Positions 1-64,000 of a stretch of 64,000 bases of DNA are shown in pieces. The position numbers were made by a program, and so were the translations under genes. The notes beneath the pieces were generated by a model. The model did not search any database and had not been told where the DNA came from. It was given only the letters and a program-made list of their open reading frames with translations. This stretch comes from Kiritimatiellia bacterium (lineage in GTDB: Bacteria > Verrucomicrobiota > Kiritimatiellia > RFP12 > UBA1067), in contig JAEEOY010000290.1 in the NCBI GenBank assembly GCA_016284515.1, forward strand, positions 1,951 to 65,950. The letters run 5' to 3'. How positions within the stretch are numbered: the first letter of the stretch is position 1; each line of letters opens with the position of its first letter.

Positions 1-38
1 GTGGTAACGGAGCCCCTTTGCCAACCGTCGGAGTTATT

Positions 39-62
39 GATTTCCCGGGGGGACTGTCCCCG
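39..62. promoter_or_regulatory. operator-like palindromic site, copy 1 (GATTTCCCGGGGGGACTGTCCCCG)
   Basis: Core palindrome GGGGAC-T-GTCCCC. A near-identical copy lies at 156-177. This copy sits about 50 nt upstream of the TATAAT at 111-116. Confidence 0.4.
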
Positions 63-110
63 GTGTTTTTGTATCGCGGTATCTCGTTGCGGCGGCAAGG
101 CGGAATTTTG

Positions 111-116
111 TATAAT
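111..116 (+). promoter_or_regulatory. putative -10 box (TATAAT) upstream of the gltS-like gene
   Basis: Exact TATAAT in TTTTGTATAATATG. It lies between the two palindromic sites and 87 nt upstream of the proposed TTG start at 203. Confidence 0.4.
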
Positions 117-155
117 ATGCGCCAGACGGAGGATTGCGCGAAAGAGGAAATCCAA

Positions 156-177
156 GATTTCCCGGGGACTGTCCCCG
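156..177. promoter_or_regulatory. operator-like palindromic site, copy 2 (GATTTCCCGGGGACTGTCCCCG)
   Basis: Same sequence as 39-62 minus two G. Located in the predicted 5' leader, 26 nt before the start codon. Confidence 0.4.
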
Positions 178-202
178 CCGATTCCAAGAACGGAGGTTTG
201 CG

Positions 203-1573
203 TTGCCCCTGGCCATTATAGTGTTCATATCCCTCTGCGGGCTCCTCGTCGCCGGCAAGTTCGCCCGGCTCAGGATTACGTTGCTTCAGCGTCTGTATCT
301 GCCGAGCTCCATAATCGGCGGGGCGATAGGGCTCGCAGTCCTCTCCGCTCTCGGCGACAGGGTGGATCCCGAAATAACCGGCGCCATGCGAAAGGTCCCT
401 GGTTTTCTCATCAATGTCGTCTTCGCCACGCTCTTCCTCGGCACGAAGCTTCCCAGCCTCAAAAGGGTCGTGTCGCTCGCGTTTCCGCAGCTCGTCCTCG
501 GACAGATCATGGCATGGGGGCAATATGTCGTCGGACTTGGTCTCGCTGGATTCGTCCTCTCGAGGTTCTGCGACGTGCCTCCGTGCTTTGGAAATCTCCT
601 CGAGGTTGGCTTCGAGGGCGGACACGGCACCGTCGGAGGAATGGCGGAGAGCTTCGCCGCGGCGGGATGGAGCGATGGCGCGGCGCTCGGCTTTACGGTG
701 GCGACGGTCGGGATGGTTGTCGGCATTGTGATCGGCATTGCGCTCGTCAACTGGGCGCACAGAAAGGGTATCGTCAGCGAGGTAGTGCCGTTCGAGCGAA
801 GGAAGATCCGCGAACGGCTCGGCGTCCACGCACGTCGGACGCGTCCGGCCGCCGGCTTCCAGACCGTCATGAGCGATTCCATTGATTCGCTTGCGTGGCA
901 TCTCGCGATAGTCGGCGTGTCCATCGCCATTGGCGTTGGGCTTCTCTTGCTGCTGAGGCTGACGGGGTGGAGAGTGTTCCACGGCTTCCCGCTGTTTCCA
1001 CTGTGCATGATCGGCGGCATCCTGCTGCAGCTCTGCGCGCGCGCCGCGAAGAAGGACCTCATGATTGACCACGGGCAGATGGAGCGAATCTCTGGCGCCG
1101 CGCTCGACTTCCTCGTCGTCTCCGCCGTTGCGACGATAAGCCTGAAGGTAGTCGCGGCGCATCTTGTCCCTCTCGTGGCGCTCATCGTCGCCGGCGCGGC
1201 GTGGAGCGTCTTCGCGGTGCTGTGGTTCGGCCCTAGGTGCATGAAGGAGGCATGGTTTGAGCGGGCGATTGCGGACTTCGGACAGGCCACGGGCGTGACC
1301 GCTACTGGACTTATGCTGCTGAGGACGGTCGATCCTGACTCCAAGACGTGCGCCGCGGCGAGCTTCGGCTACAAGCAACTGCTGCACGAACCATTCATGG
1401 GTGGCGGACTCTGGACCGCGTTCGCGTTCACCCTCGTCGTGGAACACGGCTGGCTGCCTGTGTTCCTCTTCTCCTGTGTGATGCTCGCACTGTGGATAGC
1501 CTGCTCATTTTTCAGAATCCGGTTGGAGGTTCCCCAATTTTCCGGGCCCGAAAATCGGCACGCCCGTGGATAA
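203..1573 (+). CDS. gltS: sodium/glutamate symporter-like membrane transporter (ESS/GltS family)
   Basis: The track ORF is 134-1573. I prefer TTG 203, preceded by GGAGG at 192-196. Many hydrophobic segments. GFEGGHGT and DFGQATGVTATG resemble the conserved GGHGTGAA and GFGLGATPTA segments of E. coli GltS. The last ~17 codons overlap a MITE-like repeat arm. Confidence 0.7.
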   Translation: MPLAIIVFISLCGLLVAGKFARLRITLLQRLYLPSSIIGGAIGLAVLSALGDRVDPEITGAMRKVPGFLINVVFATLFLGTKLPSLKRVVSLAFPQLVLGQIMAWGQYVVGLGLAGFVLSRFCDVPPCFGNLLEVGFEGGHGTVGGMAESFAAAGWSDGAALGFTVATVGMVVGIVIGIALVNWAHRKGIVSEVVPFERRKIRERLGVHARRTRPAAGFQTVMSDSIDSLAWHLAIVGVSIAIGVGLLLLLRLTGWRVFHGFPLFPLCMIGGILLQLCARAAKKDLMIDHGQMERISGAALDFLVVSAVATISLKVVAAHLVPLVALIVAGAAWSVFAVLWFGPRCMKEAWFERAIADFGQATGVTATGLMLLRTVDPDSKTCAAASFGYKQLLHEPFMGGGLWTAFAFTLVVEHGWLPVFLFSCVMLALWIACSFFRIRLEVPQFSGPENRHARG

Positions 1574-1917
1574 GCAACTCCGAGCGTTTGGGCTCCCGCG
1601 CGGGGCCTTGAGGCTGCTTCGCAGTTCGCGCTTTGCGCTCACCCGACCCGACGCCTTCGGCGCGGGCGCATTCCCGCTCCGCAGCTTCGCGTCCCTCAAC
1701 GACTGTATATGTGCAGGGTTACGCGTTTGGGGATGCGACTGCGTCGCATAAATCGTCCGAAGGCCGCTATAAACACTATGAAAGGAGTCACTTGATCGTG
1801 GTTTAAAAGCGCGAAGCAGTGAAGCGGTAGCGGGAACCCTAACCATCGGAGTTTTTGAAATTCCGCGCGGGTTGTCGTGAAGGGGAGGCAGTACCGGCGA
1901 AAATTGGGGAACCTCCA
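1524..1917. repeat. MITE-like 394-bp element with 19-bp perfect terminal inverted repeats
   Basis: TGGAGGTTCCCCAATTTTC (1524-1542) is the exact reverse complement of GAAAATTGGGGAACCTCCA (1899-1917). No credible ORF lies inside. Confidence 0.6.
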
Positions 1918-1930
1918 GTTGCCTTTGTCA

Positions 1931-1959
1931 TTGACCAACTTGCGGAATAATGGTATCAT
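1931..1959 (+). promoter_or_regulatory. sigma70-type promoter of the giant-protein operon
   Basis: TTGACC (1931-1936), 17-nt spacer, then TGgTATCAT (1951-1959). Confidence 0.6.
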
Positions 1960-2031
1960 TTTAGTCAGAAGGGGGGATGCGGTGTGTGCTGCGTCTTGTC
2001 TTCTAACGAAAAAGGGGAAGAGGAGGGGTAT

Positions 2032-5000
2032 ATGGGCAGGACAATGTCTGTTCTTCTTGCCGCGGTTTCTACTGCGGCAATGGCCGCTACATACGAAGAT
2101 GACTTCATAAGCCTCAACTGGGGCTCGGCCGTCCGGCAGGAGGTGTCGGACGGATATGTCTACACCCTCTCGACAGCGGGCGGAGCCCAGGTGACGCTCA
2201 AGCGCTCGGCGTATTTCAATCGCGCGCTTGTCGTTGGCGGCGGCGGTGGCGGCGGCGGAGTCATCGCCGGCGGTGGCGGCGGTGGCGGAGTCGTCGAGGT
2301 CAATGGAGGCGAAACTCTCTATCCAGCCAACACTTCCTGGACGGCGAACATCGGCGGCGGCGGCCCCGGCAGCTCGAACTGGTGGCGCGGCAGCAGAGGC
2401 GGAAACACTACGCTGACTCTCGACGGCGAACATTCCTACATCGCCTACGGCGGCGGCGGCGGCGGTGGATGGAATGCACCGGACCCGGATGCGTTCGCCT
2501 ATTACGACCCCGCGGCGACAGGTGGCGGCGCGGGTGCGAACTGGCGCGATCAGCGTCGCGCGCCTTTTGAGCTTACCGAGGAGGCGATTAACGCAGGGAA
2601 AAGCGCTGCTGACTTCCAGGGCGGCTATGGCGGCGCGGCCATCGGCGGCAATGGCGGTTCCTCCCCCGGTGGTGGCGGCGGCGCGGCGTACAGCGGCGGC
2701 GACGGCATATACTTGGTGGACGGAGCCAATTCCGGCAAGAACCGTGCCGGAGACGGCGGACAGGGCCGTTCCAGCGACATACGTGAGCTGACCGACGACT
2801 ACTTCGGTGGCGGCGGCGGTGGTGGCGGCGGAAACAACTGTGACTTTGCCGGTAGGGGTGGACTTGGCGGCGGCGGACGCGGCACGGACTGCAACATCGC
2901 GGAACCTCAGTCCGTCCGCAACGGCGAAGACGGACGCGGCGGCGGCGGCGGTGGCGGCGCGTTCTCCGAGAATGCATCGCTCGCTGGCGGCAATGGCGGA
3001 TCCGGCTGCATTATCCTTCGTTTCAAATATGCCAACGTTCCCGGACTCATCGTTGGCGCGAACATTCCCGAATCTCTGGTCTCCGGCGCGCTGTCTCCCG
3101 CGTTCGGGTTCCATGAAATGTCCACCGACGATACGGCGACTCTCACCGCCGCGACAGCAGACGGCTACACGGTGACGGGTTGCATTGTCGAGGAAATGGG
3201 AGCCGACGGACAGTGGGGCGCAGGCGTTCAGCACAGCGGCGCGACGCTCGCCTACACGCAGAGCGCGAATCTTACTCGCGTGACATGGCAGTACGACATT
3301 TCGCAAGAAGGCCCCGAGATTGTCGCGACGCGTTCTGAGACAAAGATCGAGTGGATGCTTAAAGACGTCGGACGCTTCGGCTCGGTGGTCACTTCCGCGA
3401 CAATGGAATGGTCAGACAGCGACAGCTATCCGTCCGAATCCACGTCGTCCGAGAGCATCATCACCTCCGCGACGACAGTGCCGGCCAAGGGTACGATAGC
3501 CCTCGCCAGCGCACCTGAGACGCTGTATGTGCGGATAACGGCTCAGAATGACGCCGGAGGAGAATCGGTCCGCGAATTCAGCCTTCAGGCACCGACGCAG
3601 GGGGCGCGCGTGATCTTCGTCTCGCCGTACGGCGACAACACAAACGGCACGGGGTCGGAGGCGAATCCGTACCTCACGCTGCGGAAGGCGATTGCCGTGG
3701 CGGAACCGGGGGATACGATAAAGCTCCTGCCCGGAGTCTTCGCGGTGGACGAGGAAACTCCTTTTCCCATTAACACCGATGTGACGATAGAAGGCAGCGG
3801 AGAGGCCAGCGTCGTTGACGGAGAGAACGCGGTCGACAATATCTTCGTCAGCACGGGAACCGGCACGCTTAAGAACCTTGTCCTCCGCAACTCCCTGGCG
3901 GACGCCGTGGTCGCATCCGGAACGGACTTCACGGTTGAGGACGTCAAGGTGGAGCAGTCGCGCGGCAGCTTCTTCGCAGCCGGAGGTTTCGCCTTCGTCG
4001 GGGCGTGCCATGCCGTGGTGCGGCGCTGCACGTTCGAGGGAATGCGCCGCCTCGGCTTCATCGGCCAGATCGGCGCGGACGCGAACGTGGAGTACGCTTG
4101 GTCGCTTCTCGTCCAGGACTGCGTGTTCCGAGACCTGATCGTTGGAGGAGCGTCCATTTATACGGCCAACCAGCTCCAGAAGGAAGGAGTTCACTATTCC
4201 GGACGCCACACCTGCTTCAACATCACGGTGGAAGACTGCCTTTTCGAAGGCATTTCCTCGTACAGGGGCGCGGACGACGGCAATTTTGGCGACGACGTGC
4301 TTGGCGACGCGTTTCCTGCCGCTGCGCTTAACATCTGCTCTGGATGGAATCACCGCGGTTACGCCTCCGTCAGCCGCTGCCGCTTCGACCGCAATACTGC
4401 GGCGTCCCTCTTCGGTACTCAGAACGCAGGTGTCAAGGACGCGAACAATCCGGTCCTCGGTCTCCTCGTGAGCGACTGCCTTTTCACGGACAACTCGCCC
4501 AGGATCGCGACCGCTGGCGGATACAACACGAAGATGCTCTACCGAAACTGCACGTTCGTCAACGGCGGAATCGGCAACTACGTGGCGCGCGACATCGCGG
4601 GAACGTTCCAGAACTGCGTCTTCGACAATGCCGGTCCCATGGTGAACTATACTGGGCATTCCTGGAACGGCGCGCAGAGCATCGGCAACGCCGTTATAGG
4701 AAAGGCGGCGTTCCGCAACTTCGAGGCAGGCGTCGCAGCTGCGGTGGACTACGACTCCGCAAACGTCGTAGTCGGCGATCCGCTGCTGGACGACGACTAT
4801 GTGCCGCTTCCGTATTCACCGATCATCGACGCCGGCGACAACGAGGGAGTGCCTTCCGTAGACCTCGTCGGCAATCCGCGCACGGCGGACAACAACGCGG
4901 ACGGCACGAAGACTGTCGACATCGGCTGCCGCGAGTCGACTTTCTGGGATTCGCCTGTTCCGACGGTGCGTGTCTCCGCACCGGGTCTCCTCTCGCTCGT

Positions 5001-8000
5001 GAAGGGCGGCACTGCGACGTTCGAGGTTTCGATCTCCGCGATTCCCCAGGGGGCGTCGGGTCCGTTCGCCGTCACGCTCGACGCGCCGGACACGTTCGTA
5101 GTCTCGCCGACGTCTTTCAGCATCGCCGGCCTTGGCGTGACGCAGACCGTGACTGTGTCCGTTCCTGCGGACGCTGCGGGCTCTGGCATGCTCGCGATCG
5201 GCGCTTCTGCGGAGGGCTTCGCTCCTGCGGAGATGGCGGTATCCTACGATGCGCTCAAGCTTGAAGTTGCCGGCGGAACGCGGCAGTTCGTCCGCGCGGG
5301 CACTGACTACGGCATCTCCGTCTCGCTGACGCTTGAAGGCGCCGTGCCGGGATCGGATGTCGCAATCGCCGCCGCGGTCGTCTCTGGCAATTCCACAGTC
5401 GCGTGGTCCGCAGAGGGCGCGAACATCATAGCAGCCGACGCGCACGCGACGGCGGGCACCCTCGTCGTCTCGCCTGTCGCCGGAACGTCTGTCATCAGGT
5501 TCACGACGCCGACCGGTGTCTTTGAAGAGACGGGAACCGCTACGCTGGACGTGACGGTCGTCGCCGGAGACGGAAGAATTGCGGTCAATCCAGTTGACGG
5601 AGACGACGCGACGGCGGAAGGCACGGCCGAGCATCCGTTCAAGACAATCGAGTCCGCGCTCGCGTTCGCTTCCACAGGCGACACGCTTGTGCTCGCTCCC
5701 GGAATGTACACCGCCTCGTCTTGGCCTATTTATCCGCACGGGGTCGCTCTCGTGGGAATGAACGGAGATAGCCCTGCCGAGGTCGGCGACGTCGTGATCG
5801 ATGCGAACAACACGGCGGAGAATCTTATAGCCTATTCCGCGGCCGACGCAGGGCTCGCGTGCCGTATCGCGAACCTCACGCTCCGCGCCAGCACCAAGGC
5901 GGCGGTAAGCATCAGCAGCGCGGATGTAACCGTTGAGAACTGTGACTTCACCCAGTCCGGTGCGAACGGCGGTGAAGTCGGCGGCGTGCATGTCATGAAC
6001 GATTCTCACGTGACGATATCCGGCTGCTCGTTCCACGACATGTACCGCATGGCCGCCGTGCTTCTGCAGTCCGCGGACACCGCTTCGGACGACACACGCT
6101 CCGTGACGGTGTCGGGGTGCTCTTTCGCCGACGGCACGTACGAGGCGGCAGCCTTGGCGAACTTCAAGGCATACGACGTGAGCGCCAAGTTCGCGCTCAC
6201 CGTAGAGGACTGCGTGTTCGAGCGCAACACGACGCCCGAAGGCAAGGTGCAGCACGACGCCTACGCTGCTGGCGCGATTCTGTTCCATGCGAACGGCGCG
6301 AGCTACACGACGCTCCGCATCGCGCGGTGCTTGTTCCGCCGGAACGTCGGAGGTGTGGTTCTCGGTCTGGAAGGCTTCAATACCGGAAACAACAGCGCCA
6401 ATCCGGGACCGGTCATCTCAGACTGCGTGTTCGACGGCAACACTCCGCGCTACGCCATGGCCAATGGCTACAGCGTCAGGTATAAATACGCGAACTGCAC
6501 GTTCAAGGGCAACACGACGGGCGTGTACAACGGACGCTTCATCGACCCGACGTTCCAGAACTGCCTGTTCGTCGGCGATGGTCCCATTTCGGGCTACCAG
6601 ACTTCCGCTTCCGGTGCCAAGGGAGACTGGGCGAACAGCATCGGAAACGTCACGTTCCTCGGAAAGAATCTCGTGTACGACACTCCGTATGGAGTCTCCG
6701 GAAAGATCACGATGAACGCTGCGGACGTCATTGAGGCCGAGCCAATCATGGACGGATATGCGCTCAGGCCGTATTCGCCCGGAGTCGATGCAGGCGACAA
6801 CGAGTGCGTTGTCTCGACCACCGATTTCGCCGGCAACAAGCGCGTCGCACGCAATACGTCCGGCGCATCTGCCGCGACCGTCGACATCGGCGCGTTCGAG
6901 TGCGCATACGGCGATCCGACCGTGCTGTCTCCGATACTGCCGTTCCCTGGGCTCGCCCCCGTCGCGATAGGCGGAAGCGTCACGATTGCGGTGACCGCGG
7001 GACCGGACGCCGAATGGCCCGTCACTGTTGACATAGAATATCCGTCGGGAATCACCGGCCCCGACTTGGTGCAGCTCACGAGCGCGGATCCCGTCGAAGT
7101 CACGGTCACGGCAACGACCGCGGAGGAGGGACTCAGTCGGCTCGTGTTCTCCATCGAGGACGGAGGCTCGACGGTGTATGATCTTGAGGTCGTGGACATC
7201 AGCGTGAAGATTGCCGGAAAGAAGCGCGTCCATGTGCGCACAGGCGCTTCGGTCGACCTTCCGGTCTCCATGGCCCAGGACGGCTTCGTCGCTCCCGAGA
7301 CGATCGAATTCACCGTCGGCACGCCGTCCGGCGGCAGCGCGGCGCAGTGGACTGGCGCGGCCTCCATCGCGCAGGGCGCGGCCGCGTCCGCCGGTGCGCT
7401 CCATGTCACGGCTGGTCAGCCCGGCGTCACGACAATCCGCTTCTCCGCAGGCGTCCCGTTCGTCGAATCCGGTTCGACCGACTTCGATCTCGAGATCGTC
7501 GCCTACGACGGCAATCTCTACGTCGACTCGGCGGACGGAAGCGACGAGACCGGCACCGGACTTGAAGTCGCTCCGTTCAAGACCATTGCCTTGGCGCTCT
7601 CCTGCGCGCAGCCGGGCGACACGGTGCACCTCGCGGCCGGAACATACGACGCGGCGAGCGGCGAGACGTTCCCGATCCACCCCGCAACCGTCGCGATAGT
7701 CGGCGCGGGTGCGGACAGCACGACGATAGACGCCGGCGACTCCTCGCTGTTTGTCGTCGAATGGAACGGACTCGGCACCGAGGTGTCCGGACGCGTCGCG
7801 GGCGTGACGCTCGCGCATTCGACTGGACCTGCTGTCTCCGTCAGCGGATCCAGCGCGCTCCTGGAGGAGGTCGAAGTCGTGCAGACTGCATCCGTCACCA
7901 ACATCACGGCGGGCGGTGGCGTGTCCGTCGGAGGCGACAGCTTCGTGGAGGTGAAGGGATGCCGTTTCGCAGGATTCGGACGCCGCTACGCCATCTGCGC

Positions 8001-8940
8001 CGAAGGCGGACTCCCGACGCTTCACGGCAGGCGGGTCACGGTAGTCGACACCGTCTTCGAGAACCTCTACTGCGGCGTTGCGCCGCTGGCGGTGCTCGAC
8101 GGCGCGGTGTACGATCTTGCCGTGACGAACTGCACGTTCTCCGGCAACTCTACGCCGATAGTGTCCGCTCGCGACACCAATGACCCCGCGATGGTCAAGG
8201 ATGCGTACGCGGCGAGCGCGATGTTCCTGCAATGCGGAGACCACCACAAGATGCTCGACGGACAGGACATCGGCTTCCGCTGCGGAACGGTCACGATCGA
8301 CCGCTGCCGCTTCGAGAAGGGGAACGCCAACCACGTCATCGGCTGTGCGTATTCCGCGTGGAATTACACATGGAACGGAAGCGAAAACGTCCAGCAAGTT
8401 CCCGAAGGCGAGCTAGACTCCATCGAAATATCGAACTCTCTGTTTGCGGACTGCGCTTCCGCTGCGTGCACAATCTACGGATACAGCACCGACTTCAGCT
8501 TCCGCAACTGCACGTTCGCCAACCTTCCCGACGGCGGACTTTGCGGACGCGTCATCAAGTCGCGGCTGTACAACTGCGTCGTGACCGAGTGCGGCCCGAT
8601 AAACGCCCATTCGCGCGCCGGCGATATCGTCTGGTGGGAGAATGAAGGCGCAAACGGCACGGCGACGCTTCACCGCACGCTTGTGTGGCACACCGTTGAC
8701 GGCGCGGATGCGACCGACGCGGCGAATGTAACGCGTCCGGACGACGACTGCCTTTCGGTCGATCCGCAGCTTCGCGCTGACTACGTTCCGCTCATCAGCT
8801 CGCCGGTGAAGAACATCGCCGTCGCCGCCGAGGTGCGCGGAGAGTTCGACCTTTCCGGCGGAACTCGCAGAAGGGGCAACGTCGCCGACCTCGGATGCTT
8901 CGAGACGGCCACTGGAGGATTTACCATCACTGTTCGCTGA
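2032..8940 (+). CDS. giant secreted protein: N-terminal poly-glycine (PGII-like) domain plus three tandem right-handed beta-helix (DUF1565/pectate-lyase-fold) modules
   Basis: ATG 2032 follows AGGAGG (2021-2026). Signal-like MGRTMSVLLAAVSTAAMAA. Gly-run domain at ~2140-3030 ends in GGNGGSGCIILRFKY. Three modules open with NPYLTLRKAIAVAEPGDTIKL, HPFKTIESALAFASTGDTLVL and APFKTIALALSCAQPGDTVHL (~3664, 5631, 7570). Each closes with VDIGCRE, VDIGAFE or ADLGCFE. Confidence 0.8.
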   Translation: MGRTMSVLLAAVSTAAMAATYEDDFISLNWGSAVRQEVSDGYVYTLSTAGGAQVTLKRSAYFNRALVVGGGGGGGGVIAGGGGGGGVVEVNGGETLYPANTSWTANIGGGGPGSSNWWRGSRGGNTTLTLDGEHSYIAYGGGGGGGWNAPDPDAFAYYDPAATGGGAGANWRDQRRAPFELTEEAINAGKSAADFQGGYGGAAIGGNGGSSPGGGGGAAYSGGDGIYLVDGANSGKNRAGDGGQGRSSDIRELTDDYFGGGGGGGGGNNCDFAGRGGLGGGGRGTDCNIAEPQSVRNGEDGRGGGGGGGAFSENASLAGGNGGSGCIILRFKYANVPGLIVGANIPESLVSGALSPAFGFHEMSTDDTATLTAATADGYTVTGCIVEEMGADGQWGAGVQHSGATLAYTQSANLTRVTWQYDISQEGPEIVATRSETKIEWMLKDVGRFGSVVTSATMEWSDSDSYPSESTSSESIITSATTVPAKGTIALASAPETLYVRITAQNDAGGESVREFSLQAPTQGARVIFVSPYGDNTNGTGSEANPYLTLRKAIAVAEPGDTIKLLPGVFAVDEETPFPINTDVTIEGSGEASVVDGENAVDNIFVSTGTGTLKNLVLRNSLADAVVASGTDFTVEDVKVEQSRGSFFAAGGFAFVGACHAVVRRCTFEGMRRLGFIGQIGADANVEYAWSLLVQDCVFRDLIVGGASIYTANQLQKEGVHYSGRHTCFNITVEDCLFEGISSYRGADDGNFGDDVLGDAFPAAALNICSGWNHRGYASVSRCRFDRNTAASLFGTQNAGVKDANNPVLGLLVSDCLFTDNSPRIATAGGYNTKMLYRNCTFVNGGIGNYVARDIAGTFQNCVFDNAGPMVNYTGHSWNGAQSIGNAVIGKAAFRNFEAGVAAAVDYDSANVVVGDPLLDDDYVPLPYSPIIDAGDNEGVPSVDLVGNPRTADNNADGTKTVDIGCRESTFWDSPVPTVRVSAPGLLSLVKGGTATFEVSISAIPQGASGPFAVTLDAPDTFVVSPTSFSIAGLGVTQTVTVSVPADAAGSGMLAIGASAEGFAPAEMAVSYDALKLEVAGGTRQFVRAGTDYGISVSLTLEGAVPGSDVAIAAAVVSGNSTVAWSAEGANIIAADAHATAGTLVVSPVAGTSVIRFTTPTGVFEETGTATLDVTVVAGDGRIAVNPVDGDDATAEGTAEHPFKTIESALAFASTGDTLVLAPGMYTASSWPIYPHGVALVGMNGDSPAEVGDVVIDANNTAENLIAYSAADAGLACRIANLTLRASTKAAVSISSADVTVENCDFTQSGANGGEVGGVHVMNDSHVTISGCSFHDMYRMAAVLLQSADTASDDTRSVTVSGCSFADGTYEAAALANFKAYDVSAKFALTVEDCVFERNTTPEGKVQHDAYAAGAILFHANGASYTTLRIARCLFRRNVGGVVLGLEGFNTGNNSANPGPVISDCVFDGNTPRYAMANGYSVRYKYANCTFKGNTTGVYNGRFIDPTFQNCLFVGDGPISGYQTSASGAKGDWANSIGNVTFLGKNLVYDTPYGVSGKITMNAADVIEAEPIMDGYALRPYSPGVDAGDNECVVSTTDFAGNKRVARNTSGASAATVDIGAFECAYGDPTVLSPILPFPGLAPVAIGGSVTIAVTAGPDAEWPVTVDIEYPSGITGPDLVQLTSADPVEVTVTATTAEEGLSRLVFSIEDGGSTVYDLEVVDISVKIAGKKRVHVRTGASVDLPVSMAQDGFVAPETIEFTVGTPSGGSAAQWTGAASIAQGAAASAGALHVTAGQPGVTTIRFSAGVPFVESGSTDFDLEIVAYDGNLYVDSADGSDETGTGLEVAPFKTIALALSCAQPGDTVHLAAGTYDAASGETFPIHPATVAIVGAGADSTTIDAGDSSLFVVEWNGLGTEVSGRVAGVTLAHSTGPAVSVSGSSALLEEVEVVQTASVTNITAGGGVSVGGDSFVEVKGCRFAGFGRRYAICAEGGLPTLHGRRVTVVDTVFENLYCGVAPLAVLDGAVYDLAVTNCTFSGNSTPIVSARDTNDPAMVKDAYAASAMFLQCGDHHKMLDGQDIGFRCGTVTIDRCRFEKGNANHVIGCAYSAWNYTWNGSENVQQVPEGELDSIEISNSLFADCASAACTIYGYSTDFSFRNCTFANLPDGGLCGRVIKSRLYNCVVTECGPINAHSRAGDIVWWENEGANGTATLHRTLVWHTVDGADATDAANVTRPDDDCLSVDPQLRADYVPLISSPVKNIAVAAEVRGEFDLSGGTRRRGNVADLGCFETATGGFTITVR

Positions 8941-8962
8941 TGAAACAACAAAAGGGGAGTAA

Positions 8963-11900
8963 ATGAACAAAATGAAGTTGATTGCGCTTGCCGGAATCGT
9001 TCCGGCGGCGCTTTCGGCGACGGCGGGGCTGTTCTCGCCGGCGCCGACCAAGAAGGTGTCCGATGCGCTCCAGCCCGAGGCGCGCGTCTTCGTGAAGCGC
9101 GGCTCCGTCGCGTGGAAGGTGGCGGACTGGAACGGGATGAAGGCGGAGACGAAGGCGGTCGATGCGCCGCTTGCGCCCGGCGGGCGCGCAATCTCCGCAG
9201 AGTGGCGGCGCGGCGGGAAAGTCGTCCGCAAGGAGACGTATCCGCTGCCATCCGACGCAAAGGCGCTGGAGGCCGAGCTCCGAGAGGAGGCGATGCGAAT
9301 TGTTATCCCGTTCGACATGCCCTTCGACGGCAAGGCGACGATCGCGATCGACACGCCGGACGGAGTGAGGGTGCGCAACCTCGTCAACGGCATCCCGTAC
9401 GGCAAGGGGCGCCACGAGGTCGTGTGGGACGGATACCGCGAGGACGGCACGCTTGCCGACGCGGGCGAATACCGCACGCGCATAGCGGTTCATCCCGGCC
9501 TTTCGTACGAGTACCTCGGCTACTTCGCGTGCGGAGGAGATCCGGACCAGTGGAACGCGTGGGGGCCGAACCACCTTCCGTTCCTGCGCACGCTGCGCGG
9601 ACGCGGACGCGTCGCCGCGAGCACGTACTTCACCGAGGGCGGACACTCCACTGTGGTGCTTGGGCTCGACGGACACTACATGCACGGATGGGGCGACAAC
9701 TGGTTCAACGCGAACGACTCGATCCATCTCGTCGACGGACTTTCCGGCGAGCGCTTCTACGCGGTGCGCGGCTCGAAGGAGAAGAAGGAGCTGTCGATAC
9801 TCGCGTACAGCTGGACCGCCGAGCGCAAGTACAACGTCCGCTTCGCCGGCGAGGTTGGTCCGTGCTTCCCTGCAGGCGCGGCGGTCGTGGGCGATACGCT
9901 CTACGTCGCGAACGCAGAGACGAAGACGCTCGACAAGTTCCGCATCGACGAATCCGACCAGGGCACGACGGTCTTCGAGAAGATTGGCTCCGATGCGCTC
10001 GACTCGCCCGGCGCGCTTGATTCGTTCGACGGTAAGCTTGTGACCGCGCCAGCGCCGGGGGTTATCTCCTTCGACACCGACGGACGCGAGATATTCGCCG
10101 TCAAGGAGGGGTCGGACGTCATCCACGTCTACGACTTCGCGACGAAGGCCGAGAAGCGCACGATCGGCGTTCCGGGCGGATTCGCGACCGGCGCGTGGAA
10201 TGCGGACCGCCTCGTTTCGCCCTCGGGCGTGGCGCTCGACGAGAAGGGCTTCCTCTGGGTCGCCGAGAACCGCTTCACTCCGAAGCGCCTTTCGCGCTGG
10301 GACGCGAAGGCGGGGAAGTGCGTCTACGAGAAGTTCGGCTCTTCCGCCTACGGCTATCCCGGGATGGGAATGGACAGCGAGGATCCGTCCCGCTGGATGG
10401 CGTACGACGTCCTCTGGCACGTCGACGACAAGGCGAAGACCGACCACCCCGTCGCGATTGTGCACGAGCCGCAGGACTCCGTAAACCCGCTCCCCGTCTC
10501 GGCGATGCACTACACGTGGTTCCGCCGCTCCGGGCGCACGTTCGTCATGGGCTACGACAAGGCGACGACGATGTACGAGCTCAAGGACGGACGCTTCCAT
10601 CCGCTCGCCCTCGTGAGCTGCATACACGCCTATCTCGTCGGGCTCGGCCGCTTCGAGGAGAAGACGCCGTGTCCGCCGGCGATCATCGCAGCGTACCGCC
10701 GCTATCATCCCGAGTTCAAGGACCGCTCCGACGCGGACACCGCTCGCGCCCTGCGCTACGACAGGCGTGCCTTCTTCTGGAAGGACCTCAACCGCGACGG
10801 CAAGATGCAGGAGGGCGAAATCGAGCTCGAGATGGCGGACGTCGCTGGCGGATACTGGGGATACTGGGCGGAGTCGCTCGACTTCAACTACCCCGTCTCC
10901 GTTGACGGAAAGCTCTACCTGCTCCGCTTCGACGCGGGCGACATGAAGGGCGACTCGCTCCCCGACTGGTCGCTTTCCAGGGCGTTCGGCGCAAAGAAGC
11001 CGCTCGCCGGCTCGCTCCCTGCGGGCGAGTGCTCGCTCGGCGGCGAGGCGATGACGGACGTCCACGGCAGGACGGTCCTTCTCGGGATGACGCCGTACAT
11101 GCTCGGCATCGGACCCGAGGGGCGCATCGACTGGTCGATGTACAATCCGTTCCCGGGCGTGCACGGCGCGCAGAAGGCGTCGCTTCCCGTGCCGGGCGAG
11201 CTGCAGGGCCTTCTCTTTTCGCTGGGGACAGTCCCATACTCGAAGACGGCGGACGTCTTCGCGACGATCAACGACCACGGGCGGATGTTCTTCATCACGA
11301 CGGACGGACTCTACATCGACGAGATGTTCAGCGACTGCCGCGTCTCGGCGAAAATGGACGAGTCGACTGTCGGCGGCGAGGCGTTCGGCGGCAGCTTCCA
11401 CTACGACAAGGTGAACAAGAAGTGCGTGCTGCAGGCGGGTGGATACCGCAAGTACAACATCATCGGACTCGACAAGGTTCGCGAGACACGCGGGAATCTC
11501 AAGGTCTCGGAGGCGCAGATGCGCCTTGCCGCGGAGCATCCGCCGCGCTCGGCGGGCGAGTCGCGTCCGCAGTCCGCGTCCCTGCCCGGCCGCTTCTCGT
11601 GGAACGCCGGCGCGAACCACGTCAGCGTGGAGACCGAGGTGGCAGGCGAGAACATGCGCTTCCGCTTCAGCGTGCAGGATCCGTCGCCCTGGGTAAACAA
11701 CGGCCTCGACCGCCATCTCATGTTCAAGACGGGCGACTGCGTCGATGTGCAGTTCATCGACAGGAACGGACTCCCCGTGCGCGTGATGCTCTCGCCTGCG
11801 GCGGGGAATCCGGGCGAGACGCAGCTCACGTTCTACAGGCACACGGTGCCGGAGGCGGAGCGCGCGAAGGCGCATCCTCAGGACTTCTCTTCGCCGTGGC

Positions 11901-13855
11901 GCACGCACCACGCCGAGGACGTTACGTATCCCGACTGGTCGCGCGTCGTCCATCGCGGGCAGGGCGCGTACAACGCCGAGCTGTGCATACCGCTCTCGCT
12001 CTTCCCCGCGAACGGGGACATCAAGATCGACGTCGGCGTCATATACGGCGACGAGGAGGGCAAGATCAACCTCTCGCGCTCGTACTGGTCCAACAAGGAG
12101 ACGGGGCTCGTCAACGACGTCCCGGGAGAGATAATCCCGCAGCCCGAGAAGTGGGGCACGTTCGCCCGCGCTGGCTCGGCGTCTTCGGAGAAGGACGCGT
12201 CGAAGGGCTCGACTGCGGCTTCGTCAAAGCCGGTAAAGCTGCGCCGCGTAGGCTACGTGTTCAACCAGGGCGGGGTCACGACCAGCCGCGCCGAGGGCTG
12301 GCGTCCGGGAGACGAGACGCCAACGGTGGGTCCGGTCTACGACGCGGACGAGGGAGTGCTCTACATGGGCGGCTCGTTCGGGTCCGTCAACGCAATCGGG
12401 CTCGACGGACGCCTCCGCGCGACGTACACGCTTCCGGAATGCTCGCGGTTCGGCTACTTCGACCGCATGGTGCGCGATCCCGCTTCGGGCGACGTCTATC
12501 TCAACGTCGGCGGCACTGCCGAGGCTGGCACGGCGCGCAACCATCTGACCGGTCATGTCTACCGCATACCGGCGCACGCGGCGTCCGGCACTCTCGCCGA
12601 GATCGTCGCGAGCAACGTGACGGCGATTTCGTCGAAAGTGATGGACGGGAAGATCCTCCTCGTCAGGCGCGGAGGGGAGCTTGCCAGCTTCGACGTCCGC
12701 ACGCGCACCGAGGCGCCGTACGGGAAGGCTGAGATCGACGGGGCGGACTACTACACGTGCATGTACGACTGGATGCCGTCCGGGAAGCTCGTCGCGTGCA
12801 TCATGCACCAGAACCTGTGGGAGTTCGACGGAGGCCGCACGAACGGCGTGGTGCGGGCGATCTTCGGCGAGCGCGAGATCAAGATGGGCAAGGGCTTCAT
12901 ACTCGGCGACATCATGTGGTCGCTCACCGGCGGAACGGTCAAGCGCTACCGCGCCGAGAGCCTGCAGGCCGCGCCTGGCGTCGTGCTTGGCGGAGCGTCG
13001 GGGTACTTCCTCGGACGCGTCGACAACTTCCACGAGCTTAACGCAAGCGGAATATGTCCGCTCGGCGGGGAGCTCTTCGCCATAGGCTCGGGCGAGAACG
13101 CGGACTGCTATGTCTTCGAGTACGACCACTCGAAGGGCAAGCTAGTCGCGCTGCGCAGGCTCGGCCCGGTGGTGGATCCGTGGAACCTTGCGATCGACCG
13201 CGACGGATGGATCTGCTGCGACAACATGGTCTGGCCCTGGACGGCGCGCTCTTCCGCTCCGCCGACCACGCACTTCATGCGCATGCCCGAGCGCGGCGCG
13301 GCGGTTCTCCCGAACGGCACGTTCGTGCGCATCATGGAGTCGCACGGCGCGCGCATAGAGGCGTACCACGGAAAGCTGTGCGACGGGGAGATGCAGATCA
13401 CGGACTGGAACCGCAACGTCAAGGACTTCCCGGAGCCGGGCAACCACAAGCGTCCGGACGGATCCTGGAACTGGGCGCAGGTCCCCGTGAGGACCGATGT
13501 CGCGGAGAGCGGCGAGGTCGACGGGCGGAAGGGTTACGAGCTAAGGACCTTCTACGCCGACGGACTCGTCAAGTGCTACCGCGTCAGCGAGAACGGCGAG
13601 TTCGCGAAGGACGACTTCTACCGCGAGTACCGCCACGAGGGGAACGTACTCTACGCGGCGAGGGACGGAGACTATGCCGCCGTGACGGACCGCGAGAAGG
13701 GCACGGTTACGCTGTTCGCCAAGGGGGCGGGCGGCAAGCGCGTGCGCGTCGGCGTGGCGGAGGGGCTCAAGGGTCCCACGAAGGTCGCCATCTCCAACCG
13801 GCGCCTCGTCGTCTACGAGGCCGACGCCCAGCGGCTCGTGAAGTTCGAGTTCTGA
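8963..13855 (+). CDS. large secreted protein (FlgD-Ig-like, beta-propeller/NHL-like and CBM9/DOMON-like regions), function unknown
   Basis: AAGGGGAG RBS at 8952-8959. Signal peptide MNKMKLIALAGIVPAALSATAG. FlgD-Ig-like segment IAIDTPDGVRVRNLV..GRHEVVWDG..GEYRTRI. NHL-like SPSGVALDEKGFLWVAENR. Starts 22 nt after the preceding giant gene, so probably co-transcribed. Confidence 0.7.
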   Translation: MNKMKLIALAGIVPAALSATAGLFSPAPTKKVSDALQPEARVFVKRGSVAWKVADWNGMKAETKAVDAPLAPGGRAISAEWRRGGKVVRKETYPLPSDAKALEAELREEAMRIVIPFDMPFDGKATIAIDTPDGVRVRNLVNGIPYGKGRHEVVWDGYREDGTLADAGEYRTRIAVHPGLSYEYLGYFACGGDPDQWNAWGPNHLPFLRTLRGRGRVAASTYFTEGGHSTVVLGLDGHYMHGWGDNWFNANDSIHLVDGLSGERFYAVRGSKEKKELSILAYSWTAERKYNVRFAGEVGPCFPAGAAVVGDTLYVANAETKTLDKFRIDESDQGTTVFEKIGSDALDSPGALDSFDGKLVTAPAPGVISFDTDGREIFAVKEGSDVIHVYDFATKAEKRTIGVPGGFATGAWNADRLVSPSGVALDEKGFLWVAENRFTPKRLSRWDAKAGKCVYEKFGSSAYGYPGMGMDSEDPSRWMAYDVLWHVDDKAKTDHPVAIVHEPQDSVNPLPVSAMHYTWFRRSGRTFVMGYDKATTMYELKDGRFHPLALVSCIHAYLVGLGRFEEKTPCPPAIIAAYRRYHPEFKDRSDADTARALRYDRRAFFWKDLNRDGKMQEGEIELEMADVAGGYWGYWAESLDFNYPVSVDGKLYLLRFDAGDMKGDSLPDWSLSRAFGAKKPLAGSLPAGECSLGGEAMTDVHGRTVLLGMTPYMLGIGPEGRIDWSMYNPFPGVHGAQKASLPVPGELQGLLFSLGTVPYSKTADVFATINDHGRMFFITTDGLYIDEMFSDCRVSAKMDESTVGGEAFGGSFHYDKVNKKCVLQAGGYRKYNIIGLDKVRETRGNLKVSEAQMRLAAEHPPRSAGESRPQSASLPGRFSWNAGANHVSVETEVAGENMRFRFSVQDPSPWVNNGLDRHLMFKTGDCVDVQFIDRNGLPVRVMLSPAAGNPGETQLTFYRHTVPEAERAKAHPQDFSSPWRTHHAEDVTYPDWSRVVHRGQGAYNAELCIPLSLFPANGDIKIDVGVIYGDEEGKINLSRSYWSNKETGLVNDVPGEIIPQPEKWGTFARAGSASSEKDASKGSTAASSKPVKLRRVGYVFNQGGVTTSRAEGWRPGDETPTVGPVYDADEGVLYMGGSFGSVNAIGLDGRLRATYTLPECSRFGYFDRMVRDPASGDVYLNVGGTAEAGTARNHLTGHVYRIPAHAASGTLAEIVASNVTAISSKVMDGKILLVRRGGELASFDVRTRTEAPYGKAEIDGADYYTCMYDWMPSGKLVACIMHQNLWEFDGGRTNGVVRAIFGEREIKMGKGFILGDIMWSLTGGTVKRYRAESLQAAPGVVLGGASGYFLGRVDNFHELNASGICPLGGELFAIGSGENADCYVFEYDHSKGKLVALRRLGPVVDPWNLAIDRDGWICCDNMVWPWTARSSAPPTTHFMRMPERGAAVLPNGTFVRIMESHGARIEAYHGKLCDGEMQITDWNRNVKDFPEPGNHKRPDGSWNWAQVPVRTDVAESGEVDGRKGYELRTFYADGLVKCYRVSENGEFAKDDFYREYRHEGNVLYAARDGDYAAVTDREKGTVTLFAKGAGGKRVRVGVAEGLKGPTKVAISNRRLVVYEADAQRLVKFEF

Positions 13856-13878
13856 CCGAAAACGGCGCGGCGGCGATA

Positions 13879-13887
13879 TGGTATAAT
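13879..13887 (+). promoter_or_regulatory. extended -10 promoter (TGGTATAAT), leaderless-type
   Basis: Exact TGnTATAAT. ATG 13896 is only 8 nt downstream and there is no SD. Confidence 0.55.
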
Positions 13888-13895
13888 ATGCAGCC

Positions 13896-14735
13896 ATGAT
13901 CGAATTTGCCAAAGAGACCCTGTCGCTACTGCCGTTCCTGTTCGTCACGTACCTCGTTCTAGAGGCCGTGGAGGCCCATGCGGGCGGCGCGCTCGAGAAG
14001 CTGCTTGAGCGCGCCCGCTCCATAGGTCCGCTCGCAGGCGCCGCCGCGGGGGCGATTCCGCAGTGCGGCGTATCCGCCGCGGCTGCCTCGCTGTATGCGG
14101 GCGGCGTGGTGACGGTGGGCACGCTCGTCGCCGTATTTCTGTCGACGTCCGACGAGCTTCTGCCGGTCCTTGTGTCCAAGCAGGTCCCTGCGGCGCTGAT
14201 GGTCAAGATCGTGGCGCTGAAGGTCGCCGCGGCGATTGCAATCGGCTTCTCGCTTAACGCCGTCCTCGCGTTTGCGCGGCACATGCGCCGCCACGTGGAG
14301 GTGCATGAGCTGTGCGAGCACAGCAGGTGCGGATGCGGCGAGCACAAGGGCATACTCGTTCCTGCGCTCATACACACCGCGGAGATATTCGCGTTCATCG
14401 TCGTCGTTTCGGGGGCGATCGAGCTCGCGATGCACTTCTGGGGCGAGGACTGCCTGCAGACGCTGCGGCTCAACACGCCGGTGTTCGGGGAATTCGCCGC
14501 GGGGCTTCTCGGGCTTGTCCCCAACTGCGCCGTCTCCGTCGCGGGCGCGGAGCTCTACTGCAAGGGCGCGATGTCCGCAGGCGCGCTTATGGCGTCGTCT
14601 TTCACGGGCTCTGGACTCGGGCTTCTGGTGCTCTTCCGCACCAACCGCAACCTCCGCGAGAACCTCTCCATCCTCGCGTTCGTCTACTTCTCCGGCGTCG
14701 CGCTTGGCTGGCTTACTGGTTTCCTCTTTGACTGA
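13896..14735 (+). CDS. polytopic membrane protein, putative heavy-metal/manganese exporter (ArsP_2-like)
   Basis: IPQCG and STSDELLP motifs and a multi-TM profile, as in proteins annotated as putative 10-TM heavy-metal exporters. His/Cys-rich loop HMRRHVEVHELCEHSRCGCGEH at 14280-14345. Confidence 0.55.
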   Translation: MIEFAKETLSLLPFLFVTYLVLEAVEAHAGGALEKLLERARSIGPLAGAAAGAIPQCGVSAAAASLYAGGVVTVGTLVAVFLSTSDELLPVLVSKQVPAALMVKIVALKVAAAIAIGFSLNAVLAFARHMRRHVEVHELCEHSRCGCGEHKGILVPALIHTAEIFAFIVVVSGAIELAMHFWGEDCLQTLRLNTPVFGEFAAGLLGLVPNCAVSVAGAELYCKGAMSAGALMASSFTGSGLGLLVLFRTNRNLRENLSILAFVYFSGVALGWLTGFLFD

Positions 14736-14756
14736 CGCCACCGCTGCGCGACAGCC

Positions 14757-14800
14757 CCCCAATTGGGTAATGGTGCGGCGGCGCGCACATTTGATAGAAT
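14757..14800 (+). promoter_or_regulatory. promoter with upstream CCC-W-GGG box (CCCCAATTGGGTAATG), 22 nt, then TGaTAGAAT
   Basis: Box at 14757-14772. Extended -10 at 14792-14800. Same geometry at 16435, 18216 and 23123. Confidence 0.5.
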
Positions 14801-14870
14801 AAAGCCGTGATGTTCAATGGATTCCGACGGCACGGTGCCAAGGGGTTCAGGACGCGCAAGGAGGTAGAGC

Positions 14871-16379
14871 ATGACGGCAGGAATCTTGTTGGCGGCGGTT
14901 GCCGCCACGCACTTTGCAAGCGTCGAAGGAGACGAGTGGAAATCGTCCCCGCTGCAATCTGAGAATGTGAGCGAGCGAAGCGGAGGAAGCGAAGCCGCGA
15001 ACTCCACCCTTGAGCTATTTGCAACGGACGGCAAAACGCCGCGCGCGGGGTCCGTTCCGTGGCGCGCGTGGGGCACGACGTTCAACGAGCTCGACCTCGA
15101 CGCGCTGCGGATGCTGAAACCGGCGGAGCAGGACGAGATACTGAAAAAGCTCTTTGCGCCGAAGGGCGAGCTGCGCTTCACGCGCGGACGCCTGACGATG
15201 AACGCGAACGACTACTCCCGCGAGTGGTATTCGTGCAGCGAGACGGAAGGCGACTTCGAGCTGAAGCACTTCAACATTGAGCACGACAAGGAGAACCAGA
15301 TCGCGCTCATCAAGATGGCGCAGAAATTCCAGCCGAAGCTCACGTTCTGGGTGAGCCCGTGGTCTCCGCCCGCGTGGATGAAGATCAACAAGGACTACTG
15401 CGTCCTTTCGAGCAAGTTCAACAACCAGCCGAAGGAAAAGGACGCGCTTCTCTACGGAGGCGGAGAGTCCGACGCGGTCGATCCCAACGAGATGTGGCTT
15501 CAGGGCGACAGGCGCAAGCCTTTTCCGCGCCGCCTCGCAACGCAGAACTATTTCATCCAGGAGCCGGAGTACCTCCAGGCATATGCGGACATGTTCGTCA
15601 GGTTCATCGAGCTGTACAGGAAAGAGGGCGTTCCGATCGACATGGTGATGTACCAGAACGAGGCGTATTCCTACACTCCGTATCCGGGATGTCCGTGGAC
15701 CGCCGAAGGGACGGTGCGCTTCAACCGCGACTACCTTGCGCCTGCGCTGAAGGCGAAGGCGCCCGGCGTGAAGCTGTATCTCGGCACGTTCAACACGAAC
15801 CGCAGAAGCTACATCGAGCAGATCTTCGACGCGCCTGGAATGCTGGATGTCGTCGATGGATTCGGATTCCAGTGGGAAGGTCGGGACGTGATGGAGGCGA
15901 TAGCGGACAAGTATCCGGGGAAGCACCGCATCTGCTCCGAGTCGGAGTGCGGGAACGGACGCATGGACTGGAAGGCCGGCGAGCACACAAGCTGGCTCAT
16001 CTTCCAGAACCTCGGCAACGGAGCGGACGAATGGTACAACTGGAACTTCATCCTCTGCGACATGGGCCGCTCGCGCTGGGGCTGGTGCCAGAACGCGCTC
16101 ATCCGCGTCGACTCGAAGACGAAAGAGTTCTCGTACCGTCCTGAGTATTACGCGGTCCGCCACTTCGCGCAGTTCATAAAGCCCGGCGCGGTGCAGCTCG
16201 CGTACTCGCCGTGGCGCGACAGCACCGAGGCCCTCTGCTACCGCAACCCGGACGGGGAAATCGTCGTCGTAGCGACGAACTGGGCCAACGGCGAAAAGCG
16301 CGTCAGGTTCTCCGTCGCGGGAAAGGCCTATGCCGTCAACCTCAAGCCGCATTCGTTCAACACCTTCACAATCAAGTAG
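14871..16379 (+). CDS. glycoside hydrolase family 30-like (glucosylceramidase/xylanase fold)
   Basis: AAGGAGG RBS at 14858-14864. FWVSPWSPPAWMKIN and MYQNEAYSYTP match GH30 signatures (SPWSPPxWMK and the catalytic NE). Confidence 0.7.
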   Translation: MTAGILLAAVAATHFASVEGDEWKSSPLQSENVSERSGGSEAANSTLELFATDGKTPRAGSVPWRAWGTTFNELDLDALRMLKPAEQDEILKKLFAPKGELRFTRGRLTMNANDYSREWYSCSETEGDFELKHFNIEHDKENQIALIKMAQKFQPKLTFWVSPWSPPAWMKINKDYCVLSSKFNNQPKEKDALLYGGGESDAVDPNEMWLQGDRRKPFPRRLATQNYFIQEPEYLQAYADMFVRFIELYRKEGVPIDMVMYQNEAYSYTPYPGCPWTAEGTVRFNRDYLAPALKAKAPGVKLYLGTFNTNRRSYIEQIFDAPGMLDVVDGFGFQWEGRDVMEAIADKYPGKHRICSESECGNGRMDWKAGEHTSWLIFQNLGNGADEWYNWNFILCDMGRSRWGWCQNALIRVDSKTKEFSYRPEYYAVRHFAQFIKPGAVQLAYSPWRDSTEALCYRNPDGEIVVVATNWANGEKRVRFSVAGKAYAVNLKPHSFNTFTIK

Positions 16380-16434
16380 GCGATGCTGTCTTTCGTGCGC
16401 AGGAGATGGGCTACATCCGCTTGTAGAGTCGTTT

Positions 16435-16477
16435 CCCAAAAAGGGGATGGCGACAGGTTCTCGCGTTTTGTTATAAT
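16435..16477 (+). promoter_or_regulatory. promoter with CCC-W-GGG box (CCCAAAAAGGGGATG), 22 nt, then TGtTATAAT; leaderless-type
   Basis: Box at 16435-16449. Extended -10 at 16469-16477. ATG 16484 is 6 nt downstream. Confidence 0.55.
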
Positions 16478-16483
16478 TGCGGC

Positions 16484-18196
16484 ATGAAAATCATCCTTCT
16501 TGTTGCTTCGCTTGCCATGTCTGCGGTTGTAATCGCCGCGGAGGGGGAGCCGCGCATCTCCAAGGGCAAGAAGTTCGTCCATCCGGGGATATTCTACACG
16601 GAGGGGGACTTCGGACGCATGAGGGCGATGGTAGCGGCAGGACGCGAGCCGTGGAAGAAGTCGTTCGACGCGCTGAGGTTCAGTCCGTATGCGAATTCCG
16701 GCGCGTGGGCGCGTCCGCGGGGCGGAGTTATCGACCAGGGGCGCTTCAACGCGACGATAGGAATCGACGGACGCCGCGCGCACGACATCGCGCTTATGTG
16801 GAAGCTCACGGGCGAGGAGCACTACGCGGCGAAGGCGCGCGACTTCCTCGTCCAGAACGCGAACTGGACAGAGACGAGCTGGGGCGGGACCGGTCCGCTC
16901 GACAACGGCAAGATATATCTTCTCGTCGAGGCGGCCGAAATGATTCGCGACTATCCCGGCTGGGCGAAGGAAGACCAGAAGAAGTTCGGCGACATGCTTC
17001 GCAATGTTTTCGTTCCGCACATCTACTCCGGCGACATAATGCGCTGGGGCAATCAGGGACTGACCGCCTGGCACGGTCTCCTCGCCATCGCGATATTCCT
17101 CGACGACGAAAAGCTGTATGACCGCGTGTGGAACTACCTTACGGGTCGTCCGCACCGTCCGGACGACAATCCGTTCCCCTCGGGCGGCGTGTGGAAGCCC
17201 GACTGGCCCGCGCACTACGGCGAGTTCTTCGTCGAGCGCACGAAGCCGCCGGCGTTCGGCAACGAGCCGGACTGGGGATACGACGACCTGCTCCAGTACT
17301 ACATATATCCGAACGGACAATGCGAGGAGTCGTGCCGCGACCAGGCGCATGCGACGTACGGCATCTCGCAGATGGTTGCGATTGCCGAGATATTCTGGAA
17401 CCAGGGAGACGATCTCTACGGACACCTCGACAACAGGCTTCTGCGCGGACTCGAATGGTCGCTTCGCTACAACCTGAGCGACTGGGAGCCGTCCGGGTTC
17501 ACGGAAAACCCCGCTGAGGCGACATTCGAAAACGGAATGTTCCTGCGCACGCGCACGCGCAACAATCGCTGGAGTTCTGTGAAGCCGTCCTTCCACGCGC
17601 GTGGCGCGGATGGAGGTCCGGCCGCGCCGCGAACCGCCGCGCTGATGCACTACACGGTCCGACGCGGCGTATCCACAAACGAGACATTCTGGCTGCAGAA
17701 GGCGGTCGACAACCACTTCGCGAACGGAGGAGTCGGCGAGGTGTGGGGGTTTGGCCCGAACTGGTACTACGAGTTCGAGGGATGGGGAACGCTCACGAAG
17801 ACTCGCACGCCGTGGATGCGCGGTGATCCTGTCGCGGTGCCGAAGGTCCCTGCGACAGTCAAGGCAATCGACTACGACCGCCGTCCGGCGTGCAAACCCG
17901 TCATTGAAAGCGGTGCGCTCAGCCGCATAAAGCGCGGCGACTCCTTCGACTACACGGTGAACGTACCGGAGGCGGGTGACTACCGCATTTCAGTTGTGTA
18001 CAAAAGTGCGAGGCGACTTGAGCTGGCGCTTGCGGCGGATGGCGGGCGATACAGGGGCAAGGAGCTTCCGCCTGCGGACGACTACAAGAAGGCAACGCTC
18101 GGCGTGCGCAAGCTGGAGGCGGGCGCGGTAGTCCTCAAGATCGGCGTCGTAAACGCCACCGGCGCGCGAATTAGGTCGATTGTGGTAGAGAAGTAA
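16484..18196 (+). CDS. alginate-lyase-like (alpha/alpha toroid) polysaccharide lyase with C-terminal CBM6/35-like module
   Basis: Signal peptide MKIILLVASLAMSAVVIAA. RAHDIALMWKLTGEEHYAAKARDFL and WGNQGLTAWHG are typical of alginate lyase/heparinase-type toroids. The C-terminal beta-sandwich (GDSFDYTVNVPEAGDYRISVVYKS) looks CBM-like. Confidence 0.55.
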   Translation: MKIILLVASLAMSAVVIAAEGEPRISKGKKFVHPGIFYTEGDFGRMRAMVAAGREPWKKSFDALRFSPYANSGAWARPRGGVIDQGRFNATIGIDGRRAHDIALMWKLTGEEHYAAKARDFLVQNANWTETSWGGTGPLDNGKIYLLVEAAEMIRDYPGWAKEDQKKFGDMLRNVFVPHIYSGDIMRWGNQGLTAWHGLLAIAIFLDDEKLYDRVWNYLTGRPHRPDDNPFPSGGVWKPDWPAHYGEFFVERTKPPAFGNEPDWGYDDLLQYYIYPNGQCEESCRDQAHATYGISQMVAIAEIFWNQGDDLYGHLDNRLLRGLEWSLRYNLSDWEPSGFTENPAEATFENGMFLRTRTRNNRWSSVKPSFHARGADGGPAAPRTAALMHYTVRRGVSTNETFWLQKAVDNHFANGGVGEVWGFGPNWYYEFEGWGTLTKTRTPWMRGDPVAVPKVPATVKAIDYDRRPACKPVIESGALSRIKRGDSFDYTVNVPEAGDYRISVVYKSARRLELALAADGGRYRGKELPPADDYKKATLGVRKLEAGAVVLKIGVVNATGARIRSIVVEK

Positions 18197-18212
18197 CTAC
18201 ACTTCCATCCCT

Positions 18213-18258
18213 GCGCCCAAATGGGGGATGTTTCCCGAGCCGCCGCGTGTGGTAAAAT
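18213..18258 (+). promoter_or_regulatory. promoter of PATR giant gene A: conserved 19-mer GCGCCCAAATGGGGGATGT, 21 nt (22 from its ATG), then TGgTAAAAT
   Basis: The 19-mer at 18213-18231 is identical to 23120-23138. Extended -10 at 18250-18258. Confidence 0.55.
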
Positions 18259-18305
18259 GGTGTCGCATAGTTGGCATGGTCCAGCACAAGAAAGGAAAGT
18301 GGTAT

Positions 18306-21300
18306 ATGAAGCTCAAAACATTAGCCATCGCATTTCTCTCGACAGTTGTCTCGCTGTCGTCATTAGTCGCCGATACATTCTGGACTGCCGGGAGCGAGTC
18401 TGAGACGAAATACTGGGACGACGCCGCCAATTGGAACGCCGGCGGCGGAAACTACGTGGTGAACATGAGCGGGAATCCAGAGACGGAGATAAACTTTCGC
18501 ACCCATGGATTTGACTCGTTCGGAACCGGGTTCTGGGTTGAGAACAAGCTTTCCGGCGTCGTCACATTCAAGTCGGAATCCTCGGACTGCGGACTGAACA
18601 TGACGGGCAGTTTGTCCATGCACGTGGGCGGATGGGGCAATCCTGGCGCACTTGTCATAGATGGCGGAACATACCACTTTGCAAACGACCTGCTTGTCGG
18701 ATACGACAGGAATGTTGGGAGCATGACATTGAAGAACGGCCGAGTCGAAGTCGCGTACTGGTTGCCGATGGGTGCTGGTGACAACATTCCCGCCGATCAG
18801 ACATCAGAGATGATCGTTGAAGGTGGCGAACTCATCGTCGGATGGCGAGATGGCGCGTATGCCGACAATGCGAGGATCGAGATACCGCGCACGGACGGAA
18901 AGAAGGCTTCGTTTCTCCTGAAGGGAGGTCTTGTGAGCGTGCATGGTTCTGGCGGACGCTCTCTTTCGATATGCGAGGGCGCCAATACCACCGGCACGTT
19001 CACGATTTCAAACGGCACATTCGTGGCGCGCAGCGAGAATGTCGTCGTAGCAAACGGTAGCGGCTCGACGGGAACGCTGAATCTTCACGGAGGGACTTTC
19101 AAGGCCCCGGCGATCACTGCTGGGAGCGGAACAGCGGTCATCAATTTCGACGGCGGAACGTTCACGCCGACGGCGATAGGCGACGCGCTGCCGGCGAATG
19201 ACAAGCTGACGGTCAACCTTGGCGCACATGGAGGTGTCATCGACGCCAAAATGTCGGCGTCCGTCTCCTCGCCTTTTGTCGGGACCGGTACTCTTTCAAA
19301 ACGCGGTGCTGGACTTGTCACGATCAACGGCACTGTGGCAGACGGCACGGTGAGCGTCGAAGAAGGCGCGGTGGCGATTCCGGAAGGGGCAACTATAAAC
19401 ACGGTGAGGCTTGGCGCTGGCACATCGCTGTACATAAAGGGAGAAAATGCGACGTCGGGGAAGACCGTCGAAGAGCTGAAGGCGTTGGTGAATGTGGAAA
19501 ACTGGGATATTGCGGAGAGCGCATCTGTATCCGCTGTCGGCGAACGCGGCGCCGACGCGGAAACGCCCATCGACACGACATGGATACTCCCTGCCGGCGG
19601 TGCAGGGCTATATGATGATCCGTCGAACTGGTCGCGCGGCGTGCCGACTGCGATAGACAGGGCTGTCTTCGTTTCGGATGCCGAAGTCTGCACATCGGGA
19701 GACAACAACGGACGAAGCATGTCCGGACTTGAGGTGAGGAACGGAGCGACGGTGTGGTTCCACACCATTCAGCAAGGGAATTATCCGCAGTTCAACTTCT
19801 CGTCCATCACCGGAGATGGCACAGTAGGATTCAACCGCTGCGGTTTCGCACCTCTGCAGAACGGAGACGAGCTCGTCATTCCGTCTTCCGTCACCCTGGC
19901 GTTTGCCAACGATACCGCCTCAACGGCGGGCAATGATTCGTGGATCCAGGGTTCTCCTGGATCCGTGGTCGTGAACGGCGATGTGCTAGTTAAAAACTAT
20001 CTTCTGATTTGGACAGGCGTCACCTTCAACGGGACTGTTGTCATGGAGAACGGTTCACGCATCAACGGCAACGGTGCGGCTGTGGTGCTTGGGGAAAACT
20101 TCCGACTTGTCGTGCCCGAAGGGAGCACGGCTACGGTGGACGGAAGCTGGAATAATAACACGTCTGTGTTCAACAAAGTGGGAGCCGGTACTCTTGTTGC
20201 AAATCATACTGGCTACGGCAATCTCGTAATGAAAGAGGGCGTCGCAAGGCTGCAGTCGAGCGAGGGCCCATGGACGTACTTCACTTTCCAGGGCGGGACG
20301 CTGCAGTTCGCATACGCCATGAACTGGTTCGACGAACTAGTCAACCGAATCAACAGCTCAACCGTACACACTGAAGCAATCAAGCTCGACACGCAGCTCG
20401 ACGTCACGCTCAACACGGCGCTCGGCAATAACAATACGACGACCAACGGATTCGTCAAGCTTGGTCCGAACACGCTGACGCTCACAAGTCAGCCCGCTTA
20501 CACTGGCGACACCGAAGTGCGGGAGGGCGTACTGGAGATTCCTGTTGGCGCGACTCTCCCGGGCGAACTTTCCGTGGGCGAAGGCGCTAAGATCAAGCTG
20601 ACGGTCAATCCGGTCGTTTGGATGGCGGGATACACTGGTACATTGTTTGAATACGGCACGCTGGCTGAGGGGCTTGTTCTCGGCGTGGGCAACATTGAGG
20701 TTGCCGGACTCTCTGGAGAGATCGGCATTGCATTCGACTTCACAGAGTCGGGCAAGGTCAAGGCGACGGTGACCGGTGAACAGCTTGTCTGGAAGGGTGC
20801 CGATCAAACAAACTGGGTGGGCGAGTACACCTGGAAGAGCTCCGCCGACGGTTCGGACAAGCTATATGCGGCGGGATACGACGTCGTCTTCAACGCGTCA
20901 GAAATCGGCGAGGGAGTCCTCGCCACGAATACTGTTGTCGTGAACCAAGATGTCGCGCCGGGATATGTATTTGCAGCAGTTCCTGCCGGTAAGGGTTATC
21001 GGCTCGCGGGGGAGAGTGTAGAGGCGTCAGGGCTGACCAAGTCAGGCGCAGGCGTGTTCATCCTCGCAAACGAGCAGTTCCACTCAAGCGGCGCGACGAC
21101 GGTGTCCGAAGGCGAACTGGTGCTCGAAGGTTCTACATTCAGCGCGGGAGCGGACATCTCTAACTCCGGCGTTATACGCGCATCCGGAGACGCTGTGTCG
21201 ACGATTACCCGCCATGTGACGGGCGAGGGATCGGTTGCAATCGACGAGAATGCCACGCTTTGCCTAGCGGATCAGGACCTGGACCAAGACGTGACGGGAA

Positions 21301-22316
21301 CGGGCACGCTCCTCGTGACGAACGGCTGGCTGACACTCGTCCGGTTGCGGAGTCTGTCGAATTTCCGCGGGAATATTCGCCTTGCCCAAGGTGGAACTGT
21401 TTACGAGAAGACGGAGTTCAACAACGATCTCCGTAACGGCAATGTTTATCCGCTCGGGCAGAACTCCACGATAGTCTTCGCGGGCGGAACGCTCGATGGA
21501 TTCTACTTAAACAACAACACTGTCATCACCTCGCCTTTCGTGATGGAGAACGGAACGACGAGCCGTCTCAACAACACGCACCAGCGCAGCGGCGCCGGAA
21601 ATAACATGTGGGTTTATTCGACGCTCTCGGGCGGCGGCAACCTGCGGTTCCAGTCGAACGGGCGGACCACGTATCTGTACGGCGATGCATCGGCCTTCAC
21701 TGGGGAAATAGAGCTGGTGGGCGGGCTGTTCCGTTTCCAGAATGAAGTCGCGGGCGGAGCGAACTCGACATGGAAATTCGCGTCTGCGCAGACATATGAC
21801 ATCTATAACGCCTGGAACACTACGATTCATTTCGGCGCGCTGAATGCGCCGGAGTCCGGCACGCAGATATGGGTCAACAATGGCGGCGCCATTGTCGAGA
21901 TCGGCAACAAGGCCGATAGTGTAATCAACGGTTACTTCGGCGGTTCCGAGTTCACGCTCAGCAAGGTCGGCAGCACGTCGCTTGTCGTCAACGGAAACTC
22001 GCCGAGCGCAAACGTTGTCGTTAGTGCGGGTGCGTTCGGCGGAACGGGCACGTTCAAGTCTCTGAACTTCTCCATCGGGACGAAGGTAGTGTTCGGCGAT
22101 CTTTCGGACAAGAAGCTCGTGTACGACGGACCGAAGTCGCTCTCCGAGCCGGTATGGGCGAAGGAGCCGGACATTGTGCAGCCGGAAGGTATCCGCGGAC
22201 GCTGGAAGCTCGGTGTGCGGAAGGATTCGGTCCAGCCCGAGGAAGGCGATGCCTATGACGTGTGGACCCTTACGGCGACATATTCGAAGCCTGGGTTCGC
22301 GCTTTCCCTGCGTTGA
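18306..22316 (+). CDS. giant exported protein with autotransporter-associated beta-strand (PATR) repeats, paralog A
   Basis: Track ORF starts at 18228. ATG 18306 yields the signal peptide MKLKTLAIAFLSTVVSLSSLVA. PATR-type units KLGPNTLTLTSQPAYTGDTEVREGVLEI and KSGAGVFILANEQFHSSGATTVSEGELVL. Ends in ..KPGFALSLR. Confidence 0.8.
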   Translation: MKLKTLAIAFLSTVVSLSSLVADTFWTAGSESETKYWDDAANWNAGGGNYVVNMSGNPETEINFRTHGFDSFGTGFWVENKLSGVVTFKSESSDCGLNMTGSLSMHVGGWGNPGALVIDGGTYHFANDLLVGYDRNVGSMTLKNGRVEVAYWLPMGAGDNIPADQTSEMIVEGGELIVGWRDGAYADNARIEIPRTDGKKASFLLKGGLVSVHGSGGRSLSICEGANTTGTFTISNGTFVARSENVVVANGSGSTGTLNLHGGTFKAPAITAGSGTAVINFDGGTFTPTAIGDALPANDKLTVNLGAHGGVIDAKMSASVSSPFVGTGTLSKRGAGLVTINGTVADGTVSVEEGAVAIPEGATINTVRLGAGTSLYIKGENATSGKTVEELKALVNVENWDIAESASVSAVGERGADAETPIDTTWILPAGGAGLYDDPSNWSRGVPTAIDRAVFVSDAEVCTSGDNNGRSMSGLEVRNGATVWFHTIQQGNYPQFNFSSITGDGTVGFNRCGFAPLQNGDELVIPSSVTLAFANDTASTAGNDSWIQGSPGSVVVNGDVLVKNYLLIWTGVTFNGTVVMENGSRINGNGAAVVLGENFRLVVPEGSTATVDGSWNNNTSVFNKVGAGTLVANHTGYGNLVMKEGVARLQSSEGPWTYFTFQGGTLQFAYAMNWFDELVNRINSSTVHTEAIKLDTQLDVTLNTALGNNNTTTNGFVKLGPNTLTLTSQPAYTGDTEVREGVLEIPVGATLPGELSVGEGAKIKLTVNPVVWMAGYTGTLFEYGTLAEGLVLGVGNIEVAGLSGEIGIAFDFTESGKVKATVTGEQLVWKGADQTNWVGEYTWKSSADGSDKLYAAGYDVVFNASEIGEGVLATNTVVVNQDVAPGYVFAAVPAGKGYRLAGESVEASGLTKSGAGVFILANEQFHSSGATTVSEGELVLEGSTFSAGADISNSGVIRASGDAVSTITRHVTGEGSVAIDENATLCLADQDLDQDVTGTGTLLVTNGWLTLVRLRSLSNFRGNIRLAQGGTVYEKTEFNNDLRNGNVYPLGQNSTIVFAGGTLDGFYLNNNTVITSPFVMENGTTSRLNNTHQRSGAGNNMWVYSTLSGGGNLRFQSNGRTTYLYGDASAFTGEIELVGGLFRFQNEVAGGANSTWKFASAQTYDIYNAWNTTIHFGALNAPESGTQIWVNNGGAIVEIGNKADSVINGYFGGSEFTLSKVGSTSLVVNGNSPSANVVVSAGAFGGTGTFKSLNFSIGTKVVFGDLSDKKLVYDGPKSLSEPVWAKEPDIVQPEGIRGRWKLGVRKDSVQPEEGDAYDVWTLTATYSKPGFALSLR

Positions 22317-22357
22317 GTCGGAGGCATACCCTCGGCGTTAATTTGTGCTCTGACCGC

Positions 22358-22398
22358 GCCTCGCTGCGCGCCCCTCGTAGCCATTGCCAATTTTCGCC
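22358..22398 (+). repeat. conserved 3'-flank element of PATR genes, copy A
   Basis: 35/41 ungapped identity to 29451-29491 (..TGCGCGyCCCTmGTAGCCATTGCnnATTTTCGCC). Located 41 nt after the stop codon. Confidence 0.55.
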
Positions 22399-22432
22399 CC
22401 CGGCGGGTTCTCCGTCCGTTTGCGATAGGATA

Positions 22433-22441
22433 TGGTATAAT
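22433..22441 (+). promoter_or_regulatory. extended -10 promoter (TGGTATAAT)
   Basis: Exact TGnTATAAT. ATG 22448 is 6 nt downstream. ATG 22443 is 1 nt downstream. Confidence 0.45.
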
Positions 22442-22442
22442 A

Positions 22443-23045
22443 ATGGCATGGCGACTTGCGAAAAGAAGATTAAGGTGCCCACCACGGGGCTGTGTGACTT
22501 CCCAGGGCGGCTACCTCACGCTTTCCGAGATAATCGACGAGAGCATGTTCCGTCTCGGCATACCGAACAACGAAATCGCGAACTCCCTTTCCGAGGGCTA
22601 TGTCGCGGCACTGCTCGGCAGCGGCATGACGGACTGGACCGAGCAGCTCGCCGAGTCGCGCGCCGGGCTTCGTGCGAAGGGCGTTGAGACGCTTCTGAAG
22701 AAGAACCTAAAGTCTGCTTTCGCGGCGGTCCCGCACGAGTGGAAGATCGAGAGCGAGAGGGAGGCGAAGCGCTACTTCCTTTTGTTCATGAAGCTGATCG
22801 GCTCGGAGATCTCCGGCGAGCGGCAGAGCGCTCGCGGAAGGGCGGACGCGATACTTAAGGACAAGAGCGGCGTCTACGTCTTCGAGTTCAAGTACGGCAA
22901 GACGGCCCAAGAGGCGCTAGCACAGGCCCGGACGAAGGAATACGCGGGCCCCTGGCTCGACGGAGCGCCGCCTGTTTTCTACGTGGGCGTAAACTACGAC
23001 CCCGCGAAGCGCGGAATCGACGACCCGCTGGTCGAGCCGGCATAA
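22443..23045 (+). pseudogene. internally deleted AAA-ATPase / PD-(D/E)XK (PDDEXK_9-like) gene remnant
   Basis: The C-terminal 200 aa keep GYLT..LGIPNNEI and ..RADAILKDKSGVYVFEFKYGK (nuclease core). An N-terminal-like MATCEKKIKVPTTGLCDF is read from ATG 22448 in another frame. The ~300-aa ATPase domain is absent. Confidence 0.5.
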
Positions 23046-23119
23046 GGCCGCTGTATAGGTCCATCGCGGAACGGCGGAGCCCCCTGTAATTCGACTTAAC
23101 CGAAGGTGGCCAAAACTCC

Positions 23120-23164
23120 GCGCCCAAATGGGGGATGTCGGAATCGGCAGAAAATTGGTATCAT
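23120..23164 (+). promoter_or_regulatory. promoter of PATR giant gene B: conserved 19-mer GCGCCCAAATGGGGGATGT, 20 nt (21 from its ATG), then TGgTATCAT
   Basis: Identical 19-mer to 18213-18231. Extended -10 at 23156-23164. Confidence 0.55.
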
Positions 23165-23198
23165 GGATTTGTAATTAAAGCAAAGAAGGACTGAACTT

Positions 23199-26100
23199 AT
23201 GAGCATTAACGCTAAATCCGTTAAAGTTTTGGCGACGGCAGCATTCGCCATTCCTATGTTCGTATTTGCGGGGCACGACTGGGTGGGTGAAACGCTTGAC
23301 GCCACTGAAAATCTCTATTTGACCGGCACTGCTGCAAACTGGACGCCGGAATCGGTTCCGGAAAGCGATTATGTGCGTTTCATGAAGGGCAACACGACGG
23401 CAACTTTCAACAATATGATAACCCCGACAGACTATTTTTGGGTCGGGTCGACGTCAGGCACCTTCACCGATACGGAAGGCAATCCGCTTTGGTGCGTCTG
23501 GCAGTCTTTGGATGATAGCGCCGACTGCGGCATCAATGCAGACTGCAAGCTGGCGGTGTGCGATGCGGTCGACCAGCGTGGAAACCTCTGGATCAAGAGC
23601 GGGTCGTATACATTCAACAGCCTTGACTGGGGCAAGGGGCTTGGACCAGCAAAAATCAAGTTGACCGGCGGCACCCTGAAGTCAAAAGGTTTTACGAATT
23701 TCTCGGGCAAGCCGGATGCGACTTTGGAAATAGATGGCGGCACTTTCGACACTGACGCCGAGTTTGTGATAGGAACGACGGAGGGAAGTACTGGCATTGT
23801 CCATCAGACAGGCGGAACATTTACCCCGAAGAAGTTCTGGGTGGGGTCACGCTATGAGTACGGTCAAAAGGCCTTTGGCCGGTATGTCATGACAGGCGGT
23901 TCGATTACGACGGACAGCGGTGAGGATTTTGTTGTTGGCGGACAGGACTACTCTACCGGCGTTGTTGAGGTCGTCAGCGGCACAATAAACGTCGGAGGCA
24001 ATCTCTTGGTGCCATGGGGCGGGAATTCCACGGGCCGCATGACGGTCGGCGATGGCTCGGTGATTGAGTGCGGCAATTTCAGACTGAGTGACAACAATGG
24101 GGGAGATGGCGAATATACGCAGAACGGCGGGAAGATGACGGTGAGGTCTGCGGCGACGATAGCTAACACTGCTAGCCGGGCCGTGGCCACGATCAAAGGC
24201 GGAGAGCTCTTGGCGAGCGGGAATATCAATGTCGCTACGGCTGCTGGCGGCGACGGAACACTTGTATTAACGGGCGGAACATTGAGTTCTGGGGCATGGG
24301 TCTGCATCGGCGCAGGCGGAAACGGATACTATGTGCAGAAAGGCGGGACATTTAACATTACCCAGGCGTTCATCTCGGGTCAGGGCTCGAACAACTCAGC
24401 AGCATCATACAGCATCATTTCAAACGGAACGCTGAATGCAAACCAGCTTTTTATCGCAGAGAACAGCACCTCAAGCGACATGACTATCGAGGGCGGAACG
24501 GTCGCAATTTCGAGCACGGCCTACATTTCCAAGAATTCATCAGAAGGCAGAGGTGTGTTGACGATGAACGGCGGACGCCTCACAATCGGCGCCGAGACGT
24601 ATATTGCAAACGCCGATAATTCAACTGCGCTAGTCACCCTGAACGGCGGCGACCTAGAGACAACCGCGGCAAAGAAGTTCTATGTCGGCAAGGGCGTGGG
24701 TTCAAAAGGCGAAATTGTGGTGGACGGAGGACACCTTAAGGTGAACAACGAAATTCACCTTGCGCCGTCGTCGGGATCGACAGGCATTGTCCATGTGACG
24801 AGCGGAACGATCACCAATACGAGCTGGCTGGTGCTTGGCATAAACGATGCCTATCATGAATCGACGTTGCGCATTGACGGCGGCGAGGTGTACAACCAAG
24901 GCAATGTTACACTCGGATCTTCGATGGGCAACGGTTCCAAAGACAATCTTGTGGTCGCGGGGACGGGTATCCTTCGTACTACGGGAAACATCTACATCGC
25001 TGAGGGCCACACGCACGATGCCTCAAATCCTGCGGAGGCAACGGTCACTGTGGATGGCGGGCTCGTGGACAATTCCGCTGGCGAGACACAGTTTTTCATG
25101 GGCAACAGCATCGCGGGGACTACGGGGACACTCAACCTCAACGGTGGTGAGTATATAACGAAGCAGATACAGTATGTGAATGGAGCTGGCACGGCCAAGG
25201 TCAATTTCGGAGGAGGAAAGCTCAAGGCTGCTTCAGGGTCCGATTCATACATAATCTGGGCCAACGGCTCAGCCCATATGTCCGCATCACTAGTGGAGGA
25301 CACTACTTCGACGATTGACACCTCTTCGCAGAACCTGACGATTAATGTTCCGATAGACGGAGCTGGAAATCTTGTCGTCACCGGAGGTGGATCGCTCGCG
25401 CTTGGTGCCGGAATGACCTATACAGGAACCACTGCAGTTGAAGCAGGGACAACCCTTTCCCTGAGCGACGCATCGGCAACCACATCGCGACTGATACTCA
25501 GGGGCGGCAGCGTCTCGGCTCCGGCGAACTTCAGCGTCGCCGAGGTGGAACTAGCTTCTGGTGGCGAGGTCTCGCTTCCGTCTTGGTACACGACGAGCAT
25601 GAAGCTGATCATAAGCGGCAATACGACGCTTGTTGTGCCGCAGGGTACGGAGCTGGGCGATGTCGAGTTCAGGGACAACGGCAAGATCGTATACACGCTT
25701 TCGACCTACACGGCAGGCGAGACGGCTAGTGTCGCCACAATTGGAACGGTTACTTATCCTGAAAGCGAGACAATCGCCGAACATATCTACATCTCGGTAG
25801 ACGGCGTTCGCATGGCGACGGTAGCGGATACGAACGGAGCCCTTACTGCAGCGCCGCGCGAGGTAGAGTGGATCGGCAACGGCACTGTTGATTACTCCGA
25901 CGGCACGCAGTGGCAGGGTGGATCGCTTACGGGCTTTGACATTGCAGTCCTTGGCAAGGATGCAACAGTTTCAAGCGCGCACCCAGCAATGAAACTGACT
26001 GGTGGAGCGACCGTTGCAGTCGCGCAGGAAGTGACAATCGACGCACTTGCCATCGGTGCCGGCGGCGGTTCTATCAATACGGGCAGCTACGGCGTGACGA

Positions 26101-29100
26101 TTGTGAATGTAAAGAGCGTTGAAGGGACTCTTGGTTTCTCCGGTACTGGTACTGCGACGATAAGCGCGGCACCTGCTGCGTCGGTTGGGCTTGCTTTGTC
26201 CGGCACTGTGGTCGCGACAGTCCCGTATGCGACTAAGTTCAGCTCGCTGTCGTTCGCCGCAAGAAATCTTCTGTTTGTCGATGTGTCGGGATTGAGCGAG
26301 GCAACGACACTTGAGACGCCATGTCCCATCTCTTTGCCTCAGGGCTATTCCGATCCGAACTGGTTTATCGCGCCCAAAGGCAAACGTGTCGTCTTTGACT
26401 ACAATTATGACAACGGAATCAAGCTTACGTCAATGCATCCTGCAGCCGAGGGCGAGAGCGTGGTGGCCGTGTTCCTCGGCTCCGGCAGCGGCACGGGTGA
26501 GTGGCGTACGAGCGGACATTGGGTGCTGGGAACAGCGCCAACGAGTGTCGATACAGCGGTGTTGCCCTTCAGCGGAACAGTCAACATGATAAGCGGCGGC
26601 AACCAGACGGCAAGCAACGTGGTGATCAAAACGTCGCATGTAAAGTTCAACAGCACCAACGGCTGGCCGAGCTTTGGCGCCGAGGAAATCATCGGCATTG
26701 AAGGCGCGACACTTGAACTCCAGACCGTGGGTCTCAAGCCCGCCTCGGGAAAGACGATGAAGGTATATGTGGACTGCGACTGTGTGGCCACCAACCCCGA
26801 CCAGGATACCTGGTTCGACGGCAACGATGCCGACAGCCGCCTCGAAATGCACGGCAACATCTGCGCCACCAACTCCCCCTTCCGCCTGAACGGCCATACC
26901 GACATCTACGGCAAACTCATTGCAAACCGTCCCCTTGGCGACGACAACTACATCTCCGGCGGCGTCACCTTCCAGCCCGGTTCGGAACTGATAATCGGTG
27001 AAAACGGCGAAGTGAAAATCACCGGCTCGAACACGTTCCAGGGCAACGTCACCGTCAACGGCGTGCTGCAAAACCGCTCCAACGGCACAACCTTCTCCGC
27101 CGGGACGGTTCTGAGCGGCTCGGGGACGCTGGACTTCTCCCACAGCGCGAATTTCGCGGCGAATATTTCGGGCGCTTTGACTATCAACCTCACCGGCTTT
27201 GGCAAGAATGGCGAGGGCCAGACGTATTTCAGCGGCGATAATAGCGCGTTCACCGGGTATTTGAATTCGTCCAGCCCCTACCACAACCCCTACTTCGCCG
27301 CTGCCTCGGCCGGTAGCGCATCGGCGCGCTTCAACTTCGTGGGCGACGTGCGCACAAAGTTCGCCGAGGGCGTCATCAAATTCGGCGAGGCGAAATTCAC
27401 GAAAAACGACTGGTGCGTGTGCTACATAGACGACGCCACGGGCCCTGTCGTATTCGAGATCGGCGCGCTTTCCACTGGCGAGGACACGATCGGCGCGGGC
27501 TACTCCTTCGGCTCCAACAAAGACAAGCTCACCATCCGTAAGGTCGGCACGGGGCTTCTTTCCACCTGGGGCGACCAGTATCAGCACCTCGAAGTAAAGT
27601 CCGGCACCGTTGCTATGAAAGACAATCACGGGCCATCTAGCACCTTCATTTGGACTGGCGGAACGCTGCGCTTCGACGCGGCGTACAGCTGGGATCCGAC
27701 CCCGCGCTTCGACTGCGTAAATTCCACTGTCGTCGATATTGATACTGCCGGTCACGACTTCACATGGGGAACGGCCTTGACGGATAATGTCGGCATTACA
27801 AAGCGTGGCGACGGCGTTCTTACGCTTACTGGTGCGCACACATACACGGGCGATACGACTGTACTTGGCGGAACGCTCGTGCTCCCGCTGAACACGGGCG
27901 TAGGCACTCTTGCAGTCGCAGATGGCGCGACGCTTGCCGTCGACGGCAGTTCGCTTGAAGTGCTCGAAAATACGGCTTATGAAATCCTGTCGGGTTCTAC
28001 GGATTCTGCGTCGATTGCAAGGATACGGGTCACCAATTCGGACTGGGATTGGACCACATCGTCCGCCGACGGCAAGATCAGCGCCACGGCGGAGGCCTGG
28101 GGAGATGTGCCGAACGTGTGGGTCGGCGGAGAAGAAGGGTACTGGAAGGATGGCGTGAACTGGAGCCGTAACATAGCTCCACTGGCGACGCATACTGCCA
28201 AGTTCACATCGAGCGCGCTTGTATATCTCGACGGAGACAAGAGCATCGCTACGCTCGACGCGGAAACTGGCGCTCGCGTGCTTTTCAAGTCTGCAAGCGG
28301 CGACAGGACCCTCCGACCCAAGACCATGACCGGATCAGGTACCGTCGCACTGCATCACGTGGGCATAATTCCGTCTGTAGCCATGACCATCCCCGATACG
28401 CTGACTCTCGAGATCGTGAAGGTCAACGACGACAACACAATCGACAGTTGGCTTGAGGGAGATACGGCAGAAACGGCGCTTACAATCAACGCTCCGATTG
28501 TCGGCGACGGCTATATAATCTTTCGCGACCACGTTGTCCTCGCTGGCGACAACTCCGGCTTCACGGGCAAAGTGCTGAGGGACGCGAATGGCACGCTTAC
28601 GTTCAAAGCCACTAAAAGCGGTTCTGCCGCCGCCGCGTGGGAATTCCAGGGCGACATAAACACATCAGCCATAACAGAGGGAACGCTGAGCTTCGGCTCG
28701 CTTACCCTTAGCGGACAGAAGTGCTGGTATCAGAATTCCAGCAGCTCCATGACGATTGAAATCGGGGCACTCGGACAGGACATGCAGTTCGGCGGGAATT
28801 TCTTCTTCGGAGCAGAATACTACGACACTGGCACGAATCCCGAAAACGTGACGCTGAAGGTCGTCGGCGGGAAATTGACCTATGCGAGCTACGGCATGCG
28901 CAAGATAGAGGTTGTCGCCGGTGAAATGGTTCTCGCCGCGCCGACGCACGGCGATGGACACTGGACGAGCTACCGCGACAACCGCGCAGGATACCAGATA
29001 GACTCGCTGGTCGTTCGAAGCGGCGCAGCGCTCTCTGGCAGCAATGGCGACCAAAAGATACTATCGGCGACGTTCGGCAATGGGTCGATACTCAAGACGA

Positions 29101-29444
29101 CGCTCAAGAAGACGTCCGAGACTGTCGGCGAGACGACTGTGACGACATACACAGCTTCTCCGGTGCCTGCGGTTGAGGGAACGGTTGACGTCTCGGGAAT
29201 CCATGTCCAGGTGGCAAACCCCGAGTTCGTAAACGACGACATTATGTCCGGGGAAGACGAGGCTGCAAAGTCGGCGCTTGCATCGACGGTGTTCCCGCTT
29301 CTTAAGGCTGGTGCGGTCTCCGGCAAGGCGACGCTTGACTCTGAACTTACGGGGCTCGGGACGAAAGTCTGGAGGACGTGCAATTCGGCGACTTCTCTGG
29401 GGCTTTGTTGCCGCAACGCAAAGTTCGTTTTCCTAGTCAGGTGA
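23199..29444 (+). CDS. giant exported protein with PATR repeats, paralog B (2081 aa)
   Basis: Signal peptide MSINAKSVKVLATAAFAIPMFVFA. PATR units KRGDGVLTLTGAHTYTGDTTVLGGTLVL and GNLVVTGGGSLALGAGMTYTGTTAVEAGTTLSL. Many G-rich beta-helix-like repeats. Ends in ..NAKFVFLVR. Confidence 0.8.
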   Translation: MSINAKSVKVLATAAFAIPMFVFAGHDWVGETLDATENLYLTGTAANWTPESVPESDYVRFMKGNTTATFNNMITPTDYFWVGSTSGTFTDTEGNPLWCVWQSLDDSADCGINADCKLAVCDAVDQRGNLWIKSGSYTFNSLDWGKGLGPAKIKLTGGTLKSKGFTNFSGKPDATLEIDGGTFDTDAEFVIGTTEGSTGIVHQTGGTFTPKKFWVGSRYEYGQKAFGRYVMTGGSITTDSGEDFVVGGQDYSTGVVEVVSGTINVGGNLLVPWGGNSTGRMTVGDGSVIECGNFRLSDNNGGDGEYTQNGGKMTVRSAATIANTASRAVATIKGGELLASGNINVATAAGGDGTLVLTGGTLSSGAWVCIGAGGNGYYVQKGGTFNITQAFISGQGSNNSAASYSIISNGTLNANQLFIAENSTSSDMTIEGGTVAISSTAYISKNSSEGRGVLTMNGGRLTIGAETYIANADNSTALVTLNGGDLETTAAKKFYVGKGVGSKGEIVVDGGHLKVNNEIHLAPSSGSTGIVHVTSGTITNTSWLVLGINDAYHESTLRIDGGEVYNQGNVTLGSSMGNGSKDNLVVAGTGILRTTGNIYIAEGHTHDASNPAEATVTVDGGLVDNSAGETQFFMGNSIAGTTGTLNLNGGEYITKQIQYVNGAGTAKVNFGGGKLKAASGSDSYIIWANGSAHMSASLVEDTTSTIDTSSQNLTINVPIDGAGNLVVTGGGSLALGAGMTYTGTTAVEAGTTLSLSDASATTSRLILRGGSVSAPANFSVAEVELASGGEVSLPSWYTTSMKLIISGNTTLVVPQGTELGDVEFRDNGKIVYTLSTYTAGETASVATIGTVTYPESETIAEHIYISVDGVRMATVADTNGALTAAPREVEWIGNGTVDYSDGTQWQGGSLTGFDIAVLGKDATVSSAHPAMKLTGGATVAVAQEVTIDALAIGAGGGSINTGSYGVTIVNVKSVEGTLGFSGTGTATISAAPAASVGLALSGTVVATVPYATKFSSLSFAARNLLFVDVSGLSEATTLETPCPISLPQGYSDPNWFIAPKGKRVVFDYNYDNGIKLTSMHPAAEGESVVAVFLGSGSGTGEWRTSGHWVLGTAPTSVDTAVLPFSGTVNMISGGNQTASNVVIKTSHVKFNSTNGWPSFGAEEIIGIEGATLELQTVGLKPASGKTMKVYVDCDCVATNPDQDTWFDGNDADSRLEMHGNICATNSPFRLNGHTDIYGKLIANRPLGDDNYISGGVTFQPGSELIIGENGEVKITGSNTFQGNVTVNGVLQNRSNGTTFSAGTVLSGSGTLDFSHSANFAANISGALTINLTGFGKNGEGQTYFSGDNSAFTGYLNSSSPYHNPYFAAASAGSASARFNFVGDVRTKFAEGVIKFGEAKFTKNDWCVCYIDDATGPVVFEIGALSTGEDTIGAGYSFGSNKDKLTIRKVGTGLLSTWGDQYQHLEVKSGTVAMKDNHGPSSTFIWTGGTLRFDAAYSWDPTPRFDCVNSTVVDIDTAGHDFTWGTALTDNVGITKRGDGVLTLTGAHTYTGDTTVLGGTLVLPLNTGVGTLAVADGATLAVDGSSLEVLENTAYEILSGSTDSASIARIRVTNSDWDWTTSSADGKISATAEAWGDVPNVWVGGEEGYWKDGVNWSRNIAPLATHTAKFTSSALVYLDGDKSIATLDAETGARVLFKSASGDRTLRPKTMTGSGTVALHHVGIIPSVAMTIPDTLTLEIVKVNDDNTIDSWLEGDTAETALTINAPIVGDGYIIFRDHVVLAGDNSGFTGKVLRDANGTLTFKATKSGSAAAAWEFQGDINTSAITEGTLSFGSLTLSGQKCWYQNSSSSMTIEIGALGQDMQFGGNFFFGAEYYDTGTNPENVTLKVVGGKLTYASYGMRKIEVVAGEMVLAAPTHGDGHWTSYRDNRAGYQIDSLVVRSGAALSGSNGDQKILSATFGNGSILKTTLKKTSETVGETTVTTYTASPVPAVEGTVDVSGIHVQVANPEFVNDDIMSGEDEAAKSALASTVFPLLKAGAVSGKATLDSELTGLGTKVWRTCNSATSLGLCCRNAKFVFLVR

Positions 29445-29450
29445 CGTCGT

Positions 29451-29512
29451 GCCTCTGTGCGCGTCCCTAGTAGCCATTGCGGATTTTCGCCACGAAAATT
29501 TCGCAATGGCTA
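29451..29512 (+). terminator. conserved 3'-flank element copy B forming a 42-nt compound hairpin (terminator-like)
   Basis: TAGCCATTGCG-g-ATTTTCG-cca-CGAAAAT-tt-CGCAATGGCTA (29471-29512), followed by TTGCTTTC. The first 41 nt are homologous to 22358-22398. Confidence 0.5.
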
Positions 29513-29532
29513 TTGCTTTCGTCCGCTGGTTA

Positions 29533-29541
29533 TGCTAAGAT
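29533..29541 (+). promoter_or_regulatory. extended -10 promoter (TGcTAAGAT), leaderless-type
   Basis: GTG 29548 and ATG 29551 lie 6 and 9 nt downstream. Confidence 0.4.
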
Positions 29542-29550
29542 TCAGGTGTG

Positions 29551-31626
29551 ATGACTTTGCGAGCGACAACGGCTGCCATCTTGCTGGCCGCAGGCCTTTC
29601 CGCCTATGGCGAGAAGGCCTATGTCTTTTCGTACTTCAACGACATTCCGTTCGGAGGCCGCCGCGGAGAGGCGGCGGGGCTTAGGCTCGCGACGTCGCCG
29701 GATGCGAAGCGCTGGACGGTCGTGAACGAGGGGCGGCCGGTGCTTGTTCCCGAAGTCGGCAAGGATCGGCTCATGCGCGATCCGTCCATCTGCCGCGGAC
29801 CGGACGGCACCTTCCACCTCGTGTGGACGCTCAGCTGGTATTCGAATTCCATCGGGTACGCCTCCTCTCGCGACCTGATACACTGGTCCGAGCAGCGCGA
29901 AATACCGGTCATGGAGGGTATCCCGGAGACGCGCAACTGCTGGGCTCCCGAGGTCACGTACAACCCAGACGACGGGCTCTTCTACGTCTACTGGTCTTCG
30001 ACCGTCACAGGAAGGCATACTCCGATTCCCGACATGCACAGAAAGGAAGCCGGGCTCAACCACCGCACCTACCTCTCGACTACGCGCGACTTCACGGTGT
30101 TCTCCCCTCCGAGACTCTGGTTCAACCCCGACTTCAGCACTATCGACGCCTTCGCCCTGCGCGATCCGAAGGACGGCAGCTGGATTCTCTTCGCCAAGAA
30201 CGAGAACCACACGCCGGTGCAGAAGAACATCGTTGTCGCGTTCTCTGAGAGCCTTGCGGACGGATTCCACGAGCCGGTGTCGGGTCCGATAACGGACCAT
30301 ATCACCGAGGGCCCCACCGCGTTCTTCATCGGCGACGACCTGTATCTCTTCTACGAGAACTACCGCAGCCACTTCTACGGCGCGATGGTGAGCAGGGACC
30401 GCGGCAGGACTTGGGCGGACGTGACGGCGGAGTTTGAATTCCCGCGCGACATCAGGCACGGCACGGTCTTCGAGGTTGACGCCGGAATCGCCGCCTCGCT
30501 GCACCGGCCCGGACGCTTCGGGCATGAAGAGGCGGCGGGCAAGCCAGCCGTTGCCGTATCCGACATGACGATGCTCAGCCTCAAGATGTCGGCGGAGAAG
30601 ATGAACGGACTCGGCGAGCGCATCCGCTTCACGGGCGAGGTGAAGGACGTGGTGCGGGGTGCGGACACCGTGCAGATGGTTCTCGACGACTGGCATGGTT
30701 CGTTTGTGGCGACGATTCCGCTGCCGGCCCGCTCGAAGGTGCCGCGGGAATGGGGCGTCGGAGCGCGCCTCTGCGTCTGCGGCACGCTCTCGTTCCGCTA
30801 TCCGGAGTGCGACGACTTTCGCATCGCCGTCGCCAAGCGCGACGACGTGCAGGTGCTTCGCGCTCCCGCCTGGTGGACTCCGGTACGCCTTGCCGCCGCA
30901 ATCACGCTTGTGGCGCTCCTTTTCCTCGCGATACTCGGCTGGGCGCTCCTGCTGCGCCACCAGAAGGCGGCCGAACTGAAGGTGCACGATGCAGTTCAGA
31001 AGGAGCGGCTGCGTCTCTCCAGCGACCTGCACGACGGCTACCAGCAGCTCCTCGCGGGGTGCATGTTCCGCCTCACCGCCGCGATGACGCTCGGCGAGAA
31101 GCTGAGGAACGGAGGAAGCCCCGCGCTGTGGCGCAAGGTGGACGAGCAGTTCGACGGACTCCGCTCCTCGCTTACGCACGCGCAGGACGAGCTGCGCGCG
31201 GCGCTCTGGACCATGAAGGAGGAGGCGGAGGGCCCGGCAGCCATCGGCGATCTCTTCCGCTACGCGGCGTCGAGGCTTCCGCAGTGGGAGGGAATCGTCT
31301 CCTTCGAGACGGAGGGCGAGGAGTCGCCGATCTCCCGCCGCTATGCTGGCGCGCTGCTGATGATCCTGCAGGAGGCGGTCGGGAATGCGCTCCGGCACGG
31401 AAGGGCGAAGCACGTGAAGGTGCGCGTCGTCTTCGGCAGGAAGGGGCTCGCGATGATCGTCAAGGACGACGGATGCGGCTTCGACGTGGCGGCTTCCGGC
31501 GGGGCGCCTGGAGTGCACCTCGGGCTCAAGAGCATGCAGTCGCGAGCGGAGAACATCGGCGGCAGGTTCGCGGTGCGTTCCGCGCCTGGGAGCGGAACTG
31601 AAGTAAAAGTAGTGCTGGAGGCGTAA
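29551..31626 (+). CDS. sensor histidine kinase with extracytoplasmic GH43-like five-bladed propeller domain (HisKA_3 + HATPase_c)
   Basis: Signal-like N-terminus. GH43-type motifs LMRDPSI, WAPEVTY, TIDAFALRDPKDGSW and ITEGPTAFF. TM segment VRLAAAITLVALLFLAILGWALLL. H-box SSDLHDGYQQLL. ATPase motifs GNALRHG and DDGCGF..GLKSM. Confidence 0.8.
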   Translation: MTLRATTAAILLAAGLSAYGEKAYVFSYFNDIPFGGRRGEAAGLRLATSPDAKRWTVVNEGRPVLVPEVGKDRLMRDPSICRGPDGTFHLVWTLSWYSNSIGYASSRDLIHWSEQREIPVMEGIPETRNCWAPEVTYNPDDGLFYVYWSSTVTGRHTPIPDMHRKEAGLNHRTYLSTTRDFTVFSPPRLWFNPDFSTIDAFALRDPKDGSWILFAKNENHTPVQKNIVVAFSESLADGFHEPVSGPITDHITEGPTAFFIGDDLYLFYENYRSHFYGAMVSRDRGRTWADVTAEFEFPRDIRHGTVFEVDAGIAASLHRPGRFGHEEAAGKPAVAVSDMTMLSLKMSAEKMNGLGERIRFTGEVKDVVRGADTVQMVLDDWHGSFVATIPLPARSKVPREWGVGARLCVCGTLSFRYPECDDFRIAVAKRDDVQVLRAPAWWTPVRLAAAITLVALLFLAILGWALLLRHQKAAELKVHDAVQKERLRLSSDLHDGYQQLLAGCMFRLTAAMTLGEKLRNGGSPALWRKVDEQFDGLRSSLTHAQDELRAALWTMKEEAEGPAAIGDLFRYAASRLPQWEGIVSFETEGEESPISRRYAGALLMILQEAVGNALRHGRAKHVKVRVVFGRKGLAMIVKDDGCGFDVAASGGAPGVHLGLKSMQSRAENIGGRFAVRSAPGSGTEVKVVLEA

Positions 31627-31627
31627 A

Positions 31628-32236
31628 ATGATAAAGGTAATGATAGTGGACGACCATCCGGTCGTGAGGAACGGACTCGAGGCCATGCTCTCGGTCGAGG
31701 AGGACATGGAGGTCGTCGCGGCGGTCGAAGGCGGCGACGCGGCGGTCGCGTGGTGCGCGGAGAACGCGCGGAACCTCCCGGACGTGGTCGTTGCCGACGT
31801 GCATATGCCAAAGGGGGACGGATTCGGCATGCTGTCCGCGCTGAGGAACGCCCACCACGGTGTCCGCGTGCTGCTTCTCGCCGGGATGCCGCTGAAGGAC
31901 GAGGAGACGCGTGCGAGGGAGGACGGAGCGCGCGGGTATCTTCCGAAGAGCCTCGACGGACGCGAGCTGGTCAAGTTCATACGGAGGATCGCGAAGACGG
32001 ATTCCGGCTTCGAGGCCAACGCCTATGAGCAGAACACGGGCGTACTGTCCGACAAGGAGCTGACGGTCCTGCAGTACGCGAGCGAGGGGAAGACGCGCGA
32101 CGAGATAGCCGTGATAGTCGGCATCAGCCCCGAGACAGTGAAGACCCACCTGAAGCACATCATGGAGAAGTTGAACACTGTGAACACCGCGGCGTCCGTT
32201 GCGCGCGGCTTCGAACTCGGCCTTCTGCGCGCATAA
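31628..32236 (+). CDS. response regulator, NarL/LuxR family (REC + HTH_LuxR)
   Basis: MIKVMIVDDHPVVRNGL..VVVADVHMP (receiver domain) and LSDKELTVLQYASEGKTRDEIAVIVGISPETVKTHLKHIMEKL (LuxR HTH). Starts 1 nt after the kinase stop. Confidence 0.9.
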   Translation: MIKVMIVDDHPVVRNGLEAMLSVEEDMEVVAAVEGGDAAVAWCAENARNLPDVVVADVHMPKGDGFGMLSALRNAHHGVRVLLLAGMPLKDEETRAREDGARGYLPKSLDGRELVKFIRRIAKTDSGFEANAYEQNTGVLSDKELTVLQYASEGKTRDEIAVIVGISPETVKTHLKHIMEKLNTVNTAASVARGFELGLLRA

Positions 32237-32284
32237 GGCAAAGTCAAAATACCCCATGTCGCGGTGAATGCAAAACCGGAATGC

Positions 32285-32306
32285 TGTAGTGAGCAAAACT
32301 GGAATG
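32285..32306. repeat. extra (outer) copy of the IS left terminal repeat
   Basis: TGTAGTGAGCAAAACTGGAATG is 20/22 identical to the true IRL at 32416-32437. A further 14-nt partial copy, GCAAAACCGGAATG, lies at 32270-32283. Confidence 0.55.
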
Positions 32307-32415
32307 GAGCGAGAGAGCCTGTTAAGCGGGCTTCAGCGAGGGATTTTGCTTCAAAGATGGCGATTGTTGAAAGTTAAGAAAACCATACGCCCCCCATGGG
32401 GGGCGGCAGTCTCGG

Positions 32416-33784
32416 TGTAGCGAGCAAAACCGGAATGTGGAGTATACTATGCTCCATGAAACAGCAAATATCAAACCGACTGGGTGTCGCGCATGTCCGC
32501 GACACGATGATGCAGTTCATAACCGGTGCGATCACACGCCAGCAGGCGATGGAGTCGCTTCAGGTCGGGCAGTCGCAACTGTATTCGTTGCGCACGTCCT
32601 ACCTCGCGGCGCGGGCTCAGGGGCGTGGCGACGACTGGGAGCCGGGTTCGTCCGGCGGCAACCACATGCCGACTTGGCCTGACAAGGTGCAGTCGTTCCT
32701 GCGCAGGGCCCTGGAGCCGGATGGCGACGCGAAACGGTATTCGTATGCGTTTGCCGCCAGCGAGGTCGGGAGGCGCTTCGGCTTCCCCGTAGACCGCTCC
32801 CAGGTCCGGCACTGGGCCATTGCGCACAACCTCCACCTGGCCGACCACAGGGCGCGGCCTCCGGCGCACGTCCGCCGCTGGCAGCGCAAGTCGGTCGGCG
32901 AGCTGTGGCAGCTGGACGCGACGCCCGACTACTTTCTCGGACGCTCCTGCCAGGCTCTGCAGCTCATCGACATGGTTGACGACTGCAGCCGGATGCAGGT
33001 CGGCTGCCGGCTCTACCGGAGGGAGACGGTCGCGTCGTATCTGGACTTGTTCTACAGAGCCTTCACAAGATACGGCCTCCCCCTGGAAATCTACGTGGAC
33101 AAGGCGGGTTTCTTCAGGAACGACGACGGGTCGTTGACCCAGCTCGGCAGGAGGCTGAAGTTCGTCGACATCTCCTTCGTCTTTGCGAACACGCCCGAGG
33201 CGAAGGGGAAGATCGAGCGCGTGCATCAGGTCTGGCAGGACAGGCTTCCGGCGTACGCGGCGAGGGAAGGCATTACGGGAGACACTCCCCTTGAAGAGGT
33301 AAACGAACAGCTGGACTGCCTGGTCGACTACCGCAACGGGTTCGAGCGTCACCGTGAGCTTCACGACGTGCCGCTGAACGTCTGGACGGACAAGATCAGG
33401 TCGGGCCAGTGCAAGCTGCGTCAGCCCCCGCAGGACGGATGGTGGGAGCTGATCTGGTCGGAATGGAAAGGTTCGACGATCGGGCCGCGCGGGCGGTTGC
33501 TGGTCGACGGATCCCTCTGCTCGACGGAATGTGCAAATGGAACCCGCGTGTGGATCTGCCGGCACCTCGACGGAACCGTGTCTCTCGTGCTCAACAAGCC
33601 GGAAAAGGGAACGTCGCCGAAGGTGGTGTTCACCAACAATCCGAAGGTGTACAGGAGTCGGTGACTGAATGGAGTGGTGTCGCGGCGGGGTGCCCAAGCG
33701 GCAGCCGGGCCTTCAAAACAGCCCGGCTGTATTAGCTTGGGTCGCCGCGAGAGCATGAAAATCATTCCGGTTTTGCTCGCTACA
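32416..33784 (+). mobile_element. IS481-like insertion sequence (1369 bp) with perfect 22-bp terminal inverted repeats
   Basis: IRL TGTAGCGAGCAAAACCGGAATG (32416-32437) is the exact reverse complement of IRR (33763-33784). TGT..ACA termini. Single rve/DDE transposase ORF. No clear target-site duplication seen. Confidence 0.8.
32456..33664 (+). CDS. DDE transposase (integrase core/rve domain, IS481-like)
   Basis: The track ORF (32396) begins outside the IRL. ATG 32456 (or 32435) lies inside the element. WQLDATPDYF, IYVDKAGFF and PEAKGKIERVHQ fit the D, D, E catalytic segments of rve transposases. HTH-like N-terminus. Confidence 0.8.
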   Translation: MKQQISNRLGVAHVRDTMMQFITGAITRQQAMESLQVGQSQLYSLRTSYLAARAQGRGDDWEPGSSGGNHMPTWPDKVQSFLRRALEPDGDAKRYSYAFAASEVGRRFGFPVDRSQVRHWAIAHNLHLADHRARPPAHVRRWQRKSVGELWQLDATPDYFLGRSCQALQLIDMVDDCSRMQVGCRLYRRETVASYLDLFYRAFTRYGLPLEIYVDKAGFFRNDDGSLTQLGRRLKFVDISFVFANTPEAKGKIERVHQVWQDRLPAYAAREGITGDTPLEEVNEQLDCLVDYRNGFERHRELHDVPLNVWTDKIRSGQCKLRQPPQDGWWELIWSEWKGSTIGPRGRLLVDGSLCSTECANGTRVWICRHLDGTVSLVLNKPEKGTSPKVVFTNNPKVYRSR

Positions 33785-33808
33785 ACTTTTCCGGTTTTGA
33801 AATCTACA
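33785..33808. repeat. extra (outer) degenerate copy of the IS right terminal repeat
   Basis: The reverse complement TGTAGATTTCAAAACCGGAAAAGT shares TGTAG and CAAAACCGGA with the IR. It abuts the true IRR directly. Confidence 0.45.
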
Positions 33809-33849
33809 CGACAAGTCAAAATACCCCATTGACTGCGGCGCACAGGTTT

Positions 33850-33858
33850 TGATATACT
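33850..33858 (+). promoter_or_regulatory. extended -10 promoter (TGaTATACT) for the tRNA pair
   Basis: Located 19 nt upstream of tRNA-Thr. Confidence 0.4.
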
Positions 33859-33877
33859 ATCCACCTACAAGTCACAG

Positions 33878-33953
33878 GCCAGGTTAGCACAGTTGGTAGT
33901 GCGGCTCATTCGTAATGAGCAGGTCGGGGGTTCGAATCCCTTACCTGGCTCCA
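33878..33953 (+). tRNA. tRNA-Thr (anticodon CGT)
   Basis: Manual cloverleaf: acceptor GCCAGGT/ACCTGGC, D-stem GCAC/GTGC, anticodon stem GCTCA/TGAGC with loop TTCGTAA, T-arm GGGGG-TTCGAAT-CCCTT, encoded CCA. Confidence 0.9.
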
Positions 33954-33958
33954 CAGAT

Positions 33959-34036
33959 GGCGGGAGTAGATCAATTGGTTAGATCAACAGATTGTGATTC
34001 TGTGGGTTGCGGGTTCGAGTCCCGTCTCCTGCCCCA
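33959..34036 (+). tRNA. tRNA-His (anticodon GTG) with encoded G-1
   Basis: Acceptor GCGGGAG/CTCCTGC, D-stem GATC/GATC, anticodon stem ACAGA/TCTGT with loop TTGTGAT, T-arm GCGGG-TTCGAGT-CCCGT. Extra 5' G opposite C73. Encoded CCA. Confidence 0.9.
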
Positions 34037-34066
34037 GGCGAGAAACTTAGGGATTGGGGTAAAGAG

Positions 34067-34792
34067 ATGACAGTTGTGCAGTCGCTGATCGATTTGCAGG
34101 AAGTCGACGGACGCATTCGCGAGCTCGAGCTCGAGCTCAAGGACCTTCCCCGCCGCAAGGCGCTTGAGACGGCCCGTCTTTCGGGCGTTTCGGCCGATCT
34201 TCAGGCGGCAAAGGCGAGCCAGGAGTACGCTGCCCAGCGCGTGAAGGGCTTCGAGGAGGACGCGAAGGAGCTTCGCGAGAAGATCCAGCAGCTCAAGACG
34301 ACGCAGATGGGGCTCAAGTCGAACAAGGAGTACCAGCAGTACTCGGTGCAGATCGACCTTGTCTCCCACGACCTCGAGACGACGGAGAACAACCAGCTCG
34401 CGGCGATGGAGCATCTGCCGTCCGCGGAGGCGCGCATTGCCGACGCGCAGGCGAAGTTCGACCGCGAGGCGGGCGGCGTGAAGGCGTTCTGCGACGAGAT
34501 CGACGAGCGAATCGCGAATGTGACTGCGGCTCTCGCGGAGGCGCAGAAGGAGCGCGCCGAGAAGGCGAAGCTCGTCACAGATCCCAGGTACATGCTCTAC
34601 TACGAGCGCCTCAGGACCAAGCGCTGGCCCGTGGTGGTCGCGCTTACGCACGAAGGTGTTTGCGACGGGTGTCATCTCGTCCAGCCGCCGAGCGTCTCGC
34701 AGATGGTCGACGCGAACGAGAAGCTGGGCGAGGCCGGAAGGCCCCAGAACATCGTCGCGTGCACGATGTGCGGACGCATCCTGTACCGCTGA
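34067..34792 (+). CDS. COG1579-type coiled-coil protein with C-terminal C4 zinc ribbon
   Basis: The track ORF (34007) overlaps tRNA-His. ATG 34067 gives MTVVQSLIDLQEVDGRIRELELELKDLP.., a long coiled coil, and CDGCH..(28 aa)..CTMCGRILY. Confidence 0.8.
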   Translation: MTVVQSLIDLQEVDGRIRELELELKDLPRRKALETARLSGVSADLQAAKASQEYAAQRVKGFEEDAKELREKIQQLKTTQMGLKSNKEYQQYSVQIDLVSHDLETTENNQLAAMEHLPSAEARIADAQAKFDREAGGVKAFCDEIDERIANVTAALAEAQKERAEKAKLVTDPRYMLYYERLRTKRWPVVVALTHEGVCDGCHLVQPPSVSQMVDANEKLGEAGRPQNIVACTMCGRILYR

Positions 34793-34806
34793 TCTTTGAA
34801 ATTTCT

Positions 34807-35237
34807 CCTGAAGTGACGCGCGAGTGACCGGTCGCTGCCGCAAGGCAGAGGAAAGTCCGGACTCCGCAGGGCAGAGGGTCCGCTTGTCAAGGGCGGAAGG
34901 CGCGCGGCAATCGCGCGCGATGGAAAGTGCCACAGAAAACAGACAACGGAAAGTCTGGCGAGCAAGCGAGCGGAGGCGTATGCCGAAGGGAGCGAACGAG
35001 CCAGTTCCGAAATGGTGAAAAGGCGGTGTAAGAGACCACCGGCGCGGCTGAAACGACGCGCGCATGGCAAACCCCCCTCGGAGCAAGATCAAATAGGGAG
35101 TCGAACGGGCGGCCCGTCCGGCTGGCATCGCGCGAGCGGAGCCATTAGACTTCGGGTTGATTGCTCAGATGAATGATCGGAGTCTTCCGCAAGGGAGATG
35201 AACAGAATCCGGCTTATTCGCCGCGCGCCACTTCAGG
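34807..35237 (+). ncRNA. rnpB: RNase P RNA (bacterial type A)
   Basis: P1 pairing CCTGAAGTG.CGCGCG / CGCGCG.CACTTCAGG. Universally conserved GAGGAAAGTCCGG, GTGCCACAGAAAACA, GGTGAAAAGGCGGTGTAAGAGACCACC, GGCAAACCCC, AGCAAG and ACAGAATCCGGCTTAT. End positions are +/-5 nt. Confidence 0.93.
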
Positions 35238-35296
35238 AGATTTTTACCCCTATACCCCAAGTGGGGTAATAAATAAAAAAATTTTCATTAGCCCCC

Positions 35297-35325
35297 TTGA
35301 CAATCTCCCCCGTATGGGGTAGAAT
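35297..35325 (+). promoter_or_regulatory. near-consensus sigma70 promoter (TTGACA-17-TAGAAT)
   Basis: TTGACA at 35297-35302, 17-nt spacer, TAGAAT at 35320-35325. An A/T-rich UP-like tract (AATAAATAAAAAAATTTTCATTA) lies upstream. AAGGAGG RBS at 35345-35351. Confidence 0.75.
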
Positions 35326-35356
35326 ATGTGGCGTAAACTCTTTTAAGGAGGATTAG

Positions 35357-36439
35357 ATGAAAGCTAAAACGATAGTCGGACTGATGGCTTGCGCAGTGCT
35401 CGCTCCTGCGTTCGCTGATACAACGCCCATCGACAACAACAAACCGACCACCAACGATTGGTTCAGCACAAAAGTCGAGAACAGTGCGGTCTCTGCCACG
35501 TATGCGACGTGGGCTGCAACTTCTGCTCCTACTGTGGAAAGCGGCGCTTCCGTCATGGTGATTGATGCTGATGCTACCTCGCCCGCCACGCTGACGCCGA
35601 CAATCGCTGATGCGGATACGAAGGGATCTCTCGGAGTCGTGACGATCGCCTCGAAGGCGTATCTTGCTCCGAGCGCAGTGGCCGATCTTCCCTCCGCCAC
35701 AGCCCTTGGAAATGCGCAGGTCGGTTTTGCGGTTGCGACGGAATCGGAGACAACGAGCTTCTACGCGTACACGAAAACTTCCACCAGCGGAGTGTGGACA
35801 AAGCTCAAGGATGCCACTCCTCCTTCAGATGAGAGCGATACCGAATTTACGATTGTCCTCAACTACAATACGAGCAATGTGACTTTCATGGTCGGTTCGA
35901 CTCCGCTTGCCGTTGCGGTGGCTTCAGATGCGGGTGCAGTTAACGCGACCGAACTGTCATTCACGCCTGCCGCTGCGATGATTTCCGATGTTGCGGCAAT
36001 CGGCAGCGGCACGATCACTTCAATCGACGCCAAGTTCGAGAACGCGGTTGCGGTCAAGGGCGATACCAAGTATGCTACTATCGCTGATGCCTACAATGCG
36101 TCGGGCTCGGGCACTGTAAAGGTCTGGGATCCTGCAAACGGCGCTGCAGCTACGGAGCAGACGGCAGCGAATGGACTTTCCAAGGCTGAGTGCATGGCGC
36201 TCAACATTGCCGAGAACGCGGCAATTGCGCTTGAGCCAACTACGCAGGCCGATGACGGCAAGATTACGGTTAAGACTGTAGTCAACCCGGTGAACGATGT
36301 CACTGTTGGGTTCCAGGTTGTTAAGATCGCTGGAGAGGCGGCGGCGGATTCAACTTCCTATCCGGCGAACGCTATCAAGCTCCCCAAGACGACTGGACAG
36401 TACAGGATTCAGCCTACGATTGGTCCGAAGTCCAACTGA
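35357..36439 (+). CDS. exported Ala/Thr-rich protein, unknown family (P1 of four-gene operon)
   Basis: Signal peptide MKAKTIVGLMACAVLAPAFA. Strong SD. 360 aa. I recognise no motif. Confidence 0.65.
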   Translation: MKAKTIVGLMACAVLAPAFADTTPIDNNKPTTNDWFSTKVENSAVSATYATWAATSAPTVESGASVMVIDADATSPATLTPTIADADTKGSLGVVTIASKAYLAPSAVADLPSATALGNAQVGFAVATESETTSFYAYTKTSTSGVWTKLKDATPPSDESDTEFTIVLNYNTSNVTFMVGSTPLAVAVASDAGAVNATELSFTPAAAMISDVAAIGSGTITSIDAKFENAVAVKGDTKYATIADAYNASGSGTVKVWDPANGAAATEQTAANGLSKAECMALNIAENAAIALEPTTQADDGKITVKTVVNPVNDVTVGFQVVKIAGEAAADSTSYPANAIKLPKTTGQYRIQPTIGPKSN

Positions 36440-36477
36440 GTCCACATGAAACTCAAATTTAAGTAAGGAACCACAAA

Positions 36478-37185
36478 ATGAAAAAGACTATTGCTGCTCT
36501 TTTCGCGGTTGCCGCCACGGCGGCCTTCGCCGGCGCGAACGATCTGCTGATCATGTTCTCGACTCCCGGCGTTGACAAGTACGCCGACGGCACGACGGTT
36601 CTCGACGGCGAGTCGTATGCTCTCGTCTGGACGCCGACCGAGGGTGCGCAGGAGACGGTTCTCTCCGTTCCGCTCGCCAAGGACGGCAAGTGCCCGCCCG
36701 TTCTCTTCGTCGTCGACGAGAACGACGCGCCCAAGTACAAGGACGGAACATGGGGTGTCTTCCTCCTCGACTCTCGTGACTTCGCGAAGGACGCGACTGG
36801 CAAGACGCTCGCCGCGCTTGACGAGAGCGGCAAGCCGAGTGTTGTGAACGTGAAGGCGTCCGTTGCGGACGGACTCGCCAAGTCCAGCGGCTTCGCGAGC
36901 GCAGTCGCCTCGAAGGGCGTTTCCGCCGGAGAGTATGATCTCGAGGGGGCGAATGTTCCGAAGCCGGTCGTCGCCGGAATCAAGATTGTCGGCGCGAATG
37001 TAATCGTCACGGTCAAGAACACGGTTCCGTTTGTCGGCTATACGCTTCAGGCGGGCGATGATGTGTCGAACTTCGCGGTTCCCGATGGGGCTTCCACCGA
37101 GGCCGGCAGCGCGTCCAACGAGATCAACCTGGTCGCTCCCAAGAAGGACGGCGCCCAGTTCTTCAAGGTTTCCACAATCAAGTAA
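36478..37185 (+). CDS. exported protein, unknown family (P2)
   Basis: Signal peptide MKKTIAALFAVAATAAFAGA. 235 aa. Ends in ..FFKVSTIK. Confidence 0.65.
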   Translation: MKKTIAALFAVAATAAFAGANDLLIMFSTPGVDKYADGTTVLDGESYALVWTPTEGAQETVLSVPLAKDGKCPPVLFVVDENDAPKYKDGTWGVFLLDSRDFAKDATGKTLAALDESGKPSVVNVKASVADGLAKSSGFASAVASKGVSAGEYDLEGANVPKPVVAGIKIVGANVIVTVKNTVPFVGYTLQAGDDVSNFAVPDGASTEAGSASNEINLVAPKKDGAQFFKVSTIK

Positions 37186-37209
37186 GTAAATTCAAGGAGG
37201 TACTGAACG

Positions 37210-37941
37210 ATGAAAAGGCTCCTAATTGCGGCATTTGCCTCGCTGGCCTTCACTGCGCTGGCGGACGGTGAGAATACAAGCTACAGTCCTAATATCGGCG
37301 TAACCGAGATTTCTCCGACTCTGCAGAATACCATCATTCCTGTGAAGTTTACTTCTTTGGCTGGCGGTACTGAGAGAACGATTAAGGCTGTCGATCTGGT
37401 TCATCCTGTCGGCATCCCCTCCGGCACACAGCTCTATGTATTTGTAGATAACAAATACGAGGCGTTTGTTATGGGCACCAACGAATGGGCTCCGCTTACA
37501 ACGACATCTACCTCGGATCCTTCGCTCCATACGGCAGACATTGGACAGGTCGCGGTGGCAGGCACGGCCCTTTGGCTTGTGTTCCCGCAAGCCCCTGCGG
37601 GCACGCAGAAAGTCTACATATATGGAGAAGTTGTTGCCAACCCTACCTCTGCAATCACAGCGGGGGCAAAGGCTACTCCCGTTTCCAACCTTCTCTGTAA
37701 TCCGACAGATTCTGCGGTGGCGATAGGGGAAAAGCTTAGCGGCATTACGCTTGCCAAGGGAGACAAGATCATTCCTATAGGCGCTACTTTTGCCGGTGAG
37801 TATGTCTATTCGGGTTCCGTGTGGTGGCATGTGAATCCCAATGGCACGATCGACAAGGAGAATGTTACCTTGCCTAGTATTCCCGCTAATGGCGGATTTT
37901 GGTTTGTTTCCAAAGGCGGGACCGGGGCAATCAATTGGTGA
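37210..37941 (+). CDS. exported protein, unknown family (P3)
   Basis: AAGGAGG RBS at 37194-37200. Signal peptide MKRLLIAAFASLAFTALA. 243 aa. Ends in ..GTGAINW. Confidence 0.65.
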   Translation: MKRLLIAAFASLAFTALADGENTSYSPNIGVTEISPTLQNTIIPVKFTSLAGGTERTIKAVDLVHPVGIPSGTQLYVFVDNKYEAFVMGTNEWAPLTTTSTSDPSLHTADIGQVAVAGTALWLVFPQAPAGTQKVYIYGEVVANPTSAITAGAKATPVSNLLCNPTDSAVAIGEKLSGITLAKGDKIIPIGATFAGEYVYSGSVWWHVNPNGTIDKENVTLPSIPANGGFWFVSKGGTGAINW

Positions 37942-37982
37942 TTGTTGGATTGCAGTTGAATTCTTACTCAAAACTAAAACTA

Positions 37983-37991
37983 TGTTATAAT
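37983..37991 (+). promoter_or_regulatory. internal extended -10 promoter (TGtTATAAT) before the PEP-CTERM gene
   Basis: Exact TGnTATAAT in an AT-rich 60-nt spacer. ATG 38002 is 10 nt downstream. Confidence 0.45.
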
Positions 37992-38001
37992 AACTACACC
38001 T

Positions 38002-38445
38002 ATGAAAAAGACAATTTTTGCATTAGGTTTGATGGCCGCACTTGTGGCTAAAGCAGACTACCTTTATTGGATGGTGGATGATGCCGCGTCTAGTGACTAC
38101 AACTGGACTTCTGCGACGATCTATCAGGATACATCTCCTTTGGCGAGTGCGACATCCGATGACTTTGATGTTATTGGATATAGTACGGCCTCGCTAAATC
38201 CAGGATATGATGTGGCAACCTACTACATTGAGCTGTATAATGGGAGTACTCCTGTGGCAAAAGCTTCGCTGGGTTATAATGACATCAAGAACAATATTTT
38301 CACGGACAACTCTATGGGGATTCCCACAAGAATGCCGTTTGTTGCTCCTGCAGGTTCCTTCCAGGCGGTTCCTGAGCCGACGAGTGGGCTGTTGTTCCTC
38401 GTGGGTGGAATGCTTCTCGGGCTGCGGCGCAAGCGCCGCGTCTGA
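38002..38445 (+). CDS. small exported PEP-CTERM protein (P4)
   Basis: Signal peptide MKKTIFALGLMAALVAKA. C-terminal VPEPTSGLLFLVGGMLLGLRRKRRV (38368-38442) is the PEP motif, a TM helix and a basic tail, i.e. an exosortase sorting signal. Confidence 0.85.
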   Translation: MKKTIFALGLMAALVAKADYLYWMVDDAASSDYNWTSATIYQDTSPLASATSDDFDVIGYSTASLNPGYDVATYYIELYNGSTPVAKASLGYNDIKNNIFTDNSMGIPTRMPFVAPAGSFQAVPEPTSGLLFLVGGMLLGLRRKRRV

Positions 38446-38475
38446 GCGTGGTTTGGTGTTCATTGTGTGTGCAAA

Positions 38476-38508
38476 CGGCCGGGGGAAACCTCGGCCGATT
38501 TGCTTTTG
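38476..38508 (+). terminator. rho-independent terminator of the four-gene operon
   Basis: 9-bp stem CGGCCGGGG/CCTCGGCCG with a GAAA tetraloop, followed by ATTTGCTTTTG. Confidence 0.7.
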
Positions 38509-38621
38509 TGGCAACTAGCGCGTACATCGAGCGGATGTGAACGAGAATTACCTCGCGAGGTGCCCCATGTCTGCCGCAAGTCGCTAGTTGGATGTGGCGC
38601 CGTGCAGAGGCGCGGCGGATA

Positions 38622-38630
38622 TGGTATAAT
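38622..38630 (+). promoter_or_regulatory. extended -10 promoter (TGGTATAAT), leaderless-type
   Basis: ATG 38638 is 7 nt downstream and there is no SD. Confidence 0.55.
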
Positions 38631-38637
38631 TCTCACA

Positions 38638-38931
38638 ATGGGATATCTGACAGAGACGGCGGAGGGAGTGATCCTCAATGTGCGCGCGCAGCCGCGTTCC
38701 TCGAAGGCGGGGATCGACGGGCTTCTCGGCGACGCGGTGAAGGTGCGCATAAAGTGCGCGCCGGTGGACGGCAAGGCCAACAAGGAGCTTGTGGAGACGC
38801 TGGCCGACGAGTTCGGCATAGCGAAGTCGTCCGTCGTCTTCAAGAGCGGCGAGACTTCGAAGCAGAAGCGGCTGCTCCTGCGCGGCGTATCCGCCGCGGA
38901 CGTGGAGAGGAAGCTTAAGGGGGAAATATGA
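38638..38931 (+). CDS. yggU: DUF167/YggU-family protein (UPF0235)
   Basis: GVILNVRAQPRSSKAGIDG..VKVRIKCAPVDGKANKELVETLADEFGIAKSSV is the typical YggU pattern. The track ORF 38467 is over-extended at its 5' end. Confidence 0.85.
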   Translation: MGYLTETAEGVILNVRAQPRSSKAGIDGLLGDAVKVRIKCAPVDGKANKELVETLADEFGIAKSSVVFKSGETSKQKRLLLRGVSAADVERKLKGEI

Positions 38932-40280
38932 CAGAAAACGCAGATTCCGTGAAGCCGAGTGGCTTCGCGCTTATTCCGTTTGCCGTGTTCGCGGCGTTCT
39001 ACGTCGGGCTTTCGCTCTATGCCGACCACCTTGGCTTCGAGATGCCCTGGTACAAGGTCTCGATGCCAGTCGCGTTCGTCGTTGCGTCCGCAGTTTCCCT
39101 CATCATCGGACGCCGCCGCACGCTCGACGAGAAGGTCGAGATATATGCGCGCGGCATGGGCGAGCCGAACATCATGATCATGTGCCTCATCTTCATCCTC
39201 GCCGGAGCGTTCGCGACCATCGCGAAGGGCTCGGGGGCCGTGGATGCCGCGGTGACGATCGCGCAGTCGCTCGTCCCCGCGAAGCTCATGGTCGCAGGCG
39301 TATTCCTCGTCTCGTGCCTCATCTCGCTCGCGATCGGCACGTCGTGCGGCACAATCGCCGCGGTGACGCCCATCGCGCTCGGATTCGCCGGTCCGCTCCA
39401 GCTCAATCCTGCGCTCCTCATGGGCGCGGTAGTGGGAGGCGCGATGTTCGGCGACAACCTGTCGATGATATCCGACACAACGATCGCCGCGACGCGCACG
39501 CAGGGCGTGAGGATGAGGGACAAGTTCCTCGCCAACGGGCTTATAGCGTCCCCTGCCGCTCTCGTCGCGCTGTTCCTCTACGCGATGTCCGGCTCCGCCG
39601 CCGGCGTTGTCGAGGCGCCGGCGGTCACGTGGCAGCACGTGGTGCTCATCATGCCGTACGTGCTGGTCCTTGCTCTCGCCCTCGCCGGGTTCAACGTGAT
39701 GGCGCTGCTCTTCTCCGGAACGGTGCTCTCGGCGGTGATAGGCGGCGCGTTCGGCAAGTTCGCGTTCTTCGACGCGATGGACCTTCTCGGCAAGGGCACT
39801 CTCGGCATGGGCGAGACGCTCATCGTCGCGCTTCTCGCGGGAGGGCTTTTCAGGTCCGTGCAGGCGAACGGCGGCGTACTGTGGCTCACGGACAGAATCG
39901 CGAAGGTCATCCGCGGACCTCGCACGTGCGAGCTCGGCGTGTTTTTCCTTGTTGCGGCGGTAAACTGCTTCACGGCGAACAACACCGTCGCGATCGTGAT
40001 CGCGGGTCCGATTGCGAAGGAGTGCGCGGATAAGTTCAAGGCGGAGCCGGTGCGCATCGCGTCCGTCCTTGACACAGCGTCGTGCGTCGTGCAGGGTCTC
40101 ATCCCCTACGGCGCGCAGATACTTATCGCCATGGGCGTTGCGAAGGGGCTCGACATGAGGGTCGACTCGCTTGCGCTTCTCAAGTGCCTCTACTACCAGC
40201 CTCTCCTGGCGCTTGTGGTCTTTGCGTCGATGGTGTTCTCTGGACGCCGCTTCAAGTCTCCGATCCCGCACGCCAGCTGA
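38928..40280 (+). CDS. nhaC: Na+/H+ antiporter NhaC-family membrane transporter
   Basis: ATGA start/stop overlap with yggU. Polytopic. IGTSCGTIAAVTPIALG and GDNLSMISDTTI resemble NhaC-family conserved segments. Confidence 0.65.
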   Translation: MTENADSVKPSGFALIPFAVFAAFYVGLSLYADHLGFEMPWYKVSMPVAFVVASAVSLIIGRRRTLDEKVEIYARGMGEPNIMIMCLIFILAGAFATIAKGSGAVDAAVTIAQSLVPAKLMVAGVFLVSCLISLAIGTSCGTIAAVTPIALGFAGPLQLNPALLMGAVVGGAMFGDNLSMISDTTIAATRTQGVRMRDKFLANGLIASPAALVALFLYAMSGSAAGVVEAPAVTWQHVVLIMPYVLVLALALAGFNVMALLFSGTVLSAVIGGAFGKFAFFDAMDLLGKGTLGMGETLIVALLAGGLFRSVQANGGVLWLTDRIAKVIRGPRTCELGVFFLVAAVNCFTANNTVAIVIAGPIAKECADKFKAEPVRIASVLDTASCVVQGLIPYGAQILIAMGVAKGLDMRVDSLALLKCLYYQPLLALVVFASMVFSGRRFKSPIPHAS

Positions 40281-40287
40281 GCGCCGC

Positions 40288-41718
40288 ATGAAGAATTCCG
40301 AATCAATCGCTAAAGAGCCGCTTCCCGCGGACGAGATCGGCAGGGGTTCCAGGCGCGTATGCGTGCGCATTCCGGGGACGGACCTCTGCATGAAGCGCTA
40401 CCGCGACGACGACGCTGTCGGCGCGACGGTGCGGCGCGAAATCGCGCGCTGCCGCCACGACAGGCGGCGCAACACGTGCGCGCAGGAGTACGACTACCTC
40501 CAGGTGCTGAAGACCTCGCTGCCCGCGGACGTGCTGGCCGTTTTTCCCGAAACGTTCGAGCTGAGGCACGACGACGCGGCTGGGTGGCATCTTGTGGAGA
40601 GCCTGGTGCTGAACGGGGACGGATCGGTTCCGGATCGCTTCTCGCGCACCTACCGCGCCGCGACGCCGCGCGTGCGTCAGCTTCTCTACGCCGCGTTCCG
40701 CAACCTCATGCACGCGTTCGAGGCCGCGGCGGTGAAGTTCTACGATCCGCAGAACGTAATCGTGCAGTGGCCGGGGAAGCCGCAGGAGGGCGAGGAGTTC
40801 AGGCTCAGGATCGTCGACTTCGAGCCAGCGTCGCGCACGCTGCTTCCGGTCGATTCCCTGTTCCCATTCCTGCGCCGCATGAAGCTTCGGCGGCGCGTGA
40901 CTCGCTATCTGTGGCAGCACGTCGCCGCGAAGTACAATCCGCTGCCGTGGCGCGAGCGCGCCGCGTGGGACGCGCACGTGGCGGAGGAGGGCGCGAAGAT
41001 GGGTCTTACGGGACTCAGGGCTTTCCTCGAGAACAAGCTCGTGAACGACATTTTCTACGAGGGGCTCTTCAACGGGCGGCCCTGCGTCGTGAAGTGCTCC
41101 TCGCGCGCGCCGGAGTCGATCGGGAACGAATACGAGCTCGCCTCGCGGTTGCATGCGCGCGATCCGATTCACTTTCCGGAGGTGTTCGCGGTGTGCCGCG
41201 GTCCGATGGCGTTCGTCGTGACGGAGAAGATCGGGGGAGGGCGGACCCTTGCCGACGAGCCTGCGGGGTCGCACGAGGAGGACGCGCTGGCGATTCTGGA
41301 CGCGCTCTACGCGGAGCGCGTGGTGTACCGCGACATACTGCCGGCGAACTTTCTGGTGGGGCCTGACGGACATCTGAAGCTCATAGACTTCCAGTTCGCT
41401 GTGGACATGGAAACGAAGCGGATCGACCCGTGGCTTGCGCGGCGTCCGGAATACCACTTCCTTGTCTTTGCCGCAGGTGTCGGGAAGGGGTTTGCGTGGT
41501 GGGACGACGCGTCGTTCCTCGGTTTTCTTGTCCCGGCGCTGCGTCCGGCGGTCGCTTCCCGCATCGGACGCCTGAGGCTCGAGCTGCCGTTCTCTCCGCT
41601 TGTGCGGCTGAGGCTGGCGATCGTTGTCCTCTCCATGCGCGTCAGGCGGGCATTTGCGAAGGAGGGGTCGCGCAGGCGGCTCGCGCTTGACCGCAGGCTG
41701 GAGCGGCTTCGCACATAG
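40288..41718 (+). CDS. tandem protein-kinase-like-fold protein (YrbL-like N-terminal half plus kinase-like C-terminal half)
   Basis: ATG 40288 (track ORF 40171 over-extended). N-terminal half: GRGSRRVCVRIPGTDLCMKRY, YDPQNVIV, RIVDFE. C-terminal half: PCVVKCS, VVYRDILPANFLV, LKLIDFQFA (catalytic-loop-like and DFG-like). Confidence 0.55.
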   Translation: MKNSESIAKEPLPADEIGRGSRRVCVRIPGTDLCMKRYRDDDAVGATVRREIARCRHDRRRNTCAQEYDYLQVLKTSLPADVLAVFPETFELRHDDAAGWHLVESLVLNGDGSVPDRFSRTYRAATPRVRQLLYAAFRNLMHAFEAAAVKFYDPQNVIVQWPGKPQEGEEFRLRIVDFEPASRTLLPVDSLFPFLRRMKLRRRVTRYLWQHVAAKYNPLPWRERAAWDAHVAEEGAKMGLTGLRAFLENKLVNDIFYEGLFNGRPCVVKCSSRAPESIGNEYELASRLHARDPIHFPEVFAVCRGPMAFVVTEKIGGGRTLADEPAGSHEEDALAILDALYAERVVYRDILPANFLVGPDGHLKLIDFQFAVDMETKRIDPWLARRPEYHFLVFAAGVGKGFAWWDDASFLGFLVPALRPAVASRIGRLRLELPFSPLVRLRLAIVVLSMRVRRAFAKEGSRRRLALDRRLERLRT

Positions 41719-41727
41719 GGCGGAGGC

Positions 41728-41761
41728 AAAAAAAGGAGCCGCGGCGCATTCGCCGCGGCTC
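41728..41761 (-). terminator. rho-independent terminator between convergent genes
   Basis: 11-bp stem GAGCCGCGGCG/CGCCGCGGCTC with loop CATT. On the minus strand it is followed by C plus T7 (A-run 41728-41734). Confidence 0.8.
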
Positions 41762-41790
41762 GCTGCCTTTCCGTCAGCTTCTCGTCCGTC

Positions 41791-42147
41791 TTACTTGACG
41801 GTGATGACGGAGTTGAACGTGCCCTGGTCGTTCTTGATCGCGTTCACGTTCTCGGGATCGGCGCACCACGTGCCGTCGATCACGAACTTGTACTGGTACT
41901 CGCCCGGAGCGAGCTGCACAGTCGCGGAGTAGACGCCAGCCTTGTAGGCCATCTTCTTGGCGGTGGTGCTCCACTCGTTGAACGATCCGGCGAGGTACAC
42001 CTCTTTGCCCTTATCGGCATTGACGGTGAACGTAACCGACTTCTTGGCGGGCGCGGCCGCCTTCTTGGCGACAGCCTTCGCCGGCGCCTTCTTAGCGACG
42101 ACCTTGACGGTCTCGCACTGCTTCTTGCTGGTGGTCTTGATCTTCAT
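41791..42147 (-). CDS. CBM48/AMPK-beta glycogen-binding-type domain protein with Lys/Ala-rich (histone H1-like) N-terminus
   Basis: VTFTVNADKGKEVYLAGSFNEWS..YKAGVYSATVQLAPGEYQYKFVIDGTWCADPEN is the CBM48 pattern. N-terminus VAKKAPAKAVAKKAAAPAKK. Confidence 0.75.
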   Translation of the reverse strand: MKIKTTSKKQCETVKVVAKKAPAKAVAKKAAAPAKKSVTFTVNADKGKEVYLAGSFNEWSTTAKKMAYKAGVYSATVQLAPGEYQYKFVIDGTWCADPENVNAIKNDQGTFNSVITVK

Positions 42148-42285
42148 GTGTGTTGTCCTTTCATCTGTCTCCTTGGAAGGCGCCTCTTTGTTGCTTCATC
42201 GTCTCCGCAGAGCCTATTTTGAATGAACGGGCGTATAGTATCTCATATTTTTTCAGAAAGTCAATGGGAAACTTTGCATTTTTTT

Positions 42286-42294
42286 TGGTATAAT
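42286..42294 (+). promoter_or_regulatory. extended -10 promoter (TGGTATAAT) after a T-tract
   Basis: Exact TGnTATAAT. 48-nt leader to ATG 42343. Confidence 0.5.
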
Positions 42295-42342
42295 CTTCTG
42301 CGCTGGCCCTTTAAAGGCGAAAGAAGGGGTCGCGAACGCGAT

Positions 42343-42630
42343 ATGAAAGAAGGATTCAAAGACAAGGTTGCGAAGTTCTGCACCATCGCGCTGCTGGTCG
42401 TGATTGGCGCAGGCGGTGCGGTCTCGGTGTGGCCGACGTATCTCCGCGGTAGGAGCCTCAAGCTCCAGGACGCGGAGCTGACGCGGCGCATAGAGGAGAA
42501 GAAGCGCGAGATCGAGAAGCTCAAGGAGAACCAGCGCCGCTTCAAGACCGACCGCGACTACGTGGAGCAGATTGCGCGCAAGAACGGCCGTGTGTTCCCG
42601 GGCGAGCTCGTCTTCAAGTTCGAAGACTGA
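42343..42630 (+). CDS. septum formation initiator (FtsB/DivIC family)-like protein
   Basis: 95 aa. One N-terminal TM (FCTIALLVVIGAGGAVSVW), then a coiled coil (LQDAELTRRIEEKKREIEKLKENQRRFKTDRDYVEQIAR). Confidence 0.6.
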   Translation: MKEGFKDKVAKFCTIALLVVIGAGGAVSVWPTYLRGRSLKLQDAELTRRIEEKKREIEKLKENQRRFKTDRDYVEQIARKNGRVFPGELVFKFED

Positions 42631-42633
42631 AAA

Positions 42634-43356
42634 ATGGCGAACTTCCTGAGGCTGCTCATAGGGGTCGCGCTCGTTCCCGCGTGCTGGGGTGTAACCCGCG
42701 CGTTCGTTGACTCCGTTGTCGTGGCGGGCGGTTCGGAGGGCGTGAGCGTCGAGGCGCTTTCGCTGCTTGGCGGGCTATTCGCCTTCGCGCTGTGCTGGCT
42801 GGCGCTGTCGCATCCCGTGCGCGCGTACGTCTTCGGACACGAGCTGACGCACGCGATCTGGGGCATCGCGTTCGGCGCGATGCCGTCGAAGCTTCGCGTG
42901 TCGAAGTCCGGCGGAAGCGTAAACCTCACGAAGTCGAACATGCTCATCACGCTCGCGCCGTACTTCTTCCCGTTCTACACCTTCCTCGTCGGGGTGGCGG
43001 CGCTCGCAGTGCTCGCGTTCGTGCGTCCGCTTCCGTGGCTTCCGCTCTGGATGTTCCTCATCGGCTTCACCTGGTCGTTCCACATCCTCTTCACGATAGA
43101 CTCGCTCGCGCGCGAGCAGCCGGACGTGGAGCTGTACGGACGAGTCTTCTCGTGGGTGTTCATCTTCCTTGCCAACGTGGCGCTTGTGCTCGTCTGGCTC
43201 GCGGCTGTTACGCCGCTTTCGTTCCGCGAACTCGGCGCGTCCCTCTGCGGACGCGTCTCGTCCGCATACATCGGCGTTGGCACGGCGCTTGCCGCGGCCG
43301 CGGAGTGGATCCGCGGCGCATTTGCCGCGCGCACCGCCACAGCAGGAGCAGCATGA
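42634..43356 (+). CDS. polytopic membrane protein with HExxH motif (DUF3267/zincin-like)
   Basis: YVFGHELTHAIWG lies next to a TM segment. About 6 hydrophobic helices. Confidence 0.5.
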   Translation: MANFLRLLIGVALVPACWGVTRAFVDSVVVAGGSEGVSVEALSLLGGLFAFALCWLALSHPVRAYVFGHELTHAIWGIAFGAMPSKLRVSKSGGSVNLTKSNMLITLAPYFFPFYTFLVGVAALAVLAFVRPLPWLPLWMFLIGFTWSFHILFTIDSLAREQPDVELYGRVFSWVFIFLANVALVLVWLAAVTPLSFRELGASLCGRVSSAYIGVGTALAAAAEWIRGAFAARTATAGAA

Positions 43357-43357
43357 A

Positions 43358-44104
43358 ATGCATCCGGACCTGATAGACCTCGGTTTCCTCCACCTCAAGA
43401 CGTACGGCGCGTGCATGGCCGTGGGCTTCATCCTGTGCTGGACGCTCATCGAGCGGCTTTCCGGACGCAAGGACCTCTCGAACTTCATACTTTCGCTTAT
43501 GCTCTCCGGCGTGGTCGGAAGCCGCATTGCGTACGTGATCGAGCACTGGCAGAGCGAGTTCGCCGCGCGTCCGCTGGACGTGGTGAGGGTAGACCAGGGC
43601 GGACTCATGTTCTACGGCGGGCTTATACTGTCCGTCGTCGTGTTCTTCGCGTGGTGCCGGTGGAAGAAGGAGAGTCCGCTGGCGCTTGCGGACCTCTTCT
43701 GCACGGTGATCCCCCTCGGGCATGCGTGCGGGCGGATAGGGTGCTTCTTCTACGGATGCTGCTACGGACGCGACTCGGACGCCTGGTGCGCGGTCGTGTT
43801 TCCGAAGTTCTCCCCGAGCTGGTACGAGCACGGGCAGCGGATGGTGTCCGTCCTGCCGACGCAGCTTTTCGAGGCTGCGGCGCTCCTTGTCCTCTTCGCG
43901 GTTCTGCTGGCGCTCTACCTGCGCTTCAGGCGCGGCACATGCGCCGCGTATCTCATCGGCTACGGGGTCATACGCTTCTGCCTTGAGTTCGCGAGGGGCG
44001 ATCCGCGCGCCGCCTTCTGGGGGCTTAGCATCGGACAGGTCATCTCGATTGGGCTCATCCTGGCGGGTCTTGCGCTTCTCTGGCGCTCCGCGCATAGCAA
44101 GTGA
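43358..44104 (+). CDS. lgt: prolipoprotein diacylglyceryl transferase
   Basis: ATG 43358 gives MHPDLIDLGFLHLKTYGACMAVGF. Also MFYGGLI, GRIGCFFYGCCYGR and PTQLFEA. The track ORF 43169 is over-extended. Confidence 0.85.
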   Translation: MHPDLIDLGFLHLKTYGACMAVGFILCWTLIERLSGRKDLSNFILSLMLSGVVGSRIAYVIEHWQSEFAARPLDVVRVDQGGLMFYGGLILSVVVFFAWCRWKKESPLALADLFCTVIPLGHACGRIGCFFYGCCYGRDSDAWCAVVFPKFSPSWYEHGQRMVSVLPTQLFEAAALLVLFAVLLALYLRFRRGTCAAYLIGYGVIRFCLEFARGDPRAAFWGLSIGQVISIGLILAGLALLWRSAHSK

Positions 44105-44142
44105 ATGAACCAAGGAGATGCGGCGTCCCGCCGCGTCATGAT

Positions 44143-44170
44143 GGCGGAGCTGGAAGCTCCGCCTTCTTGT
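44143..44170 (+). terminator. rho-independent terminator after lgt
   Basis: 9-bp stem GGCGGAGCT/AGCTCCGCC with loop GGA, followed by TTCTTGT. Confidence 0.55.
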
Positions 44171-44228
44171 GAGAGGGCGCGGAAAGGGCTGAAAATGCCA
44201 AGTCCCCCTTGATTTTCCCACGTTTTTT

Positions 44229-44237
44229 TGATATACT
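44229..44237 (+). promoter_or_regulatory. extended -10 promoter (TGaTATACT) of fba
   Basis: Preceded by T7. The leader contains the inverted repeat TTTCCC-gaaaata-GGGAAA (44247-44265). AAGGAG RBS at 44272-44277. Confidence 0.5.
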
Positions 44238-44287
44238 TGCGCGCAATTTCCCGAAAATAGGGAAAATACACAAGGAGAAACCTAAAA

Positions 44288-45286
44288 ATGGTCAGCTACA
44301 AGAAGCTTGGTCTCGTCAACACCAAGAAAATGTTCGCTAAGGCGGTTAAGGGCGGCTACGCCATTCCCGCGTTCAACTTCAACACGATGGAGCAGATGCA
44401 GGCCATCGTCCAGGCCGCGGTCGAGACCAAGTCCCCCGTGATCATGCAGGTCTCCAAGGGCGCGCGCAAGTACGCGAACCCGACGATCCTCCGCTACATG
44501 GCCGAAGGCGCCGTTCAGTACGCGAAGGAGCTCGGCTGCAAGAAGCCGCAGATCGTCCTCCACCTCGACCACGGCGACAGCTTCGAGACGTGCAAGAGCT
44601 GCATCGACTCCGGCTTCTCGTCCGTCATGATCGACGGCAGCTCGCTTCCGTTCAAGGACAACATCAAGCTCACCAAGAAGGTCGTCAACTACGCGCACAA
44701 GCACGACGTGACGGTCGAGGCCGAGCTCGGCGTCCTCGCTGGCGTCGAAGACGAAGTCCAGGCCGAGGAGAGCCACTACACGAAGCCCGAGGAAGTGATC
44801 GAGTTCGCGACCAAGACGGGCTGCGACTCGCTCGCGATCTCCATCGGCACCTCGCACGGCGCCTACAAGTTCAAGCCCGAGCAGTGCACGCGCGACAAGA
44901 AGACGGGCAAGCTCATCCCGCCTCCGCTCGCGTTCGACGTCCTCAAGGCCGTCGAGAAGAAGCTCCCCGGCTTCCCGATCGTCCTCCACGGCTCGTCCAG
45001 CGTTCCGCAGGAGCACGTCGACACGATCAACAAGTTCGGCGGCAAGCTTCCCGACGCGGTCGGCATTCCCGAGGAGCAGCTCCGCAAGGCGGCGAAGAGC
45101 GCGGTGTGCAAGATCAACATCGACTCCGACTCGCGCCTCGCGATGACGGCGGCGATCCGCAAGCACTTCGCTGAGCATCCCGAGCACTTCGACCCGCGCC
45201 AGTACCTCACTCCGGCGCGCGACGCGATGAAGGAGCTCTACATCCACAAGATCGTCAAGGTCCTCGGCTCGAACAACAAGCTCTGA
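44288..45286 (+). CDS. fba: fructose-bisphosphate aldolase, class II
   Basis: GGYAIPAFNFNTMEQMQAIVQAAVETKSPVIMQVS, HLDHGDSFE and ISIGTSHGAYKF are canonical class II FBA segments. Confidence 0.92.
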   Translation: MVSYKKLGLVNTKKMFAKAVKGGYAIPAFNFNTMEQMQAIVQAAVETKSPVIMQVSKGARKYANPTILRYMAEGAVQYAKELGCKKPQIVLHLDHGDSFETCKSCIDSGFSSVMIDGSSLPFKDNIKLTKKVVNYAHKHDVTVEAELGVLAGVEDEVQAEESHYTKPEEVIEFATKTGCDSLAISIGTSHGAYKFKPEQCTRDKKTGKLIPPPLAFDVLKAVEKKLPGFPIVLHGSSSVPQEHVDTINKFGGKLPDAVGIPEEQLRKAAKSAVCKINIDSDSRLAMTAAIRKHFAEHPEHFDPRQYLTPARDAMKELYIHKIVKVLGSNNKL

Positions 45287-45299
45287 GCCTGACGATACG

Positions 45300-45327
45300 G
45301 AGGGCGCACGGGAGGCCGTGCGCCCTC
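45300..45327 (+). terminator. strong hairpin after fba (terminator or attenuator, no U-tract)
   Basis: Perfect 12-bp stem GAGGGCGCACGG/CCGTGCGCCCTC with loop GAGG. No T-run follows. Confidence 0.4.
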
Positions 45328-45364
45328 TGCAGTTCACACTATTCTAAAGTCGGGAGTTACACAA

Positions 45365-46408
45365 GTGGCGACGGATATCAAGAAGTCGGCGTACGCGCAG
45401 GCGGGCGTCAACATCGACGTCAAGATGAACGCGGTCGGGTCCATCAAGCAGATGGTCGCGGAGACGAAGACCCAGGCGGTCATCGGCAACATCGGGGCAT
45501 TTGGAGGCCTGCACAAGGTTCCGTCCGGGAAGGACGAGATTCTCGTCGCGTCGGCGGACGGCGTGGGCACGAAGCTCAAGGTTGCGTCGATGATGAACAA
45601 GCACGACACGGTCGGGCAGGATATCGTCAACCACTGCGTGAACGACATCCTCGTCCAGGGTGCGCTGCCGCTCTTCTTCATGGACTACATCGGCACGTCC
45701 AAGGTCGATCCCGTCGTGTTCAAGTCCGTCGTTTCCGGACTCTGCAAGGCCTGCAAGGAGAACCACATGGCGCTCCTGGGCGGCGAGACGGCGGAGATGC
45801 CCGGGCTCTATCCCGTTGGCGAGTACGATCTCGTCGGCACGATCGTCGGGCACGTGAAGAAGTCGCAGCTCATCACCGGCAAGTCGATCCGCGCCGGAGA
45901 CATGATCATCGGCTTCCCGTCCGGCGGACTCCAGACGAACGGCTTCTCGCTCGCCCGCCGCGTGATCTTCGACCTCTGCCAGTACTCGTGGCAGGACAAG
46001 CTGCCCGGCACCAACCAGACTTTCGGCGAGGCGCTTCTCGCCGTGCACAAGAGCTTTCTCAGGCCCGTCGCCAAGCTCCTCGAGCGCAAGATCAACATCA
46101 CCGGAATGGCGCATATCACGGGCGGCGGATTCCAGGACAACATTCCGCGCGTCCTCCCGAAGGCGGTCAACGCCGAGATCGACCGCGCGTCATGGGAGGT
46201 CCCGACGATCTTCAAGTTCATCCAGAACCAGGGCAAGGTCGATCGCGACGAGATGTACCGCGTCTTCAACATGGGCATCGGCTACGTGGTGATCATCCCC
46301 AAGAACCAGATGGAGAAGGCGACGAACATCCTCAAGGCCCAGCACCAGCCGTACCACGTCATCGGCGTGATCAGGAAGGGCACGGGCATCGTCACCTACA
46401 AGAACTGA
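45365..46408 (+). CDS. purM: phosphoribosylformylglycinamidine cyclo-ligase (AIR synthetase)
   Basis: GTG start. YAQAGVNID, ASADGVGTKLKVA, GQDIVNHCVNDILVQGA and ALLGGETAEMPG are canonical PurM segments. Confidence 0.92.
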   Translation: MATDIKKSAYAQAGVNIDVKMNAVGSIKQMVAETKTQAVIGNIGAFGGLHKVPSGKDEILVASADGVGTKLKVASMMNKHDTVGQDIVNHCVNDILVQGALPLFFMDYIGTSKVDPVVFKSVVSGLCKACKENHMALLGGETAEMPGLYPVGEYDLVGTIVGHVKKSQLITGKSIRAGDMIIGFPSGGLQTNGFSLARRVIFDLCQYSWQDKLPGTNQTFGEALLAVHKSFLRPVAKLLERKINITGMAHITGGGFQDNIPRVLPKAVNAEIDRASWEVPTIFKFIQNQGKVDRDEMYRVFNMGIGYVVIIPKNQMEKATNILKAQHQPYHVIGVIRKGTGIVTYKN

Positions 46409-46428
46409 CGGACAGAGGGAGGCTCAGA

Positions 46429-47595
46429 ATGGCGGGCGTGGGCGGAAGATTCGATCTCGACGAGCTTAGGCGCGAAGCCGAGGCGGAGAAGAAGGCCGCC
46501 CGCGTCCGCTCCATCGTTTCCAATGTCATTCTCGTCGTCCTGCTGATCGCCGTCGCCGTAGGCGGCAAGATCGGCTGGGACAAATGGCAGGAGAAGCGCG
46601 AGGCGGACCGCATTGCGGAGGAGGCGGCGATAGCCGCCGCCGAGAAGGCCGCCGCGGAGAAGAAGGCGGCCGAGGCCGAGCGCGAGCGGATTGCAGCCGA
46701 GAAGCGCGAGGCGGAGAAGAAGGCGCGCGAAGAGGCCAGGGAGGCGGAGCGCAAGGCCCGCGAGGAGAAGATCGCCGCCGAGAAGAAGGCCCGCGAGGAG
46801 GAGCGCCGCCGCAAGGAGGAGGAGCGGCGCTACGCCGAGGAGCACAAGGCGGAGCAGCAGGAACTCAAGAAATACGAGGACCGCGTTGTCTCTGACCTCA
46901 GTTTCCAGATTGGCGACCACCTCTGCTACGGATACGGCATAGACGACATCGTCGACTCTTCGGTCGACGAGACGCGCTGGGCCGAGCTTGCCCAGCGCGC
47001 GCAGAAAAAGCAGACAATAGAATTTCTGGAGGAGCTCCGCGGCGAGTCCGTGACGAACAGCTTCTCCGACACGCGCTATCCAGACCGCGACACATTCGCG
47101 AAGCTCCTGGACAATCTGGACGCGGAGCGCTTCACGATTGTGCTGAGGCTCAAGGAAGAGGCCCGCGGGAGAAAGCTGGCGCTCGTGGCGCCCAGCATAG
47201 AGAAGGGGCTTGAGGAGCCCGAGGGCGCGCGGCAGATGAAGTCCGGCGCGCGCGTGATCGGCTGGACCGTCCCGTTCGCGTACGGCGACAAGCTGCCGCT
47301 ATTCCTCGTCGACCAGACGACTGCAGATGCCTTCGCGCGCGAGTGGACGCAGCTCCGCCGCAGGCTGCGCAGCGAGGCCGCCAAGCTTGACAACCGCGAC
47401 GAATACATCGCGCGCAGACTTGAGAAGGAGCTGCCCGATTTCGTGAAGTCGATGAAGATCGAGGTCACAACGCCTCCGCCGGAGGACAAGCCCGCGAAGG
47501 AGTCCGCCCAGAAGCGCGAGTCCAAGCCCAAGGCCACTATGAAGGGCAGCAATTCCGACATCCGGACCCTTGGCGGACCCAGGAACCGCCGCTGA
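46429..47595 (+). CDS. membrane-anchored protein with long Lys/Glu/Ala-rich helical region (TolA-like architecture), function unknown
   Basis: GAGGGAGG precedes ATG 46429. TM segment IVSNVILVVLLIAVAVGG. About 110 aa of AEKAAAEKKAAEAERERIAAEKREAEKKAREE.. followed by a ~250-aa C-terminal domain. The track ORF 45988 is a 5' extension overlapping purM. Confidence 0.55.
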   Translation: MAGVGGRFDLDELRREAEAEKKAARVRSIVSNVILVVLLIAVAVGGKIGWDKWQEKREADRIAEEAAIAAAEKAAAEKKAAEAERERIAAEKREAEKKAREEAREAERKAREEKIAAEKKAREEERRRKEEERRYAEEHKAEQQELKKYEDRVVSDLSFQIGDHLCYGYGIDDIVDSSVDETRWAELAQRAQKKQTIEFLEELRGESVTNSFSDTRYPDRDTFAKLLDNLDAERFTIVLRLKEEARGRKLALVAPSIEKGLEEPEGARQMKSGARVIGWTVPFAYGDKLPLFLVDQTTADAFAREWTQLRRRLRSEAAKLDNRDEYIARRLEKELPDFVKSMKIEVTTPPPEDKPAKESAQKRESKPKATMKGSNSDIRTLGGPRNRR

Positions 47596-47640
47596 CAAGC
47601 CTTCCCGCGTTGCGTTGCGCATGTTTCTTTCCGCCGCCAC

Positions 47641-47670
47641 TTGACATACATACCCGAAGGTATGTATAAT
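47641..47670 (+). promoter_or_regulatory. sigma70 promoter with embedded TetR-type palindromic operator
   Basis: TTGACA (47641-47646), 18 nt, TATAAT (47665-47670). Palindrome ATACATACC-cgaa-GGTATGTAT (47646-47667) spans the spacer and the -10. ATG 47681 is 10 nt downstream. Confidence 0.65.
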
Positions 47671-47680
47671 ATGCGTTCAA

Positions 47681-48298
47681 ATGGCTCGTAAAAGGAAAGA
47701 GGACGCAGAGAAGACGCGCACGAGGATACTCGCGAGCGCGCTCTCGCTTTTTGCGAAAAAGGGCTACGAGCACACGACGTTCACCGACATCGCGGCGCGG
47801 CTGAAGATGACGAAGGGTGCGGTCTACTGGCATTTCGAGTCGAAGGAGGCGCTCCTCATCGCGCTCGTCGACGAAATGCTCGAGAAGTTCACGCGCCAGA
47901 CCGAGGCGATCATGCCGAAGGACGAGCTCACGTTCCTCGCGGTGTCGGACATGATGGTCGAGAACGCGAGGCTCGTGGTGGACGACGCGTGGGGCCGGGC
48001 GTTCTTCATGCTGATGAGGACGCAGATCCGCTGGGGCGAGGAGTCGATGCACGGGGTGCGCGAGGAGCTCCTCACCAACCAGCGGTTCGGTCCGTGGCAC
48101 GCGTTCATCCGCGCCGTCGAGAACGACAAGGCCGCTGGGCGCGTGCGTCCCGACGTGGACGCGACGGAGGTAGCCAACATCTGCGTCTCCGTGTGGGACG
48201 GGATGGTGCAGGGCAGGATAGACGGATTTCTGCGCACGGACATGTGCCTCACGATACGGCATGCGTTCGACGCGGTATGGGGATACATAAAGGCTTGA
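47681..48298 (+). CDS. TetR/AcrR-family transcriptional repressor
   Basis: N-terminal HTH TRTRILASALSLFAKKGYEHTTFTDIAARLKMTKGAVYWHFESKEAL. Confidence 0.9.
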   Translation: MARKRKEDAEKTRTRILASALSLFAKKGYEHTTFTDIAARLKMTKGAVYWHFESKEALLIALVDEMLEKFTRQTEAIMPKDELTFLAVSDMMVENARLVVDDAWGRAFFMLMRTQIRWGEESMHGVREELLTNQRFGPWHAFIRAVENDKAAGRVRPDVDATEVANICVSVWDGMVQGRIDGFLRTDMCLTIRHAFDAVWGYIKA

Positions 48299-48335
48299 AA
48301 ACAAAGGCTTAAAAGGCAAAGGAAAGGCGGAAGAA

Positions 48336-49568
48336 ATGTCCGAAAACAACGAGAAGAGCACGGGATCCGCGATTGGGTCCATCATCGGGACGATTGTCCT
48401 CGCGGCGGTCTGCGTCGCGGGCGGATGGATAGCGAAGGACATGTGGCCGAAGGGCGACGGCGGCGCGGCGGCCGCGCAGGCCGCGAAGCTCGCTGCGATG
48501 GCGGCGATGCAGCAGACCGTCGCTGTCACGAACGCGGAGATGCGCGTCTACAACCTCCCCGAGAGGTTCGTCGCGCACGCGGAGGCGGTGCAGGAGGTCG
48601 ATCTCCTTCCGCAGATCGACGGATACGTCAGGGAGATCAAGTTCAAGGAAGGCGACGTCGTTAAGGAGGGGCAGGTCCTCTACGTGATCGACGACGAGCG
48701 CTACCAGGCGGTCGCCAACCAGCGCAAGGCCGACCTCGCGGCGGCCGAGGCAGAGGCGCGCAGGGCGGAGCGCTACTTCGAGCGAATGGAGAAGGCGGAC
48801 GAGCGCGGCATCACGCAGCTCGAGCGCGACAACGCGGAGGCTGCGGCGGAGAAGGCGAAGGCCGCGGTCCTCCAGGCGAAGGCGAACCTCGTCGTCGCGG
48901 AGTACGACCTCAAGAAGACCACGGTGTTCGCTCCGATCTCCGGGCAGATCGGCAAGTCGTCCGCCCACGTCGGCGACTATGTCGCGCCGTCGAAGGGCGC
49001 GCTCGCGAAGATCGTGCAGATCGACCCGATCCGCGTCTCGTTCCCGCTCACCGACCGCGCCTACATCGCGTGGCGGCAGGCGCAGCGCGAGGGGAAGGAC
49101 TATGCGTTCCGCATGAGGCTCATCCTCCCCGACGGAAGCGAATACGACCGCGAGGGCGTGTGGGACTTCGACGACAACCAGATGTCTCGCGAGACGGCGT
49201 CGATCATGATGCGCCTCAGGTTCCCGAACCCGGAGCGCCTGCTCATTCCGAACAGCTACGTGACGCTCCTCACCGACTACCAGGAGCCCCCGAGCTATCC
49301 GTCCGTCCCGCAGCAGGCGCTTGTCGACCTTCCCGGCGGGAACCAGGGCGTGTGGATCCTGAAGGACGACATGACGGTCGAGCAGCGTCCCGTGGAGACG
49401 AAGGAGGCGTTTGGCGGATGGACCCCGCTCGTGAAGGGCGTGAAGGAAGGCGAGCGCGTCGTCATCTCCGGCATCTCCAAGCTCGGTCCCGGCGTGAAGG
49501 TCGCGCTCGTCCAGCCGACCTCCAACGACGACATCAACGCGAACCACAAGTCCCCGATCGAGGAGTAG
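48336..49568 (+). CDS. efflux RND transporter periplasmic adaptor subunit (MFP)
   Basis: N-terminal TM, then FKEGDVVKEGQVLYVIDD (lipoyl-like), a coiled coil, VFAPISGQIGKS and C-terminal beta-barrel segments. Confidence 0.88.
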   Translation: MSENNEKSTGSAIGSIIGTIVLAAVCVAGGWIAKDMWPKGDGGAAAAQAAKLAAMAAMQQTVAVTNAEMRVYNLPERFVAHAEAVQEVDLLPQIDGYVREIKFKEGDVVKEGQVLYVIDDERYQAVANQRKADLAAAEAEARRAERYFERMEKADERGITQLERDNAEAAAEKAKAAVLQAKANLVVAEYDLKKTTVFAPISGQIGKSSAHVGDYVAPSKGALAKIVQIDPIRVSFPLTDRAYIAWRQAQREGKDYAFRMRLILPDGSEYDREGVWDFDDNQMSRETASIMMRLRFPNPERLLIPNSYVTLLTDYQEPPSYPSVPQQALVDLPGGNQGVWILKDDMTVEQRPVETKEAFGGWTPLVKGVKEGERVVISGISKLGPGVKVALVQPTSNDDINANHKSPIEE

Positions 49569-49636
49569 TCTAAAGCATAAAACACCATGAACGGCGACAT
49601 CAAGGCGTACGCGACGCTTGCGGCTTAATTTGCAAC

Positions 49637-52186
49637 ATGGTTCAGACATTCGCATATCCGTTGTCACTCCGCGAGGAGGAGCTGAAAAACAAAGTCGCAG
49701 CCGACTGGTTCGGCGCGTTCGACTGCACACGCATAATCGGGAACATCGACTTCTGCGTCGACCTCCCGGCGACCGAGCTGGCACTCGGCTATGACGCGGA
49801 GCCCATTCTGTGGGCGGAGGCAAAGGCCGGAAACAAGAAGGACATCGTAGCCAGTTTCGTGCAGCTTATCCTGACCATCGGCGGAGGGCACACGGCGGAC
49901 AGGAATCTCCCTCCTCACTTTCTCGGCGCATTCGACGCGGAGAAGATCGCGTTCATCCCATACAATGCCGTGTTAGGCGTTCTCGGGAAGAACGACTTCG
50001 ACTGGACGGTCGCACCGAGCGACCACGAGTCAAAGGAGTTCAAGGAACTCTACACGCTCGCAAAGGGCGTGATAGAGCGTGAGAAGTTGCTGTTCAGATA
50101 TGCGGAGGACGGCGATATTCTGCGGCGGTTCATCAAGTCCAACTTCAAGTCGGGACGCCGCGACATCTCGAAGATACTAATCAACAAGAACAACTTCACG
50201 CACATCTATCGGCAGTGGCGGGAAATCGTCATGCCGTTCATCGACGCGCCGTGGGACGTGCTGAAGAAGAAGTACAACATCTACGACCGGGACTTCTATC
50301 TCGCCGAGATGAACATCGACGACAACGGAACGACCGACATCGCCGACGATCGCGTCGCCAACGACTTCTACATCACGTTCGACGCGAGATCCACGACGCC
50401 GTATACCGTGAAGCGCAAGAACGAGGACGATTTGTTCAATATCCTTGCCTTCGGGTTCAAATCCGGCGGACTCGATGCGTACGCGGAATTCTGGCGCCGT
50501 TACAAGCGTCCGCCGCGCAAAGACTACTGGAACTTCATCGTGAACCGTCTCGACCTCCTTGTGCCGCAGGACGTGCGCGAGCGCAAGGGCTCGTTCTTCA
50601 CGCCGAAAAAATGGGTGGAGCTGTCGCAGCACTATCTCGAGCTGGCGCTTGGCGAAAACTGGCAGGACGAGTATTACGTCTGGGACTGCTGCGCCGGTAC
50701 GGGGAACCTCCTCGCCGGACTCACGAACAAATACCGCATCTGGGCGTCGACCTTGGACCAGCAGGATGTCGACGTGATGCGCGAGCGCGCGAAGAACGGC
50801 GCGAACCTGCTTGAAAGCCACATCTTCCAGTTCGACTTCCTCAACGACTCCTTCGACAGACTGCCGAAGGGCCTCAAGGAAATCATCGACGCCCCCGAAA
50901 AACGCCGTAGACTCGTCATCTACATCAACCCACCGTATGCGGAGGCGGGGGACGCGAAGCAAAGATCCCACACCGGTGCGAACAAGACTGATGTCTCCGT
51001 AGTCCATGCAACCTACGATAAGTATCTCGCAAAAATAGGCATCGCCGGACGAGAGTTGTTTGCGCAGTTCCTCATGCGGATCCACGACGAAATTTCAGAG
51101 TGCATCGTCGGGCAGTTCTCAACGTTGAAACATTTGATGGGCCCGAATTTCAAGTTGTTCCGGCAGGCGTTCCATGGTGCGCTGGCGCGATGCTTCATTA
51201 CGCCCGCCGACACATTCGACAATGTGAAAGGCCAGTTTCCAATTGGCTTCTTTGTGTGGCGGCTGGGAGAAAGATCAACTCCGACTTCTACCGATGGCTT
51301 CGCTAACGCTTCGCCTTCTTTAAACGCCGCAGCGGTAGCGGAGGCTTCGGATAAATCGGAGTTAAAAATTAACGGCGTGTTCACCGAGACGACGGCGGAT
51401 GTGTATGATCGCAAGGGGGAGTTTATTGGAACTAAGACGATCCTTGCGTATGACAATGAACGCTCCATAAACGACTGGCTTATTGAGACCCGGAAGAGAC
51501 CGACAGCGCTCAACCTCGGTTTCCTCTCCTGCCGTTCCCATGATGTGCAACACGTTAACGACATTTTCTTCCGAAACGAGAAGTCTCTCATAAAGTCGGC
51601 CCGAGGCTCGTGGATCACCGATGCCAATCTTGTGGAGGCGTCAGTCTATGTAGCGGTTTGCCATAGCATTGATGCTGACTGGCTGAATGATCGCGACCAG
51701 TTCCTTTTTCCTAATGATGGTTGGAAGGATGATGGGAGATTCCATCTTGATGGTATTGTATACACGCTTTTTGCCAACGCCAACAACATCAAGTCCGCCG
51801 ACGGCGTGAACCACTGGATACCGTTTACAGAAGAGGAGGTTGGAGCGAAGGATTGCTTCAAGAGCCACTTCATGAGCGAATATCTCCGCGTCTTTGCGCC
51901 TCTGCGTGAGAAATTATCCCCCGCTGCTACGTCTGTCCTCGATGCCGGGCGCGAGTTGTGGCGGTACTACCACGCGCAGTTAGGCGCGAATCCCGACGCC
52001 TCCTACTACGACATACGGCTTCACTTCCAGGGCGTGACGACCGACGCGCGGGGCAAGGCGAAGATGAACTCCGACAGCAAGGACGCGAAATACACGGAGC
52101 TCATCGGCAATCTACGCGCCGCGATGAAGCGACTTGCGAAAGAGATCGAACCGAAAGTCTACGAATACGGGTTCTTGAAGAAGTAA
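49637..52186 (+). CDS. type IIG-like restriction-modification protein: N-terminal PD-(D/E)xK-like motif plus gamma-class N6-adenine DNA methyltransferase plus C-terminal specificity-like region
   Basis: D53-x7-E61-A-K63 (YDAEPILWAEAK, 49811-49825). Motif X GSFFTPKKWV. Motif I VWDCCAGTGNLL. Motif IV NPPY (50927-50938). ~400-aa C-terminal region. Confidence 0.7.
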   Translation: MVQTFAYPLSLREEELKNKVAADWFGAFDCTRIIGNIDFCVDLPATELALGYDAEPILWAEAKAGNKKDIVASFVQLILTIGGGHTADRNLPPHFLGAFDAEKIAFIPYNAVLGVLGKNDFDWTVAPSDHESKEFKELYTLAKGVIEREKLLFRYAEDGDILRRFIKSNFKSGRRDISKILINKNNFTHIYRQWREIVMPFIDAPWDVLKKKYNIYDRDFYLAEMNIDDNGTTDIADDRVANDFYITFDARSTTPYTVKRKNEDDLFNILAFGFKSGGLDAYAEFWRRYKRPPRKDYWNFIVNRLDLLVPQDVRERKGSFFTPKKWVELSQHYLELALGENWQDEYYVWDCCAGTGNLLAGLTNKYRIWASTLDQQDVDVMRERAKNGANLLESHIFQFDFLNDSFDRLPKGLKEIIDAPEKRRRLVIYINPPYAEAGDAKQRSHTGANKTDVSVVHATYDKYLAKIGIAGRELFAQFLMRIHDEISECIVGQFSTLKHLMGPNFKLFRQAFHGALARCFITPADTFDNVKGQFPIGFFVWRLGERSTPTSTDGFANASPSLNAAAVAEASDKSELKINGVFTETTADVYDRKGEFIGTKTILAYDNERSINDWLIETRKRPTALNLGFLSCRSHDVQHVNDIFFRNEKSLIKSARGSWITDANLVEASVYVAVCHSIDADWLNDRDQFLFPNDGWKDDGRFHLDGIVYTLFANANNIKSADGVNHWIPFTEEEVGAKDCFKSHFMSEYLRVFAPLREKLSPAATSVLDAGRELWRYYHAQLGANPDASYYDIRLHFQGVTTDARGKAKMNSDSKDAKYTELIGNLRAAMKRLAKEIEPKVYEYGFLKK

Positions 52187-52227
52187 TGACCAACGGCAGA
52201 GGACAAGAAAGGCAATAGACAACAACG

Positions 52228-54873
52228 ATGATGGAGACAATCCAGCATGAGTTGATGCGCGCCTGCCTTATGGGGCTGGCGGCGTCGCTTGCCGTACTTG
52301 CGTTTCGGTCGTCGTTTGTTCGTGGCTCGCTTGCACGGCTGACATTGCTGTGGCGTGGCATGACGACATTCGGACGCGCCGCCGTATGCTCGTTTCTTCT
52401 CGTCGGAATCCTTGTTGGCGGAGACAAAACAAACAACGTCAACAATCTGCCGCCGCAGATTATGCAGGGCGGAGGTTCTTTTGAGACAGGATTTACAGGA
52501 TTGGCAGGATTATCAGCGGCGTTGCTTTACCCGCCATCGTCTCCAAATCCTGTTAATCTTGTTAATCCTGTCCAAAACCAATCCCCCGTCCAAACCACTA
52601 GCGAGGACATCGCTCGCGGATATCGTCAGGTCTGTGTTACGGCAAACGAGAGCGTTTCCTACACCATGCCGACAGGCGCGGCCATAGTTGGCAACTGGCA
52701 CAGACGCGGCACATTTAGCGAGTGGATGCGTCTCGATCTTGGCGGCTTCGCCTTTCCTCTTGGTACGAACGAAACAGCGTATTCGGCGTTCTCCGTTTTC
52801 AACGACGGCAAGATACGTCCCACACCGCGCGATGACGCGCACGAGATTTGCGCTGTAGGTGTTCCGATGCTTGCAATGCAGGGCGCGAGCCGCTTCTGGG
52901 TTGCGGAATGTGATGACGGATCGAAGCTTCTCACATGGGAGAATCTCTTCTTGAATGCCGACACGAACACGCCCGTCAACGCGCAGATACAGCTTTATCC
53001 AAACGGCGGCTTCGCGACTCGTTCAAACGATGTCGAGACAGTCTACGAGCGCATAAATCCGCACGACTGGGACGGGGACGGAAAAGAGAACGGAACCGAC
53101 GCGAATCCGACTGTCTGCGACGGCGACTTCTTTGGGGTGGCAAATGCCTTGCCGACAAACGCAAATCCGGATGCCTACTACTGGCTTGATATTTCGGTGA
53201 CTGGGGTCCTTGGCGTTGCATCTATCAGCATCACATGCGATGGACCGAGCGATCTCGGCGACCATGCGATAATTGCGCGAACGAACGAAGTCTGCCATGT
53301 CCCGCTCCTCGCTGGCGCGACATACGATGTGGAAAGTAATTTGCCGATCTCTCTCTCCACCGTATCAAGCGAGTATGCCACGATTGAAACGAATTCTGAG
53401 AGGTCCTTGACCGTGACTCTGCCGCTTGAGTTTTCGTTTGAGCGAATCCAGATGAGAGGGGCGATGGACGCAGTCAACTACGGCGTGTCATCTTCACCAA
53501 TCAATGTCTTCCCGTCCGTCGTCTCCTGTTCGGGTGGATGTTGCTCCCTTCAAGTTGTAGACGGTGCCCTACGTTGGGTTTGCTCGCCGACATGCACATG
53601 CGGAGGCGCGGATCATCTCCTTGATTCGACGGTGCGCTGGGAAGGGTATTCAACGTCGTTCTTTGGGTATGCCGCGTGCGGGTGCGGTGATGATGCGCCG
53701 GATCCAGTGCCGCAGTCTGGGCCGTATGCCGCGTCGGTTTCTGTCGGTTTCAGCAAGAACGCCGTTATCTTCGAGGATGGATATTTGGATCAACCAGGGC
53801 GGTTTGTCCCGCGAAGATCATCGGCGACGGCACTGACGATCCATGCAAACGGTGGGTCTAACGGCGGCGTTCTGTCTGTGTCTTCTACGAACCTTTCAAA
53901 GCTCCAGAAGAATTCCGGCCCCGCATTCCCCGCACAGTCGATTGCAGTTCCCGCTGACCACTCCATCACATACGAGATGAACTATGTGGGATTGTCGGCG
54001 AGTGATACGACAAACGATGTCGTCGTAAGCGCGACGCTGACGGAAAATGGGACGGGCGCGATCTCTACGAGTGCTGCCTCGGCGACGGTGGTAAAGGTTG
54101 AACTGGAATCGCGCAACACTGCATCTGCGAATAAGGATAGGCATCGGCATACATTTGGCGTCTTAGAGGCATTTGATTATCGGCAATATCCTTCTGATGC
54201 TCCCGTAGCATGGTACTTTTGTGAGGGTGAAACAGAGCTGCTACCTTTTTCCCCTGGGTATATGATATTGAATGCGACAACAAATGAGACATCAGGTGGG
54301 CATTGCGAGTTTCGCGCAACATGCGGGGGTGCGGCATATACCAACGATTTTCTAATGGTGATGCCTCGCATTGAGGTCCAAAACCCGCGATGCAACGAAA
54401 ACCAGACAATGATATACGGTGAGGCAGGGTGGTTATTGCTTCATATGGATTTCCTTGTCGGTCCGTTTTATGTTTCATTCATGGGTGTAGATTTTATGGA
54501 GATACCCGACGAAAGCGGAAATTGCCCACATTCCGGTTATTACAACGATGTCACTAAAGGAGGATATCTCTCACATTGTGCGTTGGCTGGAGCGGGAAAA
54601 TGGAATAGAGTTAACGGGAATGGATATTGGTGCCGAGACATGGCAGGTCGCGCTGGTAGGTATGAGGCACCATGGTCTAATGGCTGGAAGGAATGGCCAA
54701 TTCCAATAGGCTGGGGCATGAATCAGATACTGCTGGGACAGTTTGACGCACCTCCAACAACGCAAAAGTTTACGTTGAGTTCGAATGGGACCTTTACAAT
54801 TCGAAAGTTCTGGTTCGAAGCCACCAGGGGCATTTTAGACGTTCTTCCAACCATAAGGAGAGTCGAGGAATGA
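52228..54873 (+). CDS. 881-aa membrane-anchored/exported protein, unknown family (Cys cluster, TSP3-like Ca-binding motif)
   Basis: N-terminal hydrophobic segments (LMGLAASLAVLAF, AAVCSFLLVGILVGG). DWDGDGKENGTDANP is thrombospondin-type-3-like. Cys-rich block CSGGCCSLQVVDGALRWVCSPTCTCGG..ACGCGDD. Confidence 0.6.
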   Translation: MMETIQHELMRACLMGLAASLAVLAFRSSFVRGSLARLTLLWRGMTTFGRAAVCSFLLVGILVGGDKTNNVNNLPPQIMQGGGSFETGFTGLAGLSAALLYPPSSPNPVNLVNPVQNQSPVQTTSEDIARGYRQVCVTANESVSYTMPTGAAIVGNWHRRGTFSEWMRLDLGGFAFPLGTNETAYSAFSVFNDGKIRPTPRDDAHEICAVGVPMLAMQGASRFWVAECDDGSKLLTWENLFLNADTNTPVNAQIQLYPNGGFATRSNDVETVYERINPHDWDGDGKENGTDANPTVCDGDFFGVANALPTNANPDAYYWLDISVTGVLGVASISITCDGPSDLGDHAIIARTNEVCHVPLLAGATYDVESNLPISLSTVSSEYATIETNSERSLTVTLPLEFSFERIQMRGAMDAVNYGVSSSPINVFPSVVSCSGGCCSLQVVDGALRWVCSPTCTCGGADHLLDSTVRWEGYSTSFFGYAACGCGDDAPDPVPQSGPYAASVSVGFSKNAVIFEDGYLDQPGRFVPRRSSATALTIHANGGSNGGVLSVSSTNLSKLQKNSGPAFPAQSIAVPADHSITYEMNYVGLSASDTTNDVVVSATLTENGTGAISTSAASATVVKVELESRNTASANKDRHRHTFGVLEAFDYRQYPSDAPVAWYFCEGETELLPFSPGYMILNATTNETSGGHCEFRATCGGAAYTNDFLMVMPRIEVQNPRCNENQTMIYGEAGWLLLHMDFLVGPFYVSFMGVDFMEIPDESGNCPHSGYYNDVTKGGYLSHCALAGAGKWNRVNGNGYWCRDMAGRAGRYEAPWSNGWKEWPIPIGWGMNQILLGQFDAPPTTQKFTLSSNGTFTIRKFWFEATRGILDVLPTIRRVEE
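52487..52570. repeat. phased heptamer inverted-repeat array inside a CDS (3x CAGGATT ... 3x AATCYTG, 9-nt period)
   Basis: CAGGATT at 52487, 52496 and 52505. AATCCTG, AATCTTG and AATCCTG at 52546, 52555 and 52564. The 25-nt arms are 21/25 complementary across a 34-nt spacer. 84 nt is exactly 28 codons. Confidence 0.7.
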
Positions 54874-55673
54874 AGAGGAAATTGATAGTGGCCGCCGGAA
54901 TGGTTGTTGCGGTGGTTGGCGGAGTGACGGGCACGGCGCTTTGCCTGTCGCGCTGTCTATCCGTTTCATTTGAATGTCGGGTCGATTTTCTTTATGAGTT
55001 CGACAGGCCGTTCAAGGATGTTCCGGGGCGCGGAACACTCAATGCTGACGAGAGCAATCGTAACTCCCGATATGAGAGTATTTTAGATGACTTCAGGCGC
55101 GATATGCTATTTTGCGCGTCTAAAGACGGGATCATTAGGTGTCAGCGAGACTCGGCCTTTCAGGGCGAACCTGATTCGCGTATCACGGCTGTACTCTCGT
55201 CGGTTCGTCTCGATGTCACAGGAATGCCGAGCACTAACTTCGTATATCCGTGCAGGCTTGTCCTGTCTGATGGCGACAGGAGGGCCCTTGATGTGTATGC
55301 ACGTTTTTGCATGGATAAGGTCAAGGAGCAATTGGAAGAGGAGAACATGATTTCGATTGGCAGGGGTACAACAAGAGAGTTTCAGGTGTTAAAAAAGTCC
55401 GAGAAGAAGATAGAAGAACTCGAGAAAGCCATTGTAAAAGGCGAGGTCTCTCCATCTGTGAAGAATGAGTTGCGTAATGAGAGACGGACTGTCGATGAGA
55501 TGAAAAAGAAGATTGAAGAGATCAAGGAGTTAGTGTTGTCAACGGGCGGGCGGCGTATAATCTATGAGACGCCGCCGGAGATATCGTGGGTTATCCGGCG
55601 CAAATCACGGAAACCCTCGGCTGCCGTGGGCGATATGGCGCATTCACCAGTCTCATCCGAGGAGATGAAATGA
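54870..55673 (+). CDS. N-terminally anchored coiled-coil protein, unknown family
   Basis: ATGA overlap with the upstream stop. AAGGAG at 54855-54860. TM segment LIVAAGMVVAVVGGVTGTAL. Charged coiled coil KKSEKKIEELEKAIVKGE..DEMKKKIEEIKEL. Confidence 0.6.
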   Translation: MKRKLIVAAGMVVAVVGGVTGTALCLSRCLSVSFECRVDFLYEFDRPFKDVPGRGTLNADESNRNSRYESILDDFRRDMLFCASKDGIIRCQRDSAFQGEPDSRITAVLSSVRLDVTGMPSTNFVYPCRLVLSDGDRRALDVYARFCMDKVKEQLEEENMISIGRGTTREFQVLKKSEKKIEELEKAIVKGEVSPSVKNELRNERRTVDEMKKKIEEIKELVLSTGGRRIIYETPPEISWVIRRKSRKPSAAVGDMAHSPVSSEEMK

Positions 55674-56182
55674 GTAGACTGAAATCTTATTTATTCGCTC
55701 CTGCTGCCTTGCTGTGCGCGCTTGCCATGCCGCTCTCTCTCTTGGCTGTGCGGACCGTTGCGCTGCCGTCGCTGCCGACAGGGGAACTGCCCAACAGCGA
55801 GGTCGTGACGAACATTGCGCTTGACGTCAATTCCGAAAGGCTCATTTGCCTGACTTTTTCTCTTGAGCTGGACGCGAGCACGTCGAACGGAGTCTCGATC
55901 GCCGTAGGCGCGGCTGCGGGAGAAACACTGATGCTGGAAGAGGCGGATTTCGAGTGGGGCTACGACTGCGGGAAATGGTTCTACGCCGACACAGCGACCG
56001 GCGAAGTCGAGGAGTGGACAGATGTCTTCACTGGGAGGGTTTCGCGGACATTGTCAATCGCTGGCTGCGACTTCAATCCACTGTGGAATCGACTTAAGAT
56101 CACAAAGCGGGGGACGGGCGATATCGAGATAGATTCGTCGTTGACCGTCGAGAACAAGAAATTTTCAATCAGGCTGCGCTGA
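55670..56182 (+). CDS. small exported protein, unknown family, ending in the KFSIRLR tail
   Basis: ATGA overlap with the upstream stop. Signal peptide MSRLKSYLFAPAALLCALAMPLSLLA. 170 aa. The track ORF 55586 is over-extended. Confidence 0.6.
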   Translation: MSRLKSYLFAPAALLCALAMPLSLLAVRTVALPSLPTGELPNSEVVTNIALDVNSERLICLTFSLELDASTSNGVSIAVGAAAGETLMLEEADFEWGYDCGKWFYADTATGEVEEWTDVFTGRVSRTLSIAGCDFNPLWNRLKITKRGTGDIEIDSSLTVENKKFSIRLR

Positions 56183-56184
56183 TT

Positions 56185-56193
56185 TGATATAAT
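56185..56193 (+). promoter_or_regulatory. extended -10 promoter (TGaTATAAT) driving the RND gene from the island edge
   Basis: Starts 3 nt after the island's last stop codon. ATG 56207 is 13 nt downstream. Confidence 0.5.
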
Positions 56194-56206
56194 AAGAGGC
56201 ACAATC

Positions 56207-59200
56207 ATGAAATTATCGTTAAGAAAATCCATTGACGAGATAAAGACGTTCTCGAGGATCTTCGTGGAGCGTCCGCGCTTCGCGATGGTCATCGCGATCG
56301 TGCTGTCCATGGCCGGCACGATGTCGATCTTCAACCTGCCCGTCACGCAGTATCCGCGCGTGACGCCTCCTTCGATACAGGTGAGCTACAACTATCCGGG
56401 CGCAAACGCGAAGGAGGTGCTGAACACCGTCGCGATGCCGCTCGAGGACGAGGTGAACGGCGTGGACGACATGCTCTACATGACGGGCCAGTGCGGCGAC
56501 GACGGAAGCTACTCGCTCAACGTCTCGTTCGAGGTCGAGTCTGACCGCGACATGGACCAGGTCAAGGTGCAGAACCGCGTCGTGCAGGCGGAGCCGAAGC
56601 TCCCCGCGGAGGTCAGACAGCTCGGCGGACGAATCCGCGCGCAGAACTCCGACATGCTCGGCTTCATCGCGGTACGCTCGCCGAACGGGACGCTCTCGCG
56701 CCTGCAGATATCCGACTACATCTACGCTAACATCCAGCCGGTGCTCCTGCGAGTCCCGGGCGTGGGCGACGCGACGGTGTACGGTCCGAAGCTCTCGATG
56801 CGCGTCTGGCTCGACCCCGCGCGCATGGCCGCGCAGGGAATGAACACCGAGGAGGTGATGGCGGCGGTCTCGAAGCAGAACATCCAGGCCTCGCTCGGAT
56901 CCGTCGGCGCGGCGCCCACGGGCGGACACGCCGCGTGGACGATGTCGCTCCTCGCGAAGGGACGCCTCATGTCCGCGAAGGAGTTCGACGACATCGTCGT
57001 GCGGCGCGACGCGAACGGAGGCGTCGTGCGCCTGAAGGACATCGCGCGCACGGAAATCGGCGAGCAGAACTACATGTTCACCGGACAGCTCAACGGCGGG
57101 AACGCCGTCTCGATCGCTCTCCAGCAGAAGCCGGGCGCGAACGCCATCGCGACGATGAAGGCGATACGCAAGGCGATGGCGCAGCTCGAGGAGGCGTTCC
57201 CGGACGACCTCGAGTGGGTCATCCCCTACGATGCGACGGACTACGTGAGCACGTGCATCGACGAGATCGTGTACACGCTGCTCATCACGTTCGGACTCGT
57301 CGTGCTCGTCTGCTACCTGTTCCTGCAGGACTGGCGCGCGACGCTGATTCCGTGCCTCACCATCCCCGTGTCGCTTTCCTCGACGTTCATCCTGATGGCC
57401 TTCCTCGGCTACTCGATCAACATCCTCACTCTGTTCGGACTCGTCCTCGCGATCGGCGTCGTGGTAGACGACTGCATCGTCGTGGTGGAGCGCGTCCAGT
57501 TCCTCATCGAGACGCGCGGCCTCAACTCGAAGGAGGCGGCGATCCAGGCGATGAGCGACGTGACCTCCGCCGTCATCGCGACGACGCTCGTCCTTCTCGG
57601 CATCTTCGTCCCCGTCGGCTTCATGAGCGGCATCACCGGACGCATCTACCAGCAGTTCTCCGTGACGCTCTCCGCTGCGGTCTGCTTCTCGACCGTGTGC
57701 GCGCTCACGCTCGCGCCGGCGCTCTGCTCGCTCATCCTGCACGAGGCGAGGCCCTACAAGCACGGACCTCTCGCGTGGTTCAACTGGGCGATCAACTCGT
57801 TCAAGGGACTCTTCGTCAGGCTCGCGAAGTGGCTTGCGTCGCGCATCTTCCTTGCGCTCGCGCTCCTCGTGCTCACGGTCCTGCTGACCGTCCAGATGTT
57901 CCGCTCGACGCAGACGGCGTTCCTCCCCGAGGAGGACCAGTGCGTCGTCTTCGCATCCATGGAGATGCCCGAGGGATCGACCCGCGACCGCACGCGCGAC
58001 GTGTCGCTCCGCGCAGTTGATCTCCTCCTCAAGGTCCCCGAGGTGCGCAGCGTCCTCACGATCACCGGCTTCTCGATGGTCGGCGGACGCGGCGAGAACC
58101 AGTCGATGGTCATCATCGACCTCAAGGACTGGTCGGAGCGCAAGGGCAAGGACCAGAGCGCCGCGGCGATGGTGCAGAAGCTGCAGGCCTACCTCGCGCA
58201 GGTCCCGGAGCCGAACTGGAAGGTGTTCATGCCTCCGGCCATCCCCGGACTCGGCATGACGAACGGAATCAGCGTCGACCTCCAGGACAAGGGCACGGCG
58301 GATCCGATCCGCATGGACGGTGTGAAGAACCGCGTCCTCGCCGAGCTCAACGACAAGACGAAGCATCCTGACATCATGGTCGCGTACTCGGGCTACAACG
58401 CCGTCACGCCGCACCTCCGCTTCAACCTCGACCGCGTGAAGGCCGAGATGTACAAGGTGCCGGTAGCGACGGTCTACTCGACGCTGCAGAACTACCTCGG
58501 CTCGCGCTACGTAAACGACGTCAACCTCGGTACGCAGGTGAACCGCGTGACGGTTCAGGCAGACTGGGACGGACGCGCCACGCCCGAGGCCGTCTCGCGC
58601 CTCTACGTGCGCGGCGAGAACGGGGCGATGGTGCAGATCGGCTCGCTCGGTGACATCACGCGCGAACTCGGTCCGCGCACGGTCTACACGCGCGACAAGT
58701 ACGTCTCGTGCGGCATAACCGTGATGCCGATGCCCGGCGTCGCATCCGGCAAGATCATGAACGACCTCAGGCAGGTCTTCAGGGACGTCCTTCCGGAGGA
58801 CTACGGATACGACTGGGCGGCGCTCTCCTTCCAGGAGGCGCGCAACGAGGGCGGCGCGGCGCCGCTCATCGCGCTCGCGATTCTGTTCGGATACCTCTTC
58901 CTCGTCGCGCAGTACGAGTCGTGGACGATTCCGCTCCCCGTGATGCTCTCGATCTTCGTCGCCGTGTTCGGCGCGCTGTGCGGACTCAAGTGGTTCGGCA
59001 TCTGGATGACGGGCTCGCCGTATCCGCTGTCGATATACGCGCAGCTCGGCCTCGTCCTTCTCGTCGGCCTTGCCTCCAAGAATGCGATCTTGATCGTCGA
59101 GTTCGCGAAGGACAAGCGCGAGAACGAGGGCTACTCGATCGCGGACGCCGCGGGCGCGGCGGCTGGCGAGCGTCTCAGGGCGCTTTTGATGACGGCCTTG

Positions 59201-59434
59201 ACGACGCTCCTCGGCACTCTCCCGATGATGATCGCGACGGGCGCGGGCGCGGCGAGCCGCAACCACCTCGGCACGACCGAGTTCTGGGGCATGTTCGCGT
59301 CCGTGTCGTTCGGAATCCTCCTGGTTCCGGGGCTCTACGCGCTCTTCCAGACGTGGCGCGAGAACGTGAAGCGCTTCTTCGCGTACCTCTCCGCCACGGC
59401 GCTCCGCCGCCGCCAGCTCAAGGCCCGCGCCTGA
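56207..59434 (+). CDS. efflux RND transporter permease (HAE1/AcrB family) with atypical AT-rich 14-codon N-terminal extension
   Basis: 1075 aa, 12-TM pattern. [35 protein letters not shown] and [16 protein letters not shown] are canonical RND segments. Confidence 0.92.
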
Positions 59435-59449
59435 CGGTGGCGTTTCCGA

Positions 59450-59479
59450 TTGACGGGAGCGGAGAAAAAAGAGTAAAAT
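59450..59479 (+). promoter_or_regulatory. sigma70-type promoter upstream of hom
   Basis: TTGACG (59450-59455), 18 nt, TAAAAT (59474-59479). Confidence 0.45.
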
Positions 59480-59507
59480 ATCCGCTTCAATTGCAAAAAG
59501 GCAGAAT

Positions 59508-60803
59508 ATGAAGCAGATTGGAGTCGGAATACTCGGATTCGGAACCGTCGGCGCAGGAGTCGCCGACGGTCTTCTGAAGCATCGCGACGTCATGGCGAAG
59601 CGCCTCGGCGTCGACATTGTACTCAAGAAGATTGCGGACCTCGACATCACGACGGACCGCGGCATCAGCGTCCCCGAAGGTGTGCTCACGACGGACGCAG
59701 GATCCGTCCTCGCTGACCCCGAGGTGGACATCATCGTCGAGACGATCGGTGGCACGGGGATCGCGAAGACGTTCGTCCTCACGGCGCTCGGCAACGGAAA
59801 GTGCGTCGTCACCGCGAACAAGAAGCTCCTCGCGGAGCACGGACGCGAGATATTCGAGACGGCGGCGAAGAACGACGTCGACATCTACTTCGGCGCGTCC
59901 GTCGGAGGCGGAATCCCGATCATCCGCGTGCTGCGCGAAGGCCTTGCCGGAAACGAGATCGAGTCCATACACGGCATCCTCAACGGAACGTGCAACTACA
60001 TTCTCACGCGCATGGAGAACGAGGGGCTTCCCTTCGACAATGTCCTTAAGGACGCGCAGAAGCTCGGCTACGCGGAGGCCAATCCCTCCCTCGACATCGA
60101 CGGATTCGACACCGCGCACAAGGCGTGCATCCTCGCGGCGCTCGCGTACGGCTTCCAGCCGACGCTCGACCAGGTGCAGGTCGAGGGAATCCGCAACCTC
60201 GCCGGCGCAGACGTGAAGTACGCCGCGGACTTCGGCTACCGCATCAAGCTCCTCGCCGTCGTGGCGAAGGAGGGAGACGAGGTGGAGGTCGGGGTGCATC
60301 CGACGCTCATCCCGTTCTCGCACATGCTCGCCAACGTGAACGACGCGTTCAACGCCGCGTACGTGAAGGGCGACATGTCGGACTACACGATGTACTATGG
60401 ACGCGGCGCGGGCCGCGCGCCGACGGCTTCGACCGTGATCGGCGACATCGGCGACATCGCGCGCAACCTCGCCTACGACGAGACGCGCTATGCGCGCGGC
60501 GTGCCGAACTACGCGGAGGGCAAGGTGCGCCTCCGCGCGGCGGGCGACATCAAGTCGAAGTACTACCTCAGGTTCATGCTCACGGACCGTCCCGGCGCGA
60601 TGGGCGTCGTCGCGTCCGCGCTCGGCAAGCACGGCGTGTCCATCTCCGCGCTGTCGCAGAAGGAGTCGTCCGAGGGCAACCTCCCCGTCCCCGTCGTCGC
60701 GATGACGCGCGTCGCGAAGGCGTCCGACATCGACGCGGCGCTCGAGGAGATCAAGGCCGCCGGCGTCACGGGCGAGGACCCCGTGAAGCTCAGGGTCCTG
60801 TAA
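59508..60803 (+). CDS. hom: homoserine dehydrogenase (with C-terminal ACT domain)
   Basis: GILGFGTVGAGV, VVTANKKLLA, FGASVGGGIPII, GILNGTCNYILT and AQKLGYAEANPSLDIDGFDTAHK are canonical segments. Confidence 0.92.
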   Translation: MKQIGVGILGFGTVGAGVADGLLKHRDVMAKRLGVDIVLKKIADLDITTDRGISVPEGVLTTDAGSVLADPEVDIIVETIGGTGIAKTFVLTALGNGKCVVTANKKLLAEHGREIFETAAKNDVDIYFGASVGGGIPIIRVLREGLAGNEIESIHGILNGTCNYILTRMENEGLPFDNVLKDAQKLGYAEANPSLDIDGFDTAHKACILAALAYGFQPTLDQVQVEGIRNLAGADVKYAADFGYRIKLLAVVAKEGDEVEVGVHPTLIPFSHMLANVNDAFNAAYVKGDMSDYTMYYGRGAGRAPTASTVIGDIGDIARNLAYDETRYARGVPNYAEGKVRLRAAGDIKSKYYLRFMLTDRPGAMGVVASALGKHGVSISALSQKESSEGNLPVPVVAMTRVAKASDIDAALEEIKAAGVTGEDPVKLRVL

Positions 60804-60814
60804 AGGCCGAGGAC

Positions 60815-60846
60815 CTTTCAACTTTTCAACCTTTCAACATTTCAAC
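60815..60846 (+). repeat. four tandem octamers (nTTTCAAC) directly upstream of the aspartate kinase start
   Basis: CTTTCAAC TTTTCAAC CTTTCAAC ATTTCAAC at 60815-60846. ATG is at 60857. Confidence 0.8.
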
Positions 60847-60856
60847 TTCCAAAGAC

Positions 60857-62215
60857 ATGAAAGTCTGTAAATTCGGCGGTTCGTCCCTCGCGGACGCGAC
60901 CCAGCTAAACAAGGTGATCGACATCGTCCTGGCGGATCCCGCCAGGCGCATCGTTGTGGTTTCCGCCCCCGGCAAGCGCGACAAGGGCGACACGAAGGTG
61001 ACGGACCTCCTCATCGCGCTCGCGGACGCGGCGCTTGCGGGCGAGAACACGGACCGCCAGTTCGCGGCCGTCGTCGAGCGCTATGCGTCCATCGCGGACG
61101 AGCTGAAGCTCGGCGATGACATCGTGAGCGAGATATCGCGCGACATAAGGGGACGTCTTGCGCAGTGCGCGGAGCTCAGCCCCGCGGAGTTCAAGGACCT
61201 CATGAAGGCCGCCGGCGAGGACAACAACGCGAAGCTCGTCGCTGTCGCGTTCGCGGCGCGCGGCAAGAAGGCGCGCTATGCGGGTCCGAAGGAGACGGGC
61301 ATGATCCTGCGCGGCGAGTTCGGCGACGCGACGCTCGATCCCGAAAGCTACGCGACGCTCTCGCGCGCGTTCTCCAACTTCGAGGGGATCGTCATCTACC
61401 CCGGCTTCTTCGGCTACACGAAGGAGGGCAAGGTCGCGACGTTCCCGCGCGGCGGCTCGGACATCACGGGCTCGATTCTCGCGGCCGCTGTGTGCGCGGA
61501 TGTCTACGAGAACTTCACGGACGTCGACTCGGTGTATCCGGTCGATCCGCGCATCGTTCCCGAGGTGAAGGAGGGCATTCCGACGATGACCTACCGCGAG
61601 ATGCGCGAGCTTGCGTACGCGGGCTTCGGCGTGTTCGCGGACGACGCGGTGATTCCGGCGGTCAGGGCGAGGATCCCGATCAACATCCGCAACACCAACC
61701 ACCCGGGCGAGCCCGGCACGATGATCCAGCAGTCCCGCAGGGTCGTGCCCGGCACGGTCGTGGGCGTCGCGAGCGCGGACGGATTCTGCAACATCGTCGT
61801 CGAGAAGTACCTGATGAACCGCGAGATCGGCTTCGGACGCCGGCTTCTGCAGATCCTCGAGAGCGAGCATATCCCCTACGAGCACATGCCCTCGGGCGTC
61901 GACTCGCAGTGCATCGTCATCAAGGAGCAGTATCTTCCGAAGGAGGTCGAGCGCCGCGTGGTGGCGACGATAAAGCGCGAGCTCGAGCCCGACTTCGTGA
62001 CGGTCGAGCGCGACCTCACGATGCTGATGGTCGTGGGCGAGGGAATGTGCTACACGCCCGGCATGCTCGCCAAGGCGTGCCTCGCGCTCGCGTCCGCTGG
62101 AATCTCCATGTCGATGGTGAACCAGGGTTCCAGCGAGGTCTCGTTCATGATCGCCATCAGGAAGCAGGACCGCGACAACGCCGTCCGCGCGCTCTACAAG
62201 GCGTTCTTCGGCTGA
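60857..62215 (+). CDS. aspartate kinase (monofunctional, with ACT domains)
   Basis: MKVCKFGGSSLADA, VVVSAPGKRDKGDTKVTDLL, FPRGGSDITGSILA, and C-terminal ACT-like LTMLMVVGEGM and ISMSMVNQGSSEVSFMIAI. The track ORF 60125 is an out-of-gene 5' extension. Confidence 0.9.
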   Translation: MKVCKFGGSSLADATQLNKVIDIVLADPARRIVVVSAPGKRDKGDTKVTDLLIALADAALAGENTDRQFAAVVERYASIADELKLGDDIVSEISRDIRGRLAQCAELSPAEFKDLMKAAGEDNNAKLVAVAFAARGKKARYAGPKETGMILRGEFGDATLDPESYATLSRAFSNFEGIVIYPGFFGYTKEGKVATFPRGGSDITGSILAAAVCADVYENFTDVDSVYPVDPRIVPEVKEGIPTMTYREMRELAYAGFGVFADDAVIPAVRARIPINIRNTNHPGEPGTMIQQSRRVVPGTVVGVASADGFCNIVVEKYLMNREIGFGRRLLQILESEHIPYEHMPSGVDSQCIVIKEQYLPKEVERRVVATIKRELEPDFVTVERDLTMLMVVGEGMCYTPGMLAKACLALASAGISMSMVNQGSSEVSFMIAIRKQDRDNAVRALYKAFFG

Positions 62216-62243
62216 GCTCCGCCGGCGAACGGACATTGAAAAT

Positions 62244-62278
62244 CGGCCGCGGTCTTCGGACCGCGGCCGTCAGTTTTT
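62244..62278 (+). terminator. rho-independent terminator after aspartate kinase
   Basis: 11-bp stem CGGCCGCGGTC/GACCGCGGCCG with loop TTCG, followed by TCAGTTTTT. Confidence 0.85.
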
Positions 62279-62286
62279 GGTATAAT
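62278..62286 (+). promoter_or_regulatory. extended -10 promoter (TGGTATAAT), leaderless-type, abutting the terminator U-tract
   Basis: ATG 62293 is 6 nt downstream and there is no SD. Confidence 0.55.
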
Positions 62287-62292
62287 AGTGCC

Positions 62293-64000
62293 ATGAACAC
62301 TAAAACAGCCTTTGCCGTGGCGGCGGCCTTCGGGTCGCTTGCCTGTTTTGCCATGCTCGACGACGCGACCGCCTCCAAGGCGGCGCGCGAGACCCTTGCG
62401 AAGATGACGCTCGAGGAGAAGGTCCTTCTCACGGGCGGCTCCGGGACGATGACGCTTTCCGCGATACCGCGCGTCGGGATCGCGAAGGAGTGGACCATGA
62501 GCGACAACTCGTCCACGGTGCGTCCGCAGATGAAGCGCTGGGACTGGGGTTACACCGATCCGCGCAGCGAGAACACGAAGCTTCCGTCGCTCTCCGCCCT
62601 CGCGTCCACCTGGGATCCCGAGATGGCGCGCCTGCACGGCGAGGTGCTCGGCGCGGAGATGCGCGACCGCGGCGTCGACGAGCTTCTCGGACCAGGCGTC
62701 AACATCGCGCGCACGCCGCTCAACGGGCGCAACTGGGAGTACCTGGGCGAGGATCCCTGCCTCGCCGCGAAGATGTGCGTGCCGATGATCAAGGGCGTGC
62801 AGAGCTTCGACGTCGCCGCAACGGTGAAGCACTTCTGCCTCAACGACCAGGAGTGGAACCGCAACAACGTCGACACGCACTGCGACATGAGGACGCTCCA
62901 TGAGATCTACCTCCCAGCGTTCCGCGCGGCCGTGCAGGAGGCGGGCGTTCTCTGCGTGATGACGTCCTACAACAAGATCGACGGAATCTGGGCTTCCGAG
63001 AACAAGTATCTCCAGACGGGCGTCCTGCGCGACCAGTGGGGCTTCAAGGGCCTTCTCGAGACCGACTGGGGCGGGCAGCACTCGAACGAGTTCTCCGCCA
63101 ACAACGGCGGCGGAATCGAGATGGACCGCGGCGACGAGATCAAGTACCACTTCAATCCGAAGAAGGAAACCCTTCCCCTCGTCGATGCAGTCAAGGCCGG
63201 GAAGGTCTCGGAGGCGACCGTCGACGAGATGGCTCTCCACGTCCTCTACGTGATGGCCAAGACGGGCTTCCTTACCGGCGCGCCGCGCAAGGCCGGCGAG
63301 CGCAACACGAAGAAGCACCAGGAGATCGCTCGCCGCATCGGCGAGGAGTCGGTCGTCCTCGCGAAGAACGAGAAGGGCGTCCTGCCGCTCGACGCGAAGT
63401 CGGTCAGGAAGATTCTCGTCGTCGGCAAGAACGCCGCGGAGAAGCAGTGCCACAAGGGCTGCTCGGGCGAGGGCAACGTGCCGTACGAGGTGACGTTCAT
63501 CGACGGACTCAAGGCGCGTCTCGGCGACGGCGTCGAGATCGTGCTCATGCCGATTCCGAAGGACGCGGTCAAGGCGTCCGACGACAGCCAGCTTGCCGTG
63601 GACCTCAGCGGGGTCGAGCGCGCCGGCGGGCATCTCGACAAGGAGGCGAAGAAGGCGAAGTCCTCCGAGCCCAGCCTCGACGAGATCAAGGCCGTCGCCC
63701 TCGCGTCCGACGCGACGATCGTCTTCACCGGCACGGAGCTCGGCTACGACGGCAACATGGAGTCTGAGGGGCGCGACCGCTCCAACATGCTCGCCGACCC
63801 TGGCGAGGACGAGTCGATCGCCGCGATACTCTCGTGGAACGCGAAGAACACCGTGGTCATCTCGCGCGCCGGCACGCCCGTCGGCTACACGTGGGTCGAC
63901 GCGGCCCCGACGCTGCTCATGAGCTCGTACCTCGGCATGGAGGAGGGCAGCTCGCTTGCCCGCGTCGTGTTCGGCGACGTCAACCCGTCCGGCAAGCTCT
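62293..64000 (+). CDS. glycoside hydrolase family 3 (beta-glucosidase-like), 3' end outside the window
   Basis: Not in the ORF track because it has no stop in the window. I translated frame 1 by hand with no stop through 64000. Signal peptide MNTKTAFAVAAAFGSLACFA. KMTLEEKV, GPGVNIARTPLNGRNWEYLGEDP, KHFCLNDQE, MTSYNKIDG, ETDWGG, ESEGRDR, FGDVNPSGKL. Confidence 0.9.
   Translation, partial: MNTKTAFAVAAAFGSLACFAMLDDATASKAARETLAKMTLEEKVLLTGGSGTMTLSAIPRVGIAKEWTMSDNSSTVRPQMKRWDWGYTDPRSENTKLPSLSALASTWDPEMARLHGEVLGAEMRDRGVDELLGPGVNIARTPLNGRNWEYLGEDPCLAAKMCVPMIKGVQSFDVAATVKHFCLNDQEWNRNNVDTHCDMRTLHEIYLPAFRAAVQEAGVLCVMTSYNKIDGIWASENKYLQTGVLRDQWGFKGLLETDWGGQHSNEFSANNGGGIEMDRGDEIKYHFNPKKETLPLVDAVKAGKVSEATVDEMALHVLYVMAKTGFLTGAPRKAGERNTKKHQEIARRIGEESVVLAKNEKGVLPLDAKSVRKILVVGKNAAEKQCHKGCSGEGNVPYEVTFIDGLKARLGDGVEIVLMPIPKDAVKASDDSQLAVDLSGVERAGGHLDKEAKKAKSSEPSLDEIKAVALASDATIVFTGTELGYDGNMESEGRDRSNMLADPGEDESIAAILSWNAKNTVVISRAGTPVGYTWVDAAPTLLMSSYLGMEEGSSLARVVFGDVNPSGKL

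Follow-up and report, generated by a model that had tools for sequence, protein, structure and literature searches.

An in-frame hairpin array in a Kiritimatiellae gene is probably a gene-less copy of a dispersed repeat family whose full-length form carries a GxxExxY nuclease gene

Rickettsia palindromic elements (RPEs) are short, dispersed palindromic repeats that often lie in frame within genes, where a peptide is added and the protein is kept, and that also occur between genes (PMC10969869). MITEs are small elements with terminal inverted repeats; many gene-less copies are found beside few gene-bearing ones, and in-frame fusions with ORFs occur occasionally (PMC10969869, PMC5896051). Repeats of the REP and REPIN type have a head that is defined as GTAG or CGTC (PMC3733652). 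The GxxExxY protein, which also is relevant here, is a small PD-(D/E)XK protein, the function of which is not established (PMC3424549).

In the window, the 64-kb stretch of DNA that was analysed, an ORF at 52228..54873 on the plus strand was translated as an 881-aa protein, in the gene for which the initial annotation had described three CAGGATT heptamers and three AATC(C/T)TG copies on a 9-nt period. All six were confirmed on the plus strand (CAGGATT at 52487, 52496 and 52505; AATCCTG at 52546 and 52564; AATCTTG at 52555), and the 9-nt period was strict in both arms. The 25-nt arms, complementary at 21/25 positions around a 34-nt spacer, also were as claimed. An 8-nt core, ACAGGATT, and one variable base make up the repeat unit, which gives a 26-nt arm with three cores; the codon-aligned stretch is 87 nt, or 29 codons (52486-52572), a correction of the previously claimed unit of exactly 84 nt and 28 codons. 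Two-unit arrays with no more than two mismatches occurred four times in the window, all at the 52486-52571 site, compared to a chance expectation of 0.17; none of 100 shuffles reached four.

The left arm (52486..52511), with the sequence ACAGGATT-T-ACAGGATT-G-GCAGGATT, is read TGF TGL AGL, and the right arm (52546..52571), with the sequence AATCCTGT-T-AATCTTGT-T-AATCCTGT, is read NPV NLV NPV. The 34-nt loop between them (52512..52545) is read SAALLYPPSSP; in homologues the loop is variable, being 12-34 nt long or replaced. On its outer sides the palindrome continues into a run of T (52477-52482) and a run of A (52573-52578), the flanking termini being TCTTTT...CAAAAC. Weaker complementarity gives 41-nt arms (52471-52511 with 52546-52586, 76%), and the whole element is approximately 100 nt. 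When copies were compared, the left terminus (52477..52485) was seen to consist of TCTTTT and GAG, where the non-coding consensus is TTTTT-TAG, and the right terminus (52572..52578) to read C-CAA-AAC, where that consensus is C-TAA-AAA. The RNA fold of 52480-52577 had an energy of -45.5 kcal/mol, compared to -19.7 ± 3.1 kcal/mol for shuffled sequences (z = -8.2), and none of 200 shuffles was equally stable; the hairpin therefore withstood the folding-energy test that had been proposed for it. With the T-run before the stem and the A-run after it, the order is the reverse of that in a terminator, and no promoter or intrinsic terminator was found at the hairpin site. There was no match to the Rfam covariance models at E values up to 1 within 52200-52800.

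Immediately downstream, AATCCCCCGTCCAAACC (52580..52596, plus strand) is read within QSPVQTT and, from direct reading of the sequence, repeats the right-arm end AATCCTGTCCAAAAC in a second, decayed copy. It probably is what remains of a hairpin end that was resident earlier. The arrangement NPVQN + QSPVQTT is common to the close homologues P0002, P0003, P0012 and P0041; P0034, P0019, P0039, P0042 and P0050 have the variant NPVQN + NIPVQTT or NIPVQIT, and a second body family has the mirror arrangement NPVQTT + PAQN.

A search of the source genome for further arrays, as had been suggested, revealed that the heptamer array belongs to a family that is dispersed in the genome and in the genus. Approximately 21 half-sites with matching arms were located on 11 contigs of the source genome, and both arms of the window copy fitted the family pattern with one mismatch each. 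The arm pattern was present in 80/117 genomes of the genus, compared to none for the reversed-pattern control, and in 19/201 genomes across the phylum, other classes included. The single-base spacers between the cores were unpaired in the window copy (T/A and G/A) and were complementary in only 1/37 and 0/37 hairpins, compared to 93% for the cores. The arms were also polar, with T at the first spacer of one arm and A or G on the other in these 37 hairpins; the left arm of the window copy has the T-type end and the right arm, in reverse complement, the A-type end.

A full-length copy in the source genome (C28:17310-17752) consists of an arm, a GxxExxY gene and a second arm. This gene (C28:17340-17753) matched TIGR04256 (6.8e-42) and PF13366 (1.7e-40) and ended ...NPVNPVNPV-TAA within the arm; the TAA at the consensus end is the nuclease stop codon in full-length copies. 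The GxxExxY (PD-(D/E)XK) nuclease gene of the family encodes approximately 130 aa. Twelve loci from 12 genomes were fetched as close homologues of the C28 nuclease, and in 11 of them the nuclease gene was bracketed by both arms, approximately 415 bp apart; in the twelfth (L092) the gene was broken and the right arm stood alone. Strict co-occurrence of nuclease and repeat within the genus was rejected, given that the close cognate nuclease was found in 14/117 genomes compared to 80/117 for the arms, in assemblies that are incomplete. Many paralogues of genomes such as G087, G088, G102 and G071, all incomplete assemblies in which the close cognate nuclease was undetected, had intact hairpins. 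Since hairpins persist where the close nuclease is undetected, renewal by the nuclease cannot fully explain them. For the repeat family, with its never-paired spacers and its nuclease partner, there appears to be no published description.

At least five long ORFs of the source genome contained a copy of the family in frame. Apart from the 881-aa protein, the hosts included a glycoside-hydrolase-like enzyme, a transporter-acyltransferase fusion and a 1650-aa protein, with the copies in mid-protein, and copies were also found between genes. The C75 copy lies in a conserved glycoside-hydrolase-like gene, and the orthologues of this gene in four species have no such copy; it is a clean species-specific insertion into a conserved enzyme, its ends being located approximately, and the family does insert into genes. 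Non-coding copies in the source genome read TTTT-TAG-ACAGG, and all of them carried both TAG and TAA, whereas the coding copies were without both: GAG, CAG, TTG or AAG replaced the consensus TAG, and the window copy has GAG and CAA.

Codon counts from the arms and loops of 22 coding hairpins were compared to genome-wide usage. Threonine was encoded by ACA in 76/78 cases (9.6% in the genome), asparagine by AAT in 59/67 (23%), leucine by TTR in 47/93 (4%) and phenylalanine by TTT in 38/46 (15%). Among homologues, four-fold sites were identical to those of the window gene at 61/66 positions in the arms, compared to 413/1045 in the body (approximately 0.40) and 24/67 in the leader. Where homologues retained the peptide, they did so with the same atypical codons and not with unrelated ones. 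These results supported the proposal in the initial annotation that the symmetry reflects a constraint on DNA or RNA and not a peptide repeat.

In the AlphaFold model of the 881-aa protein, helices (residues 2-64) and a beta-rich body are separated by residues 58-131 with pLDDT values below 50, and the segment encoded by the hairpin is predicted to sit in this disordered tether (pLDDT 23-39), which would join N-terminal membrane helices to an Ig-like beta-sandwich body. Foldseek matched the model, with low TM-scores, to tandem Ig-like, macroglobulin, invasin and S-layer chains. The 411 homologues were chiefly Kiritimatiellae metagenome proteins, and no family was found in Pfam, NCBIfam or PADLOC for the 881-aa protein or its two downstream genes.

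The hairpin segment was missing from 9/24 aligned homologues, and alignment confirmed that what had been described as a 28-codon segment is an indel relative to the hairpin-less homologues. For the window gene, no clean empty site was found between flanks that were otherwise the same, the hairpin-less homologues being different in the surrounding linker too. Dozens of paralogues in 35 genomes had a hairpin at the same site in an intact, shortened, half or nested state; two to four units, a left or right arm alone, replaced loops, and a second hairpin family nested inside the first were all observed. Decayed and half hairpins accounted for 21/83, and the folds of paralogue hairpins ranged from -14.7 to -46.5 kcal/mol. 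Changes in unit number keep the frame because the units are 9 nt, and phase variation via unit number was dismissed on this basis.

We consider it likely that the array is a gene-less copy of a dispersed ACAGGATT-core hairpin repeat that is translated in frame in the tether of its host protein, the peptide being a passenger. The dispersed family, the indel and the DNA-level conservation all agree with an in-frame palindromic-element insertion of the RPE kind, which was one of the possibilities raised initially. Each arm consists of three 8-nt cores separated by single, seemingly deliberately non-complementary bases, and the same arms, elsewhere in the genome and genus, bracket the gene for the GxxExxY nuclease of approximately 130 aa. 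Such an element probably survives in a coding region because its 9-nt unit preserves the reading frame, because each arm has a stop-proof frame (ACA GGA TTN; AAT CCT GTN), and because the consensus-end stops TAG and TAA became GAG and CAA. The predicted disordered tether between membrane anchor and folded body would tolerate the extra residues, and TGFTGLAGL...NPVNLVNPV would be carried along as a passenger peptide. We infer that the element first inserted into the linker in an ancestor of the family and later spread with the N-terminal module, as genes were duplicated and paralogues recombined. The arms may stay near consensus because they are replaced or gene-converted, or because new copies insert, nested, into hairpins already present, and a dedicated host function would be absent. 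The strong conservation of the arms, compared to their saturated surroundings, could alternatively be due to purifying selection for a host function. A protein-binding array, which the initial annotation had also listed, would be a further rival explanation.

A selfish repeat that has been domesticated at the anchor-body junction, as a junction for DNA cassette exchange or as an RNA translation pause, is a tentative reading with a modest chance of being correct. Its DNA form, that the hairpin is kept as a recombination junction which swaps anchor modules and bodies and diversifies the surface-protein family, possibly with the shared hairpin DNA extruded as a cruciform or a lagging-strand hairpin, we regard as unlikely. 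N-terminal modules have been reassorted against bodies in these paralogues. The window gene resembled L066, L063 and L064 in the N-terminus (24-30/45) and hairpin (21-25/30) and had an unrelated body (7/60 over the next 60 residues); it resembled L034, L038 and L003 in the body (31-33/60 and 95-97/140) and had a different N-terminus (4-8/45), the switch in similarity being located at the right end of the hairpin. On the body tree, 20 changes of N-terminal type and 19 of hairpin state were needed, duplicated relic ends were found beside the hairpin in both body families, and up to 18 genes per genome had the leader and hairpin. These observations favour such a junction; however, the conserved leader DNA (KTNNVPPNMN...) and the downstream motif DIxRGW would be equally fit for homologous exchange, the breakpoint was resolved only to a few tens of bases, and the proportion of decayed or half hairpins (21/83) argues against strict retention. 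Mosaicism also may result from the hairpin and not explain its retention. It is quite improbable that the hairpin acts in the mRNA, where a stem of approximately 30 bp with three AGGA motifs and rare codons, 20-50 codons past the membrane anchor, would pause ribosomes during anchor targeting or make the transcript a substrate for a double-strand-specific RNase and so set expression. Consistent with this mechanism are the very stable fold (-45.5 kcal/mol, z = -8.2), the rare codons in the arms and the position of the hairpin right after the anchor helices, which was constant across the family. The cores vary too little for covariation to inform on the stem, and pair types were counted in its place: non-Watson-Crick core positions on the sense strand were G-U in 36 cases compared to A-C in 8, which, in sequences related by descent, gives a weak hint of sense-strand pairing. 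In contrast, the element was also located in mid-protein in unrelated proteins and between genes, many paralogues had lost one arm or most of the pairing with the ORF still open, and systematically unpaired spacers are unlike the outcome of selection for a stem.

Selection for the TGF/TGL and NPV/NLV peptide itself, for example as a sorting, glycosylation or spacer module motif with incidental DNA symmetry, is very improbable. The peptide is found in much of the family, in every case after the conserved leader, but its codons are fixed and atypical instead of free, the same DNA is also intergenic and surrounds the nuclease gene, 9/24 aligned homologues are without the peptide, the region is predicted to be disordered, and there is free variation in arm number, in the loop and even in whether one of the arms is present. 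Peptide-level selection was excluded by the tests of codon usage and synonymous sites, and this explanation was largely refuted; in annotation, the TGF/TGL...NPV/NLV peptide should not be taken for a protein motif. There is a negligible probability that the array serves for binding or modification tied to the upstream methyltransferase-like gene, a connection that had been suggested in the initial annotation. An 849-aa ORF with DCCAGTG and NPPY motifs and weak matches to methyltransferase profiles (E 0.002-0.005) ends 41 nt before the host gene; profile searches gave no family-level methyltransferase match, and a sequence search gave no relative of solved structure. This link was dropped since no homologue of the ORF was found beside hairpin-bearing homologues in other genomes, where the conserved neighbour is a 170-aa protein, and since the repeat is dispersed over 80/117 genomes of the genus and beyond.

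If the domestication reading were true, a codon-phased mobile hairpin would drive cell-surface diversification in Kiritimatiellae of the gut and rumen. The element behind that reading belongs to a class of mobile elements that appears to be undescribed, with a GxxExxY gene between tandem 8-mer arms and obligatorily unpaired spacers; the never-paired spacers point to a specific recognition mechanism. The locus provides a clear case outside Rickettsia of a translated intragenic palindromic repeat and an indication of how life in frame works, by units of 9 nt, a stop-proof frame in each arm and the loss of two terminal stops. It also suggests that a single insertion can propagate through a surface-protein family and mark the point at which modules are reshuffled, and reshuffling at the hairpin bears on surface variation in gut and rumen bacteria.

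Integron attC sites are imperfect palindromes with RYYYAAC / GTTRRRY core sites, to which the ends of the present element (TTTAGAC / GTCTAAA) do not fit, and attC was rejected as an identity. The element resembles the REP/REPIN-RAYT system in that hairpin repeats form inverted doublets, a single-copy gene has repeats of its own type on either side, and gene-less copies are far commoner. However, the GTAG/CGTC head is missing, the ends here being TTTT(T/G)AG-ACAGGATT, and REPs are extragenic whereas copies of this family are often intragenic. Six matches to PF01797, the Y1 (HUH) transposase family, were found in the genome, none with a ACAGGATT arm within 2.5 kb. A REP/RAYT system was excluded because there is no GTAG/CGTC head and no Y1 transposase gene near the arms.

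Like MITEs, the element has terminal inverted repeats, with arms of 26 nt (41 nt at 76%) in an element of approximately 100 nt, and there are many gene-less copies, few gene-bearing ones and in-frame fusions with host ORFs. No direct repeat of the target-site duplication type flanks the window copy, the sole duplication being that of the decayed right end, on the same side. In contrast to MITEs, the sole product of the gene-bearing form is a GxxExxY PD-(D/E)XK protein and not a known transposase. Compared to the full-length GxxExxY cassettes, the window copy is internal to a gene and occupies the same site in a large paralogous family. The element behaves like an RPE, a likeness by which membership is not claimed: here too, palindromic copies add peptides in frame, to five or more long ORFs of the source genome. 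It differs from RPEs in its host, which is from the Kiritimatiellae, as judged by homologue names, and not Rickettsia; in arms that consist of three codon-phased 9-nt units with unpaired spacers; in a full-length form that carries a GxxExxY nuclease gene; and in consensus-end stops that must be mutated in coding copies.

Re-reading of the sequence bore out the CAGGATT triplet at 52487, 52496 and 52505 and the three reverse-complement heptamers at 52546, 52555 and 52564 that were described in the initial annotation. The 9-nt periodicity held throughout; the repeat unit is best taken not as a heptamer but as an 8-nt core, ACAGGATT, with one variable base. Four heptamer arrays were found in the window compared to 0.17 expected, and all four were at this site within the 881-aa ORF (52228-54873), referred to here as the host gene. 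In the host frame the left arm (52486-52511, 26 nt) is read as TGF TGL AGL and the right arm (52546-52571, 26 nt) as NPV NLV NPV. Beyond both arms the palindrome runs into a T-run and an A-run, and the arms reach 41 nt if weaker complementarity is counted. As measured against shuffled controls (-19.7 +/- 3.1), the predicted RNA fold of 52480-52577 was far more stable (-45.5 kcal/mol; z = -8.2). No Rfam family, promoter or terminator was matched at the hairpin site.

The genome search for further arrays that had been proposed recovered approximately 21 three-unit arms over 11 contigs of the genome under study (G000; up to 5 mismatches allowed), a 3.86-Mb assembly with 61.6% G+C in which the window is contig C264. 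Some of these copies were tight hairpins and others were arm pairs 170-420 bp apart; the consensus of the non-coding copies was TTTTT-TAG-(ACAGGATT-N)x3 ... (N-AATCCTGT)x3-C-TAA-AAAA. Among related genomes, which are incomplete metagenome assemblies, the arm pattern was present in 80 of the 117 from the genus, with up to approximately 60 half-sites each (at most 2 mismatches), and in 19 of 201 sampled across the phylum, other classes included. The reversed-pattern control gave no matches in any of the 117 genus genomes.

Arm anatomy was compared in 37 tight hairpins from 11 genomes of the genus, including G000. The 8-nt cores of opposite arms were complementary at 93% of positions, and the spacer bases were complementary in one (outer) and none (inner) of the 37; the predicted stem would consist of 8-bp helices broken by regular 1x1 mismatches. 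The outer spacer was nearly always T on one arm and A or G on the other, so that the element has polarity and its two ends are distinguishable. The host-gene copy fitted this rule (T/A and G/A). Its T-type arm lies towards the 5' end of the host gene, the reverse of its orientation relative to the nuclease gene.

The nuclease-bearing form was found at C28:17310-17752 of G000, where the arms enclose a 138-aa ORF matching TIGR04256 (GxxExxY, 6.8e-42) and PF13366 (PD-(D/E)XK, 1.7e-40), a family listed as of unknown function (PMC3424549). The C-terminal NPVNPVNPV of this nuclease and its TAA stop codon are the right arm and the terminus. Both arms, approximately 415 bp apart, flanked the nuclease gene in 11 of 12 loci of close homologues fetched from 12 genomes; in the remaining locus (L092) a stop codon broke the gene and, of the two arms, the right one alone was present. 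The arms were far commoner in the genus than close homologues of this nuclease (at least 64% identity), which were found in 14 of the 117 genomes. The remaining three GxxExxY genes of G000 had other arm types; apparently each lineage of nucleases goes with a different type. A GxxExxY gene was observed between inverted GGAGTYT-type 9-nt units (C171:24357-24707), and another was flanked by long direct repeats (C28:15566-15910). Mini-ORFs, such as MNMRKRFALGNAGRFL, were also observed to stop exactly at the left-terminus TAG of successive elements (L086, ~1941-1989 and neighbours; G000:C28:17262-19409); they resemble N-terminal fragments left stranded, or else short leader ORFs for which the element supplies the stop.

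Other copies in G000 were read in frame. A short copy (TGFTGL…NLVNPV; C12:5591-5645) lies approximately 515 residues into a 1650-aa ORF, and a copy read as TGLTGLTGL…NLVNPVNPV (C28:14619-14701) sits at the inter-domain linker between the membrane-transporter and acyltransferase parts of a 709-aa fusion. Further copies were present in a 727-aa glycoside-hydrolase-like open frame (…FFGQDLQDLQDSENNPDNPVNPVLK…; C75:34983-35042, L098) and in a 1000-aa open frame on C175. Four further species of the genus have orthologues of the C75 gene that are 66-74% identical across this stretch and lack exactly the 17-21 hairpin-coded residues. Such sequence comparisons indicate that the hairpin family does insert into genes. 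The 1650-aa ORF and the 881-aa protein were also seen to have a common domain (residues 122-265).

Searches detected 411 homologues of the 881-aa protein; most are metagenome proteins without a name, and a few carry the label Kiritimatiellae. The proposed alignment for an indel revealed that the hairpin segment was missing outright from 9 of 24 aligned homologues, in which the invariant KTN is separated from the DIxRGY/W motif by 17-25 residues; in the rest the segment occupies this position. Among 120 homologues the linker contained no hairpin, a full hairpin with 2, 3 or 4 units, a left or right arm only, or a replaced loop. In paralogous genes of two other genomes a second, GTTGGAG-type hairpin was nested in the ACAGGATT hairpin of the linker (L079, G087:C10:17900-18900, minus strand; L076, G105:C3:10700-11700; folds of -63 and -46 kcal/mol, respectively) and read in frame as ...SSSWRNENS(T/I)LQLQL....

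The host protein probably tolerates the hairpin because the 9-nt unit keeps the reading frame and because ACA GGA TTN and AAT CCT GTN are the frames that can never contain a stop; the right arm of all in-frame copies was read as AAT CCT GTN. Without exception, non-coding copies had, in precisely those frames, a TAG ahead of the left arm and a TAA following the right one. In coding copies TAG was replaced by GAG, CAG, TTG or AAG, and TAA by CAA, CAG, TTA or AAG. An AlphaFold model built with a 24-sequence alignment had three N-terminal helices (residues 2-64), a stretch with no secondary structure (residues 61-130, pLDDT 23-39) and a beta-rich body (pLDDT 70-90) that was likened, with low TM-scores (0.1-0.2), to strings of Ig-like or macroglobulin-like domains, invasin and S-layer proteins. 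Residues 87-115, the hairpin peptide, fall mid-way along the predicted disordered tether.

Genes in which the leader KTNNVPPNMNxPQMQxGGxF precedes the hairpin were found in 35 of the 117 genus genomes, with up to 18 copies per genome and ORFs of 700-1000 aa. Since roughly half of the arms in arm-rich genomes sit inside these genes, much of the arm copy number there reflects gene duplication. One leader plus hairpin heads two unrelated bodies, ...DIxRGWRVES... and ...NSFAERKAANWN.... Identical residues were counted against the host gene for the N-terminus, the hairpin, the next 60 residues and residues 60-200: genes of the second body type (L066, L063, L064) had 24-30/45, 21-25/30, 7-8/60 and 28-35/140, and genes of the same body type (L034, L038, L003) had 4-8/45, 12-15/30, 31-33/60 and 95-97/140. 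The switch in similarity coincided with the right-hand end of the hairpin. A quick maximum-likelihood search with the first 400 body residues gave a tree of 83 bodies, on which hairpin state required 19 changes and N-terminal type 20. Directly after the host-gene hairpin, the right end recurs in decayed form as AATCCCCCGTCCAAACC (52580-52596), and genes of the other body type had the mirror arrangement. These duplicated ends may be relics of earlier resident ends, which would fit replacement or nested re-insertion.

Upstream of the host gene, an 849-aa ORF (49637-52186, forward strand) had DCCAGTGNL and IYINPPY motifs and weak methyltransferase profile matches (E 0.002-0.005) but matched nothing by sequence in Pfam, PADLOC or PDB; a divergent N6-adenine methyltransferase, perhaps with further domains fused to it, is a plausible identity. 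Two genes downstream of the host gene, a 170-aa protein (55670-56182, forward strand) has homologues (~40% identity) directly upstream of host-gene homologues in other genomes (L028, L029 and L030, ~935-1342); it is a conserved partner. The four-gene stretch that includes the host gene (49569-56248) was 53.6% G+C compared to 63-65% on either side and splits efflux-pump genes, an AcrB-family gene beginning at 56207; its low G+C and position fit an inserted island.

Codon usage was examined in the arms and loops of 22 hairpins in homologous genes of other species; because these hairpins share descent, their counts do not represent independent events. The baseline was long six-frame ORFs of G000 rather than curated genes. 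Thr was ACA in 76/78 cases (9.6% in the baseline), Asn was AAT in 59/67 (23%), Leu was TTA or TTG in 47/93 (4%) and Phe was TTT in 38/46 (15%). Four-fold degenerate sites were compared between the host gene and 13 homologous genes wherever the residue was the same: agreement was 61/66 for the arms (Thr, Gly and Pro codons), against 413/1045 (0.40) for the body and 24/67 for the leader. These results show that the conserved entity is the DNA and not the peptide, in agreement with the DNA- or RNA-level constraint originally suggested. Homologues encoding the same peptide with unrelated codons would have pointed to a selected protein motif; the hairpin codons were fixed and atypical, and that explanation is nearly excluded.

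The reading that we consider probable is that a gene-less selfish hairpin became fixed in a tolerant linker and travelled with the N-terminal module, being reshuffled along with it. Caution is called for on three counts: the host gene yielded no empty site exact to the base, intact hairpins were present in genomes (incomplete assemblies) with no detected close cognate nuclease, and non-Watson-Crick core positions in these related sequences were biased to G-U (36) over A-C (8) on the sense strand. These points allow two rival readings, a DNA-level recombination junction, which is unlikely, and an RNA-level site of pausing or cleavage following the membrane anchor, which is more doubtful still. 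The suggested connection with the adjacent methyltransferase-like gene was not upheld, since the 849-aa ORF was not found beside host-gene homologues; it too is nearly excluded and is the least credible reading of all.

Membership of the hairpin family in the Rickettsia palindromic elements, strict-sense MITEs, REP/REPIN-RAYT systems or attC sites was not supported. In contrast to strict-sense MITEs, the hairpin family has no known transposase. No target-site duplication was seen beside the host-gene copy; unlike REP/REPIN elements, its hairpin ends lack a GTAG or CGTC head, and no Y1 transposase gene was found near the arms in G000. In its behaviour the family matches Rickettsia palindromic elements and intragenic MITEs (PMC10969869), consistent with the in-frame palindromic insertion that the initial annotation had put forward.
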